Shown: one piece after another, positions 1-64,000 of the stretch
Layout: every line of letters begins with the position of its first letter
How positions within the stretch are numbered: position 1 is the first letter of the stretch
Virus record (IMG/VR): IMGVR_UViG_3300028048_000089
Span: 1-64,000 of that record
Length of the DNA: 64,000 nt
Source: a virus
Taxonomy: Duplodnaviria > Caudoviricetes
Reading direction: 5' to 3' (one strand)
Made by a program: the position numbers and the translations under genes
Notes under the pieces: generated by a model
The model's input: only the letters and a program-made list of their open reading frames with translations
Databases searched by the model: none
Told to the model about the DNA's origin: nothing

Positions 1-148
1 AACTATCTTTGTTAAGAACATAAACAAGTTCACTAAGAGTTGAATATTTAGAATCATCTTTTAATTTAAATAAGACAAACAAAAGAAGTGAGTAAATATC
101 TTTCTCATCTAATTCTTCAAGTGTTTTAATAAGATAACTTTTTTTCAT
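1..148 (-). CDS. Partial ORF running off the window (MKKSYLIKTLEELDEKDIYSLLLFVLFKLKDDSKYSTLSELVYVLNKDS...), possibly a Mor-like regulator
   Basis: ATG at 148 with an open frame to position 1; function is a weak guess. Confidence 0.45.
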   Translation of the reverse strand, partial: MKKSYLIKTLEELDEKDIYSLLLFVLFKLKDDSKYSTLSELVYVLNKDS

Positions 149-151
149 AAT

Positions 152-988
152 TTATTTATAAGTATCCTCATCATAATTAGTGTATGACTTTTCTTCATAA
201 GCACTTGCAATAATTGAATCAATGATATCTTCTGGTAAATTATTTGATTGTATTACATCATTAATATCACCACTCATTCTTGCTCTAATTTTATTTACAA
301 ACATTCTAACAATATCAGAATAGTCACTACTTAATTTCCAAAGAAGTGGTGGTTCTTCCATATTTTTTTGATATTGTTTAACTATATAATTATCAGAAAT
401 ATCTTTACGAGAGTCTTTCTTTTCAAGTATGGTATTTGGTAAAGTAATACTATTTAAGAAAGTTAATAAACAAGACATATAAAGATATTTACACAATAAT
501 TTATCTGTTTTATAAGGACTTTCTTTAATAACTTCTTTTGCTATTTTAGGAAAAGTACCAAGAATTTCATAAGTATCTTCAACTACATCATCATGATTAT
601 AGGATGTTCTTATTGTATCTCTATATGTTTGTTGATATGCTTGAACATCTTCATCACCATCTTTTGTTACTTGTTCAAATGCTTCATTTTGATAATCAAC
701 TTTTAAATGACTTTTACAAGATTTTGCATAGTTAAGTACTGATTTAATTTGAATACCCTTTTTCTCTTTCTTTAAATATCTTGCATAAATCTTTGTTGCA
801 GAATATTGAGCATACCCATCATAATCTTCAAACTTTTTAAAGTAATTACTTTTACAAGCTAACATATAGAAAATTAAATACATATACTTAAACAACTTAT
901 TATCATCTCTATTTGGAGTGTAGAATTCTTCATCAAACTCTTTAGCCATTTGAGTATATCTTTTATTTTCTTCTTTTGAATATAACAT
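152..988 (-). CDS. Putative phage sigma-factor-like protein (gp55-like candidate)
   Basis: 278 aa; the N-terminal helical region loosely resembles sigma region 2; lies next to the gp46/47-like genes. Confidence 0.35.
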   Translation of the reverse strand: MLYSKEENKRYTQMAKEFDEEFYTPNRDDNKLFKYMYLIFYMLACKSNYFKKFEDYDGYAQYSATKIYARYLKKEKKGIQIKSVLNYAKSCKSHLKVDYQNEAFEQVTKDGDEDVQAYQQTYRDTIRTSYNHDDVVEDTYEILGTFPKIAKEVIKESPYKTDKLLCKYLYMSCLLTFLNSITLPNTILEKKDSRKDISDNYIVKQYQKNMEEPPLLWKLSSDYSDIVRMFVNKIRARMSGDINDVIQSNNLPEDIIDSIIASAYEEKSYTNYDEDTYK

Positions 989-2853
989 TATTGTACCTCA
1001 CTAACACCTAATTCATTCTTTACAATAACTATTTCACTATCATAAGGAATACATAAATCACTATGGTGTGAAATAATAAATGTACTTTCAATATCTTTTA
1101 GTTCTTGAGTAATAAAATTAATAACTTTATCACAACTATCAGCATCAAGATTATCAGTAATTTCATCTAAGAAAATAATATTGCTAGAGAAATTCAAGTG
1201 TTTAGATAACATATCTCTAATTGCAAATTGAGTAATTAAATCTACTCTTTGTTTTTCACCACCGGATAAGTTCTCATATTCTTTATTGCAAAAAGTAATA
1301 TCAATGTTATTACCATCAAGTTTAAAATCAATTTCATCAGTATTGAAAATCTTAGAAGCATACTCTTTTGCTTTCATATTAATATAATCAATACTATTAC
1401 TTAAAAGAATACCTCTAAAGTCTCTCTTAATATAAGTATTAAATTTGTTAACTACTTCAATGTGTTGATTAACTTTGTTTTTAGCATCAATACACTTTTC
1501 TTCTTGTGTGTTAACATCTTGTAATTTTGTAGTATATTCTTCAATTTTCTTCTTGCAATCTAATAATTTTTCATCATGTGATTGCATATCTTTCTCAACT
1601 CTAATAATCTCTGATTTGAGATTTTCAATGTCTCTAGATAAGACATCATTTGAATAAAGTCTCTCTTCTTCAACAATTGCTTTTAATCTAACATTAACAG
1701 ATTCAGTACTTGACTTAAACATTTCTTCAACTTTATCACTTGCTAAACCATATTCAGTTTTATTTGCATCAATATCAGAAAGAGTTGCTTTTAAATTCTC
1801 TTTAATAGTTTCTAATTGTTGTTCTTTAACTGATGTATCAGGTTTAATAACATTAGGAATTTTTTGACCACAAGTTGGACAAATATCTTTAATGTTCTTC
1901 ATATCAACAATTTCTTTTTCTAATTGTTGTGATTGAAGAGTAAGAGTTGTCTTAAGAGTTGTTAATTCTTTATCATACTCAACAAATTGAGAAAATAATT
2001 TATTCTTTCTATCATTCTTAATATTTGTTTCTTCTAACAACTTGGCATTTAATTGATTCTTTTCATCAACAAAAGAATTTAGTTTTTCAACATTAGTATT
2101 AAACTTTGTTGTTAGTTCATTCAATAAATCTCTTTTTTGAGTCAATACAGCACTAAAATCAGTTTCTTGAGATAAACTTTCTAATTTGTTATTTTCAAGT
2201 GTTAACTGCTCAGTATAGACACCTCTCTGTGTTGTTAAAGATAAGTATCTATCTTCTTCTTCTCTTAACTTAGTATTTAATTCAGACAATCTAACATCTA
2301 GTCTTTCTTTTAAGTCTTGAATCATAAAGTCAGACTTTGATAAATGTTCTAAGACCTCTTTTCTTCCTGCAGGAGTATTTGCCGTGAATTTATCAGGTAA
2401 ACCTTGACCAAGTAAAATAACACCACCAATAAGTTCTCTTGTTAAATCAGGAAGTAATTCATCTAAGATTGCTTGTGATTCTCTAATACCTTTACCACTC
2501 TTGTCTTCATTATTAACAATGACTTTAAGATTTGTACCATATGTTTTATCATCTTTACTTCTAATAAGTGTATAAGAATCATTATCAACCATAAAATCTA
2601 ATGAGACATAGCAACCATCATCAAAATAGATATTACTTAAATTAGACTTAAGGCCACTAATAGTTTCACCAATTAAAGCAAAAGAAATAGCATTAGCAAT
2701 AGTAGATTTACCTGCACCATTACTTCTAGCTGCATCTTTAGGATTCTTATTAATACCACTAATTAAACAATAACCTCTATCAGTTAAATCAATTGTAGCA
2801 TCATTGAAAGAAAGAAAATGATGAATATGTAATTTTAGAAACTTAATTGTCAT
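988..2853 (-). CDS. sbcC: SbcC/Rad50/gp46-like recombination ATPase
   Basis: Walker A GAGKST, coiled coils, CPTC zinc hook, LSGGE signature, Walker B IIFLDE, SHH. Confidence 0.93.
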   Translation of the reverse strand: MTIKFLKLHIHHFLSFNDATIDLTDRGYCLISGINKNPKDAARSNGAGKSTIANAISFALIGETISGLKSNLSNIYFDDGCYVSLDFMVDNDSYTLIRSKDDKTYGTNLKVIVNNEDKSGKGIRESQAILDELLPDLTRELIGGVILLGQGLPDKFTANTPAGRKEVLEHLSKSDFMIQDLKERLDVRLSELNTKLREEEDRYLSLTTQRGVYTEQLTLENNKLESLSQETDFSAVLTQKRDLLNELTTKFNTNVEKLNSFVDEKNQLNAKLLEETNIKNDRKNKLFSQFVEYDKELTTLKTTLTLQSQQLEKEIVDMKNIKDICPTCGQKIPNVIKPDTSVKEQQLETIKENLKATLSDIDANKTEYGLASDKVEEMFKSSTESVNVRLKAIVEEERLYSNDVLSRDIENLKSEIIRVEKDMQSHDEKLLDCKKKIEEYTTKLQDVNTQEEKCIDAKNKVNQHIEVVNKFNTYIKRDFRGILLSNSIDYINMKAKEYASKIFNTDEIDFKLDGNNIDITFCNKEYENLSGGEKQRVDLITQFAIRDMLSKHLNFSSNIIFLDEITDNLDADSCDKVINFITQELKDIESTFIISHHSDLCIPYDSEIVIVKNELGVSEVQ

Positions 2854-3103
2854 CTTCTTTTACCTCAATTAATTGATATATCATACCACAAAGAAAATCA
2901 ACACTATAATATTCATCTTCTAAAAATAACTCTTCATGATGATATTTATCACCTTTGCCCCACCCTAAATAGAATGTCCAAAAAGCACCCTCAATTACAT
3001 CCAAATGTACACTTTGAATTTCAAACCAACTATCTTTAGGTAGGAATTTTCTACATCTATTTTCAATTGTCTTAATAAAATTATTTGTAAGTTCTAATTT
3101 CAT
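2843..3103 (-). CDS. Hypothetical protein
   Basis: 86 aa ORF coupled to both neighbours. Confidence 0.6.
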   Translation of the reverse strand: MKLELTNNFIKTIENRCRKFLPKDSWFEIQSVHLDVIEGAFWTFYLGWGKGDKYHHEELFLEDEYYSVDFLCGMIYQLIEVKEDDN

Positions 3104-4146
3104 TTACACACCTCATTTAATTCTTCTACAATAATATTAGTATTGCCGTACTTTTCAAGAATAAATTTTTTAAATTGTTCTAAGTGGTCAGCACTATTAA
3201 TACCTAATGTTTTAGCAACAGCATAATCTGTAGTATTAAATTCTTCACTATATAAAATAAATCTATATTCAATGACATCAGTTAATGTTTTAATAACATC
3301 TCTTGCTTTTTCTTCTAATTTATCAAAACACTTAATAGAAAGAACTGCATTTGGCTTTAATCTATATAATTGCTTGATATCTTCTTCAGTATTAATTTCA
3401 AGTTTATAAAAATTTAAAGCATACGGATTTTCAATAAATTCTATTTGCAATGTATCAGTATCTAAAATTGCAACATGATGTTCATACTTAAATGCATCTT
3501 CATTGAAGTTTTGACCACATAATACACCTAAATTGAGAATTTTATCTTTAACAACCCAATCACCATTATGTAAATGACCATTGATATATAAATCACAATT
3601 CTCTAAAATCTCATCAATTTTAAACCCTGTTGTAGATAAGTAAGGTCCCATTTGAAAATCTTTAATATCATTGTGAGAAAATATAATTAATTTTTTATTG
3701 TAATCTCTATCTGTTAAATATTCTTTTAAAGGCTTTCTATTATCTTCTGTAATATATGGTAAGAATAGTAAATCAGTAGCATCATCTAAATGATAAAGAT
3801 ATGGAGTGTCTTCAATAACACCTATTTTATGAAGTGCTTGAGTAGAACTATATTGAAGAGATGATTCACCACTCTCATGATTACCAACAATAAAATGTTT
3901 TAATCTAGAGGACTTATTCCACTCAATCTCACTTAAGGATGTAATTTCTTCTCTATCTAAATCAGGTCTATCAAAAGTATCACCTAAAAAGATTTCTTCA
4001 ACACAATCATGTTCTTTAGCAACTTGTTCAGCCCAACTAATAGATTTAATGATATGTTCAAGACGAGTAGAGAAACACTTACCTCTACTTCTTACAATAG
4101 ATGAATATTTAGATAAATGGATATCACCGACAATTAATAATTTCAT
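3100..4146 (-). CDS. sbcD: SbcD/Mre11/gp47-like nuclease
   Basis: GDIH, LGDTFD, GNHE and GHLH metallophosphoesterase motifs; adjacent to sbcC. Confidence 0.9.
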   Translation of the reverse strand: MKLLIVGDIHLSKYSSIVRSRGKCFSTRLEHIIKSISWAEQVAKEHDCVEEIFLGDTFDRPDLDREEITSLSEIEWNKSSRLKHFIVGNHESGESSLQYSSTQALHKIGVIEDTPYLYHLDDATDLLFLPYITEDNRKPLKEYLTDRDYNKKLIIFSHNDIKDFQMGPYLSTTGFKIDEILENCDLYINGHLHNGDWVVKDKILNLGVLCGQNFNEDAFKYEHHVAILDTDTLQIEFIENPYALNFYKLEINTEEDIKQLYRLKPNAVLSIKCFDKLEEKARDVIKTLTDVIEYRFILYSEEFNTTDYAVAKTLGINSADHLEQFKKFILEKYGNTNIIVEELNEVCK

Positions 4147-4153
4147 ACAATTT

Positions 4154-4162
4154 ATTATACAA
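4154..4162 (-). promoter_or_regulatory. Extended -10 promoter TTGTATAAT (representative of 13 copies in or at intergenic gaps)
   Basis: Copies at 4154, 9004, 15445, 17402, 22469, 27056, 29857, 32205, 41839, 43109, 45897, 48135 and 48228, all on the minus strand. Confidence 0.75.
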
Positions 4163-4345
4163 TTAAATTAACCAAAGAGCAACAATGATAAATGTTCTCC
4201 ATAAGATACCCCAAGTTGATAACCCAATGAATGTAGTAACACTTGTAGGATTATCTTCAGTACTAGATGCCACACTAGCATTTTTAATTGCCATGCTAAT
4301 GAAACTTAATCCCATAAAAATTGTGCCTAAAATTCTAAATACCAT
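4163..4345 (-). CDS. Small two-TM membrane protein
   Basis: 60 aa with two hydrophobic segments. Confidence 0.6.
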   Translation of the reverse strand: MVFRILGTIFMGLSFISMAIKNASVASSTEDNPTSVTTFIGLSTWGILWRTFIIVALWLI

Positions 4346-4806
4346 TATTTCACACCTCCTTCAATCTTATCAATTACTTTAGTCCCCCATCTACTGGCGG
4401 TACCTTCAAACCAAATCCCGTCGTATTCTTTATTTGGAAGACCTTTTCTACTTCTATAATTTTGATAGTGATATCTAATAGCACTAGGAATAGTTACAAC
4501 AAATAACATGAAAGGACCAAAGATTAAGTTTTGTAAACTATGCCCAAATTCATGTCTTCTTGTATGTTCAAACCACTCTTCATCAGGACATTTAGTTGTG
4601 TAACCACCACAAAGAGCAACTGCACCAAGATTTAATCCACCCCAATTGCCACCAATTTCTACAATATATGAGAAACCATTTCTATGAACTTTACCATTTA
4701 AAAATATGATAGCAAATAAAGTAACAATAAGTCCAACTAAAGTCAACAATAAACCCCAAGTTAAACTAATAAACCAATAACCAATACATTTTAATACTTT
4801 CTTCAT
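4345..4806 (-). CDS. Membrane protein with HExxH (zincin-like) motif
   Basis: N-terminal TM helix, RRHEFGH, downstream WFEGTA. Confidence 0.6.
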   Translation of the reverse strand: MKKVLKCIGYWFISLTWGLLLTLVGLIVTLFAIIFLNGKVHRNGFSYIVEIGGNWGGLNLGAVALCGGYTTKCPDEEWFEHTRRHEFGHSLQNLIFGPFMLFVVTIPSAIRYHYQNYRSRKGLPNKEYDGIWFEGTASRWGTKVIDKIEGGVK

Positions 4807-4815
4807 ACTTATCCC

Positions 4816-4989
4816 CTAATATTTCATCTCATTAGTTATATCTACTAATTTCCTTGCAAATGCTCTCTTTTCATCTGTCAAACAATTTTCCTTTGCATCT
4901 AAATCTAATGCAAATGAGATTAGGTCCCAAAGCCAATAAACTTCTTCCCCTTCTAAAGTTAAGTGCAATTCTTTATATTCGTATCTCAT
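4816..4989 (-). CDS. Hypothetical 57-aa protein (MRYEYKELHL...), not in ORF track
   Basis: GGAGG RBS, ATG at 4989, TAG at 4816. Confidence 0.6.
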   Translation of the reverse strand: MRYEYKELHLTLEGEEVYWLWDLISFALDLDAKENCLTDEKRAFARKLVDITNEMKY

Positions 4990-4998
4990 AATACCTCC

Positions 4999-5949
4999 CT
5001 AATAAGATAATACTGAACAAACTATATAATCAATAAGTCTTTGATTACTCATATCAAGTAACCCAGACTTTAACTTGTAATCTAAACTTGTAATAAATTC
5101 AAATACTTTAATAAGCGAAGTAGCAGAATATTTACCACAATTATATGAGATTGCTTTATATTGTTTCATTGACATACCAAGAGATTCAGGAGTTGAATTC
5201 TTACCTAATTGTACATCAATAAGTTGTTTAAAGTTTTTATGCAATATTGTAATTAAGCCTGTACCTTCAACATCAATACTATCAATATCTTCTAAGACAC
5301 TTATGATTGTATCTTTGTCTTTCTTCAAGATTGCATTTGTGAAGTTAAAGATTGTTAAAGGACTTAAATCATTATAACCACCAATATCAGATAATTCCCT
5401 AAATACTTGTTCTTGTTTAGAAACATCAAAACATTTAAGTTTTTTCATCTCATTATCAAGTCTATAAATATTTTCATTGTTTTTACCTAAAGATGCAGTG
5501 ATGTCATATAGCCACTTAATCTCATTATCATTTAAACCAGGACATTGAGATTTCATATATGCTTGAATTTGCCAATCTTCTAACTTAGGAAATTCATAAG
5601 TATTTTCATAATCAAAGGCTAATTCATTACAAATAATAACAACATCTTTTATTGTGGTTAAATCAACTTCTTGAGGACATTCAAACTTTTGACATGAATA
5701 TACCTTAAGAGTATTTGCAGTTTCACTTAAATTAAAAACATCAATGTCATTTGTATAGACTTCTTCAAAAGAATTAATATATTCTATTGGTAATTTTCTA
5801 ACTTCAGATAGTTTATTTACATATTGAAATGCTAAAAATGGATTATCAACCCATTTAAATATATACAATCTATCAGTAGCAACATTAAATGTTAATGCAG
5901 TTTTAAAGTCTCTTAAATCTTCTATTGTGTGCATCTTACAAACTCCCAA
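4999..5949 (-). CDS. holA: DNA polymerase III delta-like clamp loader subunit
   Basis: NEMKKL, IFNFTNAI and C-terminal LDYKLKSG features; follows dnaX-holB. Confidence 0.75.
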   Translation of the reverse strand: MGVCKMHTIEDLRDFKTALTFNVATDRLYIFKWVDNPFLAFQYVNKLSEVRKLPIEYINSFEEVYTNDIDVFNLSETANTLKVYSCQKFECPQEVDLTTIKDVVIICNELAFDYENTYEFPKLEDWQIQAYMKSQCPGLNDNEIKWLYDITASLGKNNENIYRLDNEMKKLKCFDVSKQEQVFRELSDIGGYNDLSPLTIFNFTNAILKKDKDTIISVLEDIDSIDVEGTGLITILHKNFKQLIDVQLGKNSTPESLGMSMKQYKAISYNCGKYSATSLIKVFEFITSLDYKLKSGLLDMSNQRLIDYIVCSVLSY

Positions 5950-6770
5950 AGATTAGTTAAGAAATTCTCAATAAAGAATTCTTTGTTTAGTCTTGAATCT
6001 CTTAATCTCTTTTTAAACCCTGATATAAAATTATACATTTCAAAGAGTTCATTAGAATAATTTTCATTAATAAGTTTCAATAATGTTTGTAACAAAACAT
6101 TAAAAAATACTTGTAAATCAAATTTATCAAATTCATCTTTTAAATTTATTTTTTGTGTGATACTTAATGTATTTGAATAGTTTGCTTTATGCATTTTTGT
6201 AATGATTGTCTCACATAACTCTTCTAACTTAGTTAAATCACCTGAATGTAGAGATAAAACTTGACCAGGTGTTGTACAAACATCTAAAATATGAGAAGAT
6301 TCTTCATTTGTAGTAAAAGGTGTGCTAGAATCACTTGAAAATGGGTCAAAATCAAAGTCTTTATCAAGAAATTTTGCTAAAGTGCTTCTTGAATAGGGTT
6401 CAAATTCAAAACTAACACATCTATTTGAAACAGTTTGAAGAATCATTGATTTATTTGCACATAATAATACCAAATATGCATATGAAGATGGTTCTTCTAA
6501 AAACTTTAATATAATATTTTGATGTCTATCAGTTAAAACACTACAATCTATTAAATACATTGCAGGTATTGGTTTTGTTGCAATCTCATTTATAGTATCT
6601 AAAGAAATAATCTCACTAATATCAATTAAATCAAGATTAAAATACTCAGCAAGTTCTTTTGCAAGAGTATGTTTACCACAACCTACTTCACCACATAATA
6701 AAATAGAATGAGGCAAAGTTGTAATAGTGTATGATTTTAATTTTGCAATTAACTTATCTTGACCAATCAT
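5922..6770 (-). CDS. holB: DNA polymerase III delta-prime-like clamp loader subunit
   Basis: PHSILLCGEVGCGKHT, QNIILKFLEEP, TVSNRC. Confidence 0.85.
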   Translation of the reverse strand: MIGQDKLIAKLKSYTITTLPHSILLCGEVGCGKHTLAKELAEYFNLDLIDISEIISLDTINEIATKPIPAMYLIDCSVLTDRHQNIILKFLEEPSSYAYLVLLCANKSMILQTVSNRCVSFEFEPYSRSTLAKFLDKDFDFDPFSSDSSTPFTTNEESSHILDVCTTPGQVLSLHSGDLTKLEELCETIITKMHKANYSNTLSITQKINLKDEFDKFDLQVFFNVLLQTLLKLINENYSNELFEMYNFISGFKKRLRDSRLNKEFFIENFLTNLWEFVRCTQ

Positions 6771-7804
6771 TAAAGACTCCTACAAATATTAATAAGACCT
6801 ACACTAATTGTTGTTTTAGGCATAGTATCATATCTTAAAGAATTTTTAATGTCAAATATTTTAGACATTAACTGATTAAAGTATGCAGTACTACCTTCAA
6901 AACCAACAACATACTTAATACACATCTCTGAATTATTTGCTTCTAATGATAATGGGATTTTTGTTAAGTTAATATCTTTAAATAAGCAATATTTATTTAA
7001 GTCTAACACAAAATCTAAATATTGTTCAATGAATAGTTTTAAGTCACCACCACTATTAAAGCAATCTTCAACAATTCTTAATACTTCTTTCTGATTTCTT
7101 TCTACTAAATTATTTGTTAATTTAATAAATGTTTCATAAGAGAAGTTACCTAAACTTTGTATCACATTTGTTATACATAAGTCTTTACTATACCCAGCAC
7201 ATTTCTCTAACATTGCAATAGCATCTCTCATACCACCACATGCCAATTTTGCAATATAATCACAAGATTCATCATAGTTTGTAAAACCTTCTTGACTTGC
7301 AATATATTTTAATCTATCTCTAATCTTATCAGAAGAGATTCTAGACAAGTTAAATCTCATAACACGATTGAGAATAGTTGCAGGAATCTTTTGTGGGTCT
7401 GTGGTGCAGAAAATGAATACTGTGTACATAGATGGCTCTTCAATGCATTTTAAGAATGCTTGCCAACCTTGATTTGTAATAGCATGACATTCATCAATAA
7501 TAATGACTTTATATTCAGCATCTAAAGCCCTTTGTTTAGAATCATCAATAATTGCTCTAACATTATCAACACCATTGTTTGAGGCAGCATCCATTTCAAT
7601 TGGAAGACCATTACCGTGATTTAATTCTTTTGCAAAGATTCTCGCTAAAGTTGTTTTACCATCTCCAGAAGGTCCACAAAATAAATAAGCATGACTAAAT
7701 TCATTAGTTGCTAATTGTTGTTTTAGAATCTTCACAACTACATCTTGACCAATAACTTCACTAAATTGTTTTGGTCTATATTTAACTGCCAATGCTTCAC
7801 TCAT
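6770..7804 (-). CDS. dnaX: DNA polymerase III gamma/tau clamp loader ATPase
   Basis: KYRP, HAYLFCGPSGDGKTT, MDAASNNGVD, IIDECH, GGMRDA. Confidence 0.95.
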   Translation of the reverse strand: MSEALAVKYRPKQFSEVIGQDVVVKILKQQLATNEFSHAYLFCGPSGDGKTTLARIFAKELNHGNGLPIEMDAASNNGVDNVRAIIDDSKQRALDAEYKVIIIDECHAITNQGWQAFLKCIEEPSMYTVFIFCTTDPQKIPATILNRVMRFNLSRISSDKIRDRLKYIASQEGFTNYDESCDYIAKLACGGMRDAIAMLEKCAGYSKDLCITNVIQSLGNFSYETFIKLTNNLVERNQKEVLRIVEDCFNSGGDLKLFIEQYLDFVLDLNKYCLFKDINLTKIPLSLEANNSEMCIKYVVGFEGSTAYFNQLMSKIFDIKNSLRYDTMPKTTISVGLINICRSL

Positions 7805-8175
7805 AATCTTGTCTCCTCAATAATCTCTAATTGTTCAGATGGTAACCAACCTTCAAAGTCTTCTTTCATATCACACTTATTGATAATATCATAATATACA
7901 CCATACACATAAATCATCTTACCAACTTTTTTACTTACTGCAAACTTAAGATATTCATGTAATGGATATTTACCACCATTCCAATTACTTACCAATAATT
8001 CATTATCAGTAGCATTTAAAAGATGCTTATCTAGTTTTACTATATACAATATATTATACTCAAATGTTTTCTCAACATGCTTTTTAATATGAAAAGTATG
8101 ATGTAAACTATCATACTCTCCAACTTCTGCTTCATGTACTTGTTCTAATTGTTTTAATATTAATTTATTAATCAT
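7801..8175 (-). CDS. Hypothetical protein
   Basis: 124 aa ORF. Confidence 0.6.
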   Translation of the reverse strand: MINKLILKQLEQVHEAEVGEYDSLHHTFHIKKHVEKTFEYNILYIVKLDKHLLNATDNELLVSNWNGGKYPLHEYLKFAVSKKVGKMIYVYGVYYDIINKCDMKEDFEGWLPSEQLEIIEETRL

Positions 8176-8818
8176 TTTTCTCTACACAAAAAGTTGCAAT
8201 AATATCGGCACAATGTAATAATACACATAAATTGAACTTTGCTAAGATTTCAGACAAATCATTAACAGGGTCTTTATCTACTGCAGAGTATTGATACATT
8301 AAAGCCATTGTTTCTTCATTTGTTAATGGAATAAATTGACTAGCAATTAGGTATGAGATTGTGCCTTTATTGCCTAAAATCTTTCTATCTTTTGCATCTT
8401 TAACTTTATATGATTTTGTAGAAACCCAATCAAAGTTACCAAGTTCATCATATTTTTTACCATAATTTGAATAGACTTTTTCATTTTTAATTGTTTCTTC
8501 ATAAAAATTAATTTTATTTAAATCATGAAGAAGGCCAACAATAATTAATGATAACTTAGAGTACTTATCCTCAGGAATGAATTTATCACAAAGAGATGAT
8601 AAAGCACGATAAACATTTAATGAATGTAAACAAAGGCCACCTGGAAAACTACAATGATACTTTGTACTTGCAGGTGCAGTAAAGAAGCCATTATCATCTA
8701 AATAATTGATAAGACCTTCAACATCAGCACCCTGTCTACCGCCATTTGCAGCATCTAAATCCCAAAGAATGTTACAAAATACTTCTTTGTTTTCTTTAAT
8801 TTCATAAGCTTCTAACAT
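8168..8818 (-). CDS. HD-domain phosphohydrolase
   Basis: APASTKYH...GGLCLHS, LLHDLNK, HCAD. Confidence 0.85.
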   Translation of the reverse strand: MLEAYEIKENKEVFCNILWDLDAANGGRQGADVEGLINYLDDNGFFTAPASTKYHCSFPGGLCLHSLNVYRALSSLCDKFIPEDKYSKLSLIIVGLLHDLNKINFYEETIKNEKVYSNYGKKYDELGNFDWVSTKSYKVKDAKDRKILGNKGTISYLIASQFIPLTNEETMALMYQYSAVDKDPVNDLSEILAKFNLCVLLHCADIIATFCVEKND

Positions 8819-8828
8819 AAATTATCTC

Positions 8829-8984
8829 CTATTCTAACCAAATCTTTGTATGAAAATCTTCATCAGCATGACTATAAATATATTCAATTGCTTCTTCTTC
8901 AGTTTCAAATGGAATTTTAACTTGAGCAACAGCATCTTTCAGTTCAATTCTTAACTCAAAACATGCATAAGTATTACTAGCCAT
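8829..8984 (-). CDS. Hypothetical 51-aa protein (MASNTYACFE...), not in ORF track
   Basis: GAGGTG RBS; promoter at 9004. Confidence 0.55.
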   Translation of the reverse strand: MASNTYACFELRIELKDAVAQVKIPFETEEEAIEYIYSHADEDFHTKIWLE

Positions 8985-9014
8985 ATATTATCACCTCTAC
9001 TATATTATACAACT

Positions 9015-9091
9015 TGGTGGACACAAAGGGACTTGAACCCTTAACCGACGGTTTATGAGACCGTTGCACTAACCGATTGTGCTATATGTCC
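9015..9091 (-). tRNA. tRNA with CAU anticodon (Ile2 or elongator Met), CCA encoded
   Basis: Cloverleaf: acceptor GGACAUA/UGUGUCC, D arm GCAC/GUGC, anticodon arm ACGGU-CUCAUAA-ACCGU, T arm AAGGG-UUCAAGU-CCCUU, ACCA end. Confidence 0.95.
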
Positions 9092-9146
9092 ATAGATAAA
9101 TGCCACATGTTTTTACTTCGGTCAAATGTGGCACACCGTGAGTTCT

Positions 9147-9344
9147 TTATAGTGACTCTAACTTATTTATCTTTCTTCTTCTAATGTTACCTTTTTCATC
9201 AGTATAGTATTCAACATTAGCATTCTTATTTTCATAAGTTTTTTTGTAATGTCTTTTTCTATATGGTGGAACAAAGTAGGAATTGTTTGTGTATGGACCA
9301 TCAAGTAAATTATTAATTTGTTTTAATGTATCTAACTTACTCAT
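9147..9344 (-). CDS. Small basic hypothetical protein
   Basis: 65 aa ORF. Confidence 0.55.
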   Translation of the reverse strand: MSKLDTLKQINNLLDGPYTNNSYFVPPYRKRHYKKTYENKNANVEYYTDEKGNIRRRKINKLESL

Positions 9345-9346
9345 AA

Positions 9347-9820
9347 TTATTTACCTGCAATGTGTTCTAACATTTTTTGATGGTTTTCTTCAGTAGTTAC
9401 AACAACATATTCAGTAACTCTATCACCAACAAAATCTTTGAGTGATTCTTTTAAATCTTCTTTTGTCTTTAAATCTTTCTTTAGAACATTCTTATCAATA
9501 GATGTGGTTGTCTTTGTAACAACTTTAATATATTGACTTAACTTTAGTTCTTGTAACTTGGCTAACAGTGCCTTTTCATCACCATAACTAAATTCATTCT
9601 TTTGGAAATAATGAGCAACTAAGTCATCACCATGAAGTTCAACATCATTATCTTCTTTCATAAGTGCTAATAAAGAATCTTTATTTGCATCAACACTTGC
9701 AGTTAACGCTTCAATTTCTTCTTTTAACTTAGTCATTTGTTGAGTCTTTTCTTCAATTTCTTGACTCATGCTGTAAATGTCATTAATTAAAGTTTCTTTT
9801 TCTTTTTCATGATTAATCAT
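9347..9820 (-). CDS. Coiled-coil protein, possibly Mu Gam/Gp157-like
   Basis: N-terminal coiled coil, C-terminal SIDKNVLKK. Confidence 0.4.
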   Translation of the reverse strand: MINHEKEKETLINDIYSMSQEIEEKTQQMTKLKEEIEALTASVDANKDSLLALMKEDNDVELHGDDLVAHYFQKNEFSYGDEKALLAKLQELKLSQYIKVVTKTTTSIDKNVLKKDLKTKEDLKESLKDFVGDRVTEYVVVTTEENHQKMLEHIAGK

Positions 9821-9831
9821 ACTTTCACCTC

Positions 9832-10026
9832 TTATAATAAATTTATAGTTAGTTTATTTTTTGGTATAAAACTCATGCAATTTAGTTTAGTTCTACAAGT
9901 ACATATTTTATTTGTCTTAGAACAAATCCATTTAGAACCACTTAAAGTTTTAATAATTTTACAATGTTTACATTGTCTACCAGTCATATTTCTTACCTCT
10001 TGGTTTACCTTTTTGATAGTACACAA
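9832..10026 (-). CDS. Small Cys-rich protein (probable start at MTGRQC)
   Basis: CKHC plus four further Cys. Confidence 0.5.
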   Translation of the reverse strand: MCTIKKVNQEVRNMTGRQCKHCKIIKTLSGSKWICSKTNKICTCRTKLNCMSFIPKNKLTINLL

Positions 10027-10204
10027 CTTTATTTAATCTTTCACAAAATGTTGTATACCACTCATCTTCAATTCTATGTTTACCCCAACCTCTATGTAGT
10101 TTCTTAAGTTCTCTTTTAATTGTAACTTCTCTATCTAGAGATTGGTTGTAATGAGTCTCAACATTGAGACATTTACCTAATTTAAAGTTATTATAACAAA
10201 TCAT
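9977..10204 (-). CDS. Hypothetical protein
   Basis: 75 aa ORF. Confidence 0.5.
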   Translation of the reverse strand: MICYNNFKLGKCLNVETHYNQSLDREVTIKRELKKLHRGWGKHRIEDEWYTTFCERLNKVVYYQKGKPRGKKYDW

Positions 10205-10487
10205 CTACCTTTGCCCAACCAAATGAATCACAATAGTAGTAAACACCATCTAATTCAACAACATCTGACATTGACAATGAATGACCTTTAAAATCTTCAG
10301 GTCTGTTAATATTGAATTCAGTAAATAAGTCTTCTAATGCTTTGATTGGTTTTACATCTTTAGTAGAACCTTTATAGACTACTTCATAATCACTAAGTTT
10401 AAAATTATGTTTTTTAGCATAGTCATAACTCATAAATGAGTATTCAACTTTTCTAAAATCTTTAAGTTGTAAAATTTTGTACTTCAT
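10191..10487 (-). CDS. YodL-like protein
   Basis: LEDLFTEFNINRPEDFKGHSLSMSDVV...YYCDSFGW is the YodL-domain pattern. Confidence 0.8.
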   Translation of the reverse strand: MKYKILQLKDFRKVEYSFMSYDYAKKHNFKLSDYEVVYKGSTKDVKPIKALEDLFTEFNINRPEDFKGHSLSMSDVVELDGVYYYCDSFGWAKVDDLL

Positions 10488-10506
10488 ACTAATACCTCAC
10501 AGTTAT

Positions 10507-10535
10507 ATTATAATGAGATATTTTTTAAATGTCAA
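10507..10535 (-). promoter_or_regulatory. Consensus sigma-A promoter TTGACA-N17-TATAAT
   Basis: -35 at 10530-10535, -10 at 10507-10512. Confidence 0.85.
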
Positions 10536-10900
10536 CAATCTTTATTATCTTCTTCTAATTTATCAACTAAGAACTTCATTAACTTCTCATCTATGACAAA
10601 ATAGTTATGTCCGCCAGGTTCAAATGCAAATGCTATACAACCATTAAATACTCTTTGTGTAAATGCTTCATCTCTATTCTTTGCAATCCACTCTTTCTTA
10701 ATAGAGAATGATTCTTTTTCACTGGTTGGTGTTTTACATTCTATAAGCAAAGATGCCTTAGAAATTAAAACGTCAGATTTATTAAACAAACCAGCCCCAG
10801 AATTTGGCTGAACAACTCCTCCAAGCATATCTGCAATTTGTGATTCTTGTTGTGATGAATAATAACGCGTTGAATTTTCATTCTTTGTTTTTTGCTTCAT
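10532..10900 (-). CDS. PD-(D/E)xK nuclease (resolvase-like)
   Basis: QE...QPNSGA...SDV...LIECK pattern. Confidence 0.7.
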   Translation of the reverse strand: MKQKTKNENSTRYYSSQQESQIADMLGGVVQPNSGAGLFNKSDVLISKASLLIECKTPTSEKESFSIKKEWIAKNRDEAFTQRVFNGCIAFAFEPGGHNYFVIDEKLMKFLVDKLEEDNKDC

Positions 10901-11861
10901 TTTTCTTCCTCTCTAAAGTTTTTCTTAATGATTCACTTGTTTTCTTTTTACTTTCTTCAGTGTGATGACGCCCTAAAAATCTTTTTGAATGTTTTAATGC
11001 TTCACACAATTTTAAAGATTGTGAAATCTTATTTTTAGTTTCTAGAGATGCTTTTTTACCATAGTTTGGATTATTTTCACCCTTGAATGATTTTCTATTT
11101 TTTAAAGCCTTTTTATAATAATCTATGGGTCTTTTTGCACACACCATCTTATACACACATCTTTTAGAGCAATAAACACCTGAACCATATTTTTTACTTA
11201 CATAATAATCAGTCATTACTTTTCCACATATTGGACATGTATGCTTTTCTAATCTCCATTTGTAAATGAAATCTTCTTCCTCTTTAGTTTTCACGCTCTT
11301 CTTTTGATTATTAATAATAAACATTTTTTCATTTCTACTTTTAAGTGCATTATTATGTTTTAATTGTTCATCTTTTGTAAATATTTTTGCTCTTTTATGA
11401 CAACTATAATTATCATTTTTACATGACCAATGAGTTCCTCTTCTTATAAAACCAATAATTCTAGTAGATACATTAAGTAGTTCACTTATATATTTCTCAG
11501 AATAACCTAAATCTAAATAATTCTTAATCAATGAACACTTTTCAAATGAGCATTTGCAATTTCCATTTCTCTCTTCACTCAATCTAGTTGAAAAACCACC
11601 ATCACTTATATTGTATCCAATATCAATATTTTTGGCATCATAGAGTTTAATCCAGTAAATCTCCCTCTCATCCATCAACTCTTTAGTCTCAACTTCTTCC
11701 AAGAGTTCTACTTGAAAATTTTCTTTACCATATTTTTTAATTGCTCTTTTAACTAAATCGCCACTTCCCAAATACTCTCTAGTAAATTGTGAACTCTTAT
11801 GTTGACCAATATAGATTTTACCATTAACTAAATTGGTTGTTTTATAGATATATCCATACAT
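10878..11861 (-). mobile_element. Free-standing GIY-YIG homing endonuclease with NUMOD3-type repeats (HEG1)
   Basis: GYIYKTTNLVNGKIYIGQH, REIYWI, GYN; C-terminal GENNPNYGKK and HTEESKKK. Confidence 0.9.
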
Positions 11862-11886
11862 ATGCTAAATCTCCTAACTATTGTTC

Positions 11887-11901
11887 TCATTTAATTTAGC
11901 A
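11887..11901 (-). promoter_or_regulatory. Putative late promoter TGCTAAATTwwnTGA (representative of 8 copies)
   Basis: Copies at 11887, 14835, 24581, 30615, 43088, 45920, 49966 and 55343; upstream of structural genes, the three endonucleases and the ncRNA. Confidence 0.7.
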
Positions 11902-11922
11902 TTTTTTAATTGAGGGTAAAAC

Positions 11923-12042
11923 TTACCACACTAGAAATCTTGAAGCACCTGAATTTGGTTGTTGAGTTGCATGTAATTTTTTACATACATCTTTTTCTTG
12001 AGCATCACTGAAAGTTCTTGTTGCCTCTTTATTTTTAGGCAT
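11923..12042 (-). pseudogene. Truncated 5' fragment (39 aa) of the nuclease gene at 10532-10900
   Basis: MPKNKEATRTFSDAQEKDVCKKLHATQQPNSGASRF aligns with KNENSTRYYSSQQESQIADMLGGVVQPNSGAGLF; has its own AAGGAG RBS. Confidence 0.8.
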
Positions 12043-12385
12043 CTGATTTTTTCTCCTTTGGGTCATCTTCCCAAAAATCATCATCATCTTGAAGTTGTTC
12101 GTATGTTTCAATAAGTTCTTTTGCATTTTCGTACTCATTTTTAGCTGCAAAACTTGAAACATACATAATCTCAGCACTATCTAACCAAACAGGGCAAACA
12201 TCATCTACAAGAGCATTTGCAAATTGAATGGCATAAACACCTTTTTGCTTAGGACTTTCATGAATAGATACAGCATGTCCATCTTCTAATAAAATTTTTA
12301 ATTGACTAAACAATGTTTCATAAAACTCTTGTTTATTTTCATAATTCGCTTTTGAGAATACAATTTTATTTGTCTTATTCATCAT
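12035..12385 (-). CDS. Hypothetical protein with acidic C-terminus
   Basis: 116 aa ORF coupled to recA. Confidence 0.6.
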   Translation of the reverse strand: MMNKTNKIVFSKANYENKQEFYETLFSQLKILLEDGHAVSIHESPKQKGVYAIQFANALVDDVCPVWLDSAEIMYVSSFAAKNEYENAKELIETYEQLQDDDDFWEDDPKEKKSDA

Positions 12386-13557
12386 TACTCTTCTTCCTTT
12401 GCAAAATCTACATTGAATGATTCACCAACATTAATATTTAACATCTTTTCAAATGCAACAATATTAGGGTCATCTTTTTGTGATAACTTGTCATAGACTT
12501 TATCATAAATCTTATGCCAAATATCTAAATGTTCTTCTAAATAAGGTTTAATGTTTTTCTTACCTCTAATCTTAATAGGTTCACCATTTTCATCACACAT
12601 TGGTTCACCTGTTTCAGGATTTAAAACAACAAAGTTACCTTGAGATGGGTTAGCAATAAAACCAAAATAAGTAGCAACATCAATTGTATCTTGTAAGATA
12701 TCAACACCTTTAGTATAAGATATGCAAGTTCTACCAAGTTTTCTATCCCATGGGCATACTTTAGTCTTTAACACAGCACATTCCATAATATAACCTGCAG
12801 GAGATTCAGCACTATTAGATAATTCATTTAAATCTTCATCAAAGAATTTACCCTTCTTTAACATAAGTCTAACTGAACAACTATGTTTCCAACCTCTACC
12901 ACCACTTGTAACTAATGGATTACCATAACCACCAATGTTTTCTCTTAATTGATTAATACCAATAAGAGTACAATTATATTTAACAAGTAATGAAGTAACT
13001 CTCTTAACAAAGTCACCTAAAACTTTTGCAATACCACCCATTTCTTTCTTTTCAAATGATTCACCAAATACTTGTTGAGAAACTAACATTGAAAGTGAAT
13101 CAATAACAACCATGCCAACTTCACCAGTTCTAATAAAATTAACAATGTCATCAAAGATATTTTCTGCAGGTTGGTCTTCCGGTCTATAACAAATTGTTTG
13201 AACAGGGTGATTATTCATATCATAACCTGTTTTCTTAGCCCAAGAAGGGTCAACAGTACATTCTAAGTCAACCCAAAGAATCTTTCTAGGGTTATCTTTA
13301 TTGTTCTTTAATTCTTTCTTTTGGAATGATGCACAAATTAAATAAGCAAGAGTTGTTTTACCACTACCTTCAGCACCACAAATTTCAACAATCTTTCTTT
13401 CAGGAAAAGAATTATATAAACAGAAGTCTAAACCAGGACTTCCTAAAGATAAAGTACCATAAGATGTTAAATCTTCAACACCTAAAGAAACAACATTATC
13501 ACCTTGCTTCTTATTAATCTTTTTTAAAATTTCTTGTAAACTTAATTCTTCAGCCAT
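12385..13557 (-). CDS. recA: RecA/UvsX recombinase
   Basis: GAEGSGKTT, VVIDS, INQLRE, TSGGRGWKH. Confidence 0.95.
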   Translation of the reverse strand: MAEELSLQEILKKINKKQGDNVVSLGVEDLTSYGTLSLGSPGLDFCLYNSFPERKIVEICGAEGSGKTTLAYLICASFQKKELKNNKDNPRKILWVDLECTVDPSWAKKTGYDMNNHPVQTICYRPEDQPAENIFDDIVNFIRTGEVGMVVIDSLSMLVSQQVFGESFEKKEMGGIAKVLGDFVKRVTSLLVKYNCTLIGINQLRENIGGYGNPLVTSGGRGWKHSCSVRLMLKKGKFFDEDLNELSNSAESPAGYIMECAVLKTKVCPWDRKLGRTCISYTKGVDILQDTIDVATYFGFIANPSQGNFVVLNPETGEPMCDENGEPIKIRGKKNIKPYLEEHLDIWHKIYDKVYDKLSQKDDPNIVAFEKMLNINVGESFNVDFAKEEE

Positions 13558-13940
13558 TATTCTACCTCACAATACACATGTATATTATTATCTTCATATT
13601 CATCATACAAATAATTCCAATGTTCTCTTTCAAGTTCCTTTACAACATCAGAAGCATATTTATCTTTTAAAAATGTTCTTAATGATAAATCTTGTAACAT
13701 CCCATATTCATCAATCTCATCTTTAAGCCATGAATCTTCAATGTCCTTAACAAATTCTCTAGCACCATCTTCTAAATACCAACTAAGAGGATTGTAATCT
13801 TTTTCATACTTTTCTTTAAATAAATATTCAATTATATCTTGAAGTGAGATATCTACATAATAAGTATAATCAAATGAATCATCTTCAAGTGGATATTCAG
13901 TACATGAAATAGAAGCACAATAAGTTAAACTAGTTCTCAT
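13557..13940 (-). CDS. Acidic hypothetical protein
   Basis: Start moved to ATG 13940 behind an AAGGAG RBS. Confidence 0.6.
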   Translation of the reverse strand: MRTSLTYCASISCTEYPLEDDSFDYTYYVDISLQDIIEYLFKEKYEKDYNPLSWYLEDGAREFVKDIEDSWLKDEIDEYGMLQDLSLRTFLKDKYASDVVKELEREHWNYLYDEYEDNNIHVYCEVE

Positions 13941-14817
13941 TAATTGTCTCCTTAGAACCATACAAGTTCAATTGCATTTCAGTTTGTCTGCTTGTAATTA
14001 ATTTTCTATATTTATTCATAGTTGTCTTTGATACCTCCCAACCGTTATTAATATAATTTTCAACATCTTCAAATTTAACATATTTAACAACAGACTCTTT
14101 AAAAACTCTAAACCTATTTTTTGTATTACTGTCATATTTCTTATTTCTTTTTGTTATATTTGGATTACCTTTAACCCAACCATCATTAAGATAATTTTGT
14201 AAATCAACTAAATTAACTGCCTTAATTTGATTTTTCTTATGAATATATACTTTACCCTTATTCTTCTTCCCTGATTTTCTTAGACTCCCAATTTTCCAAC
14301 CTTGTTTTAAATATTCATCAAGTTCCTCTCTAAATATATACTTAAATACTTTTCCATTATTTACAGTTATTTTATTTGCAATTGATTTATTGCTTTTACC
14401 AAGATGACTTTCAGACATTCTTTTTCTGACTTTTTCTTTATATTCATTATCTTGCCACTTCTTCTTGCTTATTATAGATAATTTTTCTATTGTTTCTTTT
14501 GAATGATGCTCAATTGGACAACCATCACCACCTGTAGTTAAATTATAACCAAATTCTTTTTTATTAGATTTATAATGTCTAATCCAGTACTTTTCTCTAT
14601 TATTTAATCTTTCTTTAGTATCGCACTCTTCTATCAACTCAACTTTGAAATTATCAATACCGTACTTATTCATTGCAAGATGTAAATACAACTTATCATC
14701 TTTAACTTTTGCGTGATGTTTATGTTCACTAAACCTTTTAGTAATTGACTTCTTTGTTTGACCAATATATACTTTATTCGTCAATATATTTGTTATTTTA
14801 TAAATGTTACCATACAT
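13930..14817 (-). mobile_element. Free-standing GIY-YIG homing endonuclease (HEG2)
   Basis: GNIYKITNILTNKVYIGQT, RFSEH, REKYWI, GYNLTTGG; three YLxxGW repeats. Confidence 0.9.
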
Positions 14818-14874
14818 ATGCTAAATCTCCTTATTCAATAAATTTAGCAACCATTCATCATGTCTTGAGCAAAA

Positions 14875-15426
14875 TTACAAAATACTTGATGTACTACTCA
14901 TTTTCATTTCTTCAGTTTTTGTAGATATTAATCTTCTAAGACAGTCACACATATCTTGAGCAGAGGCTACTTTATTTTTAACTGTTCTATAAGCACTATC
15001 ATAAATTGTTGCAACAACAGATTCATATTGTGCAGAAATGTTTGCTTGTGCTTGAACTTCAGCAACAGTAACTTTACTCTTACCTGCAGCATCTTTCAAA
15101 GCACTTTGATTAATAACACTTTTTGAATAAACTTCTTTTGATGCACTACTACTCATATCAGCATAAACACCTAATTGTTCAACTTTTTCTTGCATAAAAT
15201 AAACCATATTAGTTAATTCTAAGTAGTATCTTTCTAGTGTAGAAATAGTAACATCACTATCTCTAATGCATTCAACATACAAATCACTCATAAGATTATC
15301 AAGACCTTCAGAATACTTTTTAACAACTGCAGCACATGTATCATTAAAATATTGAACATTTGCTTCTGTATCATTCATTATCTTGTTAACTTTATCCACA
15401 TCTACATTATTTAAATATGTTTCCAT
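14875..15426 (-). CDS. Helical protein, possibly a UvsY-like recombination mediator; probable target gene of HEG2
   Basis: 183 aa, predicted all-alpha, between recU and recA; function uncertain. Confidence 0.35.
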   Translation of the reverse strand: METYLNNVDVDKVNKIMNDTEANVQYFNDTCAAVVKKYSEGLDNLMSDLYVECIRDSDVTISTLERYYLELTNMVYFMQEKVEQLGVYADMSSSASKEVYSKSVINQSALKDAAGKSKVTVAEVQAQANISAQYESVVATIYDSAYRTVKNKVASAQDMCDCLRRLISTKTEEMKMSSTSSIL

Positions 15427-15445
15427 AATTTAGTTCCTCTCAATA

Positions 15446-15904
15446 TTATACAATTAAAATTGAATAATCACTTTCCATTAAAACTCTTTTCTTTATAGAT
15501 GGAATTTCAATGTAATCATAACCATTAAGTTTGTTAATATTAACACTTTTACAACCATCTTGTTTCATCTTTGTAATTGTATCTAGTGGTACATAGATGA
15601 CTCTATCATGGTCAATAAACCAAATAACAACACCAATAACCACATTCTTACAATGTCTATAACTTAATAAATCTTCATATTGAGTTAAATCACTAAATGG
15701 AAAAGTATTATCATAATGACTTTTTGTTTCAAGCATATATAGTTTATCTTTTGGAAAACATAAAAAGTCACAAGGGTTCTTAGCATTGCCTTTATAACCT
15801 GATACATTATCTCTAAGTCTTAAAATAAATGTTTCAGGAAAACATCTCAACCAATCTTTTTTAAATTGTCTCTCAAAATCTTTACCTCTATTTACTCTAC
15901 TCAT
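15446..15904 (-). CDS. recU: RecU-like Holliday junction resolvase
   Basis: NRGKDFE, PCDF, LETKS, TQYEDL. Confidence 0.8.
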   Translation of the reverse strand: MSRVNRGKDFERQFKKDWLRCFPETFILRLRDNVSGYKGNAKNPCDFLCFPKDKLYMLETKSHYDNTFPFSDLTQYEDLLSYRHCKNVVIGVVIWFIDHDRVIYVPLDTITKMKQDGCKSVNINKLNGYDYIEIPSIKKRVLMESDYSILIV

Positions 15905-16748
15905 GTTTAAATCTCCAACTAATAATTTTAGGAACACATGTTTCCCAATCTATGACATGATGTATTCTCTGATGTTGCTCACCCATCATTGATATCTTTA
16001 CACTTGAAGGCATACACATTACGGAATAGAATGACTTCAAATATGTACCATACTTCAGATAAGCATCACTGTTACCACCTTCTGTAACTTGTGTTTGCAT
16101 TTGTACTAAATCAACATTACATACTGTTAGAAAGAGTTTTCCGATAGAACCAAGTGTAGTATAGGTATTAACATCATCATTCATTCTTCCAATAAATGTA
16201 AATGGATTATCTACTTTGCAGAAAAATGAATTCATTGCTTTTCTCTTTAATTTATTTCTCCAAGCAGAACCATTCAATCCACCAATCAAATCTCCACCTT
16301 GAGCAAATGCTATACTTAAAGCCTTAGATTCTTCTAGATATTCTAACATGTATTCACACATCTTATCTAGATTCTTGATTTTATATGTTAAGAGTTTGTT
16401 ATCTTCTTCACATCTAATTTCAAATAGTTTATAGTCATCTTCTAACTCTAGAAAGTATTTTAAGTTAAGTTGCTTTGCTAATTCAAAGCAAACATTTCTT
16501 GCATACACAACTACTTTATTATTTTTAAAGTTATCACATATATCAAATGTATCAGCAACTTTTTTCTTGTCAAATACTAAAACATGCTCAACACCAAAGT
16601 TATTGATGTAAGCATCTTTAGTAGAATCTTCATTGTCAAGTATTATATAGTATTTACCAGTGTACCCTTGAGACAAGATTGTATTTACTGTATAAACTTT
16701 ATCTGGTCTACCATTTGAAAGAATGAAAATAGCAAACTCATCTAACAT
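15897..16748 (-). CDS. TAGT-like (TET-associated, GT-A fold) glycosyltransferase, copy 5
   Basis: FILSNGR, YARN, ELEDDY, RKAMNSFF, GRMNDD, KSFYSVM. Confidence 0.75.
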   Translation of the reverse strand: MLDEFAIFILSNGRPDKVYTVNTILSQGYTGKYYIILDNEDSTKDAYINNFGVEHVLVFDKKKVADTFDICDNFKNNKVVVYARNVCFELAKQLNLKYFLELEDDYKLFEIRCEEDNKLLTYKIKNLDKMCEYMLEYLEESKALSIAFAQGGDLIGGLNGSAWRNKLKRKAMNSFFCKVDNPFTFIGRMNDDVNTYTTLGSIGKLFLTVCNVDLVQMQTQVTEGGNSDAYLKYGTYLKSFYSVMCMPSSVKISMMGEQHQRIHHVIDWETCVPKIISWRFKHE

Positions 16749-16966
16749 TATTGTTTTGATTTAAATTCCATAGGTGAAACTAATTCTGATAAATCATTTG
16801 TTTCTCTAATGACTTTACCAAGATAGAATGTTGAACCATCAATATGTTCTACATATAATTTATCATCTTCAATAAAGTAACATTCAACATGAGGTAATAA
16901 TAAAGTTGTATCAATAACTTTACCATTTAAGACTTCAACATATCTCTTTAAAGAATATCTAATCAT
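16748..16966 (-). CDS. Small hypothetical protein
   Basis: 72 aa; loosely similar to 27768-28037 and 31468-31800. Confidence 0.55.
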   Translation of the reverse strand: MIRYSLKRYVEVLNGKVIDTTLLLPHVECYFIEDDKLYVEHIDGSTFYLGKVIRETNDLSELVSPMEFKSKQ

Positions 16967-17388
16967 CTTTCAACTTCACCTCTAATTCTTTCTTTTAAAT
17001 AACTACTGCTATATTTATGTTTTCTAGATAAATATACAATGTCTTTACCCATTTCAACAAGTAAGTTTTTATTTTCAAAATCTTTACCTTGATGGTCAGT
17101 ACCTAAGAAATAAATATCAAAAGGAATACTTTGAAGCATATCTCTAGCATCTTCACAATCTTCATACGGAATTACTTCATCTACACCTTTAATATTCTTT
17201 AATTGAATATATCTTTCATAAATTGTTTGAACAGGGCATTTATAATTTGGACAACAATGTAAAGCAACAATTAAATAATCACATTTAGATTTTGCTTCTT
17301 GAATTGCAAGAATATGTCCAGCATGTAACACATCTGCTACCATAGGATAAATACCAACTATTTTCTTTTTTTCAGCCATTACAATCAC
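16963..17388 (-). CDS. Glycerol-3-phosphate cytidylyltransferase-like nucleotidyltransferase (TagD family)
   Basis: DVLHAGH, ERY...VDEVIPY, RKHKYSSS. Confidence 0.85.
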   Translation of the reverse strand: MIVMAEKKKIVGIYPMVADVLHAGHILAIQEAKSKCDYLIVALHCCPNYKCPVQTIYERYIQLKNIKGVDEVIPYEDCEDARDMLQSIPFDIYFLGTDHQGKDFENKNLLVEMGKDIVYLSRKHKYSSSYLKERIRGEVER

Positions 17389-17411
17389 CTCTTTCTATTT
17401 TATTATACAAT

Positions 17412-18266
17412 TTATCTTTTAAATTTACTGCTTATAATTTTTGGAACTGCTAAATCCCAATCTATGATATGATGTAATCTTTTATGAAAAGAACCTACTG
17501 TATATATCTTTGTACAACTAGGACAAATCATAATTGAGTAGAAAGACTTAACATAAGTACCAAATTTTAAATAAGAGTCAGTTAAACCACCTTTTGTTAT
17601 TTGAGTACCAATTAAACCAAGATTAACATCAACAGTTGTAAAGAAAAGTTTACCTATAGAACCTAACTTTAAATAAGTATTGACATCATCATTAAATCTA
17701 CCAAAGAACATAAACTCATTATCAGATTTACAAAAGAATGAGTTCATCGCCTTTCTTGCTAATTTTTCTCTATACACAGGGCCGGTAGTTCCAACACCAC
17801 CAATAAAGTCTCCTGTTTGTGCGAAGCATACGGTAGTGCATTTGCTAGTTTCTAGAAATTCAATATATGTATCAATTACAGCATCTAAATCTCTAATATA
17901 CCAAGTCTCTAATTTTTTACCATTTGGTTCTCTATGAATGAAATTTGTATAATCATCCTCTAATTCTAGAAAATATTTATAGCCTAAATCTCTTGCAGTT
18001 TGGTGACAAATGTTTCTAGCAAATACAATGGTCTTGTCATCATCAAAGTTGTCCATAATGTCAAACTTCTTTAATGCTTCTGCTTTATTGAAGATGATAA
18101 TATTTTCTTCTCCAAATTTTTGTTTATATAAATCTATTTGTGAATCTTCATCATCTAAGATAATGTACCACTTACCGGTATATCCACAACGATTTAAAGA
18201 GTCAACAGTAACTAAACTATTGGCTCTACCGTGACTTAATATAAATACTACAAAATCATCTCTCAT
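17412..18266 (-). CDS. TAGT-like glycosyltransferase, copy 4
   Basis: FILSHGR, FARN, ELEDDY, GRFNDD. Confidence 0.75.
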   Translation of the reverse strand: MRDDFVVFILSHGRANSLVTVDSLNRCGYTGKWYIILDDEDSQIDLYKQKFGEENIIIFNKAEALKKFDIMDNFDDDKTIVFARNICHQTARDLGYKYFLELEDDYTNFIHREPNGKKLETWYIRDLDAVIDTYIEFLETSKCTTVCFAQTGDFIGGVGTTGPVYREKLARKAMNSFFCKSDNEFMFFGRFNDDVNTYLKLGSIGKLFFTTVDVNLGLIGTQITKGGLTDSYLKFGTYVKSFYSIMICPSCTKIYTVGSFHKRLHHIIDWDLAVPKIISSKFKR

Positions 18267-19117
18267 TATTTTCTAAACTTGCTACTAATAATCTTAGGGA
18301 CAGCAACTTCCCAATCAATTAAGTGGTGAATTCTTTTGTGTGATTGTCCCATTTCGGAAATTTTAACACAACTTGGACATAACATTACACTATAGAAAGA
18401 TTTAACATATGTACCATATTGTAAGTATGCTTCAGTAATACCACCAGCATTTGCTTGAGTTTGTGGTTGGTCTAAACACATATCTCTTGTAGTAAAAAAT
18501 AAGTAACCTCTTTTACCATAATCAACATATGCATTGACATCATCATTGAATCTACCTAAAAATTGGAATGGTCTATCTACTCTACAAAAGAAACTATTCA
18601 TTGCTTTTCTTGTTATTTGTTGAGACCAAACAGAACTACCTGTACCACCTAAGAAGTCACCAGTTTGTGCAAATGCAACACATACTGCACCTGATAAATC
18701 TAAGAAGTCTAAGTATGGTTGAATGAGTTCATCAAATTGAGTTACATATCTTGTCTTTAAAGAATCATCTTCTTCATATCTTTGTCTAAAACACATGTAG
18801 TCATCTTCAAGTTCTAAGAAGTATGTAAGACCTAATTCTTTAGCAATTCTATGAAATACATTACGAGCAAAAGTTGGAACACCTCTACCTTTGAAGTTAT
18901 CCATAATATCAAATGTTTTACCTGCTTCTTCTTTGTTGAAAATAATTATATGTTCTTCACCAAAGTTTTTAATGTATTCATCTCTTTGATTGTCTTCATC
19001 ATCAATAATGATATACCATTTACCTGTGTAATTAACTTCTTTTAAAGTATTAACAGTTCTAACATTATTGGCCCTTCCATGAGACAATATCATAATTGCA
19101 AAATCATCTCTTACCAT
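18266..19117 (-). CDS. TAGT-like glycosyltransferase, copy 3
   Basis: Same motif set. Confidence 0.75.
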   Translation of the reverse strand: MVRDDFAIMILSHGRANNVRTVNTLKEVNYTGKWYIIIDDEDNQRDEYIKNFGEEHIIIFNKEEAGKTFDIMDNFKGRGVPTFARNVFHRIAKELGLTYFLELEDDYMCFRQRYEEDDSLKTRYVTQFDELIQPYLDFLDLSGAVCVAFAQTGDFLGGTGSSVWSQQITRKAMNSFFCRVDRPFQFLGRFNDDVNAYVDYGKRGYLFFTTRDMCLDQPQTQANAGGITEAYLQYGTYVKSFYSVMLCPSCVKISEMGQSHKRIHHLIDWEVAVPKIISSKFRK

Positions 19118-19134
19118 AAACTACCTCTAATATA

Positions 19135-20001
19135 TTATACTTTAAATTTACTACTGATAATTTTAGGAACTGCATTTTCCCAATTTATGTTATGATGAAT
19201 TCTTCTATGACCAAGTCCCATCATATCAATCTTAACTGATGATGGAGATACCATAACACTATAGAATGACTTAATATATGTTCCAAGTTCTTGATACATT
19301 TCTGTATTACCACTACCAGTCTTTTGAGTTTCTTGTTGGTGCATACATAAATCTCTAAAAGTTAAGAAGAGCATACCTCTAGCACCTTCAGTAACATATG
19401 TATTAACATCATCATTCATACGGCCAATAAAAGTAAATGGTCTATCAACATTACATAAGAAAGTATTCATTGCCTTTCTTTTGATAACATCTTTCCACAT
19501 TTGACTACCTGTTCCACCAATCCAGTCACCTTGTTGACTCATTGCAATTGTAGTAATTTGTGGGCATTCTTCCATATATTCAATCATTGCATCAATTATT
19601 AAATCAAAATTATTTAAAATATATGCAGTTAAAGAAACACCATCAGGAGAATATCTCATTTTAAATTCTGAATAATCATCTTCATATTCAAAGAACCATT
19701 TAAGACCAAGATTTTTTGCAATTTCAAAACATTTATTTCTAGCATAAACAACAGAGTTTCTACTCTTATCTAAAAATCTATCACAAATATCAAACTCTTC
19801 ATTTTCTGCTTGTTTAATTCTATCAAAAACAATAACATGTTCTTCACCATAAAGTCTCTTATATTCATCTATAGTTGAATCTTCATTATCTAGAATTAAA
19901 TACCACTTGCCTGTGTAAATATGTTCTTGAAGATATTTCACAGTATATTGTGCATATGGTCTACCATGTGTTAAAATAAAAATTGCAAAATCGTCTCTCA
20001 T
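19135..20001 (-). CDS. TAGT-like glycosyltransferase, copy 2
   Basis: Same motif set. Confidence 0.75.
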   Translation of the reverse strand: MRDDFAIFILTHGRPYAQYTVKYLQEHIYTGKWYLILDNEDSTIDEYKRLYGEEHVIVFDRIKQAENEEFDICDRFLDKSRNSVVYARNKCFEIAKNLGLKWFFEYEDDYSEFKMRYSPDGVSLTAYILNNFDLIIDAMIEYMEECPQITTIAMSQQGDWIGGTGSQMWKDVIKRKAMNTFLCNVDRPFTFIGRMNDDVNTYVTEGARGMLFLTFRDLCMHQQETQKTGSGNTEMYQELGTYIKSFYSVMVSPSSVKIDMMGLGHRRIHHNINWENAVPKIISSKFKV

Positions 20002-20002
20002 A

Positions 20003-20866
20003 TTATTTCCTATAACTTGAACTTATAATCTTTGGATAAGCATTGTCTTTTGACATTTGTGGAATATATTTACCTTTCCACAATTTTGGCAAACAATAAC
20101 TTGGTCCAATCATTGTTGAATAAAATGCCCTTGTGAATGAAGATGAGTTAGCATAATATAATGCCATACCATCTTCTTTAGAATCACCACCCTTTTGAGT
20201 ATATTGTGGTGCAACTTCAACTTCAACAAAAGCAGGTGACAAGAATAATTTACCAACAGAACCATACTTAATTGCAGTATTAAAGTCTTCCATTGGCATA
20301 TTCCATCTAATTTCTTTTTTAACATCTCTAAAGAAAAAGTTAGATACAGACCTTCTTGTCAAATAACCACCAGTAATAAAACCTTCATAACCACTAAAGT
20401 AGAAGTTTGGAGTTCCAAAACCAATGCATGTTATGTCATTATTAACTAAAAACTCTAAGTAACATTCTAACACTTTATTGATATCATTAATCTTTGTTCT
20501 TAAAAGTTTCTTATTGACATCATCAACAGGTCTGAATACGAAATTATTAATGTCATCATCACACATAATAAATGCATCAAGACCAAGTACTTTAGCAACA
20601 TCTTCAATAAAGTTTCTAGCATATAACACACATGCACTTGGAATATTATTACTATCATGACCACTATCAGTTGTAATCATATAAGATTCTTTATTGAACA
20701 CAAGTAATTTATCTTGATAAATCTCTTGGTACTGCTCGTATAAAGGGTCTTCATCATCAATAACTATATAATAGTCACCATTATAATTAAGGCCCTTGAG
20801 TGTGTCTAAAGTTTTACACACAGAAGGGTTTTTATGTGATGTTATAAACAACGCATACTTAATCAT
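20003..20866 (-). CDS. TAGT-like glycosyltransferase, copy 1 (divergent)
   Basis: FITSH, YARN, MCDDD, MEDF, PKIISS. Confidence 0.7.
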   Translation of the reverse strand: MIKYALFITSHKNPSVCKTLDTLKGLNYNGDYYIVIDDEDPLYEQYQEIYQDKLLVFNKESYMITTDSGHDSNNIPSACVLYARNFIEDVAKVLGLDAFIMCDDDINNFVFRPVDDVNKKLLRTKINDINKVLECYLEFLVNNDITCIGFGTPNFYFSGYEGFITGGYLTRRSVSNFFFRDVKKEIRWNMPMEDFNTAIKYGSVGKLFLSPAFVEVEVAPQYTQKGGDSKEDGMALYYANSSSFTRAFYSTMIGPSYCLPKLWKGKYIPQMSKDNAYPKIISSSYRK

Positions 20867-20868
20867 AA

Positions 20869-21309
20869 TTAGTCTTTATTTGCAGGAGTTGTTTGATTAT
20901 GGAAATCTTTACTCACAGGGGTACCTGTTTCTTCCATAATCTTTTTAATGTTTTTACTTAACTTAACATAACCATTAGCAATAGCATCATCAATATCAAT
21001 GATAACTAAGGCACTTTGTTCCATAAGTTCTTGCATTTCTTTACTTGCATGAGCATAGTAATCAGCAATTTTAGAGTAAGTAAACACTATATGTCTTGTT
21101 GCACCTAATCTAAGGAATTCTTTTTCTTCTTCACTAACATTTGATGCATTAATATTTCTAAGTAATTCTTTATACTTAGTTAAATTCACTAATGAATCTA
21201 ATCTTGGACATTCTGCGCTTGGAAGATATTGTGGAACACCAACTTTAGTAGTGTACTTTTTATCTTCTTCAGTTTCTTCAACGCCAAATAAGTTAAATAA
21301 ATCGTCCAT
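20869..21309 (-). CDS. Glycosyltransferase-associated partner protein
   Basis: EEKEFLRLGATRHIVFTYSKIADYYAHA...MEQSALVIID resembles a domain commonly encoded beside phage TAGT genes; start placed at MDDLFNLF behind GGAGG. Confidence 0.6.
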   Translation of the reverse strand: MDDLFNLFGVEETEEDKKYTTKVGVPQYLPSAECPRLDSLVNLTKYKELLRNINASNVSEEEKEFLRLGATRHIVFTYSKIADYYAHASKEMQELMEQSALVIIDIDDAIANGYVKLSKNIKKIMEETGTPVSKDFHNQTTPANKD

Positions 21310-21323
21310 AAACACCTCCAAAA

Positions 21324-22442
21324 TTATCTAATTTGTTTTTGAGAGAGAACATTTTTAACATTGCCGAAAGAGATAACAACAGCTTGATTATCACCAAAAC
21401 TTAAATTAAAGACTTGTGAATCAAGTGTAGAAAGCATACTCTTAACAACCTCTAAATCTAAATTTGCAACATATGGTGTTTCAACATTACCAGATGTATA
21501 TGCAACAACCTCATTATTTGTTCTTCTATGGTCATAAATAGTGACACAAGTCTCAGAGAATTCAAAGATACCGATGCCTCTATTTAAAGTATTTGTTGTA
21601 TCAAACAATAATAATCTATCAATTGCATCTAAAACATCTTTTTTATCAAAAGTAACTGTATTGTCAAAAACTTTATTTGCTCTACCTCTAATAGCTGCAA
21701 CAGGGAAAGAGTTAACTAAAGATTGGTCATTTGTTAAAATAGATGTAATTTCAACATTGTCTTGAGCAAACATAACTCTTGTTTGTGCAATACCGCTAAC
21801 ATCTTCAAAACCGAATGTAACATTAACATCACTATCTTTAAATAATTTAAAGAGTTTAACTAATTTTGGAGTTAACATAACTTTGATTGTTGTTGGTAAT
21901 GCAAATGAGTTAACACATGCACTAGAATTTGTGAATGTTAAACAACCTTCTTGGTCTAAGTAATAGAGTTTTTGAACTTGTTTTGTAGCATTAACATTAA
22001 TTTCTCTACTATTGTTATTTAAGATTGTCATTAATGTTGCACCTGGAACAACAAAACTAGATGTTGGATTACTAACTTTAATTTTTGGTAACACAACCAT
22101 TGAATCAACATCAAACTTTAATGGGAACTTATATGTACCATTTGCTTTAACAACAAGAGCAGAATCATTAGTTGTAAGTTCAACTGTCTTTGTAGTAATC
22201 TTACTAATTAATGCTAAAAATAATTTTGCATCAACAACAGCATGAATTGAATCTTCATTATCTAAAGGTAAAGACACTTTCACATAGTATTCACCATTAG
22301 TAACATTTAAATCTAAAACTTTGCCATCAGCAACTAATTCAACGGTGTCATTAAATGCAACATTCTTTAATGCAGAGTCAGTATCAACAGCACCGACAAT
22401 GCTCTTGCAAACTTCTTGGAATTTTTCCGCTTGTAAAATCAT
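21324..22442 (-). CDS. dnaN: DNA sliding clamp (beta subunit)
   Basis: 372 aa, three-domain beta-clamp pattern; clamp loader genes present in the window. Confidence 0.8.
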   Translation of the reverse strand: MILQAEKFQEVCKSIVGAVDTDSALKNVAFNDTVELVADGKVLDLNVTNGEYYVKVSLPLDNEDSIHAVVDAKLFLALISKITTKTVELTTNDSALVVKANGTYKFPLKFDVDSMVVLPKIKVSNPTSSFVVPGATLMTILNNNSREINVNATKQVQKLYYLDQEGCLTFTNSSACVNSFALPTTIKVMLTPKLVKLFKLFKDSDVNVTFGFEDVSGIAQTRVMFAQDNVEITSILTNDQSLVNSFPVAAIRGRANKVFDNTVTFDKKDVLDAIDRLLLFDTTNTLNRGIGIFEFSETCVTIYDHRRTNNEVVAYTSGNVETPYVANLDLEVVKSMLSTLDSQVFNLSFGDNQAVVISFGNVKNVLSQKQIR

Positions 22443-22481
22443 TTTTTTAACTTCCTTTCAATCATTATATTATACAACTTA

Positions 22482-23586
22482 TTATTCAACTAATTTTCTA
22501 ATAAATTGTTCAGTAGATTCAGTATGTTCACTAATAAGTTTAGCGATTGCTTCTTCTTTTGTCAAGTTATTTTTATTCATATATGAGTCTAATTCTTTAA
22601 GTAACTCTGCTTGATATTCATCTTCATACCAGTGAGATACATTATAAGCATCACAACTCATTGGAACATTCATATAAGGTTTTGCAGTATCTACCATAAC
22701 TTGAGTTAATCTCTTAGCAACTTGTTCAGAGTTTTCTTCAGGACATTCACCTAAAACTTCATCATGAATTGTAATTAATAATTTAAAACCTAATCTATTA
22801 AGTTCTTCATCATTATCAATGTTAATCATTGCTAACTTAGTTAAAGTGGCTGCACCGCCTTGAATAATAGCATTAACACTTTGTCTTTCTGCTTGTGCAA
22901 TAAATGAAGAATTATTTTTAATGACAATATCATCTTTCAATGCTTTTGAGATGATTTCATCTCTTTGTTTTCCCCACTTTGCTTTTGCTAATTGTTTCTT
23001 ATAATCTTGAATCTTTAATTCTAATAACTCATCACTTCTATCTTCACAATCAATAAAAGGATTAAAGTTTTTTATAGAGTTATTATCTGTAAGAGATGTA
23101 AACTCATATTCAGGTAATAAGATGTCAGGCAATCTCCTTCTTCTACCATACCAATCTTCTACATACCCACATTGTTTAACACTCTTATGAGTGTCATTAA
23201 TCCATTTTTCCACCTTTGGGAAGGCTTTAAAGAATTTATTAATGATTTCTTGGGCATCTTCTCTAGATTTGCCTAATTGTTCACCAATAGAGTTGGCCCC
23301 TCTACCATATTCAAGGCCTAATAAAATTGTCTTTGCTTGACTTCTTCTTTCTTTACCATCAACTTGTTTCTCATGAGTGATAGGATTAAACTCTAAACAC
23401 TTCTCATAAGGGACACCAAAGGATAAAGATGCAATAACAGCATACAAGTCTTTACCTTCTTTATATGCATCAAGCATACTCTTGTCTTGAGACATGAAAG
23501 CAGTTAACCTAGGTTCTTGGGCCGACTTACGAATAGTCACTACCAACTATTCTATATTGTTTTCTAGTTTGTATTGACTTTTTCAT
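22482..23586 (-). CDS. polA: Family-A DNA polymerase, C-terminal part; 19-codon ORF 23586-23527 plus 23522-22482, needing a 7-nt bypass
   Basis: GAGGAGGTG RBS, MKKSIQTRKQYRIVGSDYS-stop, then AQEPR in the +1 frame; motif B RSQAKTILLGLEYG, motif C TIHDE. Confidence 0.85.
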
Positions 23587-23603
23587 AGCACCACCTCCTC
23601 TCT

Positions 23604-24563
23604 TTATATTTTATACCACTTTATATTTTCTATTATTTTAGTACAATTATCTTCTTTAGAATGTTTTTTAACTGATGAGCAGCTAGGGAGATATGTAATA
23701 GCCTTTCCTTGAATTGATGCTTTTATCTTTCTTTGTAAAGTTGTTTCAGCATATTTATCCCCAAATGGTTTATAATTATTATACCACCAAATAGTTGCAT
23801 CTCTAATTGTTTTAAAATCTTTTCTTATTTTATTATCAATAATACAATAACAACCCACACCTCGTGAATTAAATCTATTCATTTGTGGCTCATTTGTTGT
23901 CATCATTTCTTGTCCACATCTTTGAGCATAACTTCTCTTCTCGTATTTTAACCACCCATTGTTTAAATATTCTTGCAGTTTTTCAGGTCTAACTCTTATT
24001 GTCTTACTACCCTTATAAATATACACGAGTGTTTTTTGGTTTTCGGATATCTTTTTTCTTATTTCACTAGAAAATAATTCTCCTCTTTCTCTCTTTTTCT
24101 TCATTGTAAGCGATATTTTGTTTCTCACATACTCACTTCTCATAGAGTTTTTATGTCTTTCTCTATACACATCATTATACATAGGATTATGAAGACTGCA
24201 CTTCTTTCTACATTCCTCATACTCTGATTGTAAAACATCTAAATCACTATAAGTAAAATGTTTATTCATATAAGATAGAGCAATAAAATTGTTATAAAAG
24301 AAAGTTTCAGTTGATGAACATAATGCTAACAATAAATGAGCAATAAAATGGTCCTTATATTGTAAATTTATATAATTCTCCTTTGAATTATCAACATCTA
24401 AATTATTTTCTCTATAATAAAATCTTGGAATAATGTGATGTTTTTGAGTTTTAAATTTTTCTCTTTTAGTTTCTCTGTTTGATTCAATAAGTTCTACATA
24501 CTTATCTAAATACTCATTGTCAATACAAAGACCAATATCTAGTAATTTTTCTTTAAGTGTCAT
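23604..24563 (-). mobile_element. Free-standing HNH homing endonuclease (Mob-like; HEG3) between the polA halves
   Basis: HHIIPR...N...DHFIAH; NUMOD3-like SEYVRNKIS and SSEIRKKIS; ATG at 24563 behind AAGGAG. Confidence 0.85.
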
Positions 24564-24615
24564 ATAAATCTCCTTATACTTCACTTAATTTAGCAAGTGA
24601 TTTTTCGGCTCAAGA

Positions 24616-26184
24616 TTAAATATAAATAAATATCTTTGAATTTTCAACAATTAAAGACTTGACAACATCATAAGAGTTTTCTGAATTGAGTAATTTATCT
24701 CCAACTTTTAAATCTTTGGCTTTAACCCATAAATCATTAAACAAATTAACTTCATCATAATAATCTACAACATAACAGTTGTCATCACATTCTATAGTAT
24801 TATACCTTGTACTTGCTTTAAACAATAATCTTATGTCTTTAGCATGAGAAGGGATTTGTTGTAAGTTTGGGTCTTGACTACTAAATCTACCTGTATCAGT
24901 GCCACATTGATTAAAACTACAATGTATTCTATTATCATAATTAACTTCTTGAGAAAGACTATCAACGAAGTCTCTAACTAACTTCAATAATTTCTTTCTC
25001 TCATTAATTAATTTACAAATCTTAAAAGGCATTTGGTCAATAATCTTTTCACCGGTACCTCTAGGAGATTTCTTATCAATTGCAGGAGATTTTAAAACAT
25101 CATACAATAAAATTGCTAATTGTGTTGGAGATTCTAAGTTAATTGGCCATTCAAGTTGCTCATTTTTTGATTTTTGCAACTTACCTGATTTCATTACTTT
25201 ATTATTTGCATCTTGAGATAATCTCCAAGTATCAACTTGAGGTTTTAATTGTTCAAGTTCTTCATCTATAAGTACTTGATATTCATCAACTTTTTTGTGA
25301 TACTTTTCACTTAATCTCTTTGCATAATCTTGGTCAATTTCAATACCTCTAAGTTCCATGTCTTTAACAACTTTGACTAAAGGCATTTCAATATCTCTAA
25401 ACAATCTATACAATTTACTATTTTCAGGTTTGTTAAATTGACCTACTTGATACTCATATAATTTATAAGTCATCATTGGGTCCGTAGCAGAATATAAAGC
25501 AAACACATGAGGAGGAACTTGTTCATAGTCAACACTACCAAATAAATGCTCAATGTCATATTTATCATGGTCAGGGTCAACATGTAATTTATATTGAACT
25601 TTCAATTTTGACTCTTCATTTTCATCTAATATTCTAGCTGCAATTTGAGTATCCCAATAAATAGGCAATTCAATACCACAAGTACATTGAAGAACTCTAA
25701 CATCAAATGATGCATTATGATAAATACACTTAGTATTTGCATCTTTAATTCTTTGCAATTCTTCTTTAATGTCTTTAGTTGTCAATTGATTACTAAGAAG
25801 ATTACCATCAAGGTCAACATGACTAATAGGAATATAAATTTGTTTCTCATTCTTAGTATATAAACATGGACCAACTAATTTACATGTTAAAGGGTCAAGA
25901 CTCTTATTGGTTTCAGTATCAATAGAAATAAAACCATTTTCAATTGCTTTATTAATGAATCTATGTAATTCTTCTTTTGAATAAAGAGTTACAGTATCTT
26001 CAGCATGCTTACCTAAAATTCTATAGACTTCTTCTTCAATTGCTTTCAGCCTATCACAAAGAGGAAGTTTTGAAGAACTTTTTTTGCTCTTCTTAACTTC
26101 CTTTGGATTATTAATATTGTCAAGTATCTTTTGGGTAGAATCTTCTATTTCAAATTCTTCTCCCCATAAACCTTCACTAATCAT
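24616..26184 (-). CDS. polA: Family-A DNA polymerase, N-terminal part (3'-5' exonuclease and thumb) with a Hint-like tail
   Basis: IDTET, HNASFD, YSATD, TGRFSSQDPNLQQIP, IRLLF; ends before motif A. Confidence 0.9.
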   Translation of the reverse strand: MISEGLWGEEFEIEDSTQKILDNINNPKEVKKSKKSSSKLPLCDRLKAIEEEVYRILGKHAEDTVTLYSKEELHRFINKAIENGFISIDTETNKSLDPLTCKLVGPCLYTKNEKQIYIPISHVDLDGNLLSNQLTTKDIKEELQRIKDANTKCIYHNASFDVRVLQCTCGIELPIYWDTQIAARILDENEESKLKVQYKLHVDPDHDKYDIEHLFGSVDYEQVPPHVFALYSATDPMMTYKLYEYQVGQFNKPENSKLYRLFRDIEMPLVKVVKDMELRGIEIDQDYAKRLSEKYHKKVDEYQVLIDEELEQLKPQVDTWRLSQDANNKVMKSGKLQKSKNEQLEWPINLESPTQLAILLYDVLKSPAIDKKSPRGTGEKIIDQMPFKICKLINERKKLLKLVRDFVDSLSQEVNYDNRIHCSFNQCGTDTGRFSSQDPNLQQIPSHAKDIRLLFKASTRYNTIECDDNCYVVDYYDEVNLFNDLWVKAKDLKVGDKLLNSENSYDVVKSLIVENSKIFIYI

Positions 26185-27032
26185 TATTCAATGTCGTATG
26201 TTCTTCTTGGTCTTGTAAATGTAAAGCCATCAGAAGGTTGTTGAGGTTGTTGTGGTTGTTGCACTGGTGTTGATGGCATATCATCATACTTTGGTGCAGG
26301 AGTTGGAGATAAGGCTTGTTCAACTTGTCTTTCTTCTTCAACAGAATTGAACACAGGTGCACCACCAACTTTAATACCATTATCTAATGTAGTTAAATTA
26401 TCATTGTTTTGAGATTTTTTTGGCATTGGGAAATCACCAGATTGTAAAAATTCTTCAATGTCTTCTTTACTTCTTTCCATATAGGAATGATGTGCTAAAT
26501 CAAAATCTTCAAAAGCACTGAAATCTTTAACATAACCATTTGCTTCTGTATATTTCATAGGATTTGCATATTGAATATCATAACTTGTATCAATACCACT
26601 ACCAATTCTTGTAATAGTAAATAAATTATTACATAAGTCACCATATTCATTAAATCTTGCAGATAAAATATCAGCATATTTCTTTTGGAAATTAGCAACT
26701 TCAGGAGAAACTTTAACAACTTTACCAGTTTCATCTTGAATATAATGTAAAAGTTTAACAAAGAATCTTGCTTTAATTGGTGTACCATTTGCACATAAAG
26801 GACATGCATCCATTGGGTCTTTAGCACTTCTTAAACAAACAACACTTCTAGTTCTATCTTTAATCTTAACTTCATGAATTGTTGTAATTTCAAAATCTTT
26901 TGGTGTTGCAAACATAAATCTAACAATTGCTTTTTCACCTGGTTTTAATTTAAAATAACCAACTTTTCTTTCTTTCTTTTGGTTAGATGTACTCTTCATA
27001 TCAGAGTATGTTTCATACGAATATTTTGGCAT
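26184..27032 (-). CDS. gp32-like single-stranded DNA-binding protein
   Basis: YFKLKPGEKAIVRF, His/Cys zinc site (CPLC), ITRIGSGIDTSY, disordered tail. Confidence 0.75.
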   Translation of the reverse strand: MPKYSYETYSDMKSTSNQKKERKVGYFKLKPGEKAIVRFMFATPKDFEITTIHEVKIKDRTRSVVCLRSAKDPMDACPLCANGTPIKARFFVKLLHYIQDETGKVVKVSPEVANFQKKYADILSARFNEYGDLCNNLFTITRIGSGIDTSYDIQYANPMKYTEANGYVKDFSAFEDFDLAHHSYMERSKEDIEEFLQSGDFPMPKKSQNNDNLTTLDNGIKVGGAPVFNSVEEERQVEQALSPTPAPKYDDMPSTPVQQPQQPQQPSDGFTFTRPRRTYDIE

Positions 27033-27066
27033 AATCTTCTCCTTTTAATCATTATATTATACAACA

Positions 27067-27564
27067 TTATTTACCAGTGGAACCAAAGCCACCAATACCT
27101 CTTTCGGTTTCATTTAATTCATCTACTTCTTCAAATTCAATAGGAAGAGTAAACCCTAATTTGATTTGGCCAATCCTATCTCCAACTTTATACTTTTCTT
27201 TACCTGGAATTACTTCATAGAAATAGGCCAATACTTCACCTCTATAGAGTTCATCAATAGTTCCTTCACAGTTACTTAATATAAGCCCTGTTTTCCAAAT
27301 TGAAGAACGAGGCCTAAAGTCTAGTGATAGTTTAACTTTGGAATCAGACACCAATTCTTCTAGATTCAATCCCCACTGTACAAACATACCAAATATTAGA
27401 GATGGTTTTCTAACTACCTCAAATGCAAGACCAATACCATATTTCCAAATACCGGGTTCTACTTCTTCACATGAAGTTGCATAGACATCATAACAAAAGT
27501 CTTCATCATGAACCTTCGTAGGGGTTTTTGCTAAGTCATTTAATTTTTTAATTTTTACTATCAT
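27067..27564 (-). CDS. dut: Trimeric dUTPase
   Basis: PRSS, GTIDELYRGE, GDRIGQ, RGIGGFGSTG. Confidence 0.93.
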   Translation of the reverse strand: MIVKIKKLNDLAKTPTKVHDEDFCYDVYATSCEEVEPGIWKYGIGLAFEVVRKPSLIFGMFVQWGLNLEELVSDSKVKLSLDFRPRSSIWKTGLILSNCEGTIDELYRGEVLAYFYEVIPGKEKYKVGDRIGQIKLGFTLPIEFEEVDELNETERGIGGFGSTGK

Positions 27565-27574
27565 ATAACCTCCT

Positions 27575-27775
27575 TTATACTGGTATATTAAGTGCATGAC
27601 ATAACCATATTGCTTCAAATAATGCTACTGCAAATGAGACAAAGAATAAACCCCCTTTAGCAGGTATGCATTTTATTTTGTCATCTCTATATTTATATAC
27701 AATAACACTAAGAGGAATAACAACTGCTAATCCCAATATTCCTACATAAATCATTTCAAGTACAAATTCATTCAT
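27575..27775 (-). CDS. Small membrane protein
   Basis: Two TM segments. Confidence 0.55.
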   Translation of the reverse strand: MNEFVLEMIYVGILGLAVVIPLSVIVYKYRDDKIKCIPAKGGLFFVSFAVALFEAIWLCHALNIPV

Positions 27776-28037
27776 GCTTTAAAAACTCCAATAATTCAGT
27801 TATTGTATTAAATGTCTTTTTAACTTTACCATAATAAATATGTTCTTTAACATATACTGGATAACCTTCTTCATAATGGTCAGGAACATCAAATGCTTGA
27901 GCTAATGTTCCCTTTTTGGTTATATACCAATAGGATAAATTACTATTTGGGTCATATAAATCATGATAGTCTAGATTTTCATACGGAGCGATTACTTTTC
28001 CGTTTTCTAATAAATAATAATTGACTCTTTTTTCCAT
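27768..28037 (-). CDS. Hypothetical protein
   Basis: 89 aa ORF. Confidence 0.55.
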   Translation of the reverse strand: MEKRVNYYLLENGKVIAPYENLDYHDLYDPNSNLSYWYITKKGTLAQAFDVPDHYEEGYPVYVKEHIYYGKVKKTFNTITELLEFLKHE

Positions 28038-28053
28038 TATTTATAGCCCTCTA

Positions 28054-28464
28054 TTAATCATATAATACAAAAGTTACTTCTGGTAAATGAATATAATGAG
28101 TTGCTTCCCATGTTAATGATTCTTTTATAGATTCAACATAAACTTTAGAATCAATAATGTATTCACAACCTCCAATACCAACTTTTTTATTTACTTTTTT
28201 ACCATCTTTTAAATAAGTAAAATATAGATAATCTCTTGATATGCCAAAATATTTACCTTCTTCTAGTTCAACAATATTATTATAAGTATTATGATAATTG
28301 TCATAACCAACACAAGAGAAACCAATTGAACCAACTATGAATACTACCGTGAATAAAAAAATTGAAAAATTCTCTTTAATCTCATTATTGACTACAACTA
28401 AAACACAACCAAATATTCCAAGTGCTGTTAAAACATATATAATAATTAATATAGCTAGTGTCAT
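28054..28464 (-). CDS. Membrane protein
   Basis: Two N-terminal TM helices. Confidence 0.6.
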   Translation of the reverse strand: MTLAILIIIYVLTALGIFGCVLVVVNNEIKENFSIFLFTVVFIVGSIGFSCVGYDNYHNTYNNIVELEEGKYFGISRDYLYFTYLKDGKKVNKKVGIGGCEYIIDSKVYVESIKESLTWEATHYIHLPEVTFVLYD

Positions 28465-28802
28465 TGTAAATTATCTCCTGAATGCTCTTTTTTCCATCTC
28501 TCAAGCATTTCATCAGCTTCTAAATTTGAATGAGCATAATCATAGTGACCATCAGGGAATTGAACTTCTTTCATAACATATTCATCACAATCAACAAATT
28601 TGAAACTACCAAGTTCATCACCAAAATTCCAAAGTTGTCTAACCCATTCTACAACAATTGCTCCACAATCTTCATGATAAACATGCATATCAACTCTATA
28701 CTCTTTAGATTCAAAATTATCTAATAAAAATTGAATAAACTTAATATGTAAACCGGCTTCAACATCTTTAATGCTAAAGTATTGTCTATTATAATCTCCC
28801 AT
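28461..28802 (-). CDS. Hypothetical protein
   Basis: 113 aa ORF. Confidence 0.6.
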   Translation of the reverse strand: MGDYNRQYFSIKDVEAGLHIKFIQFLLDNFESKEYRVDMHVYHEDCGAIVVEWVRQLWNFGDELGSFKFVDCDEYVMKEVQFPDGHYDYAHSNLEADEMLERWKKEHSGDNLQ

Positions 28803-28806
28803 AATA

Positions 28807-29691
28807 TTACCTCAAAATAGTTGGATATTCTTTAGATGTAACATAATAAACTTTACAACTATTGCCGATATATTGCTTAAAGTCTTCTTTTGACATTTCA
28901 ATTCTATTGCTATCTAGAATCTTTGGGGATGTCCAATGGTCATGTGTTAAACCATCATCCCATCTCCACTCAGCGTCAAAATTATCATCAATTGGATATA
29001 GAGTTCTACCAATATATTTCTCAGTTCCGTCTTCAACTGTTTCTTTCATAAATGTAATTTTTTCTACATTTTCACGCCCTGTTGGATTATAATACTCTAA
29101 AACTACTTCTCTATAGTGGTCTTGTAAGTCTTTCTTATAATGTTGCCAATAATCTGAATACCAACCATGTTCTAAATGGTCATCTAACTCTTCATCAACA
29201 AAACTTTGACTAGAAATATAAACAATTTCTTTTCCGTCACTGTGATAACACATACTAACAAGATAAGGATAATATGGAAGTAAGTCTAATAAAGTATCAA
29301 AATGAATATCAATAGTTATCCAAATACCTTTTTTATTTAATTCTTTTAAAGTATATTCTTTACCCCAATAAGTATAAGTTAAATAAGTTTCTTCTCTTTG
29401 ACCATTTTTTAATCTTTTATCTGGAACAATTCTAGTATGTTCTTGATAATCAAAATCTTTACAAAGTTTTTTAACTTCTTCATGATTCCAGAGTGTTAAG
29501 GTAATCTTTTTATGTTGATGCATAACACCACCAGTTGCTTTCTTAAATGCTAAGAAATCTAACCATTCATCAGAATATAAGACATGAACATTTTCATCTC
29601 CAAAGTTAACTGGATTACCATCTTTATCAAACCAGCCACCCATACCACCAATGTGGTCGCACAAATCGCATTTGCCACTGAAAACAGACAT
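28807..29691 (-). CDS. Hypothetical protein with N-terminal CxxCxH
   Basis: 294 aa; MSVFSGKCDLCDH. Confidence 0.65.
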   Translation of the reverse strand: MSVFSGKCDLCDHIGGMGGWFDKDGNPVNFGDENVHVLYSDEWLDFLAFKKATGGVMHQHKKITLTLWNHEEVKKLCKDFDYQEHTRIVPDKRLKNGQREETYLTYTYWGKEYTLKELNKKGIWITIDIHFDTLLDLLPYYPYLVSMCYHSDGKEIVYISSQSFVDEELDDHLEHGWYSDYWQHYKKDLQDHYREVVLEYYNPTGRENVEKITFMKETVEDGTEKYIGRTLYPIDDNFDAEWRWDDGLTHDHWTSPKILDSNRIEMSKEDFKQYIGNSCKVYYVTSKEYPTILR

Positions 29692-29692
29692 A

Positions 29693-29782
29693 CTATCTAA
29701 CCACCTCTCTTAATAAATATAAAGAAAGAATGAGATTAGTTAAACCTAAAATCATTCCTAAACATGCAATAAAATCAATCAT
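29693..29782 (-). CDS. 29-aa hydrophobic peptide (MIDFIACLGMILGLTNLILSLYLLREVVR)
   Basis: AAGGAG RBS, single TM. Confidence 0.5.
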   Translation of the reverse strand: MIDFIACLGMILGLTNLILSLYLLREVVR

Positions 29783-29865
29783 TTATTAATTCTCCTTTAA
29801 GCTTTTGGCTTCTAAAATGTTCTTTTGGAACTACTGAGAAATATTTTCTCTATTATATTATACAA

Positions 29866-29907
29866 TAAAAAAAATAAAAAGACCACCAAATTCTTTTTGG
29901 GGCCTTT
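29866..29907 (-). terminator. Intrinsic terminator ending the ncRNA
   Basis: AGGCCCCAAA-AAGAA-UUUGGUGGUCU followed by a U tract. Confidence 0.7.
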
Positions 29908-30610
29908 AAGAACTCACGTTGTCTCTACGCCTATTACTAGGAACCGCATTCCAGATTCTTTCTGGCTTTGGTATTATAATGGTCTTCTACATTATTTCTA
30001 ATGCTCCTGAATGCGGTAATTACCATTAAGCCCGGCTGGGAACTCCACTATTACAAGTCAGGCCCAATAATAGTTTCATCGTTCTTTAAATTTTGAGGGC
30101 TTTCTCATTCCCTCTTGCCCGAATGTCATTCATTTCCCTGGCAATTAACAACAGCGGTCTTGAATCATTGTCGTGCATAGCGGCTTAGTTCTCCTGGAGT
30201 TTGAAGAGTTTGCTTTCTCTTTATTTTTTAGTTTAGCGTATGAATTTTCACATTTTTGGTTAAATTCATATGCTATTCTGGGATACCGTACCGAAGTACG
30301 GGCATGCGGCTCTTCGCCTTTAGTAACTTTATTTAAGGTTTGCTACCTTAGTAGCATTTCCAAGAAACATCATTCCCTACCCTTAGATAGAGCGACAAAC
30401 TTTCTTGTACCTAACTAACTTTTTAAGACTAAGAGCCCTTTAAGAAGAGACCTATTGCTAGGCTGCTATATCTTACTTGTAAAAGATAGTGAGCATTTAA
30501 CCTTAGATTCGCATCTAGTTTTTCTACCCTTAAAAGGTTCTTAGTCATATGACTGACCCATATATCAAAGTCCATTTGGGCCTATATTAGATATATGCTT
30601 AACAGCCTGT
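29870..30610 (-). ncRNA. Large structured ncRNA of ~740 nt (GOLLD/ROOL-like size; family unassigned)
   Basis: No credible ORF; GC above the flanks; many stems with GNRA and UUCG loops; promoter motif upstream and terminator downstream. Confidence 0.75.
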
Positions 30611-30823
30611 CTAATCATTTAATTTAGCATATTTCTTTGATAAATGTTTTGCAAATAAATCATAAAAATACCATTTATTCTGATTTACAAAATCATAACA
30701 CTCATTAAAGTCTGCTTCTTCCATATTGTCTGGGCTTACATATTTATCTCTGCACTTGTTCTTTTCAGTAGATAAGCAATCAAATGTAAGTTTAATATAA
30801 TCATCTAAAGTCCACTTTTTCAT
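30611..30823 (-). CDS. Hypothetical protein
   Basis: 70 aa ORF. Confidence 0.55.
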   Translation of the reverse strand: MKKWTLDDYIKLTFDCLSTEKNKCRDKYVSPDNMEEADFNECYDFVNQNKWYFYDLFAKHLSKKYAKLND

Positions 30824-31005
30824 TATTCAAAGTCCTTATTTAAAACTGTAAGATTTACTGAGCAAAAATATCTTTTGTCTGATTGCTTACTTGCTAATTT
30901 AATTGCATCATCTGGATTAGTTGCTTCTACCTTGAATAAATCAAAATCTTTTGGGGCAGGTAATTTATCAAATGTATCAGTTCCTAAAATATAAAAAGTT
31001 TTCAT
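30823..31005 (-). CDS. Hypothetical protein
   Basis: 60 aa ORF. Confidence 0.55.
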   Translation of the reverse strand: MKTFYILGTDTFDKLPAPKDFDLFKVEATNPDDAIKLASKQSDKRYFCSVNLTVLNKDFE

Positions 31006-31020
31006 TATTCAAATCCTCTA

Positions 31021-31197
31021 TTATTTAGCAATATATAATCTAAACAGTAATTCGTATTCTTCTGCTGTTAATGGACAATTTCCTGCTTCTGAATCTAAAT
31101 GAGCATTGTAGTCATTAACATCATTTGAATTATGTAATAAACAAAAATCAGGTAATGATATTCTAATAATTTCTCTTGCTCTTTCTAACGCTGTCAT
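31021..31197 (-). CDS. 58-aa protein (MTALERAREIIR...LTAEEYELL), related to 31869-32186
   Basis: GGAG RBS; shared EIIR...LTxxEYxLL. Confidence 0.55.
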   Translation of the reverse strand: MTALERAREIIRISLPDFCLLHNSNDVNDYNAHLDSEAGNCPLTAEEYELLFRLYIAK

Positions 31198-31199
31198 AA

Positions 31200-31502
31200 C
31201 TAATCTCCAAGCATTTTAATAATTACCATTTCAGTAATTACTTTATTTAATTTTCTTTTGCAATCTTCACAATAAGAAATAATTTGTTCTTTTGTATTTG
31301 GTCTTTCAGTTCCCCAATATTTTTCAAAAGTTAATTTACCACCAAAGATAAAATAGACTTTTACACAAATTGGGTCACTATTTGCCTCAATACCTACAAT
31401 AAATGGATATTGGTCCATTAATTCTTCCCACCATAATTTTTCATTTTCAACTTTATTTTCTGGTTCATTAATCATAATATAATTCAAGTTCTCCTTTGTC
31501 AT
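31200..31502 (-). CDS. Hypothetical protein
   Basis: ORF; true start may be downstream. Confidence 0.5.
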   Translation of the reverse strand: MTKENLNYIMINEPENKVENEKLWWEELMDQYPFIVGIEANSDPICVKVYFIFGGKLTFEKYWGTERPNTKEQIISYCEDCKRKLNKVITEMVIIKMLGD

Positions 31503-31800
31503 TCATTTTTGCTACATAGATAAGTCCTTTATCAGTCCAAATTGCACCATAGATGGTTAAATGTTTCAAATTGCAACTTGATGTAATAGTTTCTAAATTG
31601 TGAAATGTCATTTTATTTTCAAGACAAACGAACTCATCACATAATTCTTCAATAGAGTCTGCTTGTTTGATAATTACCTCACCGATATTATCTCTTAGTT
31701 TTTGTAAAATTTCTTTTTCGTGCTTGTTTTTAGGTTCAGGAATATCATTTTCATATATTCTTTCTCCACTAATTTTATCTTTCGTTCTAATGTATTTCAT
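31468..31800 (-). CDS. Hypothetical phage protein (MKYIRTKD... type)
   Basis: 110 aa ORF. Confidence 0.6.
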   Translation of the reverse strand: MKYIRTKDKISGERIYENDIPEPKNKHEKEILQKLRDNIGEVIIKQADSIEELCDEFVCLENKMTFHNLETITSSCNLKHLTIYGAIWTDKGLIYVAKMNDKGELELYYD

Positions 31801-31876
31801 AGTAATACCTCTTTTAAAAAAGTCTAGTTCTTCTTTTGTTAAAGAATTTTTCTAATGCCTCTAAACCTTTAATCAT
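31797..31876 (-). pseudogene. Internally deleted gene remnant
   Basis: MIKGLEALEK start joined out of frame to an LTKEELDFLKEVLL-stop end. Confidence 0.55.
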
Positions 31877-32186
31877 AAATACTAGCCTCTTCATCTAAAT
31901 CTCTAATACCAATAGCATCTACTAATAAATCATATTCATCTTCAGTTAATTGACAATAATCAACAATGCCTTCATTATAGTATTCTACAGGAGATGAATA
32001 ACCATCTTCTTTCCAATTATGTTCCGCTCTATTTAAGCTATTAAAATCAACTAACTTTGCTCTAATAATTTCAACTACTTTTGTACATTGAAAAATCTGA
32101 GTGATAACATTAGTATCAATATGATGGCTACCATTACTATTAGCAACTTGTTGAATCTCATCAATTAACTTATAAAATATGTTCAT
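31869..32186 (-). CDS. Hypothetical protein
   Basis: 105 aa ORF. Confidence 0.6.
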   Translation of the reverse strand: MNIFYKLIDEIQQVANSNGSHHIDTNVITQIFQCTKVVEIIRAKLVDFNSLNRAEHNWKEDGYSSPVEYYNEGIVDYCQLTEDEYDLLVDAIGIRDLDEEASIYD

Positions 32187-32216
32187 AACTTAAACCTCTC
32201 TTATATTATACAATTT

Positions 32217-32975
32217 TTATAATCTCTTGTCTATTGTACATCTATGGATATCTTTTGTATCTTTTAATAACCCTTTATCCATTAATTTAATTAAATTAAC
32301 TGGTTCATAATCAATTACTTCTGCACAACAATTTAAATGTTGAGAATCACCTTTATAATGTTTATTATGAACATGACCATGAATATTAAACATAATACCG
32401 TCAGGGACCGATATTGGCTCATGTGATAAAATAACTCTATCATTAATCATTAAAGGACCTTCATATACTTCATCAAAGAGGCCATTAGTAATTACTTTAT
32501 CATAAAGATTTCCTACAGGGGTTGGGTCCACAACTTGATAACCATGTTCTTCAGGTATAAAATCTTTTGGAAACTCATCAATAAATCTAGTATCATGATA
32601 AATCTCTTTTTTATAATTAGAAGCACCTTTATCATGATTACCCATAATAAGAACTTTATATCCTGCTTTTAATTTTTTAACACATTCAATATTACCAACA
32701 TCACCAAGAATAATTAAAGTATCATTTTTACCAACTTTAGAATTAATATTTTTAATTTGTAATTCATCTGTAGTTTTAACTACACTTTGTAAAAATTGCT
32801 TATATGTATAATTAGTAATTTTAGTCTCATTAAATTGTTCTTCAGTAATACAAGAAAATACACCTCTTAATTTATAAGAATCTAAATCTGAAAAATGTGG
32901 GTCTGAATAAACCCAAACAGTTCCATTCTTTTTTAACCATCTTTTTGCTATTTCATCATATAAATGCTTTTTCAT
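32217..32975 (-). CDS. Calcineurin-like metallophosphoesterase
   Basis: SDPHF, LGDV, GNHD, SHEP, HGHVH. Confidence 0.88.
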   Translation of the reverse strand: MKKHLYDEIAKRWLKKNGTVWVYSDPHFSDLDSYKLRGVFSCITEEQFNETKITNYTYKQFLQSVVKTTDELQIKNINSKVGKNDTLIILGDVGNIECVKKLKAGYKVLIMGNHDKGASNYKKEIYHDTRFIDEFPKDFIPEEHGYQVVDPTPVGNLYDKVITNGLFDEVYEGPLMINDRVILSHEPISVPDGIMFNIHGHVHNKHYKGDSQHLNCCAEVIDYEPVNLIKLMDKGLLKDTKDIHRCTIDKRL

Positions 32976-33574
32976 AATTTAAATTCCTTTACAATAGTAC
33001 CTACTGGAACATATAATTTGAAATAAGGGCTATATGAACCAGATTCTTTTATATGATATAGACTTGGTGTTATACTATCATCTTCATCAATAACTGTATC
33101 TTCACTTCTCACTTTATCTAAACGATAACCCTGTGAAGTCTCCTTATAAAAATAATAGTAGTTTACATCTTTAAGAGTACCAGAACCTAGGACGAAATTT
33201 CCTTGAATCTCTGAATTCATTTTTAAAGATACAATTTCAGTAACAAAATTATTATAAGATTGTCTTTTATATCTTCTTAAAAAATGAGTTCCACCAGTAA
33301 TAAGAGTTGCATTAATTAAACAAGATACTAAGAAACAACTAAGGAATTTAAGTACATACTTCCATTTACTTTTTTGTAGTTTCTTTAATTCATTTCTATT
33401 CTCTTCTTCATCATCATGAAAAAAATCATGTTTTATCTTATATTTAGATTCTCTTATATCCCAGTTATAACTCTCTAAACTCTCTGAGAGAGAAATTAAA
33501 GACAATACTATTCCGACTATACTTATAATACTTATTAATACTATAATAAGAATTCCCACAATATGATTAATCAT
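32972..33574 (-). CDS. Membrane protein
   Basis: Two TM segments; GNFVLGSG...YYYFY. Confidence 0.6.
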   Translation of the reverse strand: MINHIVGILIIVLISIISIVGIVLSLISLSESLESYNWDIRESKYKIKHDFFHDDEEENRNELKKLQKSKWKYVLKFLSCFLVSCLINATLITGGTHFLRRYKRQSYNNFVTEIVSLKMNSEIQGNFVLGSGTLKDVNYYYFYKETSQGYRLDKVRSEDTVIDEDDSITPSLYHIKESGSYSPYFKLYVPVGTIVKEFKL

Positions 33575-33756
33575 ACTTTGCTCCTTTTACTTAAACTCAT
33601 AACTAAATACCTTTTAAGTTCATCTGTAATATCTTCACATTGATAACCATCTTCATTATCGTATACTTTTTCTTGGATAAAAATCTTAACATCTTCTCCA
33701 GAACTTCTACCTAACAATAATAATCGTAAAACATATTCTTCTAAATCACTCATCAT
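33571..33756 (-). CDS. Hypothetical protein
   Basis: 61 aa ORF. Confidence 0.5.
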   Translation of the reverse strand: MMSDLEEYVLRLLLLGRSSGEDVKIFIQEKVYDNEDGYQCEDITDELKRYLVMSLSKRSKV

Positions 33757-33774
33757 ATTGCCTCCAATTAAATT

Positions 33775-34107
33775 TTAAAAACAGTAAATATACTTTGGTG
33801 ACTTCTTTGCTTTGAGTTCTTCAAATGCTTCATGGATTCTTTCCGCTTCTGCAATAAGATATTCTCTATCTAAATCTGCAACTTTACATTTTTCTTTGAA
33901 ATCTTTTAAGTCAGTAAATTCAGGAAGTTTTGAAGCAACAACGAAGTTAATTGTTTGACCCTTGCCGTGAGAATCTTTTTCAACTTTACAAATTAATGTA
34001 TTATATATATGTTTTTTAATATAAACATTTGTTCCTTGATATTTAATTTGGATTTGAACTTTATAACCTCTTGCTTTTAATATTTGTCTATAGTTAGTTG
34101 CTTTCAT
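33775..34107 (-). CDS. Hypothetical protein
   Basis: 110 aa ORF. Confidence 0.55.
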   Translation of the reverse strand: MKATNYRQILKARGYKVQIQIKYQGTNVYIKKHIYNTLICKVEKDSHGKGQTINFVVASKLPEFTDLKDFKEKCKVADLDREYLIAEAERIHEAFEELKAKKSPKYIYCF

Positions 34108-34112
34108 ACCAT

Positions 34113-35018
34113 TTAATCCTCAAATCTTTCTTCTTTAACTAACGGATGTTTTTCATCATAATCAGGACTATTCCAATCAATGTATCCATGTTTATCTTGT
34201 GGGTAGTAATAAGTCTTTCTATAAACAACTTTACCATCATCATTAATATGCTCAAATACTAGATTGTCAACATCAAATCTACCATTGCAAGTACATTTGT
34301 ATGTAAGACCGTCAAGATTATCCCACCATTCTAAATAGACATTGTAGATGTCAAAGTCATGGTCTCTTAAGTATTGAAAGAATTTTTCAAGTCCTGCTTC
34401 TAATTGAGGGGCAATGCACCATCTTAAACTTTCAACAATACCAATAACCATAGAATTAATATTGTTAACATTACATGCTTTATCTAACTTTTGATATTTT
34501 ACTAAGCTATCAAATGTCCAGCCATGCCAATAACCATCATATTTATAAAGTTTATTAATAGCATCTTTATAATATTTAGATAAACATGGTTCATTAAACT
34601 CAGAAGAACAAAAAGTACTAGAGGATGAATCATATCTATCTTGCTTAACAGCATATCTAAACCCACATTCACCTTGTTCTAATAATTTAAATGCTTCATC
34701 TAAATATTTTCTTGCTTTTGGTAAAGAATAAACATCTGCTTCTTCAACATGTAAAACATATTCATTATCATCACTCTTATCTTTCTTTTTAGGTGTTTTA
34801 TATCTATTAAGCATTATAGGGGTGCTAATCTTAAATTGTTCTTCTGGATAAGGGAGATATAGATGCTTACGCCATTCCTTCATCCATTTTCTATAAGTCT
34901 CTTTTTCTTCTTCAGATAGATTACTTCTCCAAGGAAAAGGTTCTGGTACTTTGTAATTATTTTCATATGGGGAACAACTAAGTTCCATACAACCTCTAAT
35001 ATATGTCCAATCACTCAT
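34113..35018 (-). CDS. Hypothetical protein
   Basis: 301 aa ORF. Confidence 0.65.
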   Translation of the reverse strand: MSDWTYIRGCMELSCSPYENNYKVPEPFPWRSNLSEEEKETYRKWMKEWRKHLYLPYPEEQFKISTPIMLNRYKTPKKKDKSDDNEYVLHVEEADVYSLPKARKYLDEAFKLLEQGECGFRYAVKQDRYDSSSSTFCSSEFNEPCLSKYYKDAINKLYKYDGYWHGWTFDSLVKYQKLDKACNVNNINSMVIGIVESLRWCIAPQLEAGLEKFFQYLRDHDFDIYNVYLEWWDNLDGLTYKCTCNGRFDVDNLVFEHINDDGKVVYRKTYYYPQDKHGYIDWNSPDYDEKHPLVKEERFED

Positions 35019-35039
35019 AATGTTATACCTCTCTATATA

Positions 35040-35846
35040 CTATGTGTTCAAATCGTAGCTGCAATCAAAATAGTCATACTCATATTCATTATTACGATAC
35101 AAATATTTTAAATTATCTATATATGCTGTTGCATCTTCCTGAATCTTCTTTGATGCTTCATCATTTGTTGGATAACTTAGATTAAAAAATTCACTTTTTA
35201 AATATTCAATATCATCATCAATACGCTTAAAGACTGATGCAAAGTCTTGTAAATTTGTATCAATTTGATTTTCTGATGATATTGTAAAACTAAATTGTTC
35301 AGTATCCAAATTAACAGTTATAACAACTTTAAATATTGTTTCAGTATTTGTTGTATAATCTTTATAAAAACTTAATTCATTTTTTAAATCTCTAAAGAAA
35401 TTATAACATGTAAAATCTCTAGAAAATAATAAATCTTTAATTTTATCTTCATATAGATTATCTTTAATTATTTTAGTATAAACTTCTAAATATTGTTTAA
35501 TTATTTGACTTGCTACTTCTTTATTAGCAATAAAATTATAGCGTAAGCCTGTTTCTCTTGCTAAGAATCTTAAGTAATTATTTTGTTTTTGTGTTGCTGT
35601 AATTTTATAGTCTTTTGGAAACTTCCAAGCATCTATACTACTTAATTTATAGTCAACTGCTCTACTACCATCACCGCTAATTTTACAGTCTTTACACCTA
35701 CACACACCCCAAGTATTATCAAAACCATGATACTCATCATAGTCATCTAAACACGAAGGGCCATCATCATGATAAGTTATTTTTAAAAGTTTACCGCAAT
35801 TAGGACAAATAGCTGTTTTATAATCTAAATCTGTATAATCTATCAT
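35040..35846 (-). CDS. Hypothetical protein with N-terminal zinc ribbon
   Basis: CPNC...CKDC. Confidence 0.65.
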   Translation of the reverse strand: MIDYTDLDYKTAICPNCGKLLKITYHDDGPSCLDDYDEYHGFDNTWGVCRCKDCKISGDGSRAVDYKLSSIDAWKFPKDYKITATQKQNNYLRFLARETGLRYNFIANKEVASQIIKQYLEVYTKIIKDNLYEDKIKDLLFSRDFTCYNFFRDLKNELSFYKDYTTNTETIFKVVITVNLDTEQFSFTISSENQIDTNLQDFASVFKRIDDDIEYLKSEFFNLSYPTNDEASKKIQEDATAYIDNLKYLYRNNEYEYDYFDCSYDLNT

Positions 35847-35881
35847 TACTTTTATACCCTCCTTATAACTATTCTATGTAT

Positions 35882-35910
35882 ATTATAAAAATTAATCATT
35901 TAAATGTCAA
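35882..35910 (-). promoter_or_regulatory. Consensus sigma-A promoter TTGACA-N17-TATAAT
   Basis: -35 at 35905-35910, -10 at 35882-35887; drives the accessory block. Confidence 0.85.
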
Positions 35911-36890
35911 CAATTATTTTGCAATAACCACTCATCACTGGATACAATAGGTAGTTTATTAAATTCTTCTTCAGTTAAATCATTAACATCTTTGCCTCTA
36001 GGAATTAAAATAATATCAACAAATACATCTTTTCTAATATTTGTAAGAAATCTTTTAATACCTCTATCTCCAGCAGCATCTCCATCAAATGCTAAATAAT
36101 AATGCAGTATATTACTTGCATTAAGAATATCATATTGATGTTGTGTGCCTGTTCCAAGCATTGCAATCGCAGGGATATTCCAAGACCAAAGAGATAAACA
36201 ATTAAATTGAGATTCTACAATAGTTACTTCTTTTAGATTATTTCTTTTTATCACATTATATAAATAAATTGGTTTTTCTTTATCAGTGTCAATAATGAAC
36301 TTTTTATTTTTGACACTTCTCTTTGTAAGCATATATAATTTATCATTTTCATCCCACACAGGAAAAACAATGCAAGAAGTATTTGTGTCATACCTAAGTT
36401 TAAACTTTTCACAAACTTGTCTTGAGATATGTCTTGAATCTAAATAAGGATGCCACTTTTGAAAAGTATCTAGAATTGATTCATCTAGATACGCTTTTTT
36501 CTCTTCTTGATTAAATGAGAAGTCATACAAATCATCATTTCTAACTTCGGTAACAATATCACCAAAGTTATCAACTAACCATTTCTCCCCATATGCTTCA
36601 TCTTTATCAAAACACTCACCTATAAACTTAGATAATCTACCGCTAAACCCACAAGCAAAGCAATGAAAATAACCATACTCTAAGTCACTATGTTTAGATG
36701 CATTAATATAACAATCAGGGTTCTTTTCCCTGCCTTCATCATGATGTGGACAGGTTACTTTAACTTCATCACCTTTAGATTTAAAATAACTAAGCTTACC
36801 ATTTGTTAATTGGTTTTTAACTTTAGTAAGTATCTCTTCAATAGAAGCACTAATAACATGATTATTGATTACTAATTCCATTAGAAACAA
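35907..36890 (-). CDS. dnaG: DnaG-type primase
   Basis: CPHH...HCFAC zinc finger; TOPRIM IVES and FDGDAAG; KDVND. Confidence 0.9.
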   Translation of the reverse strand: MFLMELVINNHVISASIEEILTKVKNQLTNGKLSYFKSKGDEVKVTCPHHDEGREKNPDCYINASKHSDLEYGYFHCFACGFSGRLSKFIGECFDKDEAYGEKWLVDNFGDIVTEVRNDDLYDFSFNQEEKKAYLDESILDTFQKWHPYLDSRHISRQVCEKFKLRYDTNTSCIVFPVWDENDKLYMLTKRSVKNKKFIIDTDKEKPIYLYNVIKRNNLKEVTIVESQFNCLSLWSWNIPAIAMLGTGTQHQYDILNASNILHYYLAFDGDAAGDRGIKRFLTNIRKDVFVDIILIPRGKDVNDLTEEEFNKLPIVSSDEWLLQNNC

Positions 36891-38173
36891 TCCTCATCAG
36901 TAGTAAATTCTTTAGCATATGAGACTTCTTCAAATCTATCTTCAACATTTACAGGCTTTCCGCCAATACCATCTTTAGCATCTGGTATATAAGTGAATTT
37001 ACCTAAGTTTAAATCAATATGATATGTTAATACTTTACCATTTTCACTATCTCTAGATTTAACTAAATGAAGTTTCATAATATCATCTTTCTTCTCTAAA
37101 AAGATAATCATTGTACTATCTTGACCAATTCTATCAGATTGTGCAATTTGAGTAGTATCAACACCGTTCTCACTTGCAGTTCTATTTTGTTGACAAACAC
37201 TAATAATAGGAATTCTCTTCATCACCTGTAGATTCTTCAAGTCTTTAGAAATATTACTCATCTTTTCAACAGGAGTTTTACCTTTTCGTTGGTCTTCTAA
37301 TAAAGATAATTGGTCAACATATAAAACATCTAAATTCTCTTTTTCAATAAATAATCTCAATGCATTTACATCTGCAGGACCATTAATCATATTTGGAGTT
37401 AAAACTTTTAAAGACCCATTAAACTTTTCAGGTAATGAATCTATATATTTTTTATATTCATTTTGAATTGCAACATTACCATGTGTCAACCCACCATTTG
37501 AAATATTTCCAATAAGAGTATCAATACGATAACCAACTTTTCTTTCACTCATTTCACCTGAATAAATGCCAACATTTAAACCTTGTTTACAAGAAGCCAC
37601 AGCACACTTTAAAAGAATCCATGACTTACCATAATTAGTTCTAGCTACAATCGTTGCTAATTCTTCTTCTCTATCAAAACCACCAACAATTTGGTCTAAT
37701 TCAGGAAAACCTGTAGAAATATAGTATTTACCAAATTCTTGAGTTCTTTCTACATAAGCATCATATCTACTTCTATCTTTTAATAAATCTACACAATGTA
37801 ATGTAATACCTTGTGACATGTTCTCAACTGTATCTTTAATTTGCTTAACAGCATCATCAACTTTACCTTCAATTAAAGATGGTTTAATTTTATTGACAAC
37901 TTCAACAATCTTTCTTGTATTGTAATCATCAAATAAAGATTTAATTAAAAATTCAGGTGATTCAGTAACATTAAGTCTTTCAATATGAAAAATTGAAAAG
38001 AAAGTTTCAACATCAGGTATTTTACCATATTGTTCTAAGTGGTCTTTAATAAATCTAAATTCTTTTTTAAAATCACTAAAATATTCCTCAGTTAAGTTAT
38101 TAAGTGCAATTAAAGAACTATCTTTAGTTGTTAAAAGATAGTTTATAACTTGTAATTGTGGAATTTGTGTCAT
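36881..38173 (-). CDS. dnaB: DnaB-like replicative helicase
   Basis: TGFPELD, ARTNYGKS, SGEM, YVDQL, QQNR, KSR. Confidence 0.92.
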   Translation of the reverse strand: MTQIPQLQVINYLLTTKDSSLIALNNLTEEYFSDFKKEFRFIKDHLEQYGKIPDVETFFSIFHIERLNVTESPEFLIKSLFDDYNTRKIVEVVNKIKPSLIEGKVDDAVKQIKDTVENMSQGITLHCVDLLKDRSRYDAYVERTQEFGKYYISTGFPELDQIVGGFDREEELATIVARTNYGKSWILLKCAVASCKQGLNVGIYSGEMSERKVGYRIDTLIGNISNGGLTHGNVAIQNEYKKYIDSLPEKFNGSLKVLTPNMINGPADVNALRLFIEKENLDVLYVDQLSLLEDQRKGKTPVEKMSNISKDLKNLQVMKRIPIISVCQQNRTASENGVDTTQIAQSDRIGQDSTMIIFLEKKDDIMKLHLVKSRDSENGKVLTYHIDLNLGKFTYIPDAKDGIGGKPVNVEDRFEEVSYAKEFTTDEDCF

Positions 38174-38176
38174 ATT

Positions 38177-38893
38177 CTACCTCCCAACTAAAGACCTCTT
38201 ATCGGCACCTACTAATTCAACATCATCAGATAATAAGACAATTCTTGAATATAGTCTATCACCAATAACTTGATGTAATTCTTCATCATTTAAATTTGAT
38301 GTATAAATATTTGCTTTACCACTATCAATTCTAATGCTAATAAGGTTTAAAATATTTTCATGTTCAAATTGTGTCAACCCTTTTGTACCAACTTCATCCC
38401 AAATAACAATATCTGCATCTAATACATGGTCTTTGATATATTGCACATAATCGCTCTTTTGAGAGATGTTATCTTTAATTGCTAATAAATACCTTGGAAC
38501 ATTGATAAACAATGCTCTAGAGTCTTCTATTGAAGATTCTAACCATATATTTGAAAAGTATGCTTGAACAAGTCTCAATGCCCAACTAGTTTTACCATTA
38601 CCTGTAATAGAAGAGTGAATGTATAAATTACCACCTGTTGACACGAAATTCATAATATTCTTCTCAATAGTTGACAAATATTTATAATTTGAATCATCAC
38701 TTTCATCTGCATCTAATAAGAATGTTACTCGTTGTCTTTGCTTATTTGAGATTAAAGCATTATCATAAAGTTTTGACAATTTAAAGTTTTTTACACAAAA
38801 ACTATCATCACAATGATAGCCAGTATCATTACAAGTATCTTTTAACCAACAATTTTTACAAATTTCTAAATCTTTCATCATCTTATTATACAT
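38177..38893 (-). CDS. dnaC: DnaC/DnaI-like helicase loader
   Basis: TGNGKT, IWDEVG, YTSN, DRLYSRI; N-terminal Cys cluster. Confidence 0.88.
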   Translation of the reverse strand: MYNKMMKDLEICKNCWLKDTCNDTGYHCDDSFCVKNFKLSKLYDNALISNKQRQRVTFLLDADESDDSNYKYLSTIEKNIMNFVSTGGNLYIHSSITGNGKTSWALRLVQAYFSNIWLESSIEDSRALFINVPRYLLAIKDNISQKSDYVQYIKDHVLDADIVIWDEVGTKGLTQFEHENILNLISIRIDSGKANIYTSNLNDEELHQVIGDRLYSRIVLLSDDVELVGADKRSLVGR

Positions 38894-39360
38894 TATTTTT
38901 TATCAAATCTTAAGTTATTCCATTCTTCTTTAGAACAGTATTTAGATACATCTAAAGTACTGTGCGAATCAGTAGAAGCATTAAGCCATGCCGTAACAAC
39001 AAGATTTCTATTGTAATCAATACTAAAATCTCTAATGTCTGTACCAGGTCTAATTACTAAAATTAAGTCTTGTTTACCTGTAGTATGAACTCTAACACAA
39101 TACTTAGTAATCATCCAATATCCATCTCTACCTTGAAGTTCTACTTCAAAGGGTTCTTGAGGGAAGTTTCTAATAACCTCTAATGCAGTTTTAACTTGTT
39201 CCATTAAATAATCATGACTTTTATCTTCTACATTATCTAAATGTTCTTGAAGATGTCTTGACAATTGATAGTCATATAAATGTATTTGTAAGTCTTTCAC
39301 AGACTCTTGTGTACCATGAGGAAAATATACCTCTTTATGAAATAATAATGTTTTTATCAT
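38893..39360 (-). CDS. Hypothetical protein
   Basis: 155 aa; VVTAWLN...DSHSTLD. Confidence 0.6.
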   Translation of the reverse strand: MIKTLLFHKEVYFPHGTQESVKDLQIHLYDYQLSRHLQEHLDNVEDKSHDYLMEQVKTALEVIRNFPQEPFEVELQGRDGYWMITKYCVRVHTTGKQDLILVIRPGTDIRDFSIDYNRNLVVTAWLNASTDSHSTLDVSKYCSKEEWNNLRFDKK

Positions 39361-39361
39361 A

Positions 39362-40099
39362 TTAATATTTTTTATCGCTTAAATTATTTGAAGATGCAAC
39401 TTTTAATTTTGTTGTTCTTACCGATTTTGAATTTTCTAAAAGTTTTTGTTCTTTCTCATAAGAATCAATTGCATATACACAATTTGTCCAACCTTGAGAT
39501 GTTGCTTTTGCAATTATATCTAATGCTTTTTGAACATCAGAACCTGCATACTTAAACAAAGTATTTTGAAAATCTAAAACTGTTTCTTTAATAACATATT
39601 TACCTTCATCATAAACAGACTCTAACCACTCAACTAGTGCTTTATGAATATTTACATTATCATTTGATAATAAATTTAAAAGTGCATATTTAATACTTTC
39701 TTTTTTAAGTTTCTTAGAGTCAGTTTTATTCTTTGGAAGATTTATTTGCTTACTTATCTTGCTTAACTCTTTAGAATCTTCTTCAGCAATTATTTGCATA
39801 AAAATCTCAACATCAAATCTTATTTTATCGGGGTTTTCTGCACTTGTTGTAATCAAACCAACTTTACTAAGAGATGCATCACAAAGATATTGCTCATCAA
39901 CTTTAATTGATGTCTTAGACTTCACATAATCTCTATTTAAAACAAAGAAATTATTCTCATCTAATTTCTTCTTCTTTCTTGCTTTAGCATAAATATCTAA
40001 TAACTCAGCACAATAAACAGCATTAGTCAAACCAATGATTTGTGCAATAGTAACATTAAAAGTTAAATAACTAGATGGACTAACAACATCCGAAAGCAT
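39362..40099 (-). CDS. Putative replication initiator (winged-helix)
   Basis: FNVTIAQIIGLTNAVY wHTH-type start; upstream of dnaC-dnaB-dnaG. Confidence 0.55.
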   Translation of the reverse strand: MLSDVVSPSSYLTFNVTIAQIIGLTNAVYCAELLDIYAKARKKKKLDENNFFVLNRDYVKSKTSIKVDEQYLCDASLSKVGLITTSAENPDKIRFDVEIFMQIIAEEDSKELSKISKQINLPKNKTDSKKLKKESIKYALLNLLSNDNVNIHKALVEWLESVYDEGKYVIKETVLDFQNTLFKYAGSDVQKALDIIAKATSQGWTNCVYAIDSYEKEQKLLENSKSVRTTKLKVASSNNLSDKKY

Positions 40100-40895
40100 T
40101 TATAATAACCTCTCTATCTTGTTGTAAATTAATTAATGCATGTTTAACTAATTCACCTAATACTTTTTTATTATTATGAGTTAAAGAATCAAGTTTTGTA
40201 CTTAAAACATTATCTAATTTATATCTATGCTTAAATGACTTAATATAATCTTTTTGAGACATTCCTGAAATAACTTTAGAGATATTAAAACCTGCTTTAT
40301 TGAAACAATCATTGTAACAAACACTATCAATAATCATAGCACTTAAAACGTCTCTTGATTTTAATTTATATTCAACTAAATCTTTAATTGCAGACATCTC
40401 ATCTTTATCTTCAACAAATAAACATTCGGAAGAATCTCCAAATATTTCAACAGATTCTTCAACAGAAAATGTCATATAATTAAGTTTTCTTGAGTCAGTA
40501 TTTGATTGTTGAAATGCTCCTTGCATTATAGATGTAATACATTGATTAATGCACTTTTCAGCACCATGTTCTTCTTTACTAACTTTCTTTGAAGAATCTA
40601 ACCAACTCTTATATTTAAATACTTTTACAAAAGCATCATAGAGCATACTTACTGCATCATCAATTTCAATCTTCAATGATTTTGTCTTGTCATAGATGAA
40701 TGGTACCATATACCAATATCTTACCATTAAAGCACTTAAACAACTACTCATCATCTCTTTATTATTAAGTTTTTCATACTTAACATACTCATTTGCGAGA
40801 AACTCAATATCATTAAAATCTTCTTTTGTACCTACATGAAAGAGTGGTAATCTTTTTGCATCTTCTAAAAATAATTTATATGAATCTTTTAACAT
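40080..40895 (-). CDS. Putative phage sigma factor
   Basis: Region-2-like LMVRYWYMV...DDAVSMLYDAFVK. Confidence 0.45.
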   Translation of the reverse strand: MLKDSYKLFLEDAKRLPLFHVGTKEDFNDIEFLANEYVKYEKLNNKEMMSSCLSALMVRYWYMVPFIYDKTKSLKIEIDDAVSMLYDAFVKVFKYKSWLDSSKKVSKEEHGAEKCINQCITSIMQGAFQQSNTDSRKLNYMTFSVEESVEIFGDSSECLFVEDKDEMSAIKDLVEYKLKSRDVLSAMIIDSVCYNDCFNKAGFNISKVISGMSQKDYIKSFKHRYKLDNVLSTKLDSLTHNNKKVLGELVKHALINLQQDREVIINAFGCC

Positions 40896-40934
40896 AATTA
40901 ATTTACCTCCAACTCAATAATTATAAACTAATAA

Positions 40935-41594
40935 TTATTTATTGTCAAGACCCCAAAGTTCTACAAAATCAATATTATATTTCTTTTTTAAATCAACTTT
41001 ATGTTTAACTACATTACCATTTTTACCCTTAGTATATGTATGAATTAAAGGGATATCTTTTTTAGTTAGCCTACATTTTTTAAGTTCTTCTTCATTTGGT
41101 TCATACTCTTTTTTAAAGCAATCAGGACACACATACTCTACCCAACCATAGGTTCTGTATCTTGCAGGTTTACCACAAAAGAAACAATACCCCTCAGATA
41201 CTAATTCATATTTATCAAGGACTGTTTGAATTTCATCAGTAGCACTAGCATATAATCTAAGACTACCCCATTTTTCTTTGATTTGTTGCCATTGTAACAT
41301 CTTTTTCCAAGAGAGATGCTTACAAAGTCTTTTTCTTGATTCTTTACCTGCTTGTTTGATTTCTTCGCTCATTTGTTTACCGAAAGCAATTCTCCAACCC
41401 TTTGGAATACTATCATATTCAGTAAATGCATAACCGCAGAATTTACCTTTCCAAACATTATAAACTCTATAGAATGGATACTTTAATAAGAAAAAGAAAT
41501 TCTTCCAATGCCATAAAAATGATATATGATTAATAAATTGATTGTGACCTAATGCATAACCAAGTTTTCTAAAAAATTTCTTTACCTTTTTCAT
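40935..41594 (-). CDS. Hypothetical protein with zinc finger
   Basis: QIKEKWGSLRLY, CFFCG...CPDC. Confidence 0.65.
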   Translation of the reverse strand: MKKVKKFFRKLGYALGHNQFINHISFLWHWKNFFFLLKYPFYRVYNVWKGKFCGYAFTEYDSIPKGWRIAFGKQMSEEIKQAGKESRKRLCKHLSWKKMLQWQQIKEKWGSLRLYASATDEIQTVLDKYELVSEGYCFFCGKPARYRTYGWVEYVCPDCFKKEYEPNEEELKKCRLTKKDIPLIHTYTKGKNGNVVKHKVDLKKKYNIDFVELWGLDNK

Positions 41595-41812
41595 TATTTA
41601 ATAATCCTCCAATTTGGACATGGAAAGCCATTTACCATATCACTTTCATACTTATCAACATACTTTTTTAATTTTGTGTAATCATTTAAAATCTTTTTAA
41701 TTAACTCAAAAGTACTAGAATCCATTACCATAACCACTGTTTCTTGGTTATCACCTACATACCACCACTTTAAAAATGTTTCTGATTCTTCTACTTGTTT
41801 TTGTTCAACCAT
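41594..41812 (-). CDS. Hypothetical protein
   Basis: 72 aa ORF. Confidence 0.55.
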   Translation of the reverse strand: MVEQKQVEESETFLKWWYVGDNQETVVMVMDSSTFELIKKILNDYTKLKKYVDKYESDMVNGFPCPNWRIIK

Positions 41813-41854
41813 AAGACTATCTTACTCCTTCTTTAAATATTATACAAGATATTA

Positions 41855-42025
41855 TTATAAATGTGAACTGATATATTCATTATCTTCAGCATCTACACAC
41901 TCTATACTTGTTACAAAAATATGATTCTTATTTCTTTTAATAAATTCAACTGTTTGTTCAGGATAGTCAAATCTCTCAACAAATGATTTGCCGTTGCTAA
42001 TGTCAATAAAATAAATTGTAATCAT
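41855..42025 (-). CDS. Hypothetical 56-aa protein (MITIYFIDIS...), not in ORF track
   Basis: AGGAG RBS. Confidence 0.55.
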   Translation of the reverse strand: MITIYFIDISNGKSFVERFDYPEQTVEFIKRNKNHIFVTSIECVDAEDNEYISSHL

Positions 42026-42034
42026 AAAGTTCTC

Positions 42035-42349
42035 CTAATATGGTAAATAATCTTCCATATGATAATCTAAAGAATAATTATCTAAAAGTTTACAATAAAT
42101 ATATTCTTCAATGTCTTTAAATTCACCAGAATTAACTGCATCTTCAGCCTCTTCATAAGAAATCCAAGTTGCATATTTATTACCAATTTTAACATAAATT
42201 TCTTGACCAGGCATTAAATCTTTAAAGTCATCAAAAACTTCATACTCATATTGAGATTGAGTATAATAATATCTTATTCTAATAGTCTTAGTATAAGTAG
42301 ATTTGCAATCTCTTAATCTAACAATAACTTGTTTCATTATTTTACCCAC
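42035..42349 (-). CDS. Hypothetical protein
   Basis: 104 aa ORF. Confidence 0.55.
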   Translation of the reverse strand: MGKIMKQVIVRLRDCKSTYTKTIRIRYYYTQSQYEYEVFDDFKDLMPGQEIYVKIGNKYATWISYEEAEDAVNSGEFKDIEEYIYCKLLDNYSLDYHMEDYLPY

Positions 42350-42531
42350 ACTTTCTTTATATATTCTAGAAGTTCAATTGCTTCTTCAAAACCTTCTCGT
42401 TTTCCAAAGCAACAACCTTTTTCAAAAGCATCTAGATAAGGTTCTGTTGACCTTCTTTCTTGGTCTTTAATACATGAATTTAAATCGTCAATCGCATCAT
42501 TAATGATTTCTTCAAATTTTTTCTTTGTCAT
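42337..42531 (-). CDS. Hypothetical protein
   Basis: 64 aa ORF. Confidence 0.55.
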   Translation of the reverse strand: MTKKKFEEIINDAIDDLNSCIKDQERRSTEPYLDAFEKGCCFGKREGFEEAIELLEYIKKVWVK

Positions 42532-42558
42532 ATTAAATTACCTCTAACTTTCGTATAT

Positions 42559-42587
42559 ATTATATCATTATATCAAAAAGAGGTCAA
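42559..42587 (-). promoter_or_regulatory. Sigma-A promoter TTGACC-N17-TATAAT
   Basis: -35 at 42582-42587, -10 at 42559-42564. Confidence 0.75.
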
Positions 42588-42588
42588 T

Positions 42589-42616
42589 AAAAAAGTGGCC
42601 TTTATGACCACTTTTT
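42589..42616 (-). terminator. Intrinsic terminator
   Basis: AAAAAGUGGUC-AUAAA-GGCCACUUUUUU. Confidence 0.8.
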
Positions 42617-42639
42617 GACCCAGTTTATATTTTAGTAAA

Positions 42640-42972
42640 TTAGAAGTTGAAGAAACTTCTAACTAAATCATCAAATGTAACTTGTTTCTTACCGTTATCA
42701 TTAACATATGTCATATGATAACCACCATATGTTTCAGCAAACTTATCTCTAAGTTCAATCCACTTCTTTTCAGCATCAGCAATTTGTTTAAATGCTTGTT
42801 CTTTAACATTTTCATATTCAAGATAAGCATCTTCAACTTCTTTTGCTCTTGCTTTCTTAATATCAGCTAACTTAGTTTTTTCAGCTTCTTGTTCAGCTAA
42901 TGCCTTTTCGGCTTCTTCTAATTCTTTGACAGTTTTATAAGACATGCCGGTCTTTTCACTTAAATACAACAT
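42640..42972 (-). CDS. 110-aa coiled-coil protein, monocistronic
   Basis: Start moved to MLYLSEKTG behind AAGGAG. Confidence 0.7.
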   Translation of the reverse strand: MLYLSEKTGMSYKTVKELEEAEKALAEQEAEKTKLADIKKARAKEVEDAYLEYENVKEQAFKQIADAEKKWIELRDKFAETYGGYHMTYVNDNGKKQVTFDDLVRSFFNF

Positions 42973-43140
42973 TGATTCAAATTCTCCTTTTAATTTTTTA
43001 GTCCATTTAACTAAAATTCCTAACCTATTAGTTAAATAGCAATCAATGAATTTATATACCTGAGTCATCATATAGAAAACTCATTGGTCACTTAATTTAG
43101 CACACTATATTATACAATAAAAATCAATCAAATGTGCTTG

Positions 43141-43173
43141 AAAAATAAAAATCAAGCATTTCTGCTTGATTTT
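43141..43173 (-). terminator. Intrinsic terminator after nrdG
   Basis: AAAAUCAAGCA-GAAA-UGCUUGAUUUUU. Confidence 0.8.
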
Positions 43174-43723
43174 AATCCTTATTATCTTCTGAAGTAATAA
43201 TAAATCTTGCTGGGTTTCCAACTTTTTCTTTTCTAAATTTATAAGTAGTGTTTACCCAAGATTCACCATCTTTGGTTTGCAACTTTTCAAACAAGAGTTG
43301 ATTACTCCAAGGGAATTGAAGAACACCATTATTAGTTTGATGCCATTCTTCAACAGGTCCTTTTGGCATAATGAATCTACCGATTTTGTATAAATCTAAG
43401 CAATTGAGAAGTTTAGTTGACATATATTCTCTACCACTATACATACCTACTTTAAGGTGATGTTTTTCATGAACATAATTAGTGATTCTAACTACATCAT
43501 CATGGTCACTATCACCACCCATTAACCCAAATACACTGATACCTGGATGGTCTTTAATTAATTCATCAATCTTCTCATTAGTTAATTCTTCACCAACATC
43601 TTTTAATAACCATGGCTCACTGCACCCGTCACAGTAGCCTGGACAGTTACTAATATTAACACATAAAGTGATTTCATCTGGGAATTCACTCATTGTTACA
43701 GCAACATCATAAACTTTAAGCAT
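43172..43723 (-). CDS. nrdG: Anaerobic RNR activase (radical SAM)
   Basis: CPGYCDGC, MGGD, YSG; adjacent to nrdD. Confidence 0.9.
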   Translation of the reverse strand: MLKVYDVAVTMSEFPDEITLCVNISNCPGYCDGCSEPWLLKDVGEELTNEKIDELIKDHPGISVFGLMGGDSDHDDVVRITNYVHEKHHLKVGMYSGREYMSTKLLNCLDLYKIGRFIMPKGPVEEWHQTNNGVLQFPWSNQLLFEKLQTKDGESWVNTTYKFRKEKVGNPARFIITSEDNKD

Positions 43724-43736
43724 CTATTAATCTCCT

Positions 43737-45578
43737 TTAATCTAAATTTTCATAGGCTCTCTTAGAGGCTTCTTTTTGTCTTATCTCACTAAAATTACTA
43801 ACTCTCTTAAGATAACCTATGACTCTGGTTAAGTAGTCAACATTTTTACTACCGCATACAGGACATTCATGTAAATATCTTTTGTCAATATGACCACACT
43901 CATTACAAACTGTATTAGGACAATTAAATGTAAAATATTGACATCCTGCAGTTATTGCAATATCCATTAACATTCTATATTGTTTTTTAGTTAAATGTTC
44001 ATTCAAGTTACAATGATAAGCACTACCGCCATCTAAACACCCACTAAAATCTTTTCCTTGTAGATACATCTTTGTAATAATATCATATGAAGCATCTTCA
44101 ACTGGGTAGAAATATGAGTTATAACATTCTCTATTTGCAGGAACCCAATAACCATCTTTTTTATCCCATTGATAGTTCTTAGCACCAAGATTCTCTGCTG
44201 GAACTTGTTCTGTATTAAATTTGCAATGTTCACTTCTATCTTCTAAATTCAAATTCTTAATTGTTTCTAAGATATCTTTTGCAAATTGTTTATATGCTTC
44301 ATTATTTGGTTTAGTTTCAATTTTAAGATATTCAGCTGCTTCTAAGAAACCATTAAACCCAATAGTTAGATATTGTTTATCTAAACTAATATAACCAGCC
44401 TTATAAACAGTTAATAAATCATTATTGTATAAATCCCAAAGATAATCATTGTAAGCACTTAAATATTTATGCACTCTCTTAACAATAGGAGTTATATATT
44501 CAGGTAAAGAAACTTTTCTTCCTTCTCTATCCCAATTTTGAACAATTCTATTGATATTTAAAGTTATAACTTTTTTAGAACCTGTTTGAATACCACCAGC
44601 ACCTAAAGTATAACTAAATACATTTTCTTCAATAGCATTTTTCAATCTACAACAACTTGAAAGAGCATCAGCACTATCACTATTGTATAAGAAGAATGAA
44701 TGACCTTCTTGCCACATTTCAGCAGTAAAATCTGCCATCTCTTCATCTACATATTTATGAGTATTTTTATCCCATAACAAGTTCATGGTTTCAACAGGGA
44801 AAGTAATTACTGCTTTAGTTCTTTCTTCATTAAACCACTTCATATACATCTTTTGAAGTTCTTTAGTTGTTTCCCAACAAGGTTCATCACAATCTGGGAA
44901 GAAGAAATCTTTAAAAATACTTTCAAAATAACCTTTATCAAAATATGCAATATTAGTAAATGGAGATTGATAGTTTCTTGCACCTGCAGGTTGGTTTACA
45001 CTAAATACAAATTGTTGGAACCAATCTTCAATCTTATTTCTTAAAGTAAGTTGTCTATTACCAAAAGATTCAACAACTTCATCTAATCTTTCAATATAAT
45101 CATTACCATAATCAATTCTTAAGAAATGGTCAAAGTATGGCAAGAATTCAGGAACAGCAACAGCACCTGCAAATTGTCCAGCAATTAAGAAGATTAAATT
45201 AATAATACCGCCTATATAACTATTTGCATGTTTTGGGGCACTGCTTGTACCACCTAATGTTTGTAATCCATCTAATAAGAATGGATATAATGAGATAGCA
45301 ATACAGTAGGGCATTATGCTGGACTCATCATGCGAATAAATGATATGATTTTTCAAATCTTCTTCATAAGCATTTGCTAATTCTTCACTTAAATATCTCT
45401 TAGTTAATGCTCTATTTAAATCAATTAAATCTTTTTTACCTAATTCTGTTTGTAATGTTGCAATACACTTAGTTGTTACATTAGCATTGGCATCAAATTT
45501 ACTTCCTGTACTAGCATTACTTGCCTTCTTATAATCATCAATAAAAGCAAGTTTCTTATCAAGTGTTCTTTGGTCCAT
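43737..45578 (-). CDS. nrdD: Class III anaerobic ribonucleotide reductase (no ATP cone)
   Basis: PYC, SCCRL, PAENL, CNEC...CPVC, glycyl-radical loop RVIGYL. Confidence 0.95.
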   Translation of the reverse strand: MDQRTLDKKLAFIDDYKKASNASTGSKFDANANVTTKCIATLQTELGKKDLIDLNRALTKRYLSEELANAYEEDLKNHIIYSHDESSIMPYCIAISLYPFLLDGLQTLGGTSSAPKHANSYIGGIINLIFLIAGQFAGAVAVPEFLPYFDHFLRIDYGNDYIERLDEVVESFGNRQLTLRNKIEDWFQQFVFSVNQPAGARNYQSPFTNIAYFDKGYFESIFKDFFFPDCDEPCWETTKELQKMYMKWFNEERTKAVITFPVETMNLLWDKNTHKYVDEEMADFTAEMWQEGHSFFLYNSDSADALSSCCRLKNAIEENVFSYTLGAGGIQTGSKKVITLNINRIVQNWDREGRKVSLPEYITPIVKRVHKYLSAYNDYLWDLYNNDLLTVYKAGYISLDKQYLTIGFNGFLEAAEYLKIETKPNNEAYKQFAKDILETIKNLNLEDRSEHCKFNTEQVPAENLGAKNYQWDKKDGYWVPANRECYNSYFYPVEDASYDIITKMYLQGKDFSGCLDGGSAYHCNLNEHLTKKQYRMLMDIAITAGCQYFTFNCPNTVCNECGHIDKRYLHECPVCGSKNVDYLTRVIGYLKRVSNFSEIRQKEASKRAYENLD

Positions 45579-45584
45579 AATATA

Positions 45585-45875
45585 TTAGCCTCTTGAATTA
45601 ATATAATCTAAACATTCTTTCTTTACAAATCTTTGTCCATCAACTTCTAATGTTGGTGTTGCAGTTATGCCTTTTGACTTCATTACTTCTAAATCTTTAA
45701 CAGATTTATATTCAATATTATTTCTATTTAACATCATCTCAACAGTTTTACACATACCACAACAATCTTGATGATAGAGAATAATCTCATTATCTTTTAC
45801 TTCGTTTTCAATTGTTTCTACATAATTGTCTAACTCTTTACCAGTAAGAGTTGACACAAAAACATCTTCATTCAT
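45585..45875 (-). CDS. Glutaredoxin/NrdH-like protein
   Basis: CGMC, TPTLEVDG. Confidence 0.8.
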   Translation of the reverse strand: MNEDVFVSTLTGKELDNYVETIENEVKDNEIILYHQDCCGMCKTVEMMLNRNNIEYKSVKDLEVMKSKGITATPTLEVDGQRFVKKECLDYINSRG

Positions 45876-45936
45876 GATGCAACTTCCTTTCTAATTATTA
45901 TACAAGACTCCTTGAGAGTTCATGTTAATTTAGCAC

Positions 45937-47631
45937 TTATAAATCTTGCAAATATTTTTGTAGTATATTCATAATTGTCTCATCTTTTTTGTCATCTATA
46001 ACATAATCACTGATTGCTTTTTTAGTATTTATTGCTTGTGCTGTAACTTCATCAATTGTATCTTTACAAAGGAGGCTATAAATGAACACAGGCTTCTTGG
46101 AACCAATTCTATGAATTCTATCACATGCTTGTTCAAAAAGTGCGTAGGTCCATGGTAAATCAATGAATACCATATAGGAGGCACTAGTAAGTGTGAACCC
46201 TGTTCCCATCTTTGAAATTGTACCTATAAAAACTTTATACTTATCATCATTTTGGAACTTATCAATATTATTAGATACATCAATATCTTTCATATCGCCT
46301 GTACCGATAAGTGGATTATATTCTTCAAGTAATTTTTGTAGTTTATATACTGGTTCCTTAAATGTTGACATGATAACAACTTTATTACCATTACTAACAA
46401 TCTCTTCAACTAAGTCACAAGCTCTATCAATTTTACATGAAGCAATATCTTGACTTGTCAACACACTTGGACATGTCGTAGCTTGTCTTAAACGAGTGGT
46501 TAATGCTAAAAGATTTGAAGTGTTAAGATTAATTTTATCACAATTCTCTTTTGCTAGTTGTTTATATTCTTCTTTAACAGAATTCTTCACACTCTCATAA
46601 AATTTATCTTGAGAATCTTCCATAGTCAAAGATTCTTCAATAAAATTCTTTTCAGGTAAATCTAATAAATCTTTTGTTCTTCTCAATGAACATGAATCAA
46701 TTTCATTTTTAAGAATATCTAAATTCTTATAACCAATAATTCTACCTTTAGTGCTATCATCAAAAATACAATAAGTATTCTTAAATCTTGTAACACCTCT
46801 TTTCTTTTCAACACCTATCCAAGCAAGAGGTACATAAGCATCTAATGGCTTATTTAATAATAATGTACCTGTCATTGCAACTTGTTTATCTGCAGATAAC
46901 TCTAAAAGATTGCTTCCTTGTTGAGAATTCCAACCTTTTGCTTTATGACATTCATCAAATAACATAAGACCATATTTATTTGGACCTTTATTGATAGCAT
47001 TAAGAATTTTATCATTTCTTAAACTTTCAACATTAATAATTACAAAAAATTCATTTATAGGTTGTAATAATTGTTCTGCTCTTTTATTAATAGTTTCCCA
47101 AACTCTATTACCTTTTTTATTAATCCTCTCGCCTATAATAACACAAGATTCATTTGAATGTTTTTGTATCTCTTTTCTCCAATTGTCTCTTAGAGAAGCA
47201 ATACCACAAATAATTAAGCAGTGTTCAATCTTATCTTGTGCTTTAAGTTCTTCTGCAAGATAAATCATTTGTAAAGTTTTACCTAGTCCAGGCATATCTA
47301 AAAGAAGCCATTTATCATTATTTAAACCGTATTCTATCCCTTCTTTTTGATATTCATAAGGGTTTGTCTTATAGTTAAGAGTTATGTGTCTTAAATTGTC
47401 TTTTTCTGCTTCTTCTTCTACAATTAAATCTATATCATCAAAATAGATTAAATTATCTAATAAATATGAAAGTGAAGTTATTGGTACTTCCCATAAATGA
47501 GAATCAACATGAAAATAATAAGTCTCACTTGACTTAATTATATTTACAATTTCTTGCTTATAATCAAAAAACAAGTAAAGAGACTTAAGACCACTTAGTT
47601 TCTTTGCTTTACCTTCAACTATACGAATCAT
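45937..47631 (-). CDS. SNF2-family helicase
   Basis: DMPGLGKT, DECH, TGT, GTGFTL, QACDRIHRIG. Confidence 0.92.
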   Translation of the reverse strand: MIRIVEGKAKKLSGLKSLYLFFDYKQEIVNIIKSSETYYFHVDSHLWEVPITSLSYLLDNLIYFDDIDLIVEEEAEKDNLRHITLNYKTNPYEYQKEGIEYGLNNDKWLLLDMPGLGKTLQMIYLAEELKAQDKIEHCLIICGIASLRDNWRKEIQKHSNESCVIIGERINKKGNRVWETINKRAEQLLQPINEFFVIINVESLRNDKILNAINKGPNKYGLMLFDECHKAKGWNSQQGSNLLELSADKQVAMTGTLLLNKPLDAYVPLAWIGVEKKRGVTRFKNTYCIFDDSTKGRIIGYKNLDILKNEIDSCSLRRTKDLLDLPEKNFIEESLTMEDSQDKFYESVKNSVKEEYKQLAKENCDKINLNTSNLLALTTRLRQATTCPSVLTSQDIASCKIDRACDLVEEIVSNGNKVVIMSTFKEPVYKLQKLLEEYNPLIGTGDMKDIDVSNNIDKFQNDDKYKVFIGTISKMGTGFTLTSASYMVFIDLPWTYALFEQACDRIHRIGSKKPVFIYSLLCKDTIDEVTAQAINTKKAISDYVIDDKKDETIMNILQKYLQDL

Positions 47632-47921
47632 TATTCTTCTAAATCAATTCTATCTTTAAAAATTTCTACTGAATATTCTTCATCCCATAAGTCTTCAGAG
47701 AATTGTGTTATTGTATTAATTGATGCTGTTACAATAAATTTAGTATCACAATAATCACAAATATATTCTGCACTTAAATCAGGTTCAACACCTTCAATAA
47801 GGATAATTTTTCCTTTTGAATCTTTAATGGCATTTCTATTGCCAATAAGGTCATCACTCATAAAAATTTCTTCTAATAAATATTCTGCCCCGCATTTAGG
47901 ACAAACAATTTTTGGTGCCAT
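47631..47921 (-). CDS. Zinc-ribbon protein
   Basis: CPKC...CDYC. Confidence 0.6.
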   Translation of the reverse strand: MAPKIVCPKCGAEYLLEEIFMSDDLIGNRNAIKDSKGKIILIEGVEPDLSAEYICDYCDTKFIVTASINTITQFSEDLWDEEYSVEIFKDRIDLEE

Positions 47922-47934
47922 AATATCTCCTTAA

Positions 47935-48129
47935 CTAAATAGAAGTTAATATTTCCCAAACAATATCAATAACATCATCATGATATACATCACATAGTTG
48001 TTCTACAGTACACATTTTTAAATTGTCATCTTCTAAATAATCTAATATCAACCATTTAGTAATTCCACAATTATATAGAAAGTTTTTCAATTGTTTAGGA
48101 TTTTTATTTTTTAATTTACTTAATGTCAT
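47935..48129 (-). CDS. Hypothetical protein (probably leaderless)
   Basis: 64 aa; ATG 5 nt after TATAAT. Confidence 0.5.
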   Translation of the reverse strand: MTLSKLKNKNPKQLKNFLYNCGITKWLILDYLEDDNLKMCTVEQLCDVYHDDVIDIVWEILTSI

Positions 48130-48154
48130 ACTATATTATACAAGTTATTTTAAT

Positions 48155-48203
48155 AAAAATAAAAAGGTAGTTTTATTTTTACATGTGTGGCACAAACTAC
48201 CTG
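48155..48203 (-). terminator. Terminator-like hairpin with a large loop
   Basis: AGGUAGUUU...AAACUACCU followed by UUUUAUUUUU. Confidence 0.6.
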
Positions 48204-48241
48204 AAACTTATATCTCAACCACAATATATTATACAATATTT

Positions 48242-49951
48242 TTAATAGTCATTAAGATTAAAAGATATGTCTAGACTTACACCTGTTGGATAACCATTAC
48301 CATCCCCAACTATAAAATATAAATAAGTACCTTCAACTCTCCAAGAAATTGAACCATCTGATGCAGAAGAGTTTGAAATAACATTTCCAACACAAGTTAA
48401 ATAATCACTAGGCGAAGTCATACAACCTGATGAAGAACCAACTATTTTTGCTAGGTTATTTAATGATATTCTATGCCATAACCAGCGGGACATGCTCTGA
48501 TTAGGGTTATTTAATTTAAGAGAAATGCGAACAGACTCCCCAACTCTTGACCAAGTAACATGTTTTCTAGCACCTGTATCTGCAAAAGCATTATTCCAGG
48601 TTGTTCCATTACCACTCTTAACGAAATCAGAATCAGTTATACTTTTAGCACCATGAGTAATTACACCTTTTGGGTCTCCTTTAAAAACTATCGTGCCACT
48701 ATCTGTTGATAAATTAATAGTGGCACTACCTAATTGAATTAAAGTTCCATTACCAGCTATCTCTGTGACACTACCTCCTATTGCAGTATACCCTGTAAGA
48801 TAAGGAGTAGCCACTGAAGCACTCAAATCAGTGCCAATATAAATATTAGTTGAAATTCCACTATACCCACCTAATATGATACTAGATGTAGCTTCCATAA
48901 ATATTTGAGAGCCCATTATATGGCTTAAATAAGCATTATTAATATAAGCACCTTTATAATATTTACTTGAAGTACCTAAATTATAAGTATTTGTAGCATT
49001 TGGATAAATACTGTGAGTATTAGCAGTACCATTTAAAGAAATATAACTACCTGCTTCTAAATTTAAAACACCAGTATAACCACCACCAATGATACCAGTA
49101 TCTGCTATAATATTTATGTCACCAGGATTAAGAATGTCGTTAACATATAAGGATTGAAATCTTGAACCTATAGAGCCTAAGTTATAAACATCATTTGCGT
49201 AGGGAAGTATATCTCCTTGAGTATAAATAGAACTAGCATATAAAGAAAGTGTTCCACTAGTACCTATAACCATCTGAGATGGTCCAAATATAGATTGAGT
49301 TATAATACCGTTGCTATAAGCCACTAATTCATTTGTTGCAATAAAACTAGCAGATATAGAATTAGCAGATATAGAACTAGCAGATAATGTATTAGTACTA
49401 AATGATTTAGTTATTGGGGTAGAAGAATTACCATTTTCAATTTGATTTGTTGAAATATTAAGTTGTGAACTTTCTTCAATTGCCCAAGCATTTGAAACTC
49501 TTTTAAATAATTTTAATTTATATGTAAAACCATCTTTACTATCATTTTTACCTAAGAAAGTTAAACCTTTAAAGTTTGTTGAATCATCTAAAGTTTCACC
49601 TGCACTACCACCATTAGGAGTTAGTGTTTTAACACTTGTACTTTCATATGCAGAACCAAAATCAGCAACATTAATACCTGCCCAAATTTCATCACCATTA
49701 GCAGGGTTTGTAAATAATGCTTGAATATCAGAAACATTTGCAACAAAATAATAACCGCCTAAAATGATATAAGCAATATTACCATCAACATAAAAATAAT
49801 CTTTATGTAAATATGTAACTTTATTTGCTATATTAACAAAATTTTCTTCAGTTGTTAAGAATGAACCTGGGTCAATTGCATGACCACTAGCATCTTGACC
49901 TCTAAATGCAGTTGGAAATACTTTAATTTTATTATTTGATAAAAATGCCAT
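48242..49951 (-). CDS. Tail fibre / receptor-binding protein
   Basis: G/S/T/N-rich; repeated IxPxxxxxYNLG fibre motifs; last gene of the baseplate cluster. Confidence 0.7.
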   Translation of the reverse strand: MAFLSNNKIKVFPTAFRGQDASGHAIDPGSFLTTEENFVNIANKVTYLHKDYFYVDGNIAYIILGGYYFVANVSDIQALFTNPANGDEIWAGINVADFGSAYESTSVKTLTPNGGSAGETLDDSTNFKGLTFLGKNDSKDGFTYKLKLFKRVSNAWAIEESSQLNISTNQIENGNSSTPITKSFSTNTLSASSISANSISASFIATNELVAYSNGIITQSIFGPSQMVIGTSGTLSLYASSIYTQGDILPYANDVYNLGSIGSRFQSLYVNDILNPGDINIIADTGIIGGGYTGVLNLEAGSYISLNGTANTHSIYPNATNTYNLGTSSKYYKGAYINNAYLSHIMGSQIFMEATSSIILGGYSGISTNIYIGTDLSASVATPYLTGYTAIGGSVTEIAGNGTLIQLGSATINLSTDSGTIVFKGDPKGVITHGAKSITDSDFVKSGNGTTWNNAFADTGARKHVTWSRVGESVRISLKLNNPNQSMSRWLWHRISLNNLAKIVGSSSGCMTSPSDYLTCVGNVISNSSASDGSISWRVEGTYLYFIVGDGNGYPTGVSLDISFNLNDY

Positions 49952-49987
49952 AATTATCTCCTATATCACTTAATTTAGCACTAATGC

Positions 49988-50524
49988 TTATTCACCGGTA
50001 ACAGTTGCATTACCTACTTGTAATTCCCACACAACAATAATGTTTGAATCTCTATCAATATCTTCATAACCAGTATCTACATAATACATAGCCATTGGTT
50101 TTGTTTGTTCAGTATAATTTTTATAATTATATAATACAAAATAATTAGGAACAATACCTTCTACAAAAACAGAGCCAGGAATTGTAAAAGTTAATTTTGC
50201 AGTACTTAGATTATTAGCAGTATCAGTTTCAATGCTAGATGAGCCTAAAGGAATTAATCCTGTTAAAGAATCGGCACTTGCTAATTCAGTTTCTGCAGAC
50301 TCCTCAGATGTAACATGAAATACCTGAATATATTTTGGAGATGAAGCAGACTCATATACACCAATTAAACAAGTAGCAATAAATTCAAATAATCTAAATG
50401 TACCATGATTATGTCCATTAATAACATCAATTACTTTATCATCTTTAACTAATTTAATTGTAACATTACCTGAATATGCTAATTGAAGATTGTTTTTATT
50501 TTGTTTCTTTTTTATCTTCTTCAT
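49988..50524 (-). CDS. Putative baseplate or fibre-attachment protein
   Basis: Position and beta-rich sequence. Confidence 0.45.
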   Translation of the reverse strand: MKKIKKKQNKNNLQLAYSGNVTIKLVKDDKVIDVINGHNHGTFRLFEFIATCLIGVYESASSPKYIQVFHVTSEESAETELASADSLTGLIPLGSSSIETDTANNLSTAKLTFTIPGSVFVEGIVPNYFVLYNYKNYTEQTKPMAMYYVDTGYEDIDRDSNIIVVWELQVGNATVTGE

Positions 50525-50527
50525 AAA

Positions 50528-51229
50528 CTATTCTCCTTCATCTTCATCATATGGCTCAATTTGCTTACCACTAGCAATCTTAGATGTATATGTTTGAGCA
50601 AAGCCTGTAGTAGTTTCAACTTTTTCTTTATCAATTGTAGAATCATCTGGTCTCTTAACATTGAATTGTGGTTTTGCAATTCTACCAACTAAGCCTTCTT
50701 TAACATTGAATGTTGTAAGAGTATCTCTCATTGAGATAGAATTCTTCAAAGCATCATTACTAGCACCATAAATAAATCTATAATCAAAACCAACAGGAAG
50801 AATATAATCAAATATATCTTCTAATAAAACTAAGTCTTTTAAACCATATGGAATATAAATATTCACAACATGATTATCACTATCAATTCTAACTTCAGTA
50901 TAGCCACTAATGTTTTGAGCATTCATTAAAGTATAAACTGCTCTTTCAATAGCATTCTTTGTACCTTTATTTCTAACTAAGTCAATAAACACATCACAAA
51001 CATTCTTTAAGTCTTGAGCATTATATTGATGTCTTGTTTCAAAACCAACTGTTTTTGCTAGTAAAGGAATTAATCTATCGTCAAGATTATTACTTGTTGG
51101 AGCACCTGTAATTAAGTCAGTGTTCATCTTTGCATAGTTAAAGATAATTTCAAAGGCTCTTCCGAGAAATTGAAAGTCTCTAGATTGATTGTAATATACT
51201 TCAGGAACTAGATTTTTTGTCTTAATCAT
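50528..51229 (-). CDS. Baseplate wedge protein (P2 gpI-like)
   Basis: LIPLLAKTVGF, RNKGTKNAIE, ILPVG. Confidence 0.65.
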   Translation of the reverse strand: MIKTKNLVPEVYYNQSRDFQFLGRAFEIIFNYAKMNTDLITGAPTSNNLDDRLIPLLAKTVGFETRHQYNAQDLKNVCDVFIDLVRNKGTKNAIERAVYTLMNAQNISGYTEVRIDSDNHVVNIYIPYGLKDLVLLEDIFDYILPVGFDYRFIYGASNDALKNSISMRDTLTTFNVKEGLVGRIAKPQFNVKRPDDSTIDKEKVETTTGFAQTYTSKIASGKQIEPYDEDEGE

Positions 51230-51240
51230 TGAAGTTTCTC

Positions 51241-54200
51241 CTATTGTCTAGAACTCTTTAACACATCAACATTACTAGTCTTAAAGTCAATTTGTGAGAT
51301 TGTAAATCTATTAGCAATATTATTTGCATCATAGAATGCATATGGAGACATTAAGTTTTCAGATTCAATTGCTTTAGCATTATCAATCTTGCAATTATAA
51401 TAGAACTTATCGTTCTCAAGTGCTTCCATTAAATCTTCTGTAAGAGATTGCTCAGTAACAGATGAATTATTAACAGCATCAGCAAATTCTTTAAGTGCTA
51501 ATTCTTTATTTAAACCAGAGATGAAATCAAGAGTTCCAATTGTAAGTGTACCAGAAACACCATTATTCTCAATAGTCATTCTCGCTTGACCACTTGTACT
51601 TGTTCTATGTAATTCAATAATATTAATACCTTCATTTAGGGCAACTGGTGAACCATAAGTTTCATCCGTATTATAATGTTTACCATTATATGGACCAGTA
51701 GCAAATTTTACTTGTGCAGTAGAACCACCAGTCTTGAATAAATAAATCATAATAAGACCAAATTCATCACTACCATCTCTAGAAATTAATGGTAAATCAA
51801 ATGTATAAGTAGTACCAGAAGTATCTTGACTATCTAATTTATATGTTGCATAACCTTCAAGATTTCTTAAAGGTGTTTGTGGCTCGTTATCCCCATCTAA
51901 TGCAACTTCATAGCAATACATAGTTACTGGATATGTAGGTACATTACCACTATCAGTTTTAACAGTAACAGAAGTATCAATTAAACCACCATCATTATGC
52001 ATTTCTGTATTAAGATTAAAGTTTTGTCCATTTGTATTTAAAATAACAGGATTACTAACTCCATCAAGAGTAAATGAAACTGATTGTCTTGTAGAAGTTG
52101 GTGTTTCAAGACCATCATTAATAATTTGAGACTCATCTCTTGTTACATTAACATGTAGTCTTGTTCTTGCTTTCCATCCACCTTCCGAAATGGATAAATT
52201 ATCAAGTGTTTCTGAAGGGTCACCATCAAAACCATAATGAATAATTACATCATCAGGAACAGGAGTTAGTTCATTACTATTAATAACAAAGGAAGAGATT
52301 GAACTACCTTCTTTAACAGTAATACTAAGTGTATCATCTTCAGTTAATGTTAATATATTATTTTCAACGATTGTAAATGGAGTAGTAGAAGAGAAACTAA
52401 GTGTTTTCCACTTATCTTTTAATGCTAACATACCCATTTCTAAAACATCAGATAAATCAACAACATCAGCAGTAATTGTTTCTAAATTTGTTAACTTTGA
52501 ACTTATCTTTGTACCGCTACCTAAAGTAACAAGTTGTGTTTCAGCTGCATCTGTATAGAAGAAGTATTCACCTTCTTTTAAGATTGCTTCACCGCCAGTT
52601 GTACTTGACCACTCATCACTTGTGAATAATCTATTTGTAGAGTTATTTCTTAACCAATAACATTTAGTCTTTTTATTTAAAATTACTTTATTGACTTTAG
52701 AAATTTCAATAGATTCTTGAGCAGTTAAAGCCCAGAAAAATTCTGTTTGGTTATTATTTTTAGTATTAACCTGTTTAAAAGCACTTCTGTTGTAAATAGA
52801 GTAATCACTTGATTGATATGTATTTGGAGTTGCAAACAAATCAAAACCAACAGGTTTAATGATTTGGCCCTCTACATACATTTCACATTTCCATGTATCA
52901 TTTTCAGTGAATCCCATATAAAGAATTTCACCTGCTTGTAATTGATAAATAGTATTTGCCTTAATAGGATTATTTACATCATGAATAGCACTAATAAATC
53001 TAAAATAACAATATGCAGGATAAGTTAATTCAGTAATAACATTTGGAGCAATAAATTGAACTGCTTCATTCTTATATAACGGAGTAGTAACATTTGGTGT
53101 TAATGTTAAATTAAGGTCAGTTTTAATGCTCTTAACATGTTCATTAATCATGTTCTTGCCTGAAATTTCTTTTTGACCTAATTCAAATTCAAATCTATCA
53201 TCATAATCAAATAGAGAAACATTGCCATTTAAAATATTCTTTGCTAAAATATCAACATAGAAATCAGAACCATCAACAGAAACTAAAGGAACTTCTAAAC
53301 CATTTCTCTTTAAAATATATGTAGTTAATTCAGGTTCCATTAAACTCACATAATTAATTCTCTTATCTGCTTTTTGAATGCTTTCAACTAAAGAATCATA
53401 AGGAATTTCATAACCATAATCAACTCTTCTAGCATTAAAGTCTTCAATTAATTGATGAATGACATTTGTATCAATTTCAACAACTTCATAAGCATTAACT
53501 TTATAATTAGTTGTTAATCTACCATCTAAAGATAATTTATTCTTGATAGCATAAATATCATTTGCTTCTAAAGTTTTATAGTCATGAGAAATTGTTTTAT
53601 TTTCTTCAATTGCTCTCTCAATTTCAGATGTAACTGTTTTACCTGCAGGAGTTAATGGCAAGAATGAGTTGTCATACACTTCTATATCAGAGTATGAGAA
53701 AATTGGTGCTAATGGATAGCAACATAATTGATAAGCATTTAATTTAGTTGCATCAGTAACATTAATTGTTGTTTCACCTAATTCATCATAAGAAACAACT
53801 CTCTTTGTATAGTTAATATCATTTCTTCTATCACTAACTTGAACATTAGAGACTAGCGGAAATACATCATCTGAATCATAAGCATTGTAAATAGCATTTG
53901 AATAATCCCTACAAGTTGTTAAAGTATTGAAAGTACCGATTGTCTTCTTGAAGTTATTATATGCTTCATTGATTGATTCAGGACTTGCACCATTAATTGT
54001 TGCACTGTAATTTCTAACATAAAGATTATCTTCTGCATTTTCATCAGCACCTTTTAATGAATTCCAGCTATCAGAGGTGGTACTATCTAAAGCATTAATT
54101 GTGTTAGCAGAAACATTACCATTATAACCATCAGTTAAGATATATCTCACATAGAGACCATTACCAATTAAAGATGCAATATCTTTTGGAAATTCAATGT

Positions 54201-54930
54201 AAGGAAGTTCTCTATTTGAATCATAACCAAATTTAAAACATCTAGTCATTGGTTCTACATCATTTAAAGTTTTTTCAACTCTCCAAAATTCACCTGTATA
54301 TGGATATTCTAAAATAAAGACACCATTTTGAGCAACATTTGTTTCTGGGAAATAGATTCTATTATTATCATCTAAATTACTTAATTGAATAAGTGGTTTA
54401 TTTTCATTTGTTGTAACATCACCACTTGTATTAACTTGTAATTCTCTTAAATAACCTTGCATGACAGGACATGTTTGAACATCATTTTGTTTACTTAAAG
54501 TACAATTTCTAGTTGCAATAAAAGAAATAGCAGTATCTTCATCTTTGCTTGTAAATACTGTTTCTAAAGCAGGAAAAGTAATTGGGGTATCTAACTCACC
54601 AACATAAGTTAAAGTAAGATTTGTGGTAGCAGCTACAAAATATTTCATTGAGTACCCAAGCATACCACAAAGTTTTCTCATTGAAGAATCTTGAGTACAA
54701 GAAGTAATAAAATCTTCTAAGATATTTTTATCAATGTTATAATTTAATTTATCTCCAATAAAAGCAACAAGTTTAGTTAAAACAACACCTGGGTCTGATT
54801 CATTAGAAGTTTCAGGGTCCCATCTATTGGTAAGATTTTGAATTTCTCTTACTAATTCTGGATAAATAGTTGCAAAATCTTTATCTATGTAACTTTTATT
54901 TGAAATTCTTAATTCTTCATTTGTAATCAT
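51241..54930 (-). CDS. Large baseplate wedge protein (T4 gp6 / P2 gpJ-like)
   Basis: SYIDKDF...W...ESDPG, LGY, GASPESI, TCRDY. Confidence 0.8.
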   Translation of the reverse strand: MITNEELRISNKSYIDKDFATIYPELVREIQNLTNRWDPETSNESDPGVVLTKLVAFIGDKLNYNIDKNILEDFITSCTQDSSMRKLCGMLGYSMKYFVAATTNLTLTYVGELDTPITFPALETVFTSKDEDTAISFIATRNCTLSKQNDVQTCPVMQGYLRELQVNTSGDVTTNENKPLIQLSNLDDNNRIYFPETNVAQNGVFILEYPYTGEFWRVEKTLNDVEPMTRCFKFGYDSNRELPYIEFPKDIASLIGNGLYVRYILTDGYNGNVSANTINALDSTTSDSWNSLKGADENAEDNLYVRNYSATINGASPESINEAYNNFKKTIGTFNTLTTCRDYSNAIYNAYDSDDVFPLVSNVQVSDRRNDINYTKRVVSYDELGETTINVTDATKLNAYQLCCYPLAPIFSYSDIEVYDNSFLPLTPAGKTVTSEIERAIEENKTISHDYKTLEANDIYAIKNKLSLDGRLTTNYKVNAYEVVEIDTNVIHQLIEDFNARRVDYGYEIPYDSLVESIQKADKRINYVSLMEPELTTYILKRNGLEVPLVSVDGSDFYVDILAKNILNGNVSLFDYDDRFEFELGQKEISGKNMINEHVKSIKTDLNLTLTPNVTTPLYKNEAVQFIAPNVITELTYPAYCYFRFISAIHDVNNPIKANTIYQLQAGEILYMGFTENDTWKCEMYVEGQIIKPVGFDLFATPNTYQSSDYSIYNRSAFKQVNTKNNNQTEFFWALTAQESIEISKVNKVILNKKTKCYWLRNNSTNRLFTSDEWSSTTGGEAILKEGEYFFYTDAAETQLVTLGSGTKISSKLTNLETITADVVDLSDVLEMGMLALKDKWKTLSFSSTTPFTIVENNILTLTEDDTLSITVKEGSSISSFVINSNELTPVPDDVIIHYGFDGDPSETLDNLSISEGGWKARTRLHVNVTRDESQIINDGLETPTSTRQSVSFTLDGVSNPVILNTNGQNFNLNTEMHNDGGLIDTSVTVKTDSGNVPTYPVTMYCYEVALDGDNEPQTPLRNLEGYATYKLDSQDTSGTTYTFDLPLISRDGSDEFGLIMIYLFKTGGSTAQVKFATGPYNGKHYNTDETYGSPVALNEGINIIELHRTSTSGQARMTIENNGVSGTLTIGTLDFISGLNKELALKEFADAVNNSSVTEQSLTEDLMEALENDKFYYNCKIDNAKAIESENLMSPYAFYDANNIANRFTISQIDFKTSNVDVLKSSRQ

Positions 54931-54936
54931 ATTCTA

Positions 54937-55311
54937 CTACCTTTCTTCATCTTTAAACAAAACAAGGTCATACATATTTGTTGTAAAGTCTAAATTATTA
55001 ATTGCTTTAAATTTAATAATAACATCTTTTCCTTGTTGCTCAATTTTAATATCTTTTCTTTGAACAGTAATTTGAGGTGCAAATGCTAATAATTGAGTAT
55101 ATATTTCATCAATCAAAATATCTCTCAACACATAATTATTTTGGTCAAATATAAATCTTTTCAACCTAATACCATAAAAAGGGTCTCCAAAAAGTTCACC
55201 CTTTTCGCATTGTAAAAGTAATCCAATATCTTGAAGAGATGCTTTATTAGAATCTCTTTCAATATTAGTACTACATTGATTAAACATGTGTGGAAACTTA
55301 ATTGAATTCAT
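54937..55311 (-). CDS. gp25-like baseplate protein
   Basis: GELFGDPFYGIRL...P. Confidence 0.8.
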   Translation of the reverse strand: MNSIKFPHMFNQCSTNIERDSNKASLQDIGLLLQCEKGELFGDPFYGIRLKRFIFDQNNYVLRDILIDEIYTQLLAFAPQITVQRKDIKIEQQGKDVIIKFKAINNLDFTTNMYDLVLFKDEER

Positions 55312-55362
55312 ATAATTTTCATTTTAAATTTTTAAAAATCTATCACTTAATTTAGCATCTTT

Positions 55363-55785
55363 TTATTTTAATCTATAGACATCCATTACAGATGAGGATG
55401 CTGTAATTGTTAATGGTACATTGCTTGTGTTACCTACTTTATCTATTGTAGTCGGAGATACAGAAATTCTTTGATTGTCTATAAGAACTTTGGTATATAA
55501 CCCTACAGGACCAGTTATACCTATTGAAGCTGTTGATATGCCAATAAACTGAGAATAATTAGTTATATGAAATGCTCCATAATACTTTGTACCATTAATG
55601 GTCACATAAGATGAAAAGCTTTTTAAATTAATAAAGTAAGTAACTCCATATTCTAAATCATATGTATCTGTATTTGTAGCTACTTTTGTGTAAGTAGAAT
55701 CAGCTACTATAGTTTGATTATCTATGTATTCTTTAATTGCTTCTAAAGAATGACCATCTAATAATTTATTTTCTATACTACCCAT
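55363..55785 (-). CDS. Putative fibre-associated protein
   Basis: 140 aa ORF after the spike/fibre gene. Confidence 0.45.
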   Translation of the reverse strand: MGSIENKLLDGHSLEAIKEYIDNQTIVADSTYTKVATNTDTYDLEYGVTYFINLKSFSSYVTINGTKYYGAFHITNYSQFIGISTASIGITGPVGLYTKVLIDNQRISVSPTTIDKVGNTSNVPLTITASSSVMDVYRLK

Positions 55786-55799
55786 AATTACCTCCTATA

Positions 55800-58205
55800 T
55801 TATGAAACACTGCTAGTGCCATTTAATATAGCTAATGCTTCTGCTTTTGTATATACACCGCTTAAAGTTCTATTACTTATTATTATAGTTGATGCATATA
55901 AACTACTTGCATGAAAAGAAGCAAAACTATTTGTACTTACCCAATTTTGAGTTGCTATTTCCTCACCATCATAATAAGCACCACCACCACTAGTATCAAT
56001 ATAAAGAGGTCCACCACCAGTAAGTAAATTTACATCACCATCATAGAAATTAAACCCTTGGAAATTTGTACCAGCTAATAAAAGCCCAATATTATTTCCA
56101 TATATATCTTCTGCATAAAAACTATTTGTTCCAAGATTAACATCTTTTGAAGCACCAGAATATGGAACATAATTCTCTGCTATACTAGAAGAAGTAGCAT
56201 ATTCAGATAAATTCATATTAATGACAGAACTATTACTAGCATTAGCTGTAAATGTACCGATAGTAGAACTATTTAATTGAATTGTTAATGTAGCATCATT
56301 AATTTGATTAACAGTTGCCACTTCATTACCATTATAAGTAAATTGGCCTACTGTTGTTAGAGCAATACCTGACCTACCATATTTACTAGTATTATTTATT
56401 TCAAAATACCCTGCAGTACCAATACCAAATGTTGTATATTCACCATCCCAATATAAATTAGCACCATCATTAGTATCTCCAATATAAACATTAGAAGTAT
56501 TTACTTCATCAGCATAAATAGCAAAGAATGGATTACTTCTATTACCAAGCATAGCATTATTTACACTTGGAATAATATTACCATAAAGACTTGTTGTGCC
56601 TGAAAGTAGAATATAATTATATAAGTCCGATTGTAATGCTAATACACCAGATTGACTTGGTAAAATAACCGATGCATTACTTGAGGTTGTAGAATTTGGT
56701 CCAAGAGTTGTGTAATGTTGGTTACTTCCATCACCTGTATAAAATAATATATGAGTAGATGAAGAAGATAAGCCTAAGTTAATAGCTTTATCAAAATCAA
56801 CAAAACCAGTTGCATGAAGCATTCCAGTTGTTAATTTTTTATTACCTAAATCAACAGCTTTTGTTGCACCACTATAAGGTACATAATTTGAATATAAATC
56901 TTTAATTACACCATAAGTGCTAGAAGTAGCATATGGAACATGAATTTCACTTACATTAGAACTAGATGCAATACTTAAACCACTATTAAATCTTGGTTCA
57001 TGGTAATAGTTTGACATAGCTATTTTAGAGTAATAATAATTATTACTACCTAAGTTATATACTTTTGCATATAATTCTTTATTAAATTCAACAAAATCTG
57101 GTGTGTATTCTGTTGCTGAAGATAAAACTGAATAAGTTCTATTTATAAGGTCTTTTGCTAAGTTATAATAATCGCTATCAAATTTATAATTAGAATCAGG
57201 TCCAAATATCGGAGTATTGTTTAAATATTTACCATAAATAGAGGTATTATAACCAACATCGGTATCTCCTAATTCTAATTGGTTTTCATCAGCATAATAT
57301 TGAGGTGAAACAGCAATAGGAATTAAATCCCTTGTACTTATAGTTAAAACCCCATTTTCATCTTTAAATCTAAAAGCATAGAAATAAGTATAAACTGTAG
57401 CTAAATAAAGATAATAATCAAACCCATCCATATGGACTATTTCTACTGGATAGCATTCTAAATCAAGTTCACTAAAGAATGGACCTCTAGGAATATCAAT
57501 TTTAGTATCCATGGCGATAACAATGTCTCTAAAATCAGATGTTAATGTATATACTTCACCCTCAACACCTGCAACATCCTCATTTGAGAATGTATGAATT
57601 GACATCTTTTTATTTAAAATATTTTGTAAATCAGTTTGATTACTTAAAGTACCTTGAATATCTCCCCAATTAACTGAAGCAGGACTATAAACAATAGGAT
57701 TACCAGTATTTGGAGTTAATGTTAAATTATTGCCAGAGACAGAAGCACTAACAAGATAATTGTCAGGTTCACCACCACCTCCACCAGACGCACTGATGAC
57801 ATTATTTTCAATTGTGATATTATTACCAGGAATTAATGTATCTTGCTTAGAATCAAATTTTCTAAATGCACTTAAAATTTCGGAGTAATCAACATCTCCA
57901 ATAGTTGTATTCTTAGGTAATCTAGCACTATTTTGTACATCAAGAGATTCTAAATTAGCATGACCTCTTGGTTCATTTTCATTTAAAGATAATTTACCTA
58001 AAATAACAACTTTCTCTGCTTGATGCTCTTCAAAGCCAACATAAACAACATCTCCTACTCTATATTCTTCAGAGATTGCTGGATTATCTGAAAGAGTTGC
58101 TATAATTTTACCTGTCCTAATACCTGCAGACTCTAAATAAGGCACTCTAACAGCATAAGTATTTGAATTGATTATTCTTTCTAAAATAATTGCTTTTGTA
58201 ATCAT
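55800..58205 (-). CDS. Baseplate spike (gpV/gp5-type OB fold) fused to fibre-like modules
   Basis: VRVP...GDVVYVGF...VILGKL, then KQDTL, WGDIQGTLSNQTDL and two YVPYSGA repeats. Confidence 0.65.
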   Translation of the reverse strand: MITKAIILERIINSNTYAVRVPYLESAGIRTGKIIATLSDNPAISEEYRVGDVVYVGFEEHQAEKVVILGKLSLNENEPRGHANLESLDVQNSARLPKNTTIGDVDYSEILSAFRKFDSKQDTLIPGNNITIENNVISASGGGGGEPDNYLVSASVSGNNLTLTPNTGNPIVYSPASVNWGDIQGTLSNQTDLQNILNKKMSIHTFSNEDVAGVEGEVYTLTSDFRDIVIAMDTKIDIPRGPFFSELDLECYPVEIVHMDGFDYYLYLATVYTYFYAFRFKDENGVLTISTRDLIPIAVSPQYYADENQLELGDTDVGYNTSIYGKYLNNTPIFGPDSNYKFDSDYYNLAKDLINRTYSVLSSATEYTPDFVEFNKELYAKVYNLGSNNYYYSKIAMSNYYHEPRFNSGLSIASSSNVSEIHVPYATSSTYGVIKDLYSNYVPYSGATKAVDLGNKKLTTGMLHATGFVDFDKAINLGLSSSSTHILFYTGDGSNQHYTTLGPNSTTSSNASVILPSQSGVLALQSDLYNYILLSGTTSLYGNIIPSVNNAMLGNRSNPFFAIYADEVNTSNVYIGDTNDGANLYWDGEYTTFGIGTAGYFEINNTSKYGRSGIALTTVGQFTYNGNEVATVNQINDATLTIQLNSSTIGTFTANASNSSVINMNLSEYATSSSIAENYVPYSGASKDVNLGTNSFYAEDIYGNNIGLLLAGTNFQGFNFYDGDVNLLTGGGPLYIDTSGGGAYYDGEEIATQNWVSTNSFASFHASSLYASTIIISNRTLSGVYTKAEALAILNGTSSVS

Positions 58206-58214
58206 TCAACTCTC

Positions 58215-59495
58215 CTAGATAAGTTCATCTAAGTCTTCTGCTTTATCAACTCTTAAAAGACTTAAAGTGGTTCTAAAACCATCATAGCCAACATTATCAA
58301 CTTGCTTTGTAACAACATATAGACCAGAACTAATATGTCTTCTTCCATAGAAATATACATTAAGTCTAATATGTGTCATAAGAATTGCAGGTCTTAATAA
58401 ACCTTTAATAGTAATTTTTGCTTTAATTGGAAATTCTGTTACTTTTGTCCACCAACTCTTTTCTGCCTCAGTAGCAACTCTATAAGCATTTGAACTTCCT
58501 AAAATTGGTGCATATACTTCTTCTAATTCACCTCTATCATTAATTCTTTGTACATATTGGTCTGTATTTAATTTTTCATAGAAATTATAGAAAATTGTAT
58601 AACCTTCATCATCTTCAACATCAAAACTTGTAACAATGTTTTGAGAAGGATAACCAATATCTAATTCATATGCTAAAGGCATATTTTTTGCATGTGTAAC
58701 ATAAACAATCTTAAAGAATGGTCCTTTAAATTTTCCACTAACATCATCTTCACATACTAATGAATACATACCATCTTTTGTCAAACTAGAAGATTTTGAT
58801 GCCTTCATGATATTAACTAAGTATAATAAGTACTCAATTGGTGAAATATTTGTTCTTGCTTCAACATCAACTTCAACATCAGTTTCAGGAATAAGACCTT
58901 CTTGTTCAACTAAACTTTTATCACTCATTCCATAAAAAACTTCTTGAAGTCCATAAGAACTATCATATAATAATTTTTTAATTAATGCACTTGCTTTATG
59001 TCTACCAACCCAGTCAGTACTTGTGAAACTAAAAGCACCAACACTTAATAATTTACCTGTACTTACAGCACTAACAACATAATCAATTTTAGAAGATGAT
59101 GCTGTCATTCTTTGTCTAACTTTAAGAATAATTGCTTCTTCATCTCTATAACAGAAAGTAGGTGCAGATAAATCACCATAACTAAATTTAATTTTTCTTG
59201 TTTTACTAACACTACTAAAAACTTTATAGAAGAAGTTAGGGTCATCTGCTTCTGTCACAGGATAAGATAAATTTAAAGTATATTTATTGACTACACCATT
59301 AATCTTTTCAATTGTTAATGATTGAACATAGTTTGGATATTTAATTTTATTGATTGTAAAAACACCACTAGCATCAAAACCATTAGTACTTACTTTATCA
59401 TACACACCAAAAGTATATTTACCAATTGTGATTTTGATAAATGGAGTTTCAACTCTACTTGTATTTGATAATAAGTTAATTGGTTTTGTTGCCAT
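58215..59495 (-). CDS. Baseplate hub (gp27/gpD-like)
   Basis: C-terminal SGLYVVTKQVDNVGYDGFRTTLSL; position in the cluster. Confidence 0.65.
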   Translation of the reverse strand: MATKPINLLSNTSRVETPFIKITIGKYTFGVYDKVSTNGFDASGVFTINKIKYPNYVQSLTIEKINGVVNKYTLNLSYPVTEADDPNFFYKVFSSVSKTRKIKFSYGDLSAPTFCYRDEEAIILKVRQRMTASSSKIDYVVSAVSTGKLLSVGAFSFTSTDWVGRHKASALIKKLLYDSSYGLQEVFYGMSDKSLVEQEGLIPETDVEVDVEARTNISPIEYLLYLVNIMKASKSSSLTKDGMYSLVCEDDVSGKFKGPFFKIVYVTHAKNMPLAYELDIGYPSQNIVTSFDVEDDEGYTIFYNFYEKLNTDQYVQRINDRGELEEVYAPILGSSNAYRVATEAEKSWWTKVTEFPIKAKITIKGLLRPAILMTHIRLNVYFYGRRHISSGLYVVTKQVDNVGYDGFRTTLSLLRVDKAEDLDELI

Positions 59496-59506
59496 TTAGT
59501 TTTCCT

Positions 59507-59830
59507 TTACACTTGTTTGAATGTGATATTACTTAAAGACGGAACTTTAAGTGTTTTATATTTACCAAATAATTTGATAAATGGGTCTTGAATCTTATTA
59601 TAGTCAGCAATAATCCAGAATAAGTCTGGTCTACCATAATAATGTTCTGCTAATGAATCTAAAGTGTCTGATTCTTTAATTTTATGAAGAACAAATGTTA
59701 CATTGTCATCTAATTGAGAAGTAATACCATAGATATATTTTTTATCTTTAGAATGATAATAGAATGGAAAGGCTGCATATCTAGAAATATAAGGATATGA
59801 TTTTTTTGATTTATCTTTTAATACATCCAT
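59507..59830 (-). CDS. LysM / tail X (gp53-like) baseplate protein
   Basis: DTLDSLAEHYYGRPDLFWIIADYN. Confidence 0.85.
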   Translation of the reverse strand: MDVLKDKSKKSYPYISRYAAFPFYYHSKDKKYIYGITSQLDDNVTFVLHKIKESDTLDSLAEHYYGRPDLFWIIADYNKIQDPFIKLFGKYKTLKVPSLSNITFKQV

Positions 59831-59839
59831 AATAGTCTC

Positions 59840-60430
59840 CTATTCAAACTTCTCTCTAAATGCTCTTGTAACACCTCTAAATGAACCTTCTTTTGCAACA
59901 CTAACTGCATCATATGGTTCAACTTCATAGACACTAAAGTTAAGAACTACTTGAGCATATCTATCATCATCTAAAATTGGTTTTTGATATTCAATAGAGA
60001 CACCGCTATTGACAACACCTTTAATGAAGATGTCTTTACCAAATTTAATAGCAATCATTGGAGGAACAACACTCTTATTTGTTGCTTGATATTTAGGTAA
60101 AGCAATTGCCTGTAACTTTCTAATTAAAGACTCAACGAAATCTTCACCATCTTCAAGTCCCCATTTAGCAAAGTCAATGTTCATATCTTGCACCATATCT
60201 CTATGAAGATGTAATTGAACTTGAACTTCTCTAGGACCACTGTGACTATAAGTGAAGACAGGTGCAGTTCTACTTAATGCATTTTGAGAAGCAAAATTTG
60301 AACCCATCTTGTCCATTACTGAATCAGGCCATTCAGGTAATAATAACCACTCATCTGTGTGATATAAGTATAAAACATTTGTAATTGTTGGAGTTGTTGC
60401 ATTACTAGGCATAAATACCTCCCAAAGCAT
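59840..60430 (-). CDS. Tail tube initiator-like protein
   Basis: SRTAPVFTYSHSGPR, LPKY...PP. Confidence 0.6.
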   Translation of the reverse strand: MLWEVFMPSNATTPTITNVLYLYHTDEWLLLPEWPDSVMDKMGSNFASQNALSRTAPVFTYSHSGPREVQVQLHLHRDMVQDMNIDFAKWGLEDGEDFVESLIRKLQAIALPKYQATNKSVVPPMIAIKFGKDIFIKGVVNSGVSIEYQKPILDDDRYAQVVLNFSVYEVEPYDAVSVAKEGSFRGVTRAFREKFE

Positions 60431-61838
60431 CTAATACTCTTAATGCTTTTACTTCTCTAGAAGACTTATCTACTTTGTTATCAAGTTCATTTTTAAGTGA
60501 TTGTAAGATACTTTCAACATCTTTATCCACATAACATAATAAGTCTTTGTAAATATCTCTATACATGAAATCACCATCATGACCATGTGTTGAAATATAT
60601 TTATAAATCCACTTGTTAATATCTTCTGACCATTTACCATAGATATCAAATGTGAAGTCTTTATCATAACCAGCAATTAAGATTTGAACTCTCTTAATAT
60701 TGCTAATAATTTCATCAATATGTGTAATTACATTATCAGATAAATATTCTCTTAATCTATCAGATAATAAATATTTTTCATGTGTTTGATATGCAAGTAA
60801 TTTAAGTCTTGTTAAATAATCATAGTTGCCAACGGCATTTACAACTGGAGATACCCAATTATCACCATCGCTAAACAAGACAGTAAATTGATGGTTTACT
60901 TCACTATAGTCACAACTATCAACTAAAACGGAATCTGCTTTCTCCGTGTCAATATCATTGAAAAACCAAGTATGTGTATCACCATTCACATAAACACCAC
61001 CAGGTATGTGTTCAAAGAATGCATTTCCTAAATACTCACCATCTTCAGTTACAATAACATCAGAGTTCTTTCTATAATCACCTTCTAACAATACAATGTT
61101 ATCAGTATATGATGTAGGAAGAATTATAAATAATTTTAAGTTATCTTCTTGTTTAATTTGTTCTTCTTCAGTTAATTCAGGTGAATGTAACAACACAGGT
61201 TTACTAAATGTTAATCCTGCATCATAAGTAACAAATGTTTTTGCTTCAATACTATCTGAAGAAGTTGAAGGTTTATCTGTCATTTGAATATATTTATTGT
61301 GAGAATAAAACCCATAAAACATTGAAATACTATTTTGATATTCAAGAGACAATGTGTAATCAGTATTTGCTCTCACAGGAATCATAAAGATATGATAATC
61401 AGCATTTGTTGTAACTACATAATTACTAGTAGCATCTGCATAAATCTCAATATCAATGTTAGAAGCAGATTGATTACTAAAGCAATTATACATAGGCATT
61501 AAATTTAAACCTAAATAATCTTTAATAAATCTTAAATATTTACCAAGATATTCATGAGTATATGAATCATAGTAATTATTTCTAATTTCAAGATGTTTAG
61601 TAAGATTTAAAACTTCATCATCATATTTATAATCACAAACTTTTTTATAGCCAGTAACTTTATTAGTACCATCAACAGAAGTAGCAATACGAATCTCTTC
61701 AAAATCTCTATCTATATAATATTCACCAACATAAAATTTACTATCATCTTTCTTAACTTTACATGTAGGTAAATTGAAAGAATGAAGCAATTCTTTTATA
61801 TGACCAACATATATATTATTATCATTAAATTTAATCAT
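60405..61838 (-). CDS. Hypothetical structural protein
   Basis: 477 aa ORF in the tail cluster. Confidence 0.5.
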   Translation of the reverse strand: MIKFNDNNIYVGHIKELLHSFNLPTCKVKKDDSKFYVGEYYIDRDFEEIRIATSVDGTNKVTGYKKVCDYKYDDEVLNLTKHLEIRNNYYDSYTHEYLGKYLRFIKDYLGLNLMPMYNCFSNQSASNIDIEIYADATSNYVVTTNADYHIFMIPVRANTDYTLSLEYQNSISMFYGFYSHNKYIQMTDKPSTSSDSIEAKTFVTYDAGLTFSKPVLLHSPELTEEEQIKQEDNLKLFIILPTSYTDNIVLLEGDYRKNSDVIVTEDGEYLGNAFFEHIPGGVYVNGDTHTWFFNDIDTEKADSVLVDSCDYSEVNHQFTVLFSDGDNWVSPVVNAVGNYDYLTRLKLLAYQTHEKYLLSDRLREYLSDNVITHIDEIISNIKRVQILIAGYDKDFTFDIYGKWSEDINKWIYKYISTHGHDGDFMYRDIYKDLLCYVDKDVESILQSLKNELDNKVDKSSREVKALRVLDALGGIYA

Positions 61839-61847
61839 ATCAATCTC

Positions 61848-63983
61848 CTAGATAGTATAACCATAGTTATTATGGTTCAAGTCACTCACTTCAAATTCAC
61901 CATCTAATCTTTCTCTAATGTCATTCAAAACTTGTAAAATTGAACTAACATTTTTATCAATGTTTGGAAGTAATTCTGCTTGAGATTCATCTGTTTGTGG
62001 TTGTAATGTCTCATTATTTTGGGCACTCTCCATGTTTCCTTGTAATGTTTGTTGATAGATATCTCCACCAGCTGCACCGCCAACAAATCCTGATGCAGAA
62101 GTTGCTAAACCACTAACAAGAGAAGTTAAACCACTACCTCTTGAAATAGCAGTATTACCTTGATTAATACCTAATTTTGTAAGCATTGAAGTAGGTGCTA
62201 ATGAAGAACCAAGGCCACTAATGACATCACCAATCATGCCCAAAGAGCCAATACCAACAATACCTAATTTCATTAATTGTTCAACAGTGGCATTCATATC
62301 AAGCATACCACCTGTACCAACAGTTAATGCTTCAATGGCAGGAATATTGATACCCCCTGTAGTTGATTCAATTAAATCTGCAACTCTCCAAATAGCTGCT
62401 AATGCAGGATTAGATGCAATGCTAGATGCTAAAGAGAAGAATGAATTATCAAATAAATTTTGTACCATTTCTGCAGTAGAAATTCTTCCAGGTAAAGCAG
62501 CCATTTGTTGACCTAAAGCACCATACATACCACCAAATGATAGCATGTTATTGTTAATGCCTTTGAAACTACTTGAAAGTTGTTGAGCAGCTCTAATATC
62601 AGAAATGTTAAGACCAAATGTTTGTGCTAAACTAGACCTTACAACATTGTTTTTATTTGAACCAATTTCAACCATGTAATTAGCAATTGCATTTAATAAT
62701 GTATTTGTATTAGAAGCATTAAGACCATTGTTTAATAAATTACCAATATCTAAACCACTTCTACTAGCAGCTATTGTTAAAAGACCTTGCATAGATGAAT
62801 TACCAAATCCTTCAACATTACCACTTCCTAAATAACCTAATGCTTGTGCTAATTGAGTTGCAGTATTTTCTGATAAACCAGTACCAACTAAAGCACCTAA
62901 CCATTTTTGAACAACATATTCAAATTCAGTAGAAGCCTGCATTGTCATTTGAGAAGATGCTTCAACTAATGCCTCTTCAACACTATCAAAAGTTGTACTT
63001 AAATATTCTGTATTTTCAACCATTTGATTCAAGAATCTAGTTAAGTATGCTTCCATACCTAATCTAGCAGCTGTTGAATCACTTTGTTGTAATCTAATAA
63101 TTCTTAATAAAGCAGAATTAGAAGCATCAAATGTATCAGCAATATCTTCTTTAACTGATTGTAAGAATGCTCTTTGTTCAACATTAGCTGCAATACCAGC
63201 CTTAACTAAAGCATCTAAGTTATTTAACATTGTTTCAGTTCTTACATAAGGTTGTATGCCGACAGAAGAAGTTAATCTATTCTCTAAAACACCAAATAAG
63301 TTACCTGATGCAAACTTAGCTGCATTATCCCCCGCTCTTAAACCACCAAGACTAGAACCTTGCAATCTAGCATTAATTCCACCTTGATATTTAGCATATG
63401 TACTAATACCATTATTAACTGCATTCAAAGTAGCACTCATAGTGGCTTGCATTGCTTTATTTAATGCAGTTTGTTTTTTCTGTTCTTTTAAAGTTTGTTC
63501 AGCAAGAGCTAACTCTGCCTCTCTTCTCTTTTTATCTTCTTTTTGGTCAGCAGTAATATTTCCTTCTGCTTCAAGTTTTTCATAAAGTTTTATCCATGCT
63601 TGATTGTCTTCTTTATTTTTAACTGCTTGGTCTTTCTTTGCTTGTTGAACAGATTTCTTAGAGTCTTCTACTTGTTGCTTGTAGATTTTATTTTGCATCT
63701 CTAATCTTTGCTTATAATCTGCTTCATTTCTTTCTTCAATGAGATGCTTTTGATACTCTTCAATATTTTTAATGCCAGCCTTTCTAAGTTCTTGCTCTTC
63801 TCTAATCCAATTATTAATTGCTCGCTTCATTTCTCTTTCTTGTTCAGCGGCAACTTTCTTGGCACCTTCAAGTCTTAGTCTATTTGCAGTTTCAATATTC
63901 TTTTTCTCTGCCTTGAAAAAATCATCCAATGTCTTGAACTCATCTTTACTCATTAAACTAACATCTTGTTTTGTGTCTGGCAT
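61848..63983 (-). CDS. Tape-measure-like protein
   Basis: N-terminal coiled coil, A/G/S-rich helical body, position upstream of baseplate genes. Confidence 0.65.
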   Translation of the reverse strand: MPDTKQDVSLMSKDEFKTLDDFFKAEKKNIETANRLRLEGAKKVAAEQEREMKRAINNWIREEQELRKAGIKNIEEYQKHLIEERNEADYKQRLEMQNKIYKQQVEDSKKSVQQAKKDQAVKNKEDNQAWIKLYEKLEAEGNITADQKEDKKRREAELALAEQTLKEQKKQTALNKAMQATMSATLNAVNNGISTYAKYQGGINARLQGSSLGGLRAGDNAAKFASGNLFGVLENRLTSSVGIQPYVRTETMLNNLDALVKAGIAANVEQRAFLQSVKEDIADTFDASNSALLRIIRLQQSDSTAARLGMEAYLTRFLNQMVENTEYLSTTFDSVEEALVEASSQMTMQASTEFEYVVQKWLGALVGTGLSENTATQLAQALGYLGSGNVEGFGNSSMQGLLTIAASRSGLDIGNLLNNGLNASNTNTLLNAIANYMVEIGSNKNNVVRSSLAQTFGLNISDIRAAQQLSSSFKGINNNMLSFGGMYGALGQQMAALPGRISTAEMVQNLFDNSFFSLASSIASNPALAAIWRVADLIESTTGGINIPAIEALTVGTGGMLDMNATVEQLMKLGIVGIGSLGMIGDVISGLGSSLAPTSMLTKLGINQGNTAISRGSGLTSLVSGLATSASGFVGGAAGGDIYQQTLQGNMESAQNNETLQPQTDESQAELLPNIDKNVSSILQVLNDIRERLDGEFEVSDLNHNNYGYTI

Positions 63984-64000
63984 ATTTCTACCTCAACTAC

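Follow-up and report, generated by a model that had tools for sequence, protein, structure and literature searches.

Glycosylation of phage DNA ranks among the major counter-defences and also yields enzymes for epigenetic sequencing; all of its proven cases begin with 5hmC, 5hmU, or 5-hydroxy-C. The founding member of PF20691, the Pfam family TAGT (TET-associated glycosyltransferase), is the beta-glucosyl-HMC-alpha-glucosyltransferase of phages T2 and T6, a soluble GT-A enzyme of about 280 aa from a lytic phage that adds a further sugar in a system of multiple glycosyltransferases (GTs). The T-even enzymes require a dCMP hydroxymethylase together with an alpha- or beta-GT, and no partner protein is known for their TAGT enzyme. 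In the metavirome BGCs that encode TET/5mYOX-associated GT-A enzymes, several successive GTs produce mono- to tri-saccharides on 5hmC supplied by a C5-methylase and a 5mYOX, and the neighboring genes encode ParB-like proteins, polymerase, clamp, terminase, and cytidylyltransferase (Pyle et al., bioRxiv 10.1101/2023.12.21.572611). The characterized TAGT members, the T2/T6 enzyme and the TET-associated GTs, act on DNA, and a survey from 2026 counted 288 phages with solitary TAGT homologues among 753 that encode GTs, leaving the function of these homologues open (PMC13216743).

There is also precedent for coupling phage DNA-modifying enzymes to other proteins. The alpha-GT of T4, a GT-B enzyme, binds the clamp gp45 directly and is thus physically coupled to the replisome (Sommer 2004; PMC13216743). 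The thymine dioxygenase 5mYOX176 is activated on dsDNA by its cognate ParB-like protein, ParB176, in a specific pairing for which both the NBD and the CTD are required (O'Toole et al., PNAS 2026, PMC13229309). In a further case, a DNA GT receives its heptose from a phage cytidylyltransferase. Outside DNA modification, the nearest solved proteins are TarP, a wall-teichoic-acid GlcNAc-transferase encoded by an S. aureus prophage and associated with lysogenic conversion, and TagD, which functions in CDP-glycerol synthesis.

We analyzed a window of 64,000 nucleotides, the whole stretch of DNA considered here, from an uncultured phage (positions 1 to 64,000 of IMG/VR record IMGVR_UViG_3300028048_000089). 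Its DNA-replication operon contains five TAGT genes, with the clamp gene directly upstream of the array (Table 1). The genes of the array overlap or abut one another and no minus-strand terminator-like site was found within it, so that a single transcription unit is plausible. Among about 107 loci compared, this array is the largest, and all others hold three TAGT copies or fewer. The initial annotation had described five paralogues of about 285 aa lying between dnaN and recU together with a cytidylyltransferase and a partner ORF, and each of these elements was identified, the paralogues being five minus-strand ORFs of 283 to 288 aa. The ARN, (E/D)DD, and PKIIS motifs that it listed proved invariant across all five when these were aligned, GRxNDD and KSFYS were present in four, the exception being T5, and the reported lack of membrane segments agreed with a maximum 19-residue Kyte-Doolittle score of 1.33.

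Table 1. Genes of the array and its flanks (positions in the window; minus sign, minus strand)
Feature	Position	Strand	Supporting match
RecU-like resolvase	15446-15937		phrog_843, E 2e-18; Pfam RecU match below threshold
TAGT paralogue T1 (type A)	15897..16748	-	PF20691, E 8.7e-32
72-aa ORF	16748..16966	-	no Pfam, PHROG, or NCBIfam match
Small cytidylyltransferase-family enzyme with HxGH motif	16963..17388	-	PF01467, E 4e-12
TAGT paralogue T2 (type A)	17412..18266	-	PF20691, E 1.7e-35
TAGT paralogue T3 (type A)	18266..19117	-	PF20691, E 3.3e-35
TAGT paralogue T4 (type A)	19135..20001	-	PF20691, E 3.6e-32
TAGT paralogue T5 (type B, divergent)	20003..20866	-	PF20691, E 3.5e-23
Partner protein ORF	20869..21321	-	C-terminal part of phrog_620 only
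Beta-type sliding clamp, bacterial type	21324..22442	-	12-homologue profile versus PDB, E 1e-16

All five ORFs matched PF20691 with 83 to 123 bits, well above the curated gathering cut-off of 27.5 bits, and each also matched phrog_842, so that they share both Pfam family and PHROG with the T2/T6 enzyme. The contextual feature of the family, a TET/JBP or other maker of hydroxylated pyrimidines nearby, was not found at this locus, but this association is contextual rather than structural, and membership in PF20691 stands. The two aspartates of the GT-A DxD motif, D105 and D106, were invariant in 55 homologues and in the five paralogues, which retain the other invariant residues as well. An AF2 model of T3 (pLDDT 89.9) had a GT-A fold, and its top Foldseek matches, TarP (first, E 3e-6), K4CP, ColGalT1, and SunS, were all GT-A enzymes; the nucleoside glycosyltransferase AvpGT was also among the fold matches. 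The array enzymes resemble the GTs of Pyle et al. and the trypanosome JGT in their GT-A fold, in R...DDD...EDY/F-type motifs, and in having TarP as best PDB match. Sequence identity to TarP is about 10%, and since the proven phage 5hmC DNA GT-A enzymes also have TarP as top PDB match (bioRxiv 10.1101/2023.12.21.572611), this likeness is one of fold only.

Pairwise identity was 48 to 57% among T1 to T4 but only 24 to 30% between these and T5, and the paralogues form two ancient types of TAGT. In the careful tree, T4 and T1 were sisters (support 100/84) and T2 was sister to T3 plus L013_9992 (99/93), and T5, of the divergent second-copy lineage (type B), clustered on long branches with the additional copies in L013, L082, L011, L040, and L057. 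T3 was 86% identical to L013:9992-10843 and, judged by sequence, is the orthologue of the sole type-A copy in a 149-kb relative.

Of all components of the locus, the ORF between T5 and the clamp gene, which the initial annotation under-rated, is the best conserved and the most diagnostic. It abuts T5 on the same strand and encodes 150 aa from a TTG or 146 aa from an ATG at 21309, the latter probably being the true start. The protein matched phrog_620, a ParB-like family, through its C-terminal part alone, and by this measure it corresponds to the C-terminal half of a ParB-like protein of phages, a putative ParB-derived helical domain. The AF2 model had a core with pLDDT of 87 to 98, for which no fold match was found in the PDB. 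Its conserved motifs are an N-terminal xLFG and YTxKxxxPQYxP, the latter with an invariant Tyr and Thr in a low-confidence, predicted-disordered, and probably flexible segment. The partner of the present locus is of the short form, and the ParB N-terminal (CTPase-fold) domain, PF02195, was absent from G000, G001, and G002.

Homologues of the partner adjoined a TAGT gene in 76 of 80 related viral loci, and their identity in relatives was 77 to 82%, compared to 42 to 65% for the PolA and clamp of the same relatives. In a representative library, the domain formed 1,388 clusters at 50% identity, and only four architectures were found: stand-alone, ParB_N+partner, partner+TAGT, and ParB_N+partner+TAGT. 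A clamp or PolA gene lay within 6 kb of the short form in 19 of 29 loci but in none of the 41 loci with the ParB-fused form, which is placed before the terminase. The stand-alone partner occurs between PolA and clamp, in an order that recurs across phages (PolA, partner, one or more TAGT genes, clamp), and replisome-embedded cassettes typically carry the short form. The module is widespread, usually with one to three TAGT copies, and is carried by viruses of E. coli, Vibrio, Lactobacillus, Nocardia, and Haloarcula; T-even phages were absent from the 36 phage records matched (tblastn, E <= 1e-5). By sequence and gene order, the locus belongs to an uncharacterized class consisting of a probable ParB-derived adaptor and an orphan TAGT, and with five TAGTs, a partner, a donor-activating enzyme, and a replisome operon it is the most elaborate example among the loci compared. 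The BGCs of Pyle et al. have similar neighbors, but the present array is larger and its partner domain is obligatory.

The cytidylyltransferase-family enzyme probably makes a nucleotide-activated donor. Its best PDB match was TagD (1coz, E 8e-11), and its HxGH motif is present, but the RTxGISTT motif of TagD has diverged. With the NCBIfam equivalogs for glycerol-3-phosphate cytidylyltransferase (TagD) and heptose-1-phosphate adenylyltransferase (RfaE domain II), scores of 52 and 55 bits fell short of the respective cut-offs, 165 and 181, and only the generic PF01467 domain model passed its cut-off. Homologues occurred in 14 of the 80 loci, 12 of them fused to a His_Phos_1 phosphatase and located between ParB and TAGT, and the L013 homologue was 84% identical. 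The 72-aa ORF travels with this enzyme; it was 71% identical in L013 and lay downstream of the cytidylyltransferase in L117 as well.

The initial annotation had reported that neither a TET/JBP enzyme nor a hydroxymethylase was visible in the window, and this absence extends to the whole 115-kb contig, which is about 70% complete, and to near-complete relatives. No TS superfamily (PF00303), TET/JBP (PF12851), ThyX (PF02511), C5-methylase (PF00145), or other 2OG oxygenase (PF13640, PF13532) was found on the contig. Eight related genomes, of which six are at least 90% complete and three have terminal repeats, likewise gave no match to TS or TET/JBP; the control genomes gave no positive control for TET/JBP. 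In addition, G000, G001, and G002 gave no match to the alpha-GT (PF11440) or to the beta-GT (PF09198), the latter model again being without a positive control. The proteins that accompany the T-even enzymes and the C5-methylase and 5mYOX of the BGCs of Pyle et al. are not detectable here, so that the sole chemistry proven for the TAGT family cannot operate at this locus as known.

The reading of the initial annotation, a multi-step DNA hypermodification system built by TAGT-like enzymes, is supported in part: the TAGT/GT-A assignment and the absence of the acceptor-making enzymes hold. We consider it somewhat more probable than the alternatives taken together that the locus encodes DNA glycosylation embedded in the replisome, a partner-plus-TAGT cassette expanded to five transferases. 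A DNA target is strongly favored by the genomic setting, in which the array lies in the replisome operon and is accompanied by the ParB-derived partner, a protein joined to TAGT in some other loci, and what the hosts of the module have in common is DNA, not envelope chemistry, which also counts for such a target. The partner would be an obligate adaptor or activator, enabling the soluble GT-A enzymes to act on double-stranded phage DNA while it is being replicated. By analogy with T4 alpha-GT and gp45 and with ParB176 and its thymine dioxygenase, it may dock on the neighboring beta clamp, which would then be a platform for the transferases. Coupling to the clamp in T4 is by direct binding, whereas here it is suggested by gene adjacency and by xLFG, which fits the clamp-binding QL[SD]LF only loosely and is carried by ParB-fused forms too. 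ParB176 is similarly ParB-like and phage-encoded and has no obvious DNA-binding domain, but it acts on a dioxygenase rather than a GT and needs both of its domains, whereas the present partner would act through its C-terminal domain alone, with no ParB N-domain genome-wide. Donors may be host UDP-sugars together with the product of the phage cytidylyltransferase-family enzyme, and T5 most likely differs from T1 to T4 in the sugar, the linkage, or the position in a short glycan that it serves. The paralogues may also, as proposed in the initial annotation, build an oligosaccharide or polyol chain, or cover different donors or sequence contexts. The resulting DNA, heterogeneous or multi-sugar, could withstand attack by restriction enzymes, CRISPR nucleases, and glycan-specific DNA glycosylases. 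In T4, two GTs with different products protect against stereospecific defence, and multiple GTs per phage give robustness against glycan-specific defence (PMC13216743), which provides a rationale for paralogue arrays such as this one. If DNA is the target, the array would be a natural experiment in glycan diversification by phages facing glycan-reading defences, and the puzzle of the acceptor suggests either a base-activating enzyme that is not yet known or a new chemistry of glycosylation.

A rival explanation with conventional chemistry, in which 5hmC, 5hmU, or 5-hydroxy-dC is made by an unrecognizably divergent enzyme or by a gene in the missing 30% or so of the genome and then extended to a T6-like or longer glycan, would be consistent with the many window ORFs that lack annotation, with the thousands of phage 5mYOX-like sequences that PF12851 misses (PMC13229309), and with a divergent ThyX-like ORF 5 to 6 kb from TAGT in some relatives. 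However, G000-G003 and G006 lack this ORF, and its alignment shows no canonical RHR motif that is apparent by eye. In addition, the relative G002, which is 99% complete, has the same cassette (partner, T3, and cytidylyltransferase 82%, 86%, and 84% identical, respectively). No TS, TET/JBP, other 2OG oxygenase, or C5-methylase occurs in this genome, in five more with a completeness of at least 90%, or in two complete reference phages. Phages of 32 to 38 kb with ParB and TAGT alone leave scant room for a hidden enzyme, and we regard this explanation as quite unlikely. We give the same low credence to a more novel reading, in which a clamp-tethered partner, five TAGTs, and a CDP- or ADP-linked donor would add a multi-residue sugar or polyol-phosphate during replication to DNA without a pre-installed hydroxymethyl or hydroxy base, the acceptor being a canonical base, the backbone, or a new acceptor from an unrecognized enzyme. 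If this is true, the chemistry of the DNA modification would be new, as would such a role for a ParB remnant.

Targets other than DNA were also weighed. It is unlikely, although less so than either of the two readings above, that the TAGTs glycosylate a protein. Such a protein could be the partner itself, primed in the manner of glycogenin at YTxKxxxPQYxP, or a DNA-binding protein of the replisome or the host that the partner recruits. The conservation of the partner beyond that of PolA and clamp, its invariant Tyr and Thr in a probably flexible segment, and the lack of any enzyme making an acceptor base are all consistent with such a role, and two of the GT-A matches, ColGalT1 and SunS, are protein or peptide transferases. 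GREB1, which is related to TAGT, is reported to glycosylate a protein. Conversely, all characterized viral TAGTs act on DNA, the ParB N-domain fusions and the placement near PolA and clamp or before the terminase indicate DNA, and a self-glycosylating primer has no obvious need for five transferases in a replication operon. If the target were nevertheless not DNA, both the family name and the current PHROG annotation would be misleading for hundreds of phages. The match of the TAGTs to TarP and the closeness of the cytidylyltransferase to TagD could instead suggest glycosylation of teichoic-acid-like polymers via CDP-glycerol, and the match to AvpGT could suggest glycosylation of a nucleotide or immune signal, but we judge such envelope or small-molecule targets very unlikely. 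The TAGT proteins are soluble, their partner is ParB-derived, and their genes lie in replication or packaging operons rather than in a setting of lysogenic conversion. The module also occurs in Gram-negative and haloarchaeal phages, whose hosts have no teichoic acids, and this host range excludes teichoic acid as its general target.

The initial annotation had described five TAGT-like paralogues in this region, and when the profile search that it proposed was run, all five minus-strand ORFs (T1 to T5) matched the TAGT family PF20691 with scores of 83 to 123 bits against a cut-off of 27.5; each also matched phrog_842. The motifs it had listed were borne out by alignment, with ARN, (E/D)DD, and PKIIS invariant in all five and GRxNDD and KSFYS present in four, and, as it had stated, none of the five contained a membrane-like segment. 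Equivalents of all nine residues that are invariant in a 55-sequence family alignment (D42, Y48, F60, R85, A92, D105, D106, D193, and I276 in T3 numbering) were retained in T1 to T5. The AlphaFold model of T3 (pLDDT 89.9) had a GT-A fold, and its best match among solved structures was TarP (E 3e-6), which is also the top hit for phage GT-A enzymes proven to glycosylate 5hmC in DNA (Pyle et al., bioRxiv 10.1101/2023.12.21.572611).

Identity among T1 to T4 (type A) was 48 to 57%, versus 24 to 30% between these four and T5 (type B). A careful maximum likelihood (ML) tree built from 86 homologues paired T1 with T4 as sisters (support 100/84), placed T2 as sister to T3 plus the 86%-identical T3 orthologue of a 149-kb relative (99/93), and grouped T5 on long branches with the extra copies of other multicopy phages. 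The best tree placed T1 to T4 and the relative's copy (L013_9992) in a single clade without support (10/0), so that the supported type A groupings are these two only. Judged by these identities and tree placements, at least two old TAGT types co-occur in the array, and type A appears to have expanded in the present phage. A third, very divergent type (approximately 270 aa; PF20691 E 3e-13) was seen at loci L039, L063/L064, and L106, where it has its own short copy of the partner (112 to 120 aa) upstream of the standard partner and TAGT pair; these loci hence carry two tandem partner/TAGT pairs.

The window is the initial 64 kb of a 115,328-bp IMG/VR viral contig from an uncultured phage; the contig is approximately 70% complete, has 28% G+C, and carries nearly all of its genes on the minus strand. 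Approximately 70 window ORFs were scanned with family libraries, and the resulting gene order agreed with the position given by the initial annotation, between the clamp and a RecU-like resolvase and in the company of a partner ORF and a cytidylyltransferase. The genes from PolA to RecU overlap or abut with no minus-strand terminator-like site between them; a promoter and terminator scan of the sequence gave counts near the shuffled-sequence level. The surrounding 40 kb form a replication and recombination module with SSB, a dUTPase-like protein, primase, a DnaB-like helicase and its loader, a UvsX-like recombinase, clamp-loader subunits, and SbcCD.

Genes of the TAGT cassette and its immediate neighbors, in the direction of transcription
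Feature	Position	Strand	Order
PolA, interrupted by HNH endonuclease	26184-22482	-	first
Beta-type sliding clamp	22442-21324	-	after PolA
Partner ORF (alternative starts)	21321/21309-20869	-	after clamp
TAGT T5	20866-20003	-	after partner
TAGT T4	20001-19135	-	after T5
TAGT T3	19117-18266	-	after T4
TAGT T2	18266-17412	-	after T3
Cytidylyltransferase-family enzyme	17388-16963	-	after T2
72-aa ORF	16966-16748	-	after cytidylyltransferase
TAGT T1	16748-15897	-	after 72-aa ORF
RecU-like resolvase	15937-15446	-	after T1

We compared this array with related loci. Among the best 80 TAGT loci from IMG/VR, 60 had one TAGT copy, 17 had two, and one had three, and the maximum in a further 29 loci, retrieved with a type B profile, was also three; none of the other loci, of about 107 in all, thus has an array as large as the five copies found here. 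The closest relative, the 149-kb genome G002 (99% complete), has the order partner, type B, T3 orthologue, cytidylyltransferase, 72-aa ORF, clamp, and RecU. Since only type B and the T3 orthologue are present there, T4, T2, and T1 occupy three separate extra positions in the present phage. When 15897-21321 was compared with the relative's locus (L013:8725-11543), the partner was 82%, T3 86%, and the cytidylyltransferase 84% identical; with the 72-aa ORF included, these genes spanned 71 to 86%, versus 48 to 56% for PolA, clamp, and RecU. The type B TAGT, which lies between the conserved genes, was only 34% identical. Across three relatives the partner was 77 to 82% identical and PolA, clamp, and RecU 42 to 65%. 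A conserved cassette within a diverged backbone may point to exchange of the cassette, to selection of very unequal strength, or to a combination of the two. To the phage TAGT glycosylation systems already known, this locus adds an array that is larger than the others surveyed and made up of two types, a cytidylyltransferase and 72-aa ORF whose pairing is conserved, and the contrast between cassette and backbone.

The match of the partner ORF (150 aa), upstream of T5, to a ParB-like PHROG was confined to the C-terminal third of that family. In the 80-locus survey a partner homologue directly adjoined the TAGT in 76 loci, and the partner is the diagnostic component of the system. Phages that encode a replisome of their own carry its short form (112 to 150 aa), usually arranged as PolA, partner, one to three TAGTs, clamp, and Cas4-like/RecU. 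In the long form (240 to 310 aa) the domain follows a genuine ParB/Noc-type N-domain, in small siphophage-like genomes with the order ParB, TAGT, (radical SAM), and terminase. PolA or clamp lay within 6 kb at 19 of 29 short-form loci and at none of the 41 long-form ones (Fisher p = 3e-10, computed over loci that are related by descent and so not independent). Cultured long-form carriers include Rac-like E. coli phages, L. gasseri phi jlb1, L. delbrueckii c5, Nocardia NTR1, and the haloarchaeal virus HHTV-2; in Vibrio phages of approximately 190 kb, a small ORF, a candidate partner by its position, precedes the TAGT in a replication context. The radical SAM enzyme (320 aa, with generic MoaA/SPASM-like similarity; L045:6123-7082 and approximately 11 similar loci) is encoded directly after the TAGT and before the terminase genes in these ParB-form cassettes.

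An exhaustive profile search returned 1,388 partner-domain clusters (50% identity), of which 794 scored E <= 1e-30, and the domain lay nearly always at the C terminus of the protein. The architectures found were stand-alone, ParB_N plus partner, partner plus TAGT, and ParB_N plus partner plus TAGT, and none of them fused the domain to another enzyme family. By ancestry the partner is a ParB derivative, and some copies form one protein with TAGT. Its core of approximately 80 residues is predicted to be a small helical domain (pLDDT 87 to 98) for which no solved-structure relatives were detected: Foldseek gave no match (best E 1.1), VIA-align wide gave Z <= 3.8, and PDB sequence matches were confined to the ParB N-domain that the long forms carry. 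The ESM Atlas had no match either. Ahead of the folded core lie an xLFG motif, at the N terminus, and a YTxKxxxPQYxP motif. Because xLFG is kept in both short and long forms, we rejected as a clean story that the phage clamp replaces the function of the ParB N-domain.

The cytidylyltransferase-family ORF (141 aa, with HxGH) had TagD as its closest PDB match (E 8e-11) and scored far under the equivalog cut-offs of TagD and RfaE domain II. Since a phage cytidylyltransferase is required for 5hmC heptosylation by a DNA GT (Pyle et al., bioRxiv 10.1101/2023.12.21.572611), the natural reading is that this is a putative donor-activating enzyme. Homologues were found in 14 of the 80 loci, and in two other phages the 72-aa ORF accompanies the enzyme. 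Twelve of the 14 are fused to a histidine-phosphatase domain (CobC/dPGM-like; L048:9037-9996 and 11 similar loci) and lie between ParB and TAGT, which hints that the donor at these loci comes from a bisphosphorylated precursor.

The initial annotation saw no TET/JBP or hydroxymethylase in the window and proposed a genome-wide look for base-activating enzymes. That absence extends to the whole contig: no TET/JBP, ThyX, other 2OG oxygenase, or C5-methyltransferase was detected (the TET/JBP model had no positive control in the control genomes), nor any gene of the thymidylate-synthase superfamily, which includes dCMP/dUMP hydroxymethylases and 5-hydroxy-dCMP synthase. Because the contig is incomplete, the searches were repeated on relatives with the module: G001 (91% complete), G002, G003 (100%, terminal repeats), G004 (92%), G005 and G006 (each 100%, terminal repeats), and the complete phi jlb1 and HHTV-2. 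TET/JBP or TS-family genes, PF13640, PF13532, and PF00145 were found in none of these eight; alpha-GT, beta-GT (for which, too, the control genomes offered no positive control), and ParB_N were absent from the present contig, G001, and G002. Many phage 5mYOX sequences escape PF12851 (O'Toole et al., PMC13229309), and a conventional acceptor-making enzyme hidden from such models is, with known types found in neither the contig nor the relatives, quite unlikely. Were DNA the target, the acceptor could be a conventional base made by an unrecognized enzyme or something new; we found no paper on glycosylation of canonical DNA.

Two candidates were set aside. A ThyX-like ORF (239 aa, a faint 12.9 bits; L031:13131-13850, also L039, L040, and L057), 5 to 6 kb downstream of the TAGT and with no canonical RHR motif apparent by eye in its alignment, was found only in 65- to 75-kb relatives; it lies near the TAGT in G004 and G005, is absent from the present genome, G001 to G003, and G006, and might make an acceptor in those relatives alone. 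The second candidate, a kinase-like P-loop (Walker A) protein of approximately 190 aa, adjoins the partner at L011:7732-8292 and L031:6230-6820 and is fused to the TAGT N terminus (473 aa) at L037:9446-10867 and L051:9443-10864; its similarity to Pfam Ploopntkinase3 is weak and subthreshold, and the present genome has none.

The interpretation of the initial annotation is thus supported in part: the five TAGTs stand, and DNA as their target rests on context, namely family biochemistry, the partner, cassette placement, and host range. On this contextual case and its precedents, we consider replisome-coupled DNA glycosylation somewhat probable. The ParB-derived partner would activate the TAGTs on dsDNA, as a ParB-like activator does for a phage DNA-modifying enzyme (O'Toole et al., PMC13229309); the transferase system would couple to the sliding clamp, to which a DNA glucosyltransferase is known to bind (PMC13216743); and the array may guard against glycan-specific defence, as several GTs per phage do elsewhere (PMC13216743), so that each step has a precedent. 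We found no paper on ParB with TAGT. Glycosylation of proteins by the TAGTs is unlikely, given that known TAGT-family biochemistry acts on DNA and that the cassette lies between polymerase and clamp or just ahead of terminase. Very unlikely is an envelope or small-molecule target, as the hosts are Gram-negative and Gram-positive bacteria and a haloarchaeon, which have DNA, not envelope polymers, in common.

Mobile endonucleases have heavily invaded the replication module of the window. The family-A polymerase is split into two ORFs (522 and 354 aa) with an HNH homing-endonuclease ORF (23604-24584) between them; PolA is also split in L013 and L082 and is intact in L009 and L011. Two paralogous GIY-YIG-type homing-endonuclease ORFs (10878-11861 and 13930-14817, minus strand) flank the UvsX-like recombinase gene (12385-13557). 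In the dUTPase-family ORF (27067-27618, minus strand, 183 aa), the C-terminal 80 residues alone match dUTPase models and the N-terminal 100 have no assignment. The module also contains a lone tRNA-Met (CAT) gene (9015-9091, minus strand).

Follow-up and report, generated by a model that had tools for sequence, protein, structure and literature searches.

We examined a window of 64,000 nt, the whole stretch of DNA analyzed here, which is part of a 115-kb IMG/VR record estimated to be ~70% complete. The source phage is uncultured and comes from the cattle gut, and the sequencing runs that hold the window are bovine gut metagenomes. On the minus strand of the window, a family A DNA polymerase (PolA) is encoded in pieces, with an endonuclease open reading frame (ORF) between them. 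A profile search found no second PolA anywhere in the 115-kb record, and a megablast search of the locus against 50,697 phage records gave no match. The locus holds the following features (window coordinates):

24616..26184, minus strand: gene of the PolA N-terminal subunit (522 aa), with the 3'-5' exonuclease and the first part of the polymerase domain (Pfam DNA_pol_A_exo1, E 1.6e-13)
24619..24780, minus strand: tail of the N subunit, read as the N-terminal portion of a relic domain that is intein-like (Hint fold) and has no splicing residues
23604..24563, minus strand: free-standing, Mob-like HNH homing endonuclease gene (319 aa), with its ATG at 24563
23592..23600, minus strand: Shine-Dalgarno sequence GAGGAGGTG of the C subunit gene, by direct reading; conserved in the relatives L086, L087, and L090
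23530..23586, minus strand: C subunit codons 1 to 19, MKKSIQTRKQYRIVGSDYS, from ATG 23586; frame closed by TAA
23530..23532, minus strand: putative take-off codon UCG (Ser of DYS), by direct reading
23523..23529, minus strand: 7-nt coding gap TAAGTCG, extra relative to L002 and L003, made up of the stop UAA (23529-23527), a G (23526), and the putative landing codon UCG (23525-23523)
22482..23522, minus strand: resumed frame of the C subunit, 346 codons plus stop, beginning AQEPR and carrying motifs B and C

Pfam families PF01612 and PF00476 span the two polymerase ORFs and correspond to the exonuclease and polymerase domains. The upstream ORF (26184..24616) matches DNA_pol_A positions 16 to 158 (E 9e-24) and ends in ...QQIPSHAKDIRLLFKAS (...DIRLLFKAS) plus a 54-aa tail, and the long downstream ORF (23546..22482) matches positions 160 to 381 (E 6e-51). 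This long ORF lies in the +1 frame relative to the 19-codon ORF, which carries the catalytic Asp of motif A as well as the final strand of the relic domain. Read along the minus strand, the codons GAC (23538-23536), TAT (23535-23533), and TCG (23532-23530) stand directly before the gap, and GCC (23522-23520) stands directly 3' of it, followed by CAA GAA CCT AGG, which completes motif A (DYS-AQEPR). A hop across the gap would join 19 and 346 codons into a predicted product of 365 aa, and motif A is exact only after such a hop. A preliminary description of this DNA had given the ribosome binding site (RBS), ATG 23586, the codon coordinates, and the 365-aa product, all of which proved exact on minus-strand reading. 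The relative L002, which shares 77% amino acid identity with the window, is uninterrupted and encodes a single 814-aa ORF with ...GGDFSAQEPR...; aligned with the uninterrupted L002 and L003, the window has exactly 7 extra bases, and these lie inside motif A. An alignment with nine insert-bearing members among its sequences shows no variation in the motif B and C residues.

The 7 bases were also found outside the IMG/VR record. We aligned Logan contigs of four runs, from three studies, to positions 22400-26300 of the window, and the 7 bases were present, with no gap, in contigs of all four. The contig from the probable source run (X1) was identical to the window. That from X2, a metatranscriptome library of another study, covered 22815-24092 with 0 differences and no gap. 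Runs X3 and X4, from a 2025 study, represent diverged strains; the X3 contig (23173-23999) had 12 substitutions in 827 nt and the X4 contig (23404-23598) had 4 substitutions in 195 nt, with no gap at 23523-23532 in either. Because contigs of 4 runs from 3 studies carry TAAGTCG, assembly error is excluded, which answers a doubt that the preliminary description had itself raised.

A homolog search with the C part, limited to proteins of 194 to 620 aa, yielded 120 proteins. In 34 of these, the protein opens with a brief leader and an uninterrupted motif A (M..K.RT.Y.IVGSDYSAQEPR); the annotated start lies out of frame just before xQEPR, as in the window, in 22; and it is the first Met after motif A in 44. 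At the DNA level, we used 80 IMG/VR loci, four close relatives, and, as a replicate, 80 metagenome loci, and parsed each locus for the point at which the run of eight motif codons, D-[YF]-S-x-Q-E-P-R, is broken. The IMG/VR loci had an intact motif A in 53 cases, a micro-insert in 23, an insertion of ~1.1 kb at the same site in 2, and a contig edge or another condition in 2; the corresponding counts for the metagenome loci were 62, 15, 1, and 2. Across the 160 related loci, motif A was intact in 115 and held a micro-insert in 38. All 38 insert carriers have a split polymerase gene, and no unsplit gene carries an insert. Including the window and its close relatives, there were 31 distinct inserts, with lengths of 1, 5, 6, 7, 8, 9, 10, 11, 12, 13, and 14 nt, located 3' of one of five motif A codons (Ser, Ala, second Gln, Glu, or Pro). 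Examples are given below as last motif codon (putative take-off), insert in brackets, and next codon:

Window: TCG[TAAGTCG]GCC
L032: TCG[TGAGTTCG]CAA
L056: TCT[TAGTCT]GCG
L053: TCT[TAGCGAGAAAGTCT]CAG
L066: GCC[TAGCT]CAA
L041: GAA[TAGCCTGAG]CCA
L015: CCG[TAAGGTTGCCT]AGA
L125: CAA[TAGTTGTGTGCAA]GAA

These inserts share a simple construction. A stop (TAA, TAG, or TGA) lies directly 3' of the last in-frame motif codon in 30 of the 31, stops making up 7.5% of the 3-mers in these regions (frequency 0.075); the only insert without one is that of L069/L097. The codon at the end of the insert shares at least two of its three letters with the last motif codon in 28 of 31 cases and is identical to it in 9, and in the three exceptions (L018, L034, and L112) the middle letter (C) alone matches the take-off codon. 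Among the first 20 events, 18 showed this match of at least two letters, where the per-event null is 0.115, and 0 of 200,000 simulations reached 18 matches. When the landing position was slid by -2 to +3 nt, the same 20 events gave 0 to 2 matches. The replicate metagenome set contributed 8 new events, with a stop in 8/8 and a landing match in 7/8. Since 31 different inserts obey one take-off/stop/landing rule, ribosomes most likely hop over them. Our main reading, which rests on the comparison of these loci and to which we assign a probability of roughly 0.78, is that the window holds a short stop-hop translational bypass, from Ser-UCG to Ser-UCG, linked to homing endonucleases. The preliminary description had proposed just such a 7-nt bypass over UAA, restoring DYSAQEPR, and both the rule in the 31 inserts and the purifying selection downstream of the gap speak for it.

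The inserts cover all three length classes modulo 3, including the in-frame lengths of 6, 9, and 12 nt. Because all three classes occur, the set as a whole lies beyond frameshifting, and only bypass explains every member; readthrough of the in-frame inserts would add 2 to 4 residues to the catalytic motif. We also considered an alternative genetic code and rejected it, as stops of all three types are present and the length of most inserts is not divisible by three. In L068 and L074, which read TAG as Gln, the take-off stops are TAA and TGA.

The alternative that survives best is a +1 frameshift at UCG-UAA-G followed by AAG UCG, which would yield DYS-KS-AQEPR (IVGSDYSKSAQEPR), with two extra residues in motif A. 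The resumed frame is indeed +1, stops are known to stimulate +1 frameshifting when they occupy the A site (prfB), and the 1-nt insert of the relative L119 (CCC-T-AGG) is best read as a +1 slip. The tRNA that decodes UCG, however, could not re-pair on CGU, and a family A polymerase is unlikely to accommodate additional residues in the stretch of motif A from its catalytic Asp to its conserved Glu. Moreover, the in-frame (6, 9, and 12 nt) and +2 (5, 8, 11, and 14 nt) inserts are beyond rescue by a +1 shift, and frameshifting does not predict that landing and take-off codons should be alike. We consider a +1 frameshift improbable.

The nearest insert-bearing relatives of the window (L086, L087/88, and L090; ~70% amino acid identity) have the same nuclease gene, RBS, and leader. 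Their inserts are 7 to 8 nt long, as in the window, and read TAAGTCT in L086, TAAGTTG in L087/88, and TGAAGTCT in L090. In the frame 3' of the gap, dN/dS among the window, L086, L087, and L090 was 0.19 to 0.28 at a dS of 0.9 to 1.1; by this measure the downstream part of the C subunit is under purifying selection. In these four lineages, the codons right after the landing site (AQEPR...) have changed synonymously with the amino acids kept, and the same holds for the codons before take-off (G-S/G-D-Y/F-S). Protein-level constraint thus switches frame exactly at the gap.

This conservation bears on a second alternative, in which termination at UAA is final and the 19-aa peptide and a newly initiated C fragment are separate products, or the C fragment has some other role. 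New initiation would fall at TTG 23546 or at the AUG that comes first in the resumed frame, nine codons past the gap, and gene callers annotate relatives in just these ways (the 22 starts before xQEPR and 44 after motif A among the 120 homologs). Yet TTG 23546 has no preceding RBS, and several relatives lack a start codon in the resumed frame, with none between the last stop and the resumed motif in L039, L056, L070, L047, and L037. The codons from the landing site to the first Met, which a start at that Met would leave out, are conserved as protein with synonymous change. A polymerase fragment without the Asp of motif A cannot catalyze synthesis, and final termination does not predict the landing rule. 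We judge this alternative very unlikely.

A similarly low likelihood attaches to removal or masking of the 7 nt in the RNA before translation, by micro-splicing or editing. Such a step would restore motif A equally well, although nothing direct speaks in its favor, and we know of no mechanism for excisions of 1 to 14 nt. The contig from the metatranscriptome library keeps the 7 nt, which disfavors removal weakly, DNA carry-over being possible there. No Rfam family, group I intron models included, matched in 22400-26300 at E up to 0.1, nor was there a match in positions 2850-4060 of L057. A stop as first codon (30/31) and a matching end codon are features of decoding and not of RNA cutting. Finally, a broken or decaying allele, or an assembly error, in a phage that depends on another polymerase is barely credible: the incomplete record leaves room for a second polymerase and one relative's insert (L069) has no stop, but the insert recurs in 4 runs from 3 studies, dN/dS is 0.19 to 0.28 at a dS of ~1 in four insert-bearing lineages, motifs B and C are intact, the rule is common to 31 inserts, and 115 kb contain no second PolA.

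If the bypass reading is right, the polymerase would be made as two subunits, with initiation of the C subunit at AUG 23586. At codon 19, peptidyl-tRNA-Ser would sit on UCG (23532-23530) with UAA in the A site. A share of the ribosomes would not terminate; instead, the tRNA would unpair, slide 7 nt, and re-pair on UCG 23525-23523, and reading would resume at GCC to give the 365-aa subunit with its exact motif A (IVGSDYSAQEPR). In E. coli constructs, stop-hops that lack a stimulator proceed at about 1%, and UAAG terminates well in that host; both the hop in the window and its efficiency are inferences. Bypassing is defined by two signals, a stop in the A site and a landing codon that the same tRNA can read (PMC5009743).

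Additional signals were sought around the gap. The preliminary description had drawn a hairpin, GAC-UA-UUCG-UA-A-GUC, which fails on energetic grounds, with a positive free energy of +1.3 kcal/mol. The best local fold at the window site has -2.9 kcal/mol, a value equaled by 35% of shuffles, and the 101-nt context of the site has a folding z of -1.1. Over 21 loci, the mean folding z was ~-0.8, a trend only; clear inverted repeats surround the stop in L037, L041, L045, L054, and L060, and z falls below -2.8 in L037, L041, and L045. Shine-Dalgarno-like sequence upstream of the take-off codon was alike in interrupted and intact loci (Mann-Whitney P = 0.47). The basic leader (KKSIQTRK) is conserved equally in split genes with and without an insert and is thus not specific to inserts. 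A search of the window for a tRNA-Ser or an odd tRNA gave tRNA-Met only. Given no supported hairpin, Shine-Dalgarno enrichment, tRNA-Ser, or Rfam match, the signal seems minimal.

The ORF between the polymerase halves (24563..23604) matched phrog_655 (homing endonuclease; E 2e-17) and phrog_12434 ("HNH endonuclease"; E 3e-6), and in tblastn it matched a T4-like "mobC homing endonuclease" with 27% identity over 77% (E 3e-6); a Pfam search of the ORF gave no match. It has an HHIIP...N...H motif and its own RBS (AAGGAG), and GTG 24584 is an alternative start. The element had been described earlier as independent, a label that suits the 7-nt insert but not the nuclease, which is distantly Mob-like at 27% identity.

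By the distance from the N part to motif A, the loci fall into three kinds: unsplit, with an extra ~220 nt, and with 450 to 2160 nt. Loci with the widest spacing hold a nuclease gene or a nuclease remnant. Wherever an intact nuclease gene lies between the halves, the insert is present (10/10 loci), so that the proposed co-occurrence of insert and nuclease extends to relatives. The nucleases at these loci are as follows:

HNH nuclease: window, L039, L086, and L087; insert present
N-terminally shortened copy of the nuclease: L090; insert present
GIY-YIG nuclease: L015, L032, and L040; insert present
LAGLIDADG nuclease: L047; insert present
phrog_3339 nuclease: L037; insert present

At 13 IMG/VR loci an insert is present and an intact nuclease gene is absent from the spacer between the halves; this spacer is longer in three (L018, L052, and L054), and in L054 it contains a nuclease gene remnant. 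Both insert and nuclease gene are missing from six split loci. This pattern fits a nuclease gene and a target-destroying insert that were gained together, with later loss of the nuclease gene. Within the window clade, recent horizontal transfer of the cassette was not seen, as the nuclease gene has the same identity as its flanks, and nuclease gene and insert are as diverged as the polymerase. The 7 bases interrupt the most conserved DNA of the gene, ~75 bp downstream of the nuclease gene, and in the mechanism that we propose they would most likely persist because they destroy the target of the nuclease, and so presumably protect the gene, at no cost to the protein.

The split itself appears to have another history. 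The preliminary description had read the locus as a cassette of homing endonuclease plus bypass in polA. Tail and leader, however, align with a domain of ~70 aa that is contiguous and in frame in the relatives L009, L027, L035, L062, L064, and L085. Because they form one domain in these unsplit relatives, the split, tail, and leader were not made by the cassette but are parts of something older. An AlphaFold (AF2) model of this domain is all-beta, with pLDDT >90 for residues 10 to 92. In an exhaustive structural comparison (VIA-align), nearly all of the best 12 matches were inteins or Hint domains (Z 7.2 to 4.6; about 2 Å over 62 to 64 residues). Foldseek against the PDB returned nothing at E up to 0.001, its E values lying above 0.1, and the tail in the window had a weak PT-HINT match (E 1.6e-3) under the Pfam cutoff. 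The first position of the domain varies in the alignment (C, S, Y, T, or F), there is no TxxH, and the end is ...QT/RT-RY, without HN. Since the splicing residues are absent, we read the domain as an intein relic and not as a working intein; lacking a nucleophile, a TxxH block, and a terminal Asn, it is not expected to splice.

The leader KSIQTRKQYRI forms the final strand of the relic domain (residues 82-92 in the model), and the split lies before this strand. This position suggests that the two subunits associate by strand complementation: they would probably come together via the split intein-like domain, to which the C-subunit leader would contribute the last strand. We also considered the tail of the N subunit (VVDYYDE) as a second motif A and rejected this candidate, as the stretch aligns with non-conserved strands of the relic domain.

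To our knowledge, T4 gene 60 is the single bacterial example of programmed bypassing proven at the bench, beside one mitochondrial system, and our search of 8.4 million papers found no report of bypassing in a polymerase gene. The closest known counterpart of the locus is the T4 gene 39/mobA/gene 60 element, with its 50-nt translational bypass (Manning and Atkins, bioRxiv 10.1101/2022.08.31.505936; PMC5009743). In both, an essential replication gene is split, with a free-standing Mob-type HNH gene between the halves, a tail on the upstream half, and a leader on the downstream half. The gap lies early in the downstream gene (codon 46 in T4 and codon 19 here); the landing codon matches the take-off codon, which is followed directly by a stop. 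The two also differ in several respects. The gap here is 7 nt instead of 50 (20 in the shortest published clade), and it has no significant take-off stem-loop, no internal Shine-Dalgarno sequence, and no insert-specific leader peptide. The gene is polA and not a topoisomerase gene, tail and leader derive from an older intein-like domain and not from cassette sequence, and the relatives use at least four nuclease families and five motif codons.

Shorter natural counterparts of gene 60 have long been presumed, and no natural in-frame stop hopping is known (PMC5009743). Synthetic stop-hops have been obtained in E. coli with laboratory constructs in which matched codons flank a stop (PMC5009743). 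As proposed for the window, the peptidyl-tRNA in these constructs leaves a stop-adjacent codon and re-pairs on a match a few bases downstream; here, in contrast, the signal lies in an essential gene and is kept by selection. The byps of Magnusiomyces capitatus mitochondria are inserts of 27 to 55 nt in many genes, with an unused A-site codon (PMC5009743). They are likewise many short coding-region inserts made harmless by hopping, for which a two-out-of-three codon match suffices, but the present inserts are 1 to 14 nt long, have a true stop, are subject to bacterial translation, fall in one catalytic motif, and are linked to endonucleases. A candidate short bypass, unverified at the bench, has been put forward for Streptomyces phage terminase genes (PMC10732093; PMC5009743). 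It too is a proposed short natural bypass in a phage gene, but it depends on the rare UUA codon, has a proposed regulatory role, and shows no endonuclease link.

The organization of the locus also has parallels in genes such as Aeh1 nrdA, which is split by mobE. In fractured genes, the halves of a split intein flank a free-standing homing endonuclease gene (Dassa et al. 2009, PMC2677866). There, as here and in Aeh1 nrdA, the two pieces of a conserved gene are separated by a nuclease gene; portions of a Hint-fold domain close the first piece and open the second in fractured genes and, putatively, here. The putative Hint relic described here differs in being ~70 aa long and presumably non-splicing, and the fractured loci have no coding gap.

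We lean, with less assurance than for the window itself, toward a broader reading of these loci. Very short stop-hops (a stop plus 0 to 11 bases, with a near-cognate codon at the end), with no long hairpin and no special peptide, may be a general and efficient means of reading through "immunity scars" that several homing-endonuclease families have selected in the catalytic motifs of phage polymerases. If this is true, natural bypassing would be common in phages and not a T4 curiosity, and hundreds of essential phage genes would be mis-annotated by gene callers. It would explain the truncated or frameshifted look of many phage polymerase genes in metagenome annotation (66 of the 120 homologs). 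The window and its 31-variant family form a directly testable natural series in one assayable gene, spanning gaps of 1 to 14 nt, five take-off codons, three stops, and both perfect and two-of-three landings. Bypassing would thereby be linked to the arms race in which homing endonucleases and their target sites are engaged.

Endonucleases of both the HNH type and the GIY-YIG type occur at the polA site, and the two share a homologous C-terminal module of ~190 amino acids (33 to 37% identity; E values of 1e-22 to 1e-33). Endonuclease ORFs with this module were located at the following positions, where L numbers denote related polA loci.

23604-24563, minus strand: window
L040:3035-3901: relative
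L032:2746-3468: relative
L057:3081-3761: relative

In a further relative, L054, a remnant of the module is all that is left of it. From sequence comparison, the two endonuclease types look like a swap of nuclease domains on one common module, which is a probable DNA-targeting module.

In three relatives, polA genes that are otherwise unsplit carry an insertion of ~1.1 kb.

L057:2895-3985: ~1.1-kb insertion with GIY-YIG ORF (also in L059 and L129)

This insertion starts directly 3' of the Ser codon of DFS and closes with ...AAAAG, followed by CAACAAGAACC; its spot in motif A is identical to that of most micro-inserts (1- to 14-nt inserts with predicted translational bypass). The GIY-YIG insertion of L057 is intron-like, and an Rfam search of the L057 insertion region did not find a group I intron.

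The phage genome holds many other endonuclease genes, including an HNH paralog outside the window (47% identity over the first 138 amino acids).

10532-10900, minus strand: Holliday-junction resolvase gene, just downstream of a GIY-YIG gene (phrog_2002; E value, 3e-22)
10878-11861 and 13930-14817, minus strand: GIY-YIG ORFs, on either side of a recA-like gene
11923-12177, minus strand: 84-amino-acid ORF, upstream of a GIY-YIG gene
12385-13557: recA-like gene
G000:109378-109788, 65212-65433, and 114094-114315, outside the window: HNH paralog and more GIY-YIG matches

The end of the 84-amino-acid ORF is a weak copy of the resolvase N terminus (phrog_2002; E value of 9e-4, versus 3e-22 for the resolvase gene itself) and may have arisen when endonuclease insertion left a duplicate of the gene start. 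The window also encodes a glycosyltransferase, and glycosylated hydroxymethyl-cytosine may be present in the phage DNA. Three genes, the last three below, flank the polymerase.

15897-16748, minus strand: TET-associated glycosyltransferase (PF20691; E value, 9e-32)
21324-22442, minus strand: clamp-like gene (the homologous L086 gene gives a weak DNA_pol3_beta match)
26184-27032, minus strand: single-strand DNA-binding protein gene (phrog_14578)
27067-27618, minus strand: ORF with a dUTPase-like motif, GIGGFGSTG, at its end

Between KA[ST] and motif A, the PolA clade has a relic of ~70 amino acids that is intein-like (Hint fold) and lacks the splicing residues. The relic domain is unbroken in some relatives and divided ahead of its last strand in others.

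24619-24780 and 23554-23586, minus strand: relic in the window
L085:3710-4048: relic in a relative

Motif B (..LEYGRG) is the starting point of seven polymerase homologs (P0010, P0013, P0015, P0080, P0097, P0104, and P0113). In some N parts a second break lies at the NLQNIP motif, where a new ORF opens with MQNIPSH. Motif B and NLQNIP are possible additional split or hop hot spots in the polymerase family.

L047/L052, near 2321-2606 and 3330-3615: second breaks in the N part
L068, near 3380-3678: second break in the N part

Motif A itself has unusual variants. L068 and L074 have TAG at conserved Gln positions in the motif A region near 3990 (S-Q-TAG-E-P-R and YS-TAG-DKNM), and these phages probably decode TAG as Gln; the stops at their hop sites are TAA and TGA. 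The sole exception to the stop rule among the 31 distinct inserts is the 5-nt insert of L069/L097, GCC[TCGCA]CAA, in which the landing codon matches and no stop follows the take-off codon. It could use a slow codon instead, or be a dead allele or an error. The motif A of L119 has a one-base version, GAA CCC T AGG (CCC-UAG-G), for which the favored reading is that tRNA-Pro slips +1 at the stop; this version forms a bridge between the hops and classical +1 frameshifting.

Follow-up and report, generated by a model that had tools for sequence, protein, structure and literature searches.

The 20-nt element that precedes the gene for a free-standing HNH homing endonuclease in the phage DNA analysed here (a stretch of 64,000 nucleotides, called the window) is an inverted copy of the motif-A sequence of the phage's own polymerase gene, polA, in the uninterrupted form that the resident gene lacks. 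This element (element A) is probably a homing-site mimic or operator, that is, a DNA site bound by the DNA-binding domain of the endonuclease in the manner of I-TevI, and we hold this reading with modest confidence. According to the model, the element would copy the recognition sequence of the endonuclease, namely the uninterrupted polA motif-A DNA of cassette-less phages, and the resident motif A, split by a 7-nt insert, would no longer be a good site. The intact 20-bp copy directly precedes the promoter-like box from which the endonuclease gene would be transcribed, and the endonuclease, bound to this copy through its C-terminal DNA-binding region, would occupy positions -16 to -35 of its own promoter and limit its own transcription.

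The split polA gene and its endonuclease

The minus strand is the coding strand of all genes at the polA/HNH locus (Table 1). The upstream half, polA-N, ends with a C-terminal extension of ~60 aa that has a weak Hint-like match (PT-HINT), and its stop is the TAA at 24618-24616. The downstream half begins with a short leader ORF whose last residues are ...GSDYS, with the take-off codon TCG followed by the stop TAA (23529-23527). One base after this TAA the sequence reads TCG GCC CAA GAA (SAQE...) and runs on as polA-C. When the 7 nt TAAGTCG are taken out, the canonical motif A, DYSAQE, is restored. The polA gene of an uninterrupted relative (L008, 77% identical) lacks the extension, the endonuclease and the insert, and reads ..GGDFSAQEPRL. 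The layout of the polA-C start is kept in relatives, where the inserts are 6-8 nt (longer in some loci) and their first codon is a stop. At one related locus (L022:3137-3200) the resident site has a 6-nt insert, the in-frame TGACTG, that lies after QQ rather than after S.

Table 1. Features of the polA/HNH locus, with positions in the window
Feature	Coordinates	Strand	Description
polA-N	24616..26184	-	3'-5' exonuclease and N-terminal part of family A polymerase domain
Element A	24596..24615	-	Transcript strand TCTTGAGCCGAAAAATCACT; inverted uninterrupted polA motif A; proposed endonuclease binding site
Promoter-like box TGCTAAATTAAGTG	24582..24595	-	Extended -10-like TGnTAAATT, directly adjoining element A
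HNH homing endonuclease	23604..24563	-	Free-standing, 319 aa; GGAG ribosome-binding site, ATG 24563
polA-C start	23527..23586	-	Strong ribosome-binding site, ATG 23586, 19 codons MKKSIQTRKQYRIVGSDYS
Resident motif-A site (S)	23515..23541	-	AGTGACTATTCG (12-nt left half), insert TAAGTCG (23529..23523), right half GCCCAAGA
polA-C past insert	22482..23522	-	AQEPRL... to stop; rest of family A polymerase domain, PF00476 E 6e-51

The N-terminal part of the HNH protein is Mob-like, and residues ~126-319 form a shared C-terminal region that presumably binds DNA. In tblastn searches, the only relatives of the protein in cultured phages were 'homing endonuclease' (Mob-type) genes of T4-like phages. Its C-terminal region proved to be common to GIY-YIG endonucleases (E 1e-29 and 2e-19). 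An AF2 model of the protein (pLDDT 79) was compared with the PDB by Foldseek; the best hit was I-HmuI, with a non-significant E value of 0.5 that is therefore not usable as evidence.

The locus has the architecture of a mobile bypass cassette of the MobA/gene-60 type, with a Mob-like HNH gene splitting a host gene and, early in the downstream half, an insert whose first codon is a stop and which interrupts the predicted recognition sequence. The T4 gene 39/mobA/gene 60 cassette involves a 50-nt translational bypass, and its insert gives protection from MobA (bioRxiv 10.1101/2022.08.31.505936; Bonocora et al. 2011 cited there). As in T4, a Mob-type HNH gene divides a replication gene that is essential, both halves carry terminal extensions, the stop-initiated insert early in the second half would disrupt the recognition site of the endonuclease, and some relatives have lost or replaced the endonuclease and kept the insert. 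Unlike in T4, the host gene is polA (at motif A) and not a topoisomerase gene, and the insert is 6-8 nt rather than 50. The T4 cassette paper (bioRxiv 10.1101/2022.08.31.505936) makes no mention of a target mimic beside the mobA promoter.

The locus also resembles the fractured genes and split inteins of Dassa et al. 2009, where, in the available text (PMC2677866), the break in a replication gene falls in a conserved motif and an endonuclease gene lies between the halves; the weakly Hint-like end of polA-N adds to the likeness. However, splicing residues were not found here, and polA-C has only ~10 extra residues. The available text of that paper describes no operator-like mimic. A role for element A as the internal guide (P1/P10) of a group I intron was considered and rejected, since Rfam detected no group I intron and no known RNA in window 22000-27000, and both polA halves have start and stop signals of their own.

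Element A and the promoter-like box

The sequence-only reading had placed at 24596-24615 an inverted copy of motif A that lacks the 7-nt insert and fills the gap between the polA-N stop and a promoter motif. Position and sequence (plus strand AGTGATTTTTCGGCTCAAGA) are correct, and the relationship is borne out: element A is identical at 17/20 positions to the resident motif A minus its insert, and it occupies the whole gap from the stop to the promoter-like box. It is the sole match with three or fewer mismatches to the insert-less 20-mer on either strand of the 64-kb window, while the same search on 100 shuffles gave 0 matches (0 expected by chance). The insert divides exactly the sequence that the element mimics. 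This targeted search was used in place of a gapped local alignment of the intergenic element against the surrounding +/-3 kb, in which the penalty on the 7-nt gap leaves the match without significance (P 0.49). Generic statistics from the single genome, this alignment and the duplex energy given below, are unimpressive, and the case therefore rests on relatives.

Element A adjoins a conserved and recurring extended -10-like box located 18 nt upstream of the ribosome-binding site of the endonuclease. With up to two mismatches allowed, the box has nine matches in the window (1.8 expected). Seven of the nine belong to the coding strand, where they lie either 10-35 nt ahead of a ribosome-binding site or before a non-coding RNA locus, and two of these coding-strand copies precede GIY-YIG endonuclease genes; in relatives the box is kept upstream of the endonuclease. 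A sigma-70 scan gave nothing specific, and it is the recurrence and position of the box that suggest a phage promoter. The sequences upstream of the other six boxes in the window are unrelated and contain nothing like element A, and on these grounds the element was rejected as a -35 or UP part of the promoter. No terminator was found between polA-N and the HNH gene, so that read-through RNA containing element A is probable.

Several minor features of the boxes and leaders were observed. Free-standing endonuclease genes number at least four in this genome, two of the GIY-YIG and two of the HNH type, and each follows the same TGCTAAATT box (gene positions: window 10878-11861 and 13930-14817; G000:C1:109378-109788). 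In the leader of the HNH gene (window 24540-24590, minus strand), a hairpin is predicted between UUAAGUG of the box and CACUUAA of HNH codons 2-4, with a z-score of only -1.1; it encloses the ribosome-binding site and AUG and could act as a translational block on read-through RNA. A second hairpin, formed by the 3' end of element A (TCACT) with AGTGA in the box, is present here and was set aside, as it is not kept in relatives.

The element in related loci and other polA cassettes

A nucleotide search of GenBank phages returned only two distant records, and relatives were taken from protein-based searches. These yielded full-length HNH orthologues at 43-70% identity, and those whose position could be assigned are all located between polA-N and polA-C. 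Far from being absent from related HEG-containing loci, the element (17-20 nt) precedes the same box in each of the 12 related loci with an orthologous HNH gene; it adjoins the box directly in 10 of them, and its orientation is fixed in all loci. The spacer from the box to the ribosome-binding site varies freely among these loci. The polA-N reading frame runs through the element in some loci and ends ahead of it in others, so the constraint on the element is not coding. The consensus of the reverse-complemented elements (ACTGACTTTTCAGCACAAGA) agrees with the consensus of insert-less motif A (AGTGACTTTTCGGCACAAGA) at 18/20 positions, and in all loci the similarity to the target ends sharply after CAAGA, which is followed by T in the element and by ACC in the target. 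In one locus (L022:2059-2158) the mimic is tandemly duplicated, with the two copies 22 nt apart, an arrangement typical of protein-binding sites.

The variability of the element also resembles that of the presumed target. Position by position, the non-coding element varies in parallel with 43 distinct uninterrupted motif-A coding sites (Spearman 0.69, P 0.0008), and its variability is highest at what would be codon third positions (0.84 vs 0.49 bits, permutation P 0.09). Such a pattern would be expected of a site whose binding protein has become adapted to those positions of a coding target that are conserved.

These data bear on the simplest alternative, namely that element A has no function and is left over from a past rearrangement, for instance from the capture of a piece of the target in inverted orientation as the cassette arose, or that it is an ordinary upstream part of the promoter that resembles motif A by chance. 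The generic statistics from this genome alone are weak enough to allow such a reading, and the first bases of the element (TCTTGA / TTG) could pass as a poor -35 element. However, the element is conserved down to 33-45% endonuclease identity where the adjacent spacer is not, its consensus agrees with motif A at 18 of 20 positions, its variability follows the codon periodicity of the target, and the six other boxes lack any similar upstream sequence. The conservation largely refutes a relic or chance origin, to which we give only a very slight chance.

A survey of 80 further polA loci, ~53 of them uninterrupted, indicates which component of the cassette the element accompanies. Several uninterrupted polA alleles carry sites that match the reverse complement of element A at 16-17/20 positions and are therefore plausible naive targets. 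Among the interrupted loci of the survey, the element occurs only with endonucleases that share the C-terminal region (residues ~126-319) of the window HNH protein, and these are GIY-YIG enzymes that have no other part in common with it. Loci L086-89 have a split polA, an 8-nt insert, a GIY-YIG endonuclease and the element. In the IMG/VR contigs L109-111 a 1.09-kb insertion interrupts polA motif A between DFS and QQEPR (locus coordinates ~1500-2600), with a GIY-YIG gene inside whose C-terminal region matches that of the window HNH protein. This insertion is probably a group I intron: the U at the exon end faces a G in a P1 helix that the exon forms with GCUGAAGU, 13 nt further downstream, a GUUG could serve for P10, the intron ends in G, and the exons join to DFSQQE. 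Rfam detected nothing in L109, L086 or L090, so the assignment for L109 comes from this manual reading of P1/P10 and the splice sites. The bypass site is absent from L109-111, yet their endonuclease gene is preceded by a box-like CACTAAATTATATG and, 10 nt upstream of this, by an A-like element, TTTTGTTGAGAAAAGTCA. The sequence that pairs with the exon ends in L109 is a different one, the guide GTTGGCTGAAGT beside the 5' splice site, and the A-like element is ~110 nt further on.

Conversely, the element is absent from endonuclease-less split loci with bypass-type inserts (L067, L101, L107, L113, L114 and L116), and from split/bypass loci with a LAGLIDADG enzyme (L001, L070, L102 and L106). Compared with L021, whose type of locus it shares, L113 (2440-2600) has a single clean deletion that starts at the first base of the element, takes in the box and almost the whole HNH gene, and ends at the last codons of that gene; L113 keeps the split polA and an unchanged 7-nt insert, TAAGTCA. 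The bypass insert therefore outlives the endonuclease. The overall pattern of occurrence argues that the element travels with the C-terminal region of the endonuclease and not with the recoding site, though this co-occurrence could partly reflect linkage inside one inherited cassette.

Some of the surveyed loci have peculiarities of their own. The polA gene of L001 (MT839691.1), which has a LAGLIDADG gene between its halves and whose motif A carries the in-frame 6-nt insert TAGTTG, is also interrupted between NPNL and QNIP by a group I intron without an ORF (positions 1060-1293; Rfam 76.5 bits). In L012 (5090-6230) and L019 (5130-6250), a second HNH gene, preceded by the same promoter box, is inserted about ten codons into a sliding-clamp-like gene, leaving a stranded start (MILQVEKFQDKK*) and supplying a diverged replacement start.

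RNA pairing or a DNA site

The sequence-only reading had offered a second model, in which element A is antisense to the bypass site and modulates recoding. On read-through transcripts of polA-N, HNH and polA-C, the element would pair with the take-off/landing region 1.06 kb downstream, bulging out the insert, and would modulate the hop, polA-C translation or mRNA processing. The complementarity itself is real. In a MAFFT alignment of the entire segment from element A to S, 82.8% of the cells pair, compared to ~43% when the two are slid against each other, so the register is real as well. Within the 3.9-kb transcript S is the best duplex partner of the element (-16.9 vs -11.3 kcal/mol for the next best), and the gap in pairing coincides exactly with the insert. 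In L011 all 20 of 20 positions would pair, two of them as G·U, to give a perfect RNA helix of 20 bp, and in L010 18/20 would do so. Read-through RNA is likely, as described above, and double changes are seen at three of 17 pairs.

The comparative data nevertheless do not behave as one would expect for a conserved RNA helix, which should show covariation and tolerance of G·U pairs and be present wherever the recoding site is. The covariation score among the relatives, a test proposed with the model, is 0.055, no higher than in slid controls (0.009-0.080). The 220 A/S cells comprise 169 Watson-Crick pairs, 8 G·U, 12 C·A and 31 other combinations; C·A is thus commoner than G·U and there is no wobble preference, and transitions disrupt a pair at least as often as they preserve one. 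The advantage of cognate over non-cognate A/S pairs is only 0.5 pair (16.15 vs 15.64 of 20; P ~0.02, a value without phylogenetic correction), although this and the perfect helix of L011 leave some small probability for an RNA effect. For most elements the family consensus is at least as good a match as their own partner, and 8 of 13 are closer to consensus S than to their own S. The elements of L019 and L024 are identical despite different S sites, and in L016, L020, L021 and L022 pairing falls to 12-15/20 with the element still at the family consensus. In the window genome, the duplex energy is only ~1.5 sd better than that of shuffled queries (-14.1 +/- 1.8 kcal/mol).

The distribution of the element points the same way: bypass-type inserts occur without it in at least ten loci, including the clean deletion in L113, and it occurs in intron-type loci that have no bypass. 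In addition, translating ribosomes would unwind the helix. The antisense model is thus disfavoured, and we regard it as decidedly unlikely. Very improbable, too, is the version in which the element works as RNA besides or instead of as DNA, splinting the two halves of motif A and looping out the stop-containing insert as a cis-antisense guide for bypass. Were such a splint to exist, hop frequency would be tuned or processing triggered, coupling polymerase output to endonuclease transcription.

A putative operator and its precedents

The reading of element A as a homing-site mimic has a close precedent in the td intron of phage T4. In the available text of the review PMC2988022 (reporting Edgell et al. 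2004), the operator of I-TevI is 15/20 identical to the homing site and overlaps a late promoter; I-TevI binds it as tightly as the homing site and cuts it ~100-fold less. The putative operators of I-TevII and I-TevIII are further close parallels. Both I-TevI and the window endonuclease have a ~20-bp lookalike of the homing site at the promoter of the endonuclease gene, a putative one in the window, with 15/20 identity there and, against a homing site predicted from the comparison, 17/20 here (18/20 for the consensus). In both, the resident target is disrupted and the mimic alone is intact. Loci L109-111 reproduce the T4 td layout exactly, with a GIY-YIG gene in a probable group I intron and the mimic just upstream of a promoter-like box.

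The window endonuclease differs from I-TevI in that it is a free-standing HNH enzyme that splits the host gene and is not intron-borne, and its resident target is broken by a 7-nt coding insert and not by an intron. The mimic here is inverted, adjoins the promoter element instead of overlapping it, and is known from sequence alone. For I-TevI, no conservation over ~15 diverged elements or across a swap of nuclease domains has been described, as is seen here.

Several observations thus strengthen the proposal, made in the sequence-only reading, that element A is an operator for autorepression: its conservation, its fixed position at the box, its co-occurrence with the C-terminal domain in HNH and GIY-YIG enzymes and in split and intron loci, its joint loss with the endonuclease, and its naive-target-like variability. 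The operator role itself is predicted from these patterns. The accompanying claim that the element marks motif A as the likely target of the endonuclease holds up as well, with a mimic that is conserved and tracks the family consensus of intact motif A at 18/20, the homing site being the one predicted from it. Since the sole intact copy of the site is non-coding, there is independent support for the view that the 7-nt insert in the active-site sequence protects against the phage's own endonuclease; that the insert splits the recognition sequence and confers immunity is what we infer from the mimic. Since the mimic survives swaps of the nuclease domain, specificity probably resides in the C-terminal region. 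Some reason is needed why an intact recognition site that the phage itself carries should escape cleavage, which the abrupt end of the similarity after CAAGA might provide, and the operator model presumes that the endonuclease would bind and repress at element A without cutting it.

The same distribution and conservation would be seen if the endonuclease bound element A for a purpose other than repression, such as activating the promoter, tethering the protein or serving as a decoy so that it stays away from other DNA, or being nicked so as to promote local recombination and the spread of the cassette. A role with a direction is suggested by the orientation, which is the same in all loci, and the tandem copies in L022 would also suit such binding. 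However, the position of the element, over -16 to -35 of a promoter-like box without a -35 element, is the classic one for a repressor, no feature specifically indicates nicking or activation, and repression is the only experimentally studied precedent in the available text of PMC2988022. We therefore consider non-repressive binding unlikely.

If element A is indeed an operator, the self-repression principle of I-TevI would extend beyond T4 intron enzymes to a family of free-standing HNH and GIY-YIG endonucleases in uncultured gut and rumen phages. It would also provide a way of finding the target of an endonuclease by sequence only, as a gene fragment copied beside the endonuclease promoter. 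For the paralogous HNH gene of the same genome (L007), a search of 3.4 kb gave background matches only and no detectable mimic. A possible second target mimic lies before the second GIY-YIG gene (HEG2; window 14850-14962), where the 24 nt between the upstream stop and the box include a 12/13 direct match, not significant by itself, to the upstream gene ~90 nt away. Finally, in two other cassettes at the same polA site (L108:1274-1432 and L091:632-784), the place of the mimic before the endonuclease or a large ORF is taken by a small ribbon-helix-helix (CopG-like) ORF, with a Pfam match above the cut-off for L108, and this ORF may encode a dedicated repressor that replaces self-repression.

Follow-up and report, generated by a model that had tools for sequence, protein, structure and literature searches.

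A minus-strand RNA locus of a cattle-rumen phage is a mosaic of folded modules with a drum-like 3' domain

A genuine non-coding RNA locus lies on the minus strand of a cattle-rumen phage genome and runs from a promoter-type motif to an intrinsic terminator. It was found in a window of 64,000 nt, the whole stretch of DNA that was analysed, which is taken from a 115-kb genome record. Rather than forming one giant RNA of the GOLLD/ROOL type, the locus combines folded modules, each of which moves on its own. The modules are a 5' leader with a 120-nt domain, a core (30418-29899), an optional 108-nt insert and, last, a drum-like RNA. The explanation that we favor overall, with a probability of about 0.45, is a mosaic non-coding RNA locus whose drum-like last module has a trans-acting decoy role.

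A non-coding locus from promoter motif to terminator

The gap between 29692 and 30610 contains no ORF of at least 60 aa on the gene strand. No longer gap exists in the window with this cut-off, as the original prediction had held, and just one exists in the 115-kb record. The GC content of the gap is 0.355 compared to 0.292 overall. Recoding of TGA as W, TAG as Q or TAA as Q opened no long frame across the 760 nt of the locus. A 48-aa ORF is present at 30429-30575, which would be broken by a 2-nt insertion at 30528 that is found in a goat-gut contig.

The promoter-type motif TGCTAAATTAAATGA is present at the place claimed for it (Table 1). At up to two mismatches there are ~20 copies in the genome, all on the minus strand, and the motif precedes most phage genes, including the structural ones. 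The distance from the motif to the start codon is 14-54 nt in almost all copies, and the two clear exceptions are the copies preceding ORF-free RNA loci (A, the present locus, and B). The last codons of a 70-aa ORF upstream overlap the motif (stop at 30611-30613) and homology with related phages on the upstream side ends at 30631; in 5/5 contigs that encode homologues of this ORF other genes come next, with no RNA. At the other end of the locus the predicted terminator was confirmed as a hairpin followed by a U-run, and RNA-library contigs end near it at 29899 and 29907. Downstream of the terminator there is a promoter-like TTGTATAAT (29865-29857) and then a 29-aa ORF (29782-29693). No tandem repeats were found in 29700-30700.

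The prediction of a structured minus-strand RNA was also borne out, as a recount of the pairing recovered every listed stem on that strand, including 30546-30529/30444-30427 (17/18 paired), 30275-30262/30247-30234 (13/14 paired) and 30017-30009/29951-29943 (9/9 paired). All five GNRA/UNCG tetraloop hairpins of the locus read in the minus sense and none in the plus sense, and the locus ranks first among the 750-nt segments of the whole genome for such hairpins (5 versus a mean of 0.46, sd 0.72).

Table 1. Features of the RNA locus with their positions in the window and the evidence for each
Feature	Position	Strand	Evidence
Phage promoter-type motif TGCTAAATTAAATGA	30615-30629	-	7 window copies at <=2 mismatches vs 1.2 expected by chance
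5' leader with alternative hairpins, contains AGGCCCAA (30583-30576)	30548-30614	-	z-score -1.05, not distinctive
120-nt domain: 17/18-bp closing stem around three hairpins	30427-30546	-	z-score -5.09
Start of conserved core: CUCUAUC-UAAG-GGUAGGG within CAAGAAA/UUUCUUG, then UGCUAC-UAAG-GUAGCA	30327-30418	-	z-score -3.23
Optional 108-nt module: AAGGCGAAGAGCCGCA, cUUCGg hairpin (30301-30286), 13/14-bp hairpin (30275-30234)	30219-30326	-	z-score -4.11
Block: hairpin AAGAG-AAAGCAAA-CUCUU and GCCAGGGAAAUGAAUGACAUUC segment	30087-30218	-	z-score +0.37
Divergent drum-like domain	29972-30086	-	Rfam drum model and own drum model
P1 of drum-like domain	30084-30081/30043-30040	-	4/4 pairs, including a G-C to A-U swap
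P2 of drum-like domain	30074-30067/30054-30047	-	9/10 model pairs
Drum pseudoknot CCUGA/UCAGG	30062-30058/30010-30006	-	5/6 pairs, same register
P3 of drum-like domain	30027-30022/29983-29978	-	Shifted register: 6-bp AAUGGU/ACCAUU, one or two columns off
P4 of drum-like domain	30004-29999/29994-29989	-	4/4 pairs
3' tail: CCAGA-AAGAA-UCUGG, AUGCGGUUC (29949-29941), CCUA-GUAA-UAGG	29911-29971	-	z-score -2.07 including terminator
Intrinsic terminator, stem AAGGCCCCAAA/UUUGGUGGUCUU then U-run	~29906-29863	-	Sequence and fold

Modules, strains and related RNA islands

The original prediction described ~740 nt as one RNA with a kissing loop between 30583-30576 and 30067-30060. The two strands can form 8/8 pairs, but such a pairing is at chance level (8 perfect long-range 8-mer complementarities were observed versus 6.6 +/- 3.7 simulated) and the kissing strand UUGGGCCU overlaps both the CCUGA strand of the better-supported drum-type pseudoknot and the P2 stem. 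AGGCCCAA is outside any loop in the minimum-free-energy fold since GGCCCA pairs locally with UGGGUC. The 9-bp helix formed by ACCGCAUUC with 29951-29943 competes with the drum fold because ACCGCAUUC is the conserved ACCNCA segment of the drum family together with the start of the pseudoknot strand. A conserved single unit is not supported because the loop pairing is at chance and clashes with a pseudoknot that has covariation support, and because the 5' 200 nt, the 108-nt insert and a block of ~105 nt each occur independently in other strains or phages.

Variant contigs from three runs match the locus up to 30404-30418 and diverge beyond this point, and the 5' leader was not found in the variant contigs. 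The piece 30425-30547 is found in a different context in the goat-gut DNA contig. In this 120-nt domain, where the three hairpins carry a GCGA loop, an 8-nt loop and a GCAA loop, 0/200 shuffled sequences fold as well. Two contigs lack the 108-nt insert, X4 of an RNA run and X5 of a DNA run, with an 8-nt ambiguity at the junction. The insert has a 16-nt motif and the UUCG hairpin in common with RNA islands in the loci L005, L012, L013 and L014, and two stem pairs of the hairpin change on both sides (UA and GC in locus A versus CG and AU). The block at 30087-30218, which only L076 shares, is 83% identical to L076:2616-2718 over 105 nt, with different flanks. For the modules other than the drum-like one, no covariation was found beyond the two hairpin pairs; the strain variants differ at too few positions for pairs to be tested, and their changes are neutral, with some G-C or A-U pairs becoming wobble pairs and some terminal pairs lost. 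Over the whole region the folding z-score is -2.6 on the minus strand versus -4.6 on the plus strand, and individual sub-domains score better than the whole (-5.1, -4.1 and -3.2).

The locus had been likened by size and phage context to RNAs of the GOLLD/ROOL class. Positions 29700-30800 were searched with cmscan against all 4227 Rfam families with permissive filters, and matches were listed to E=10. GOLLD, ROOL, introns, RNase P and tmRNA were absent from this 1.1-kb search even at E<=10, and therefore membership of that class is not supported; no family reached its gathering threshold here, and GOLLD and ROOL did not do so in the whole window either. Like GOLLD (RF01998) and ROOL (RF03087), the locus is several hundred nt long, phage-borne and rich in hairpins, it shares a rumen origin with ROOL, and the equivalent islands of related phages carry tRNAs. 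Unlike them, it does not have a single 500-800-nt architecture that is common to its homologues, as its modules are gained and lost between strains. GOLLD/ROOL-like RNAs form homo-oligomeric assemblies that were resolved as cages by cryo-EM (10.1101/2024.12.08.627333).

One large ornate RNA of a new GOLLD/ROOL-like class, such as a self-assembling scaffold or cage, is an improbable description of the locus. It would have a domain of ~370 nt with variable cargo that is closed by a conserved clamp between GAGCCGCAU (30312-30304, in the optional module) and AUGCGGUUC, and the drum-like part would be a sub-domain. The clamp can form 9/9 pairs and is used in the minimum-free-energy fold, and its strand pair recurs, with a spacing of ~350 nt, in RNAs of the L005, L012 and L013 types, which cannot otherwise be aligned. 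The size, the phage context, the tetraloop density and an RNA-library contig that is continuous over 506 nt would also fit. However, strains without the 108-nt insert lose one clamp strand and keep the rest, the 5' 200 nt is not conserved with the core and no covariation was found for any long-range pair; the chance-level 8-mer count and the lack of a GOLLD or ROOL match at E<=10 also argue against it. Two other readings of these elements were rejected: a group II domain V-like reading of GAGCCGCAU, which has no local 3' strand and matches no intron model, and a T-arm/tmRNA-like reading of GCGGUUCUACUCC in L005-type RNAs, where the stem does not form.

The strain evidence comes in part from RNA libraries, with rumen metatranscriptomes making up 14 of the 24 runs listed; small-share runs were left out of the statement on habitat. 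The 506-nt RNA-library contig matches 29899-30404 without a difference, and a second study yielded a 390-nt contig that spans the same stretch but lacks the 108-nt insert. The metatranscriptome contigs cover only 29899-30404 and do not share the 5' 200 nt; the RNA runs have zero cover over 30405-30622 and an uneven depth, which shows neither a 5' end nor an expression level. These contigs do not prove transcription since DNA can be present in such libraries. No more probable than a single large RNA is a polycistronic precursor whose processing releases the 120-nt domain, the UUCG module and the drum-like RNA as separate small RNAs with unrelated roles, the 740-nt form having no function of its own. 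Each module occurs alone in other contexts, related phages hold tRNAs in their RNA islands and, as a weak hint, the RNA-library contigs of two studies stop at 30404 where the DNA of the identical strain must continue. Against this, no internal promoter or terminator of any quality was found in the locus, and contigs cannot show RNA ends; processing of this kind would also fit the decoy reading and does not contradict it.

The locus resembles the islands of related rumen phages (L005, L007, L012, L013, L073 and L076) in being ORF-free, raised in GC and promoter-driven, and a second locus in the same genome (74623-76991) is an ORF-free RNA island of the same kind. The related islands, including this second locus, are stretches of 1.6-4 kb; the present locus is shorter, lacks tRNA and has only blocks of 35-105 nt in common with them. 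A search of the related islands against Rfam returned tRNAs only, with no drum, GOLLD or ROOL. A distant-mode BLAST of the RNA against 50,697 GenBank phage records gave no match, look-ups in IMG/VR of the DNA polymerase and of the 294-aa protein encoded downstream gave no relatives, and a scan of genome contigs with the protein alignment returned only two distant relatives. The 16-nt motif was not found at <=2 mismatches in 17 related viral records (7 complete), nor was GTTGTTAATTGCCAGGGAAAT in IMG/VR. The pattern GGCGAAGAGCCGCA...TTCGG had 5 matches in IMG/VR, all in GC-rich coding DNA, and the 12 matches of the 16-nt form in JGI metagenomes were all attributed to chance; the AT-richest of the 12 (L027), for which Rfam gave no match, resembles animal DNA with repeats of the LDL-receptor type.

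The drum-like 3' domain

Judged by sequence and predicted pairing, the 3' 115 nt corresponds to a divergent drum-family RNA with P1, P2, P4 and the pseudoknot of the family. The original prediction could assign no family by eye and considered that the RNA may be new; this stands for most of the locus, which has no described family, and fails for the 3' domain. The drum model (RF02958), the sole signal of the Rfam search, matches 29974-30084 over its full length (1-112) with 35.9 bits and an E-value of 7.8e-5 in the 1.1-kb search, a score below the Rfam gathering threshold of 43 bits. A model that we built from 15 real drums matches the same spot (28.3 bits, E 0.0013), which was its sole outside match in 239 kb, and in a further 482 kb the best match was 15.3 bits, with nothing comparable.

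In the phage copy 17/21 model pairs form, and P3 forms 0/3 pairs in the model's own columns. The pseudoknot joins the 3' half of the P2 loop to the nucleotides that immediately follow ACCNCA. A comparison of 12 distinct real drums shows changes on both sides in 6/6 of the pseudoknot pairs, and 97% of the cells pair. Among the 30 columns that are >=90% conserved in drum, the phage copy agrees in 21 and differs in 9, and the near-invariant tract GAAAGAAAAC reads GUAGAAGACC.

For the drum RNA, Weinberg et al. (2017) describe a terminator at the 3' end and a compelling link to a protein encoded nearby (PMC5737381). Like this RNA, the phage copy has P1, P2 and P4, the GAUGAA, GGA, GGG and ACCNCA elements, a pseudoknot right after ACCNCA and a terminator downstream. 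Unlike drum, which stands alone, the phage copy ends an RNA of at least 500 nt, has an extra 66 nt of hairpins between the domain and the terminator and is not followed by a PBECR4 gene.

Predicted PBECR4 nucleases and a possible decoy role

In six of the nine drum-bearing bacterial genomes tested, a PBECR4 gene lies 56-80 nt downstream of drum on the same strand. PBECR4 has a BECR fold and is a predicted RNase, and PBECR domains are predicted phage-conflict RNases that are typical of polyvalent-type proteins (PMC5512222). Orphan drums also exist in bacteria (5/6 copies in genome G188), and thus the lack of a partner gene does not set phages apart. One orphan drum belongs to a prophage-like region of a bacterium, where a MuF gene is located ~600 nt upstream of it.

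The cassette order in bacteria, RNA, terminator and nuclease, resembles that of type III toxin-antitoxin loci. Phage PhiTE reportedly evades the ToxIN type III system via a pseudo-ToxI RNA, as Blower et al. are said to have described in 2012, and the nuclease-free phage copy of drum parallels this antitoxin mimicry. Unlike type III loci, the phage locus has no tandem repeats and drum is a single pseudoknotted fold. A phage-borne drum without a nuclease, under a phage promoter and present in RNA libraries of the rumen, speaks for drum acting on a protein in trans.

We infer that the phage RNA could be a trans-acting decoy or antitoxin mimic, a specific role that we hold to be possible but doubtful. 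The drum-like domain would bind and neutralize a drum-partnered PBECR4-type nuclease of the host or a prophage that would otherwise abort the infection. The RNA would be supplied during infection via the promoter motif that is used ahead of most phage genes, and the other modules may be further decoys, or scaffolds and stabilizers. It is less likely still that the whole locus is a multi-decoy counter-defense RNA, in which the phage strings together mimics of regulatory RNAs from the host or a prophage. Here PBECR4 nucleases under drum control would be disarmed by the drum-like module, and each of the other modules (the UUCG module of 108 nt, the 120-nt domain and the L076-type block) would target another RNA-dependent defense; if true, this would explain the cassette-like exchange of modules among rumen phages. 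Drum is a widespread bacterial RNA. A true decoy role would add a second case, unrelated in structure, in which a phage escapes by mimicking an RNA antitoxin, and the ORF-free RNA islands of rumen phages would be modular counter-defense arsenals and not single giant RNAs.

It is also unlikely that the target of the drum-like module is a nuclease encoded by the phage, with the RNA serving as the phage's own antidote or regulator. Such a nuclease would have a divergent BECR-type domain missed by Pfam or be encoded in the missing 30% of the genome, since the record is 70% complete. A phage block of ~25 kb that encodes polyvalent-type proteins (ART-PolyVal and a weak LPD5 match among them), where PBECR domains are typical (PMC5512222), is consistent with this, as is the bacterial orphan drum near the MuF gene. 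However, PBECR4 (PF18813) had no match in the 115-kb record, no MuF or PBECR4 signal was present in its six frames, and a Pfam search of eight large phage ORFs returned no BECR family and no RNase partner; DUF3800 was also not found in the record. In the cassettes the nuclease is immediately downstream of drum, whereas here the genes downstream are those of a 29-aa peptide and a 294-aa protein, neither of which belongs to a family. The AlphaFold model of the 294-aa protein is confident (pLDDT 92), yet it has no PDB sequence match or Foldseek match.

A locus made of debris from recombination, or a long untranslated leader or trailer whose hairpins are incidental, with a chance match to drum, is very unlikely. 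In its favor, the z-score of the whole region is modest and is exceeded on the opposite strand, the drum score is under the cut-off and the synteny is highly variable. Against it, two independent models hit the same 115 nt full-length with the unmodelled pseudoknot in register, the tetraloop hairpins are confined to one strand and denser than anywhere else in the genome, the GC content is raised, and cattle and goat samples of several studies, as well as RNA libraries, retain near-identical sequence.

The link between the 294-aa gene and the RNA islands holds only in the closest relatives. In the nearer relatives an RNA island lies close upstream of the homologue of this gene, and in L005 and L073 one called gene is located between the island and the homologue.

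The non-coding locus, its strand and its possible expression

The minus-strand locus at ~29863-30629 is, with a probability of about three in four, a real, modular non-coding RNA locus with a drum-class module at its 3' end. The IMG/VR virus record is linear, 115,328 bp long and ~70% complete, and the window comprises its first 64 kb. The GC content of the phage is 29%, the minus strand carries every gene, and the annotated functions include DNA polymerase, a DnaB-type helicase, NrdD and dUTPase. The stretch is present in public cattle and goat gut metagenomes and metatranscriptomes, and the nearest relatives of the neighbouring genes come from rumen assemblies.

Positions 29692-30610 form the window's longest gene-strand stretch without an ORF of at least 60 aa and the genome's second longest after 74623-76991, and GC is raised in both gaps (0.355 and 0.351, respectively, vs 0.292). 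No stop reassignment opened a long frame in the region. The promoter motif TGCTAAATTAAATGA has ~20 copies genome-wide, on the minus strand only, and almost all of them are located 14-54 nt 5' of a start codon that has a ribosome-binding site; only two clearly depart from this pattern, one ahead of each of the two ORF-free RNA loci. The terminator is followed by a recurring promoter-like element, TTGTATAAT, and then by a 29-aa ORF. Hairpins with a GNRA or UNCG loop on a stem of 4 bp or more were counted genome-wide in 750-nt windows (mean 0.46, sd 0.72), and the ncRNA region was the top window with five minus-sense and no plus-sense hairpins. This density and the minus-only sense support the structure and fix the strand, which is not fixed by the folding z-scores of the whole region (-2.6 for the minus strand vs -4.6 for the plus strand). 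The gap, promoter motif, terminator and hairpin density bear out the original prediction of a real, unusual RNA locus; all of the stems that it listed are present, and the promoter motif and terminator that it proposed are real, the former being enriched in the window (see table).

Rumen metatranscriptomes from several studies make up 14 of the 24 listed runs holding parts of the stretch, and contigs over the core were found in all three metatranscriptome runs compared. These contigs are supportive of expression, short of proof; RNA libraries can contain DNA, and contigs show no ends, strand or level.

The second-densest minus-sense cluster of such hairpins, four in 750 nt, is at ~93,200-93,950 of the same genome (L003:9200-9950), within a 524-aa ORF (93101-94675). 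Directly 3' of the terminator and TTGTATAAT is the uncalled, hydrophobic ORF of 29 codons (29693-29782, minus strand), which has a good ribosome-binding site, AAAGGAGA, and a stop 1 nt ahead of the start codon of the 294-aa gene (28807-29691, minus strand). The 294-aa protein has 238 metagenomic homologues and falls into neither a Pfam nor a PHROG family; its AlphaFold2 model is confident (pLDDT 91.9), but PDB sequence and Foldseek searches gave no match.

Features of the locus, with positions in the window
Feature	Location	Strand	Observation
Promoter motif TGCTAAATTAAATGA	30629-30615	-	7 copies in window (<=2 mismatches) vs 1.2 expected
120-nt domain	30425-30547	-	folding z-score -5.1
Core start	30327-30418	-	folding z-score -3.2
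108-nt insert	30219-30326	-	folding z-score -4.1
P1	phage drum domain	-	4/4 pairs, with compensatory G-C to A-U change
P2	phage drum domain	-	9/10 pairs
P3	phage drum domain	-	AAUGGU/ACCAUU formed, one or two columns out of register
P4	phage drum domain	-	4/4 pairs
Pseudoknot	CCUGA 30062-30058 / UCAGG 30010-30006	-	5/6 pairs, exactly the family's register
Terminator	3' end of locus	-	stem and U-run

A drum-class domain and competing long-range pairings

At the gathering thresholds, Rfam 15 returned only two tRNAs, one in the window and one elsewhere in the genome. A permissive-filter search of 29700-30800, with all matches up to E=10 listed, returned no GOLLD, ROOL, group I or II intron, RNase P or tmRNA, and the proposed GOLLD/ROOL-type giant RNA is therefore rejected. 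The sole notable match was to drum (RF02958) at 29974-30084 (minus strand), spanning model positions 1-112 with 35.9 bits against a gathering threshold of 43 (E 7.8e-5). The non-drum modules fit none of the families described so far, and their homologues in this set are too few for covariation tests. The suggestion of a new family is not supported at the 3' end, where this sub-threshold match is a known-family signal.

Fifteen genuine drums (57-91 bits) from bacterial genomes were aligned and their structure was checked by pair counts. Beyond helices P1-P4, the real drums have a pseudoknot in which the P2 loop pairs through its 3' half with the six bases directly after the conserved ACCNCA. 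Across 12 distinct sequences, two-sided changes were seen at every one of the six pairs, and pairing is kept in 97% of cells. A covariance model built from these 15 drums, with neither the phage sequence nor the pseudoknot included, gave a full-length match at 29972-30086 (minus strand; 28.3 bits, E 0.0013). Training sequences aside, this was its only match in 239 kb, and the best score in another 482 kb from phage and other loci was 15.3 bits. The phage domain agrees with the family at 21 of the 30 highly conserved columns. As its helices and in-register pseudoknot are accompanied by a shifted P3 and an A-rich GAAAGAAAAC tract that is kept only in part, 29972-30086 is taken as a probable divergent drum-class domain rather than a certified family member. 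The folding z-score of the pseudoknotted domain is unremarkable (-0.5), which is expected because nearest-neighbour models cannot see such a fold.

The kissing loop proposed between 30583-30576 and 30067-30060 is not supported. Its strands are a genuine 8/8 complement, perfect long-range 8-mer complements in the RNA are at the simulated level (8 vs 6.6 +/- 3.7), and part of the 3' partner, UUGGGCCU, is used by the better-supported drum fold. The drum fold also takes up ACCGCAUUC, which had been paired with 29951-29943, and thus both long-range proposals compete with it. Compatible with the drum fold, and used in the minimum-free-energy structure, is a 9/9 pairing of GAGCCGCAU (30312-30304, inside the optional module) with AUGCGGUUC (29949-29941). 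Both strands recur ~350 nt apart in RNAs of the type found in L005, a related rumen phage; the pairing shows no covariation and is impossible in strains without the 108-nt insert.

The drum partner gene and a possible mechanism

No later paper assigning a function to drum was found in the literature. When the pairing of drum with PBECR4 (PF18813) was tested at the level of gene adjacency, six of nine drum-bearing genomes had a drum followed on the same strand, 56-80 nt downstream, by a PBECR4 gene. Of the nine PBECR4 genes in those genomes, six are preceded by a drum, and the drums left over are orphans. The PBECR domains have been predicted to be RNases with a BECR fold, belonging to phage/host conflict systems (PMC5512222), and the drum-PBECR4 cassette resembles type III toxin-antitoxin loci in its order of RNA, terminator and nuclease. 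PBECR4, DUF3800 and MuF are all absent from the phage record, and in its large polyvalent-type ORFs ART-PolyVal was seen and no BECR family. Given this cassette in bacteria and a phage without the partner nuclease, the most economical mechanism, which we put forward only tentatively, is that the phage RNA would act in trans on a drum-dependent nuclease encoded elsewhere, as a decoy or antitoxin mimic. The description that suits the locus best is a phage transcript in which a partnerless divergent drum RNA is joined to further structured modules that are exchangeable.

One orphan drum in a bacterial genome with six drums (L096:43-903 and 1501-1608) is ~600 nt downstream of a Phage_Mu_F gene and next to genes for a ParE toxin and a MazE antitoxin; fusion to a MuF domain is frequent among PBECR RNases.

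Mosaic architecture and the RNA islands of related phages

In relatives with the upstream 70-aa gene (82-88% DNA identity), similarity ends at 30631, right at the promoter motif, and ordinary genes are carried beyond. A 506-nt contig from one metatranscriptome (X2) is identical to 29899-30404, and a 390-nt contig from a second study (X4) covers 29907-30404 and skips 30219-30326. A goat-gut DNA run (X5) skips these 108 nt too, with a junction that is ambiguous over 8 bases, and contigs from this run and a further one (X7) track the sequence to 30417-30418 and diverge beyond. The 120-nt domain was found in X5 in another context, with a 2-nt insertion that would break the domain's 48-aa ORF. Together, the variant contigs and relatives point to a conserved unit of ~30418-29899, with or without the 108-nt module; by these comparisons, the 5' 200 nt are a separate acquisition and the locus is a mosaic. 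The predicted folding z-scores of the sub-domains fit real modules.

In its closest homologues (contigs L005, L012, L013/L014, L073, L076/L077 and L007 of related rumen phages), the downstream 294-aa gene follows ORF-free, GC-raised islands of 1.6-4 kb with tRNAs, either immediately or after one called gene. These are homologous mainly to the phage's own other RNA locus at 74.6-77.0 kb. The segment 30323-30286 is held in common with the L005, L012, L013 and L014 islands and contains a 16-nt motif, AAGGCGAAGAGCCGCA, and a UUCG hairpin in which two stem pairs differ on both sides. A different block is shared with L076 (83% over 105 nt, ~30222-30121, with unrelated flanks); in L077, a run of N (~2833-2920) begins where a copy of this block (window ~30180-30120) would continue.

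The second ORF-free locus of the phage (74623-76991, L002:10623-12991; 2.37 kb, GC 0.351), located outside the window, starts with the same promoter motif (76930-76916), ends in a tRNA-Met and has no Rfam family except tRNA; blocks of it are 84-100% identical to the L005 and L007 islands. A near-threshold match to the c-di-GMP-I-GGC riboswitch aptamer (L012:553-628, 54.4 bits vs a cut-off of 59, E 4e-10) adjoins a tRNA ~2.3 kb upstream of that contig's large ORF-free RNA island. Additionally, an array of at least 11 tRNAs lies upstream of the same gene, here of 290 aa, in another related contig (L010:880-2650), together with sub-threshold tmRNA-like (886-963) and YrlA-like (2580-2645) matches.
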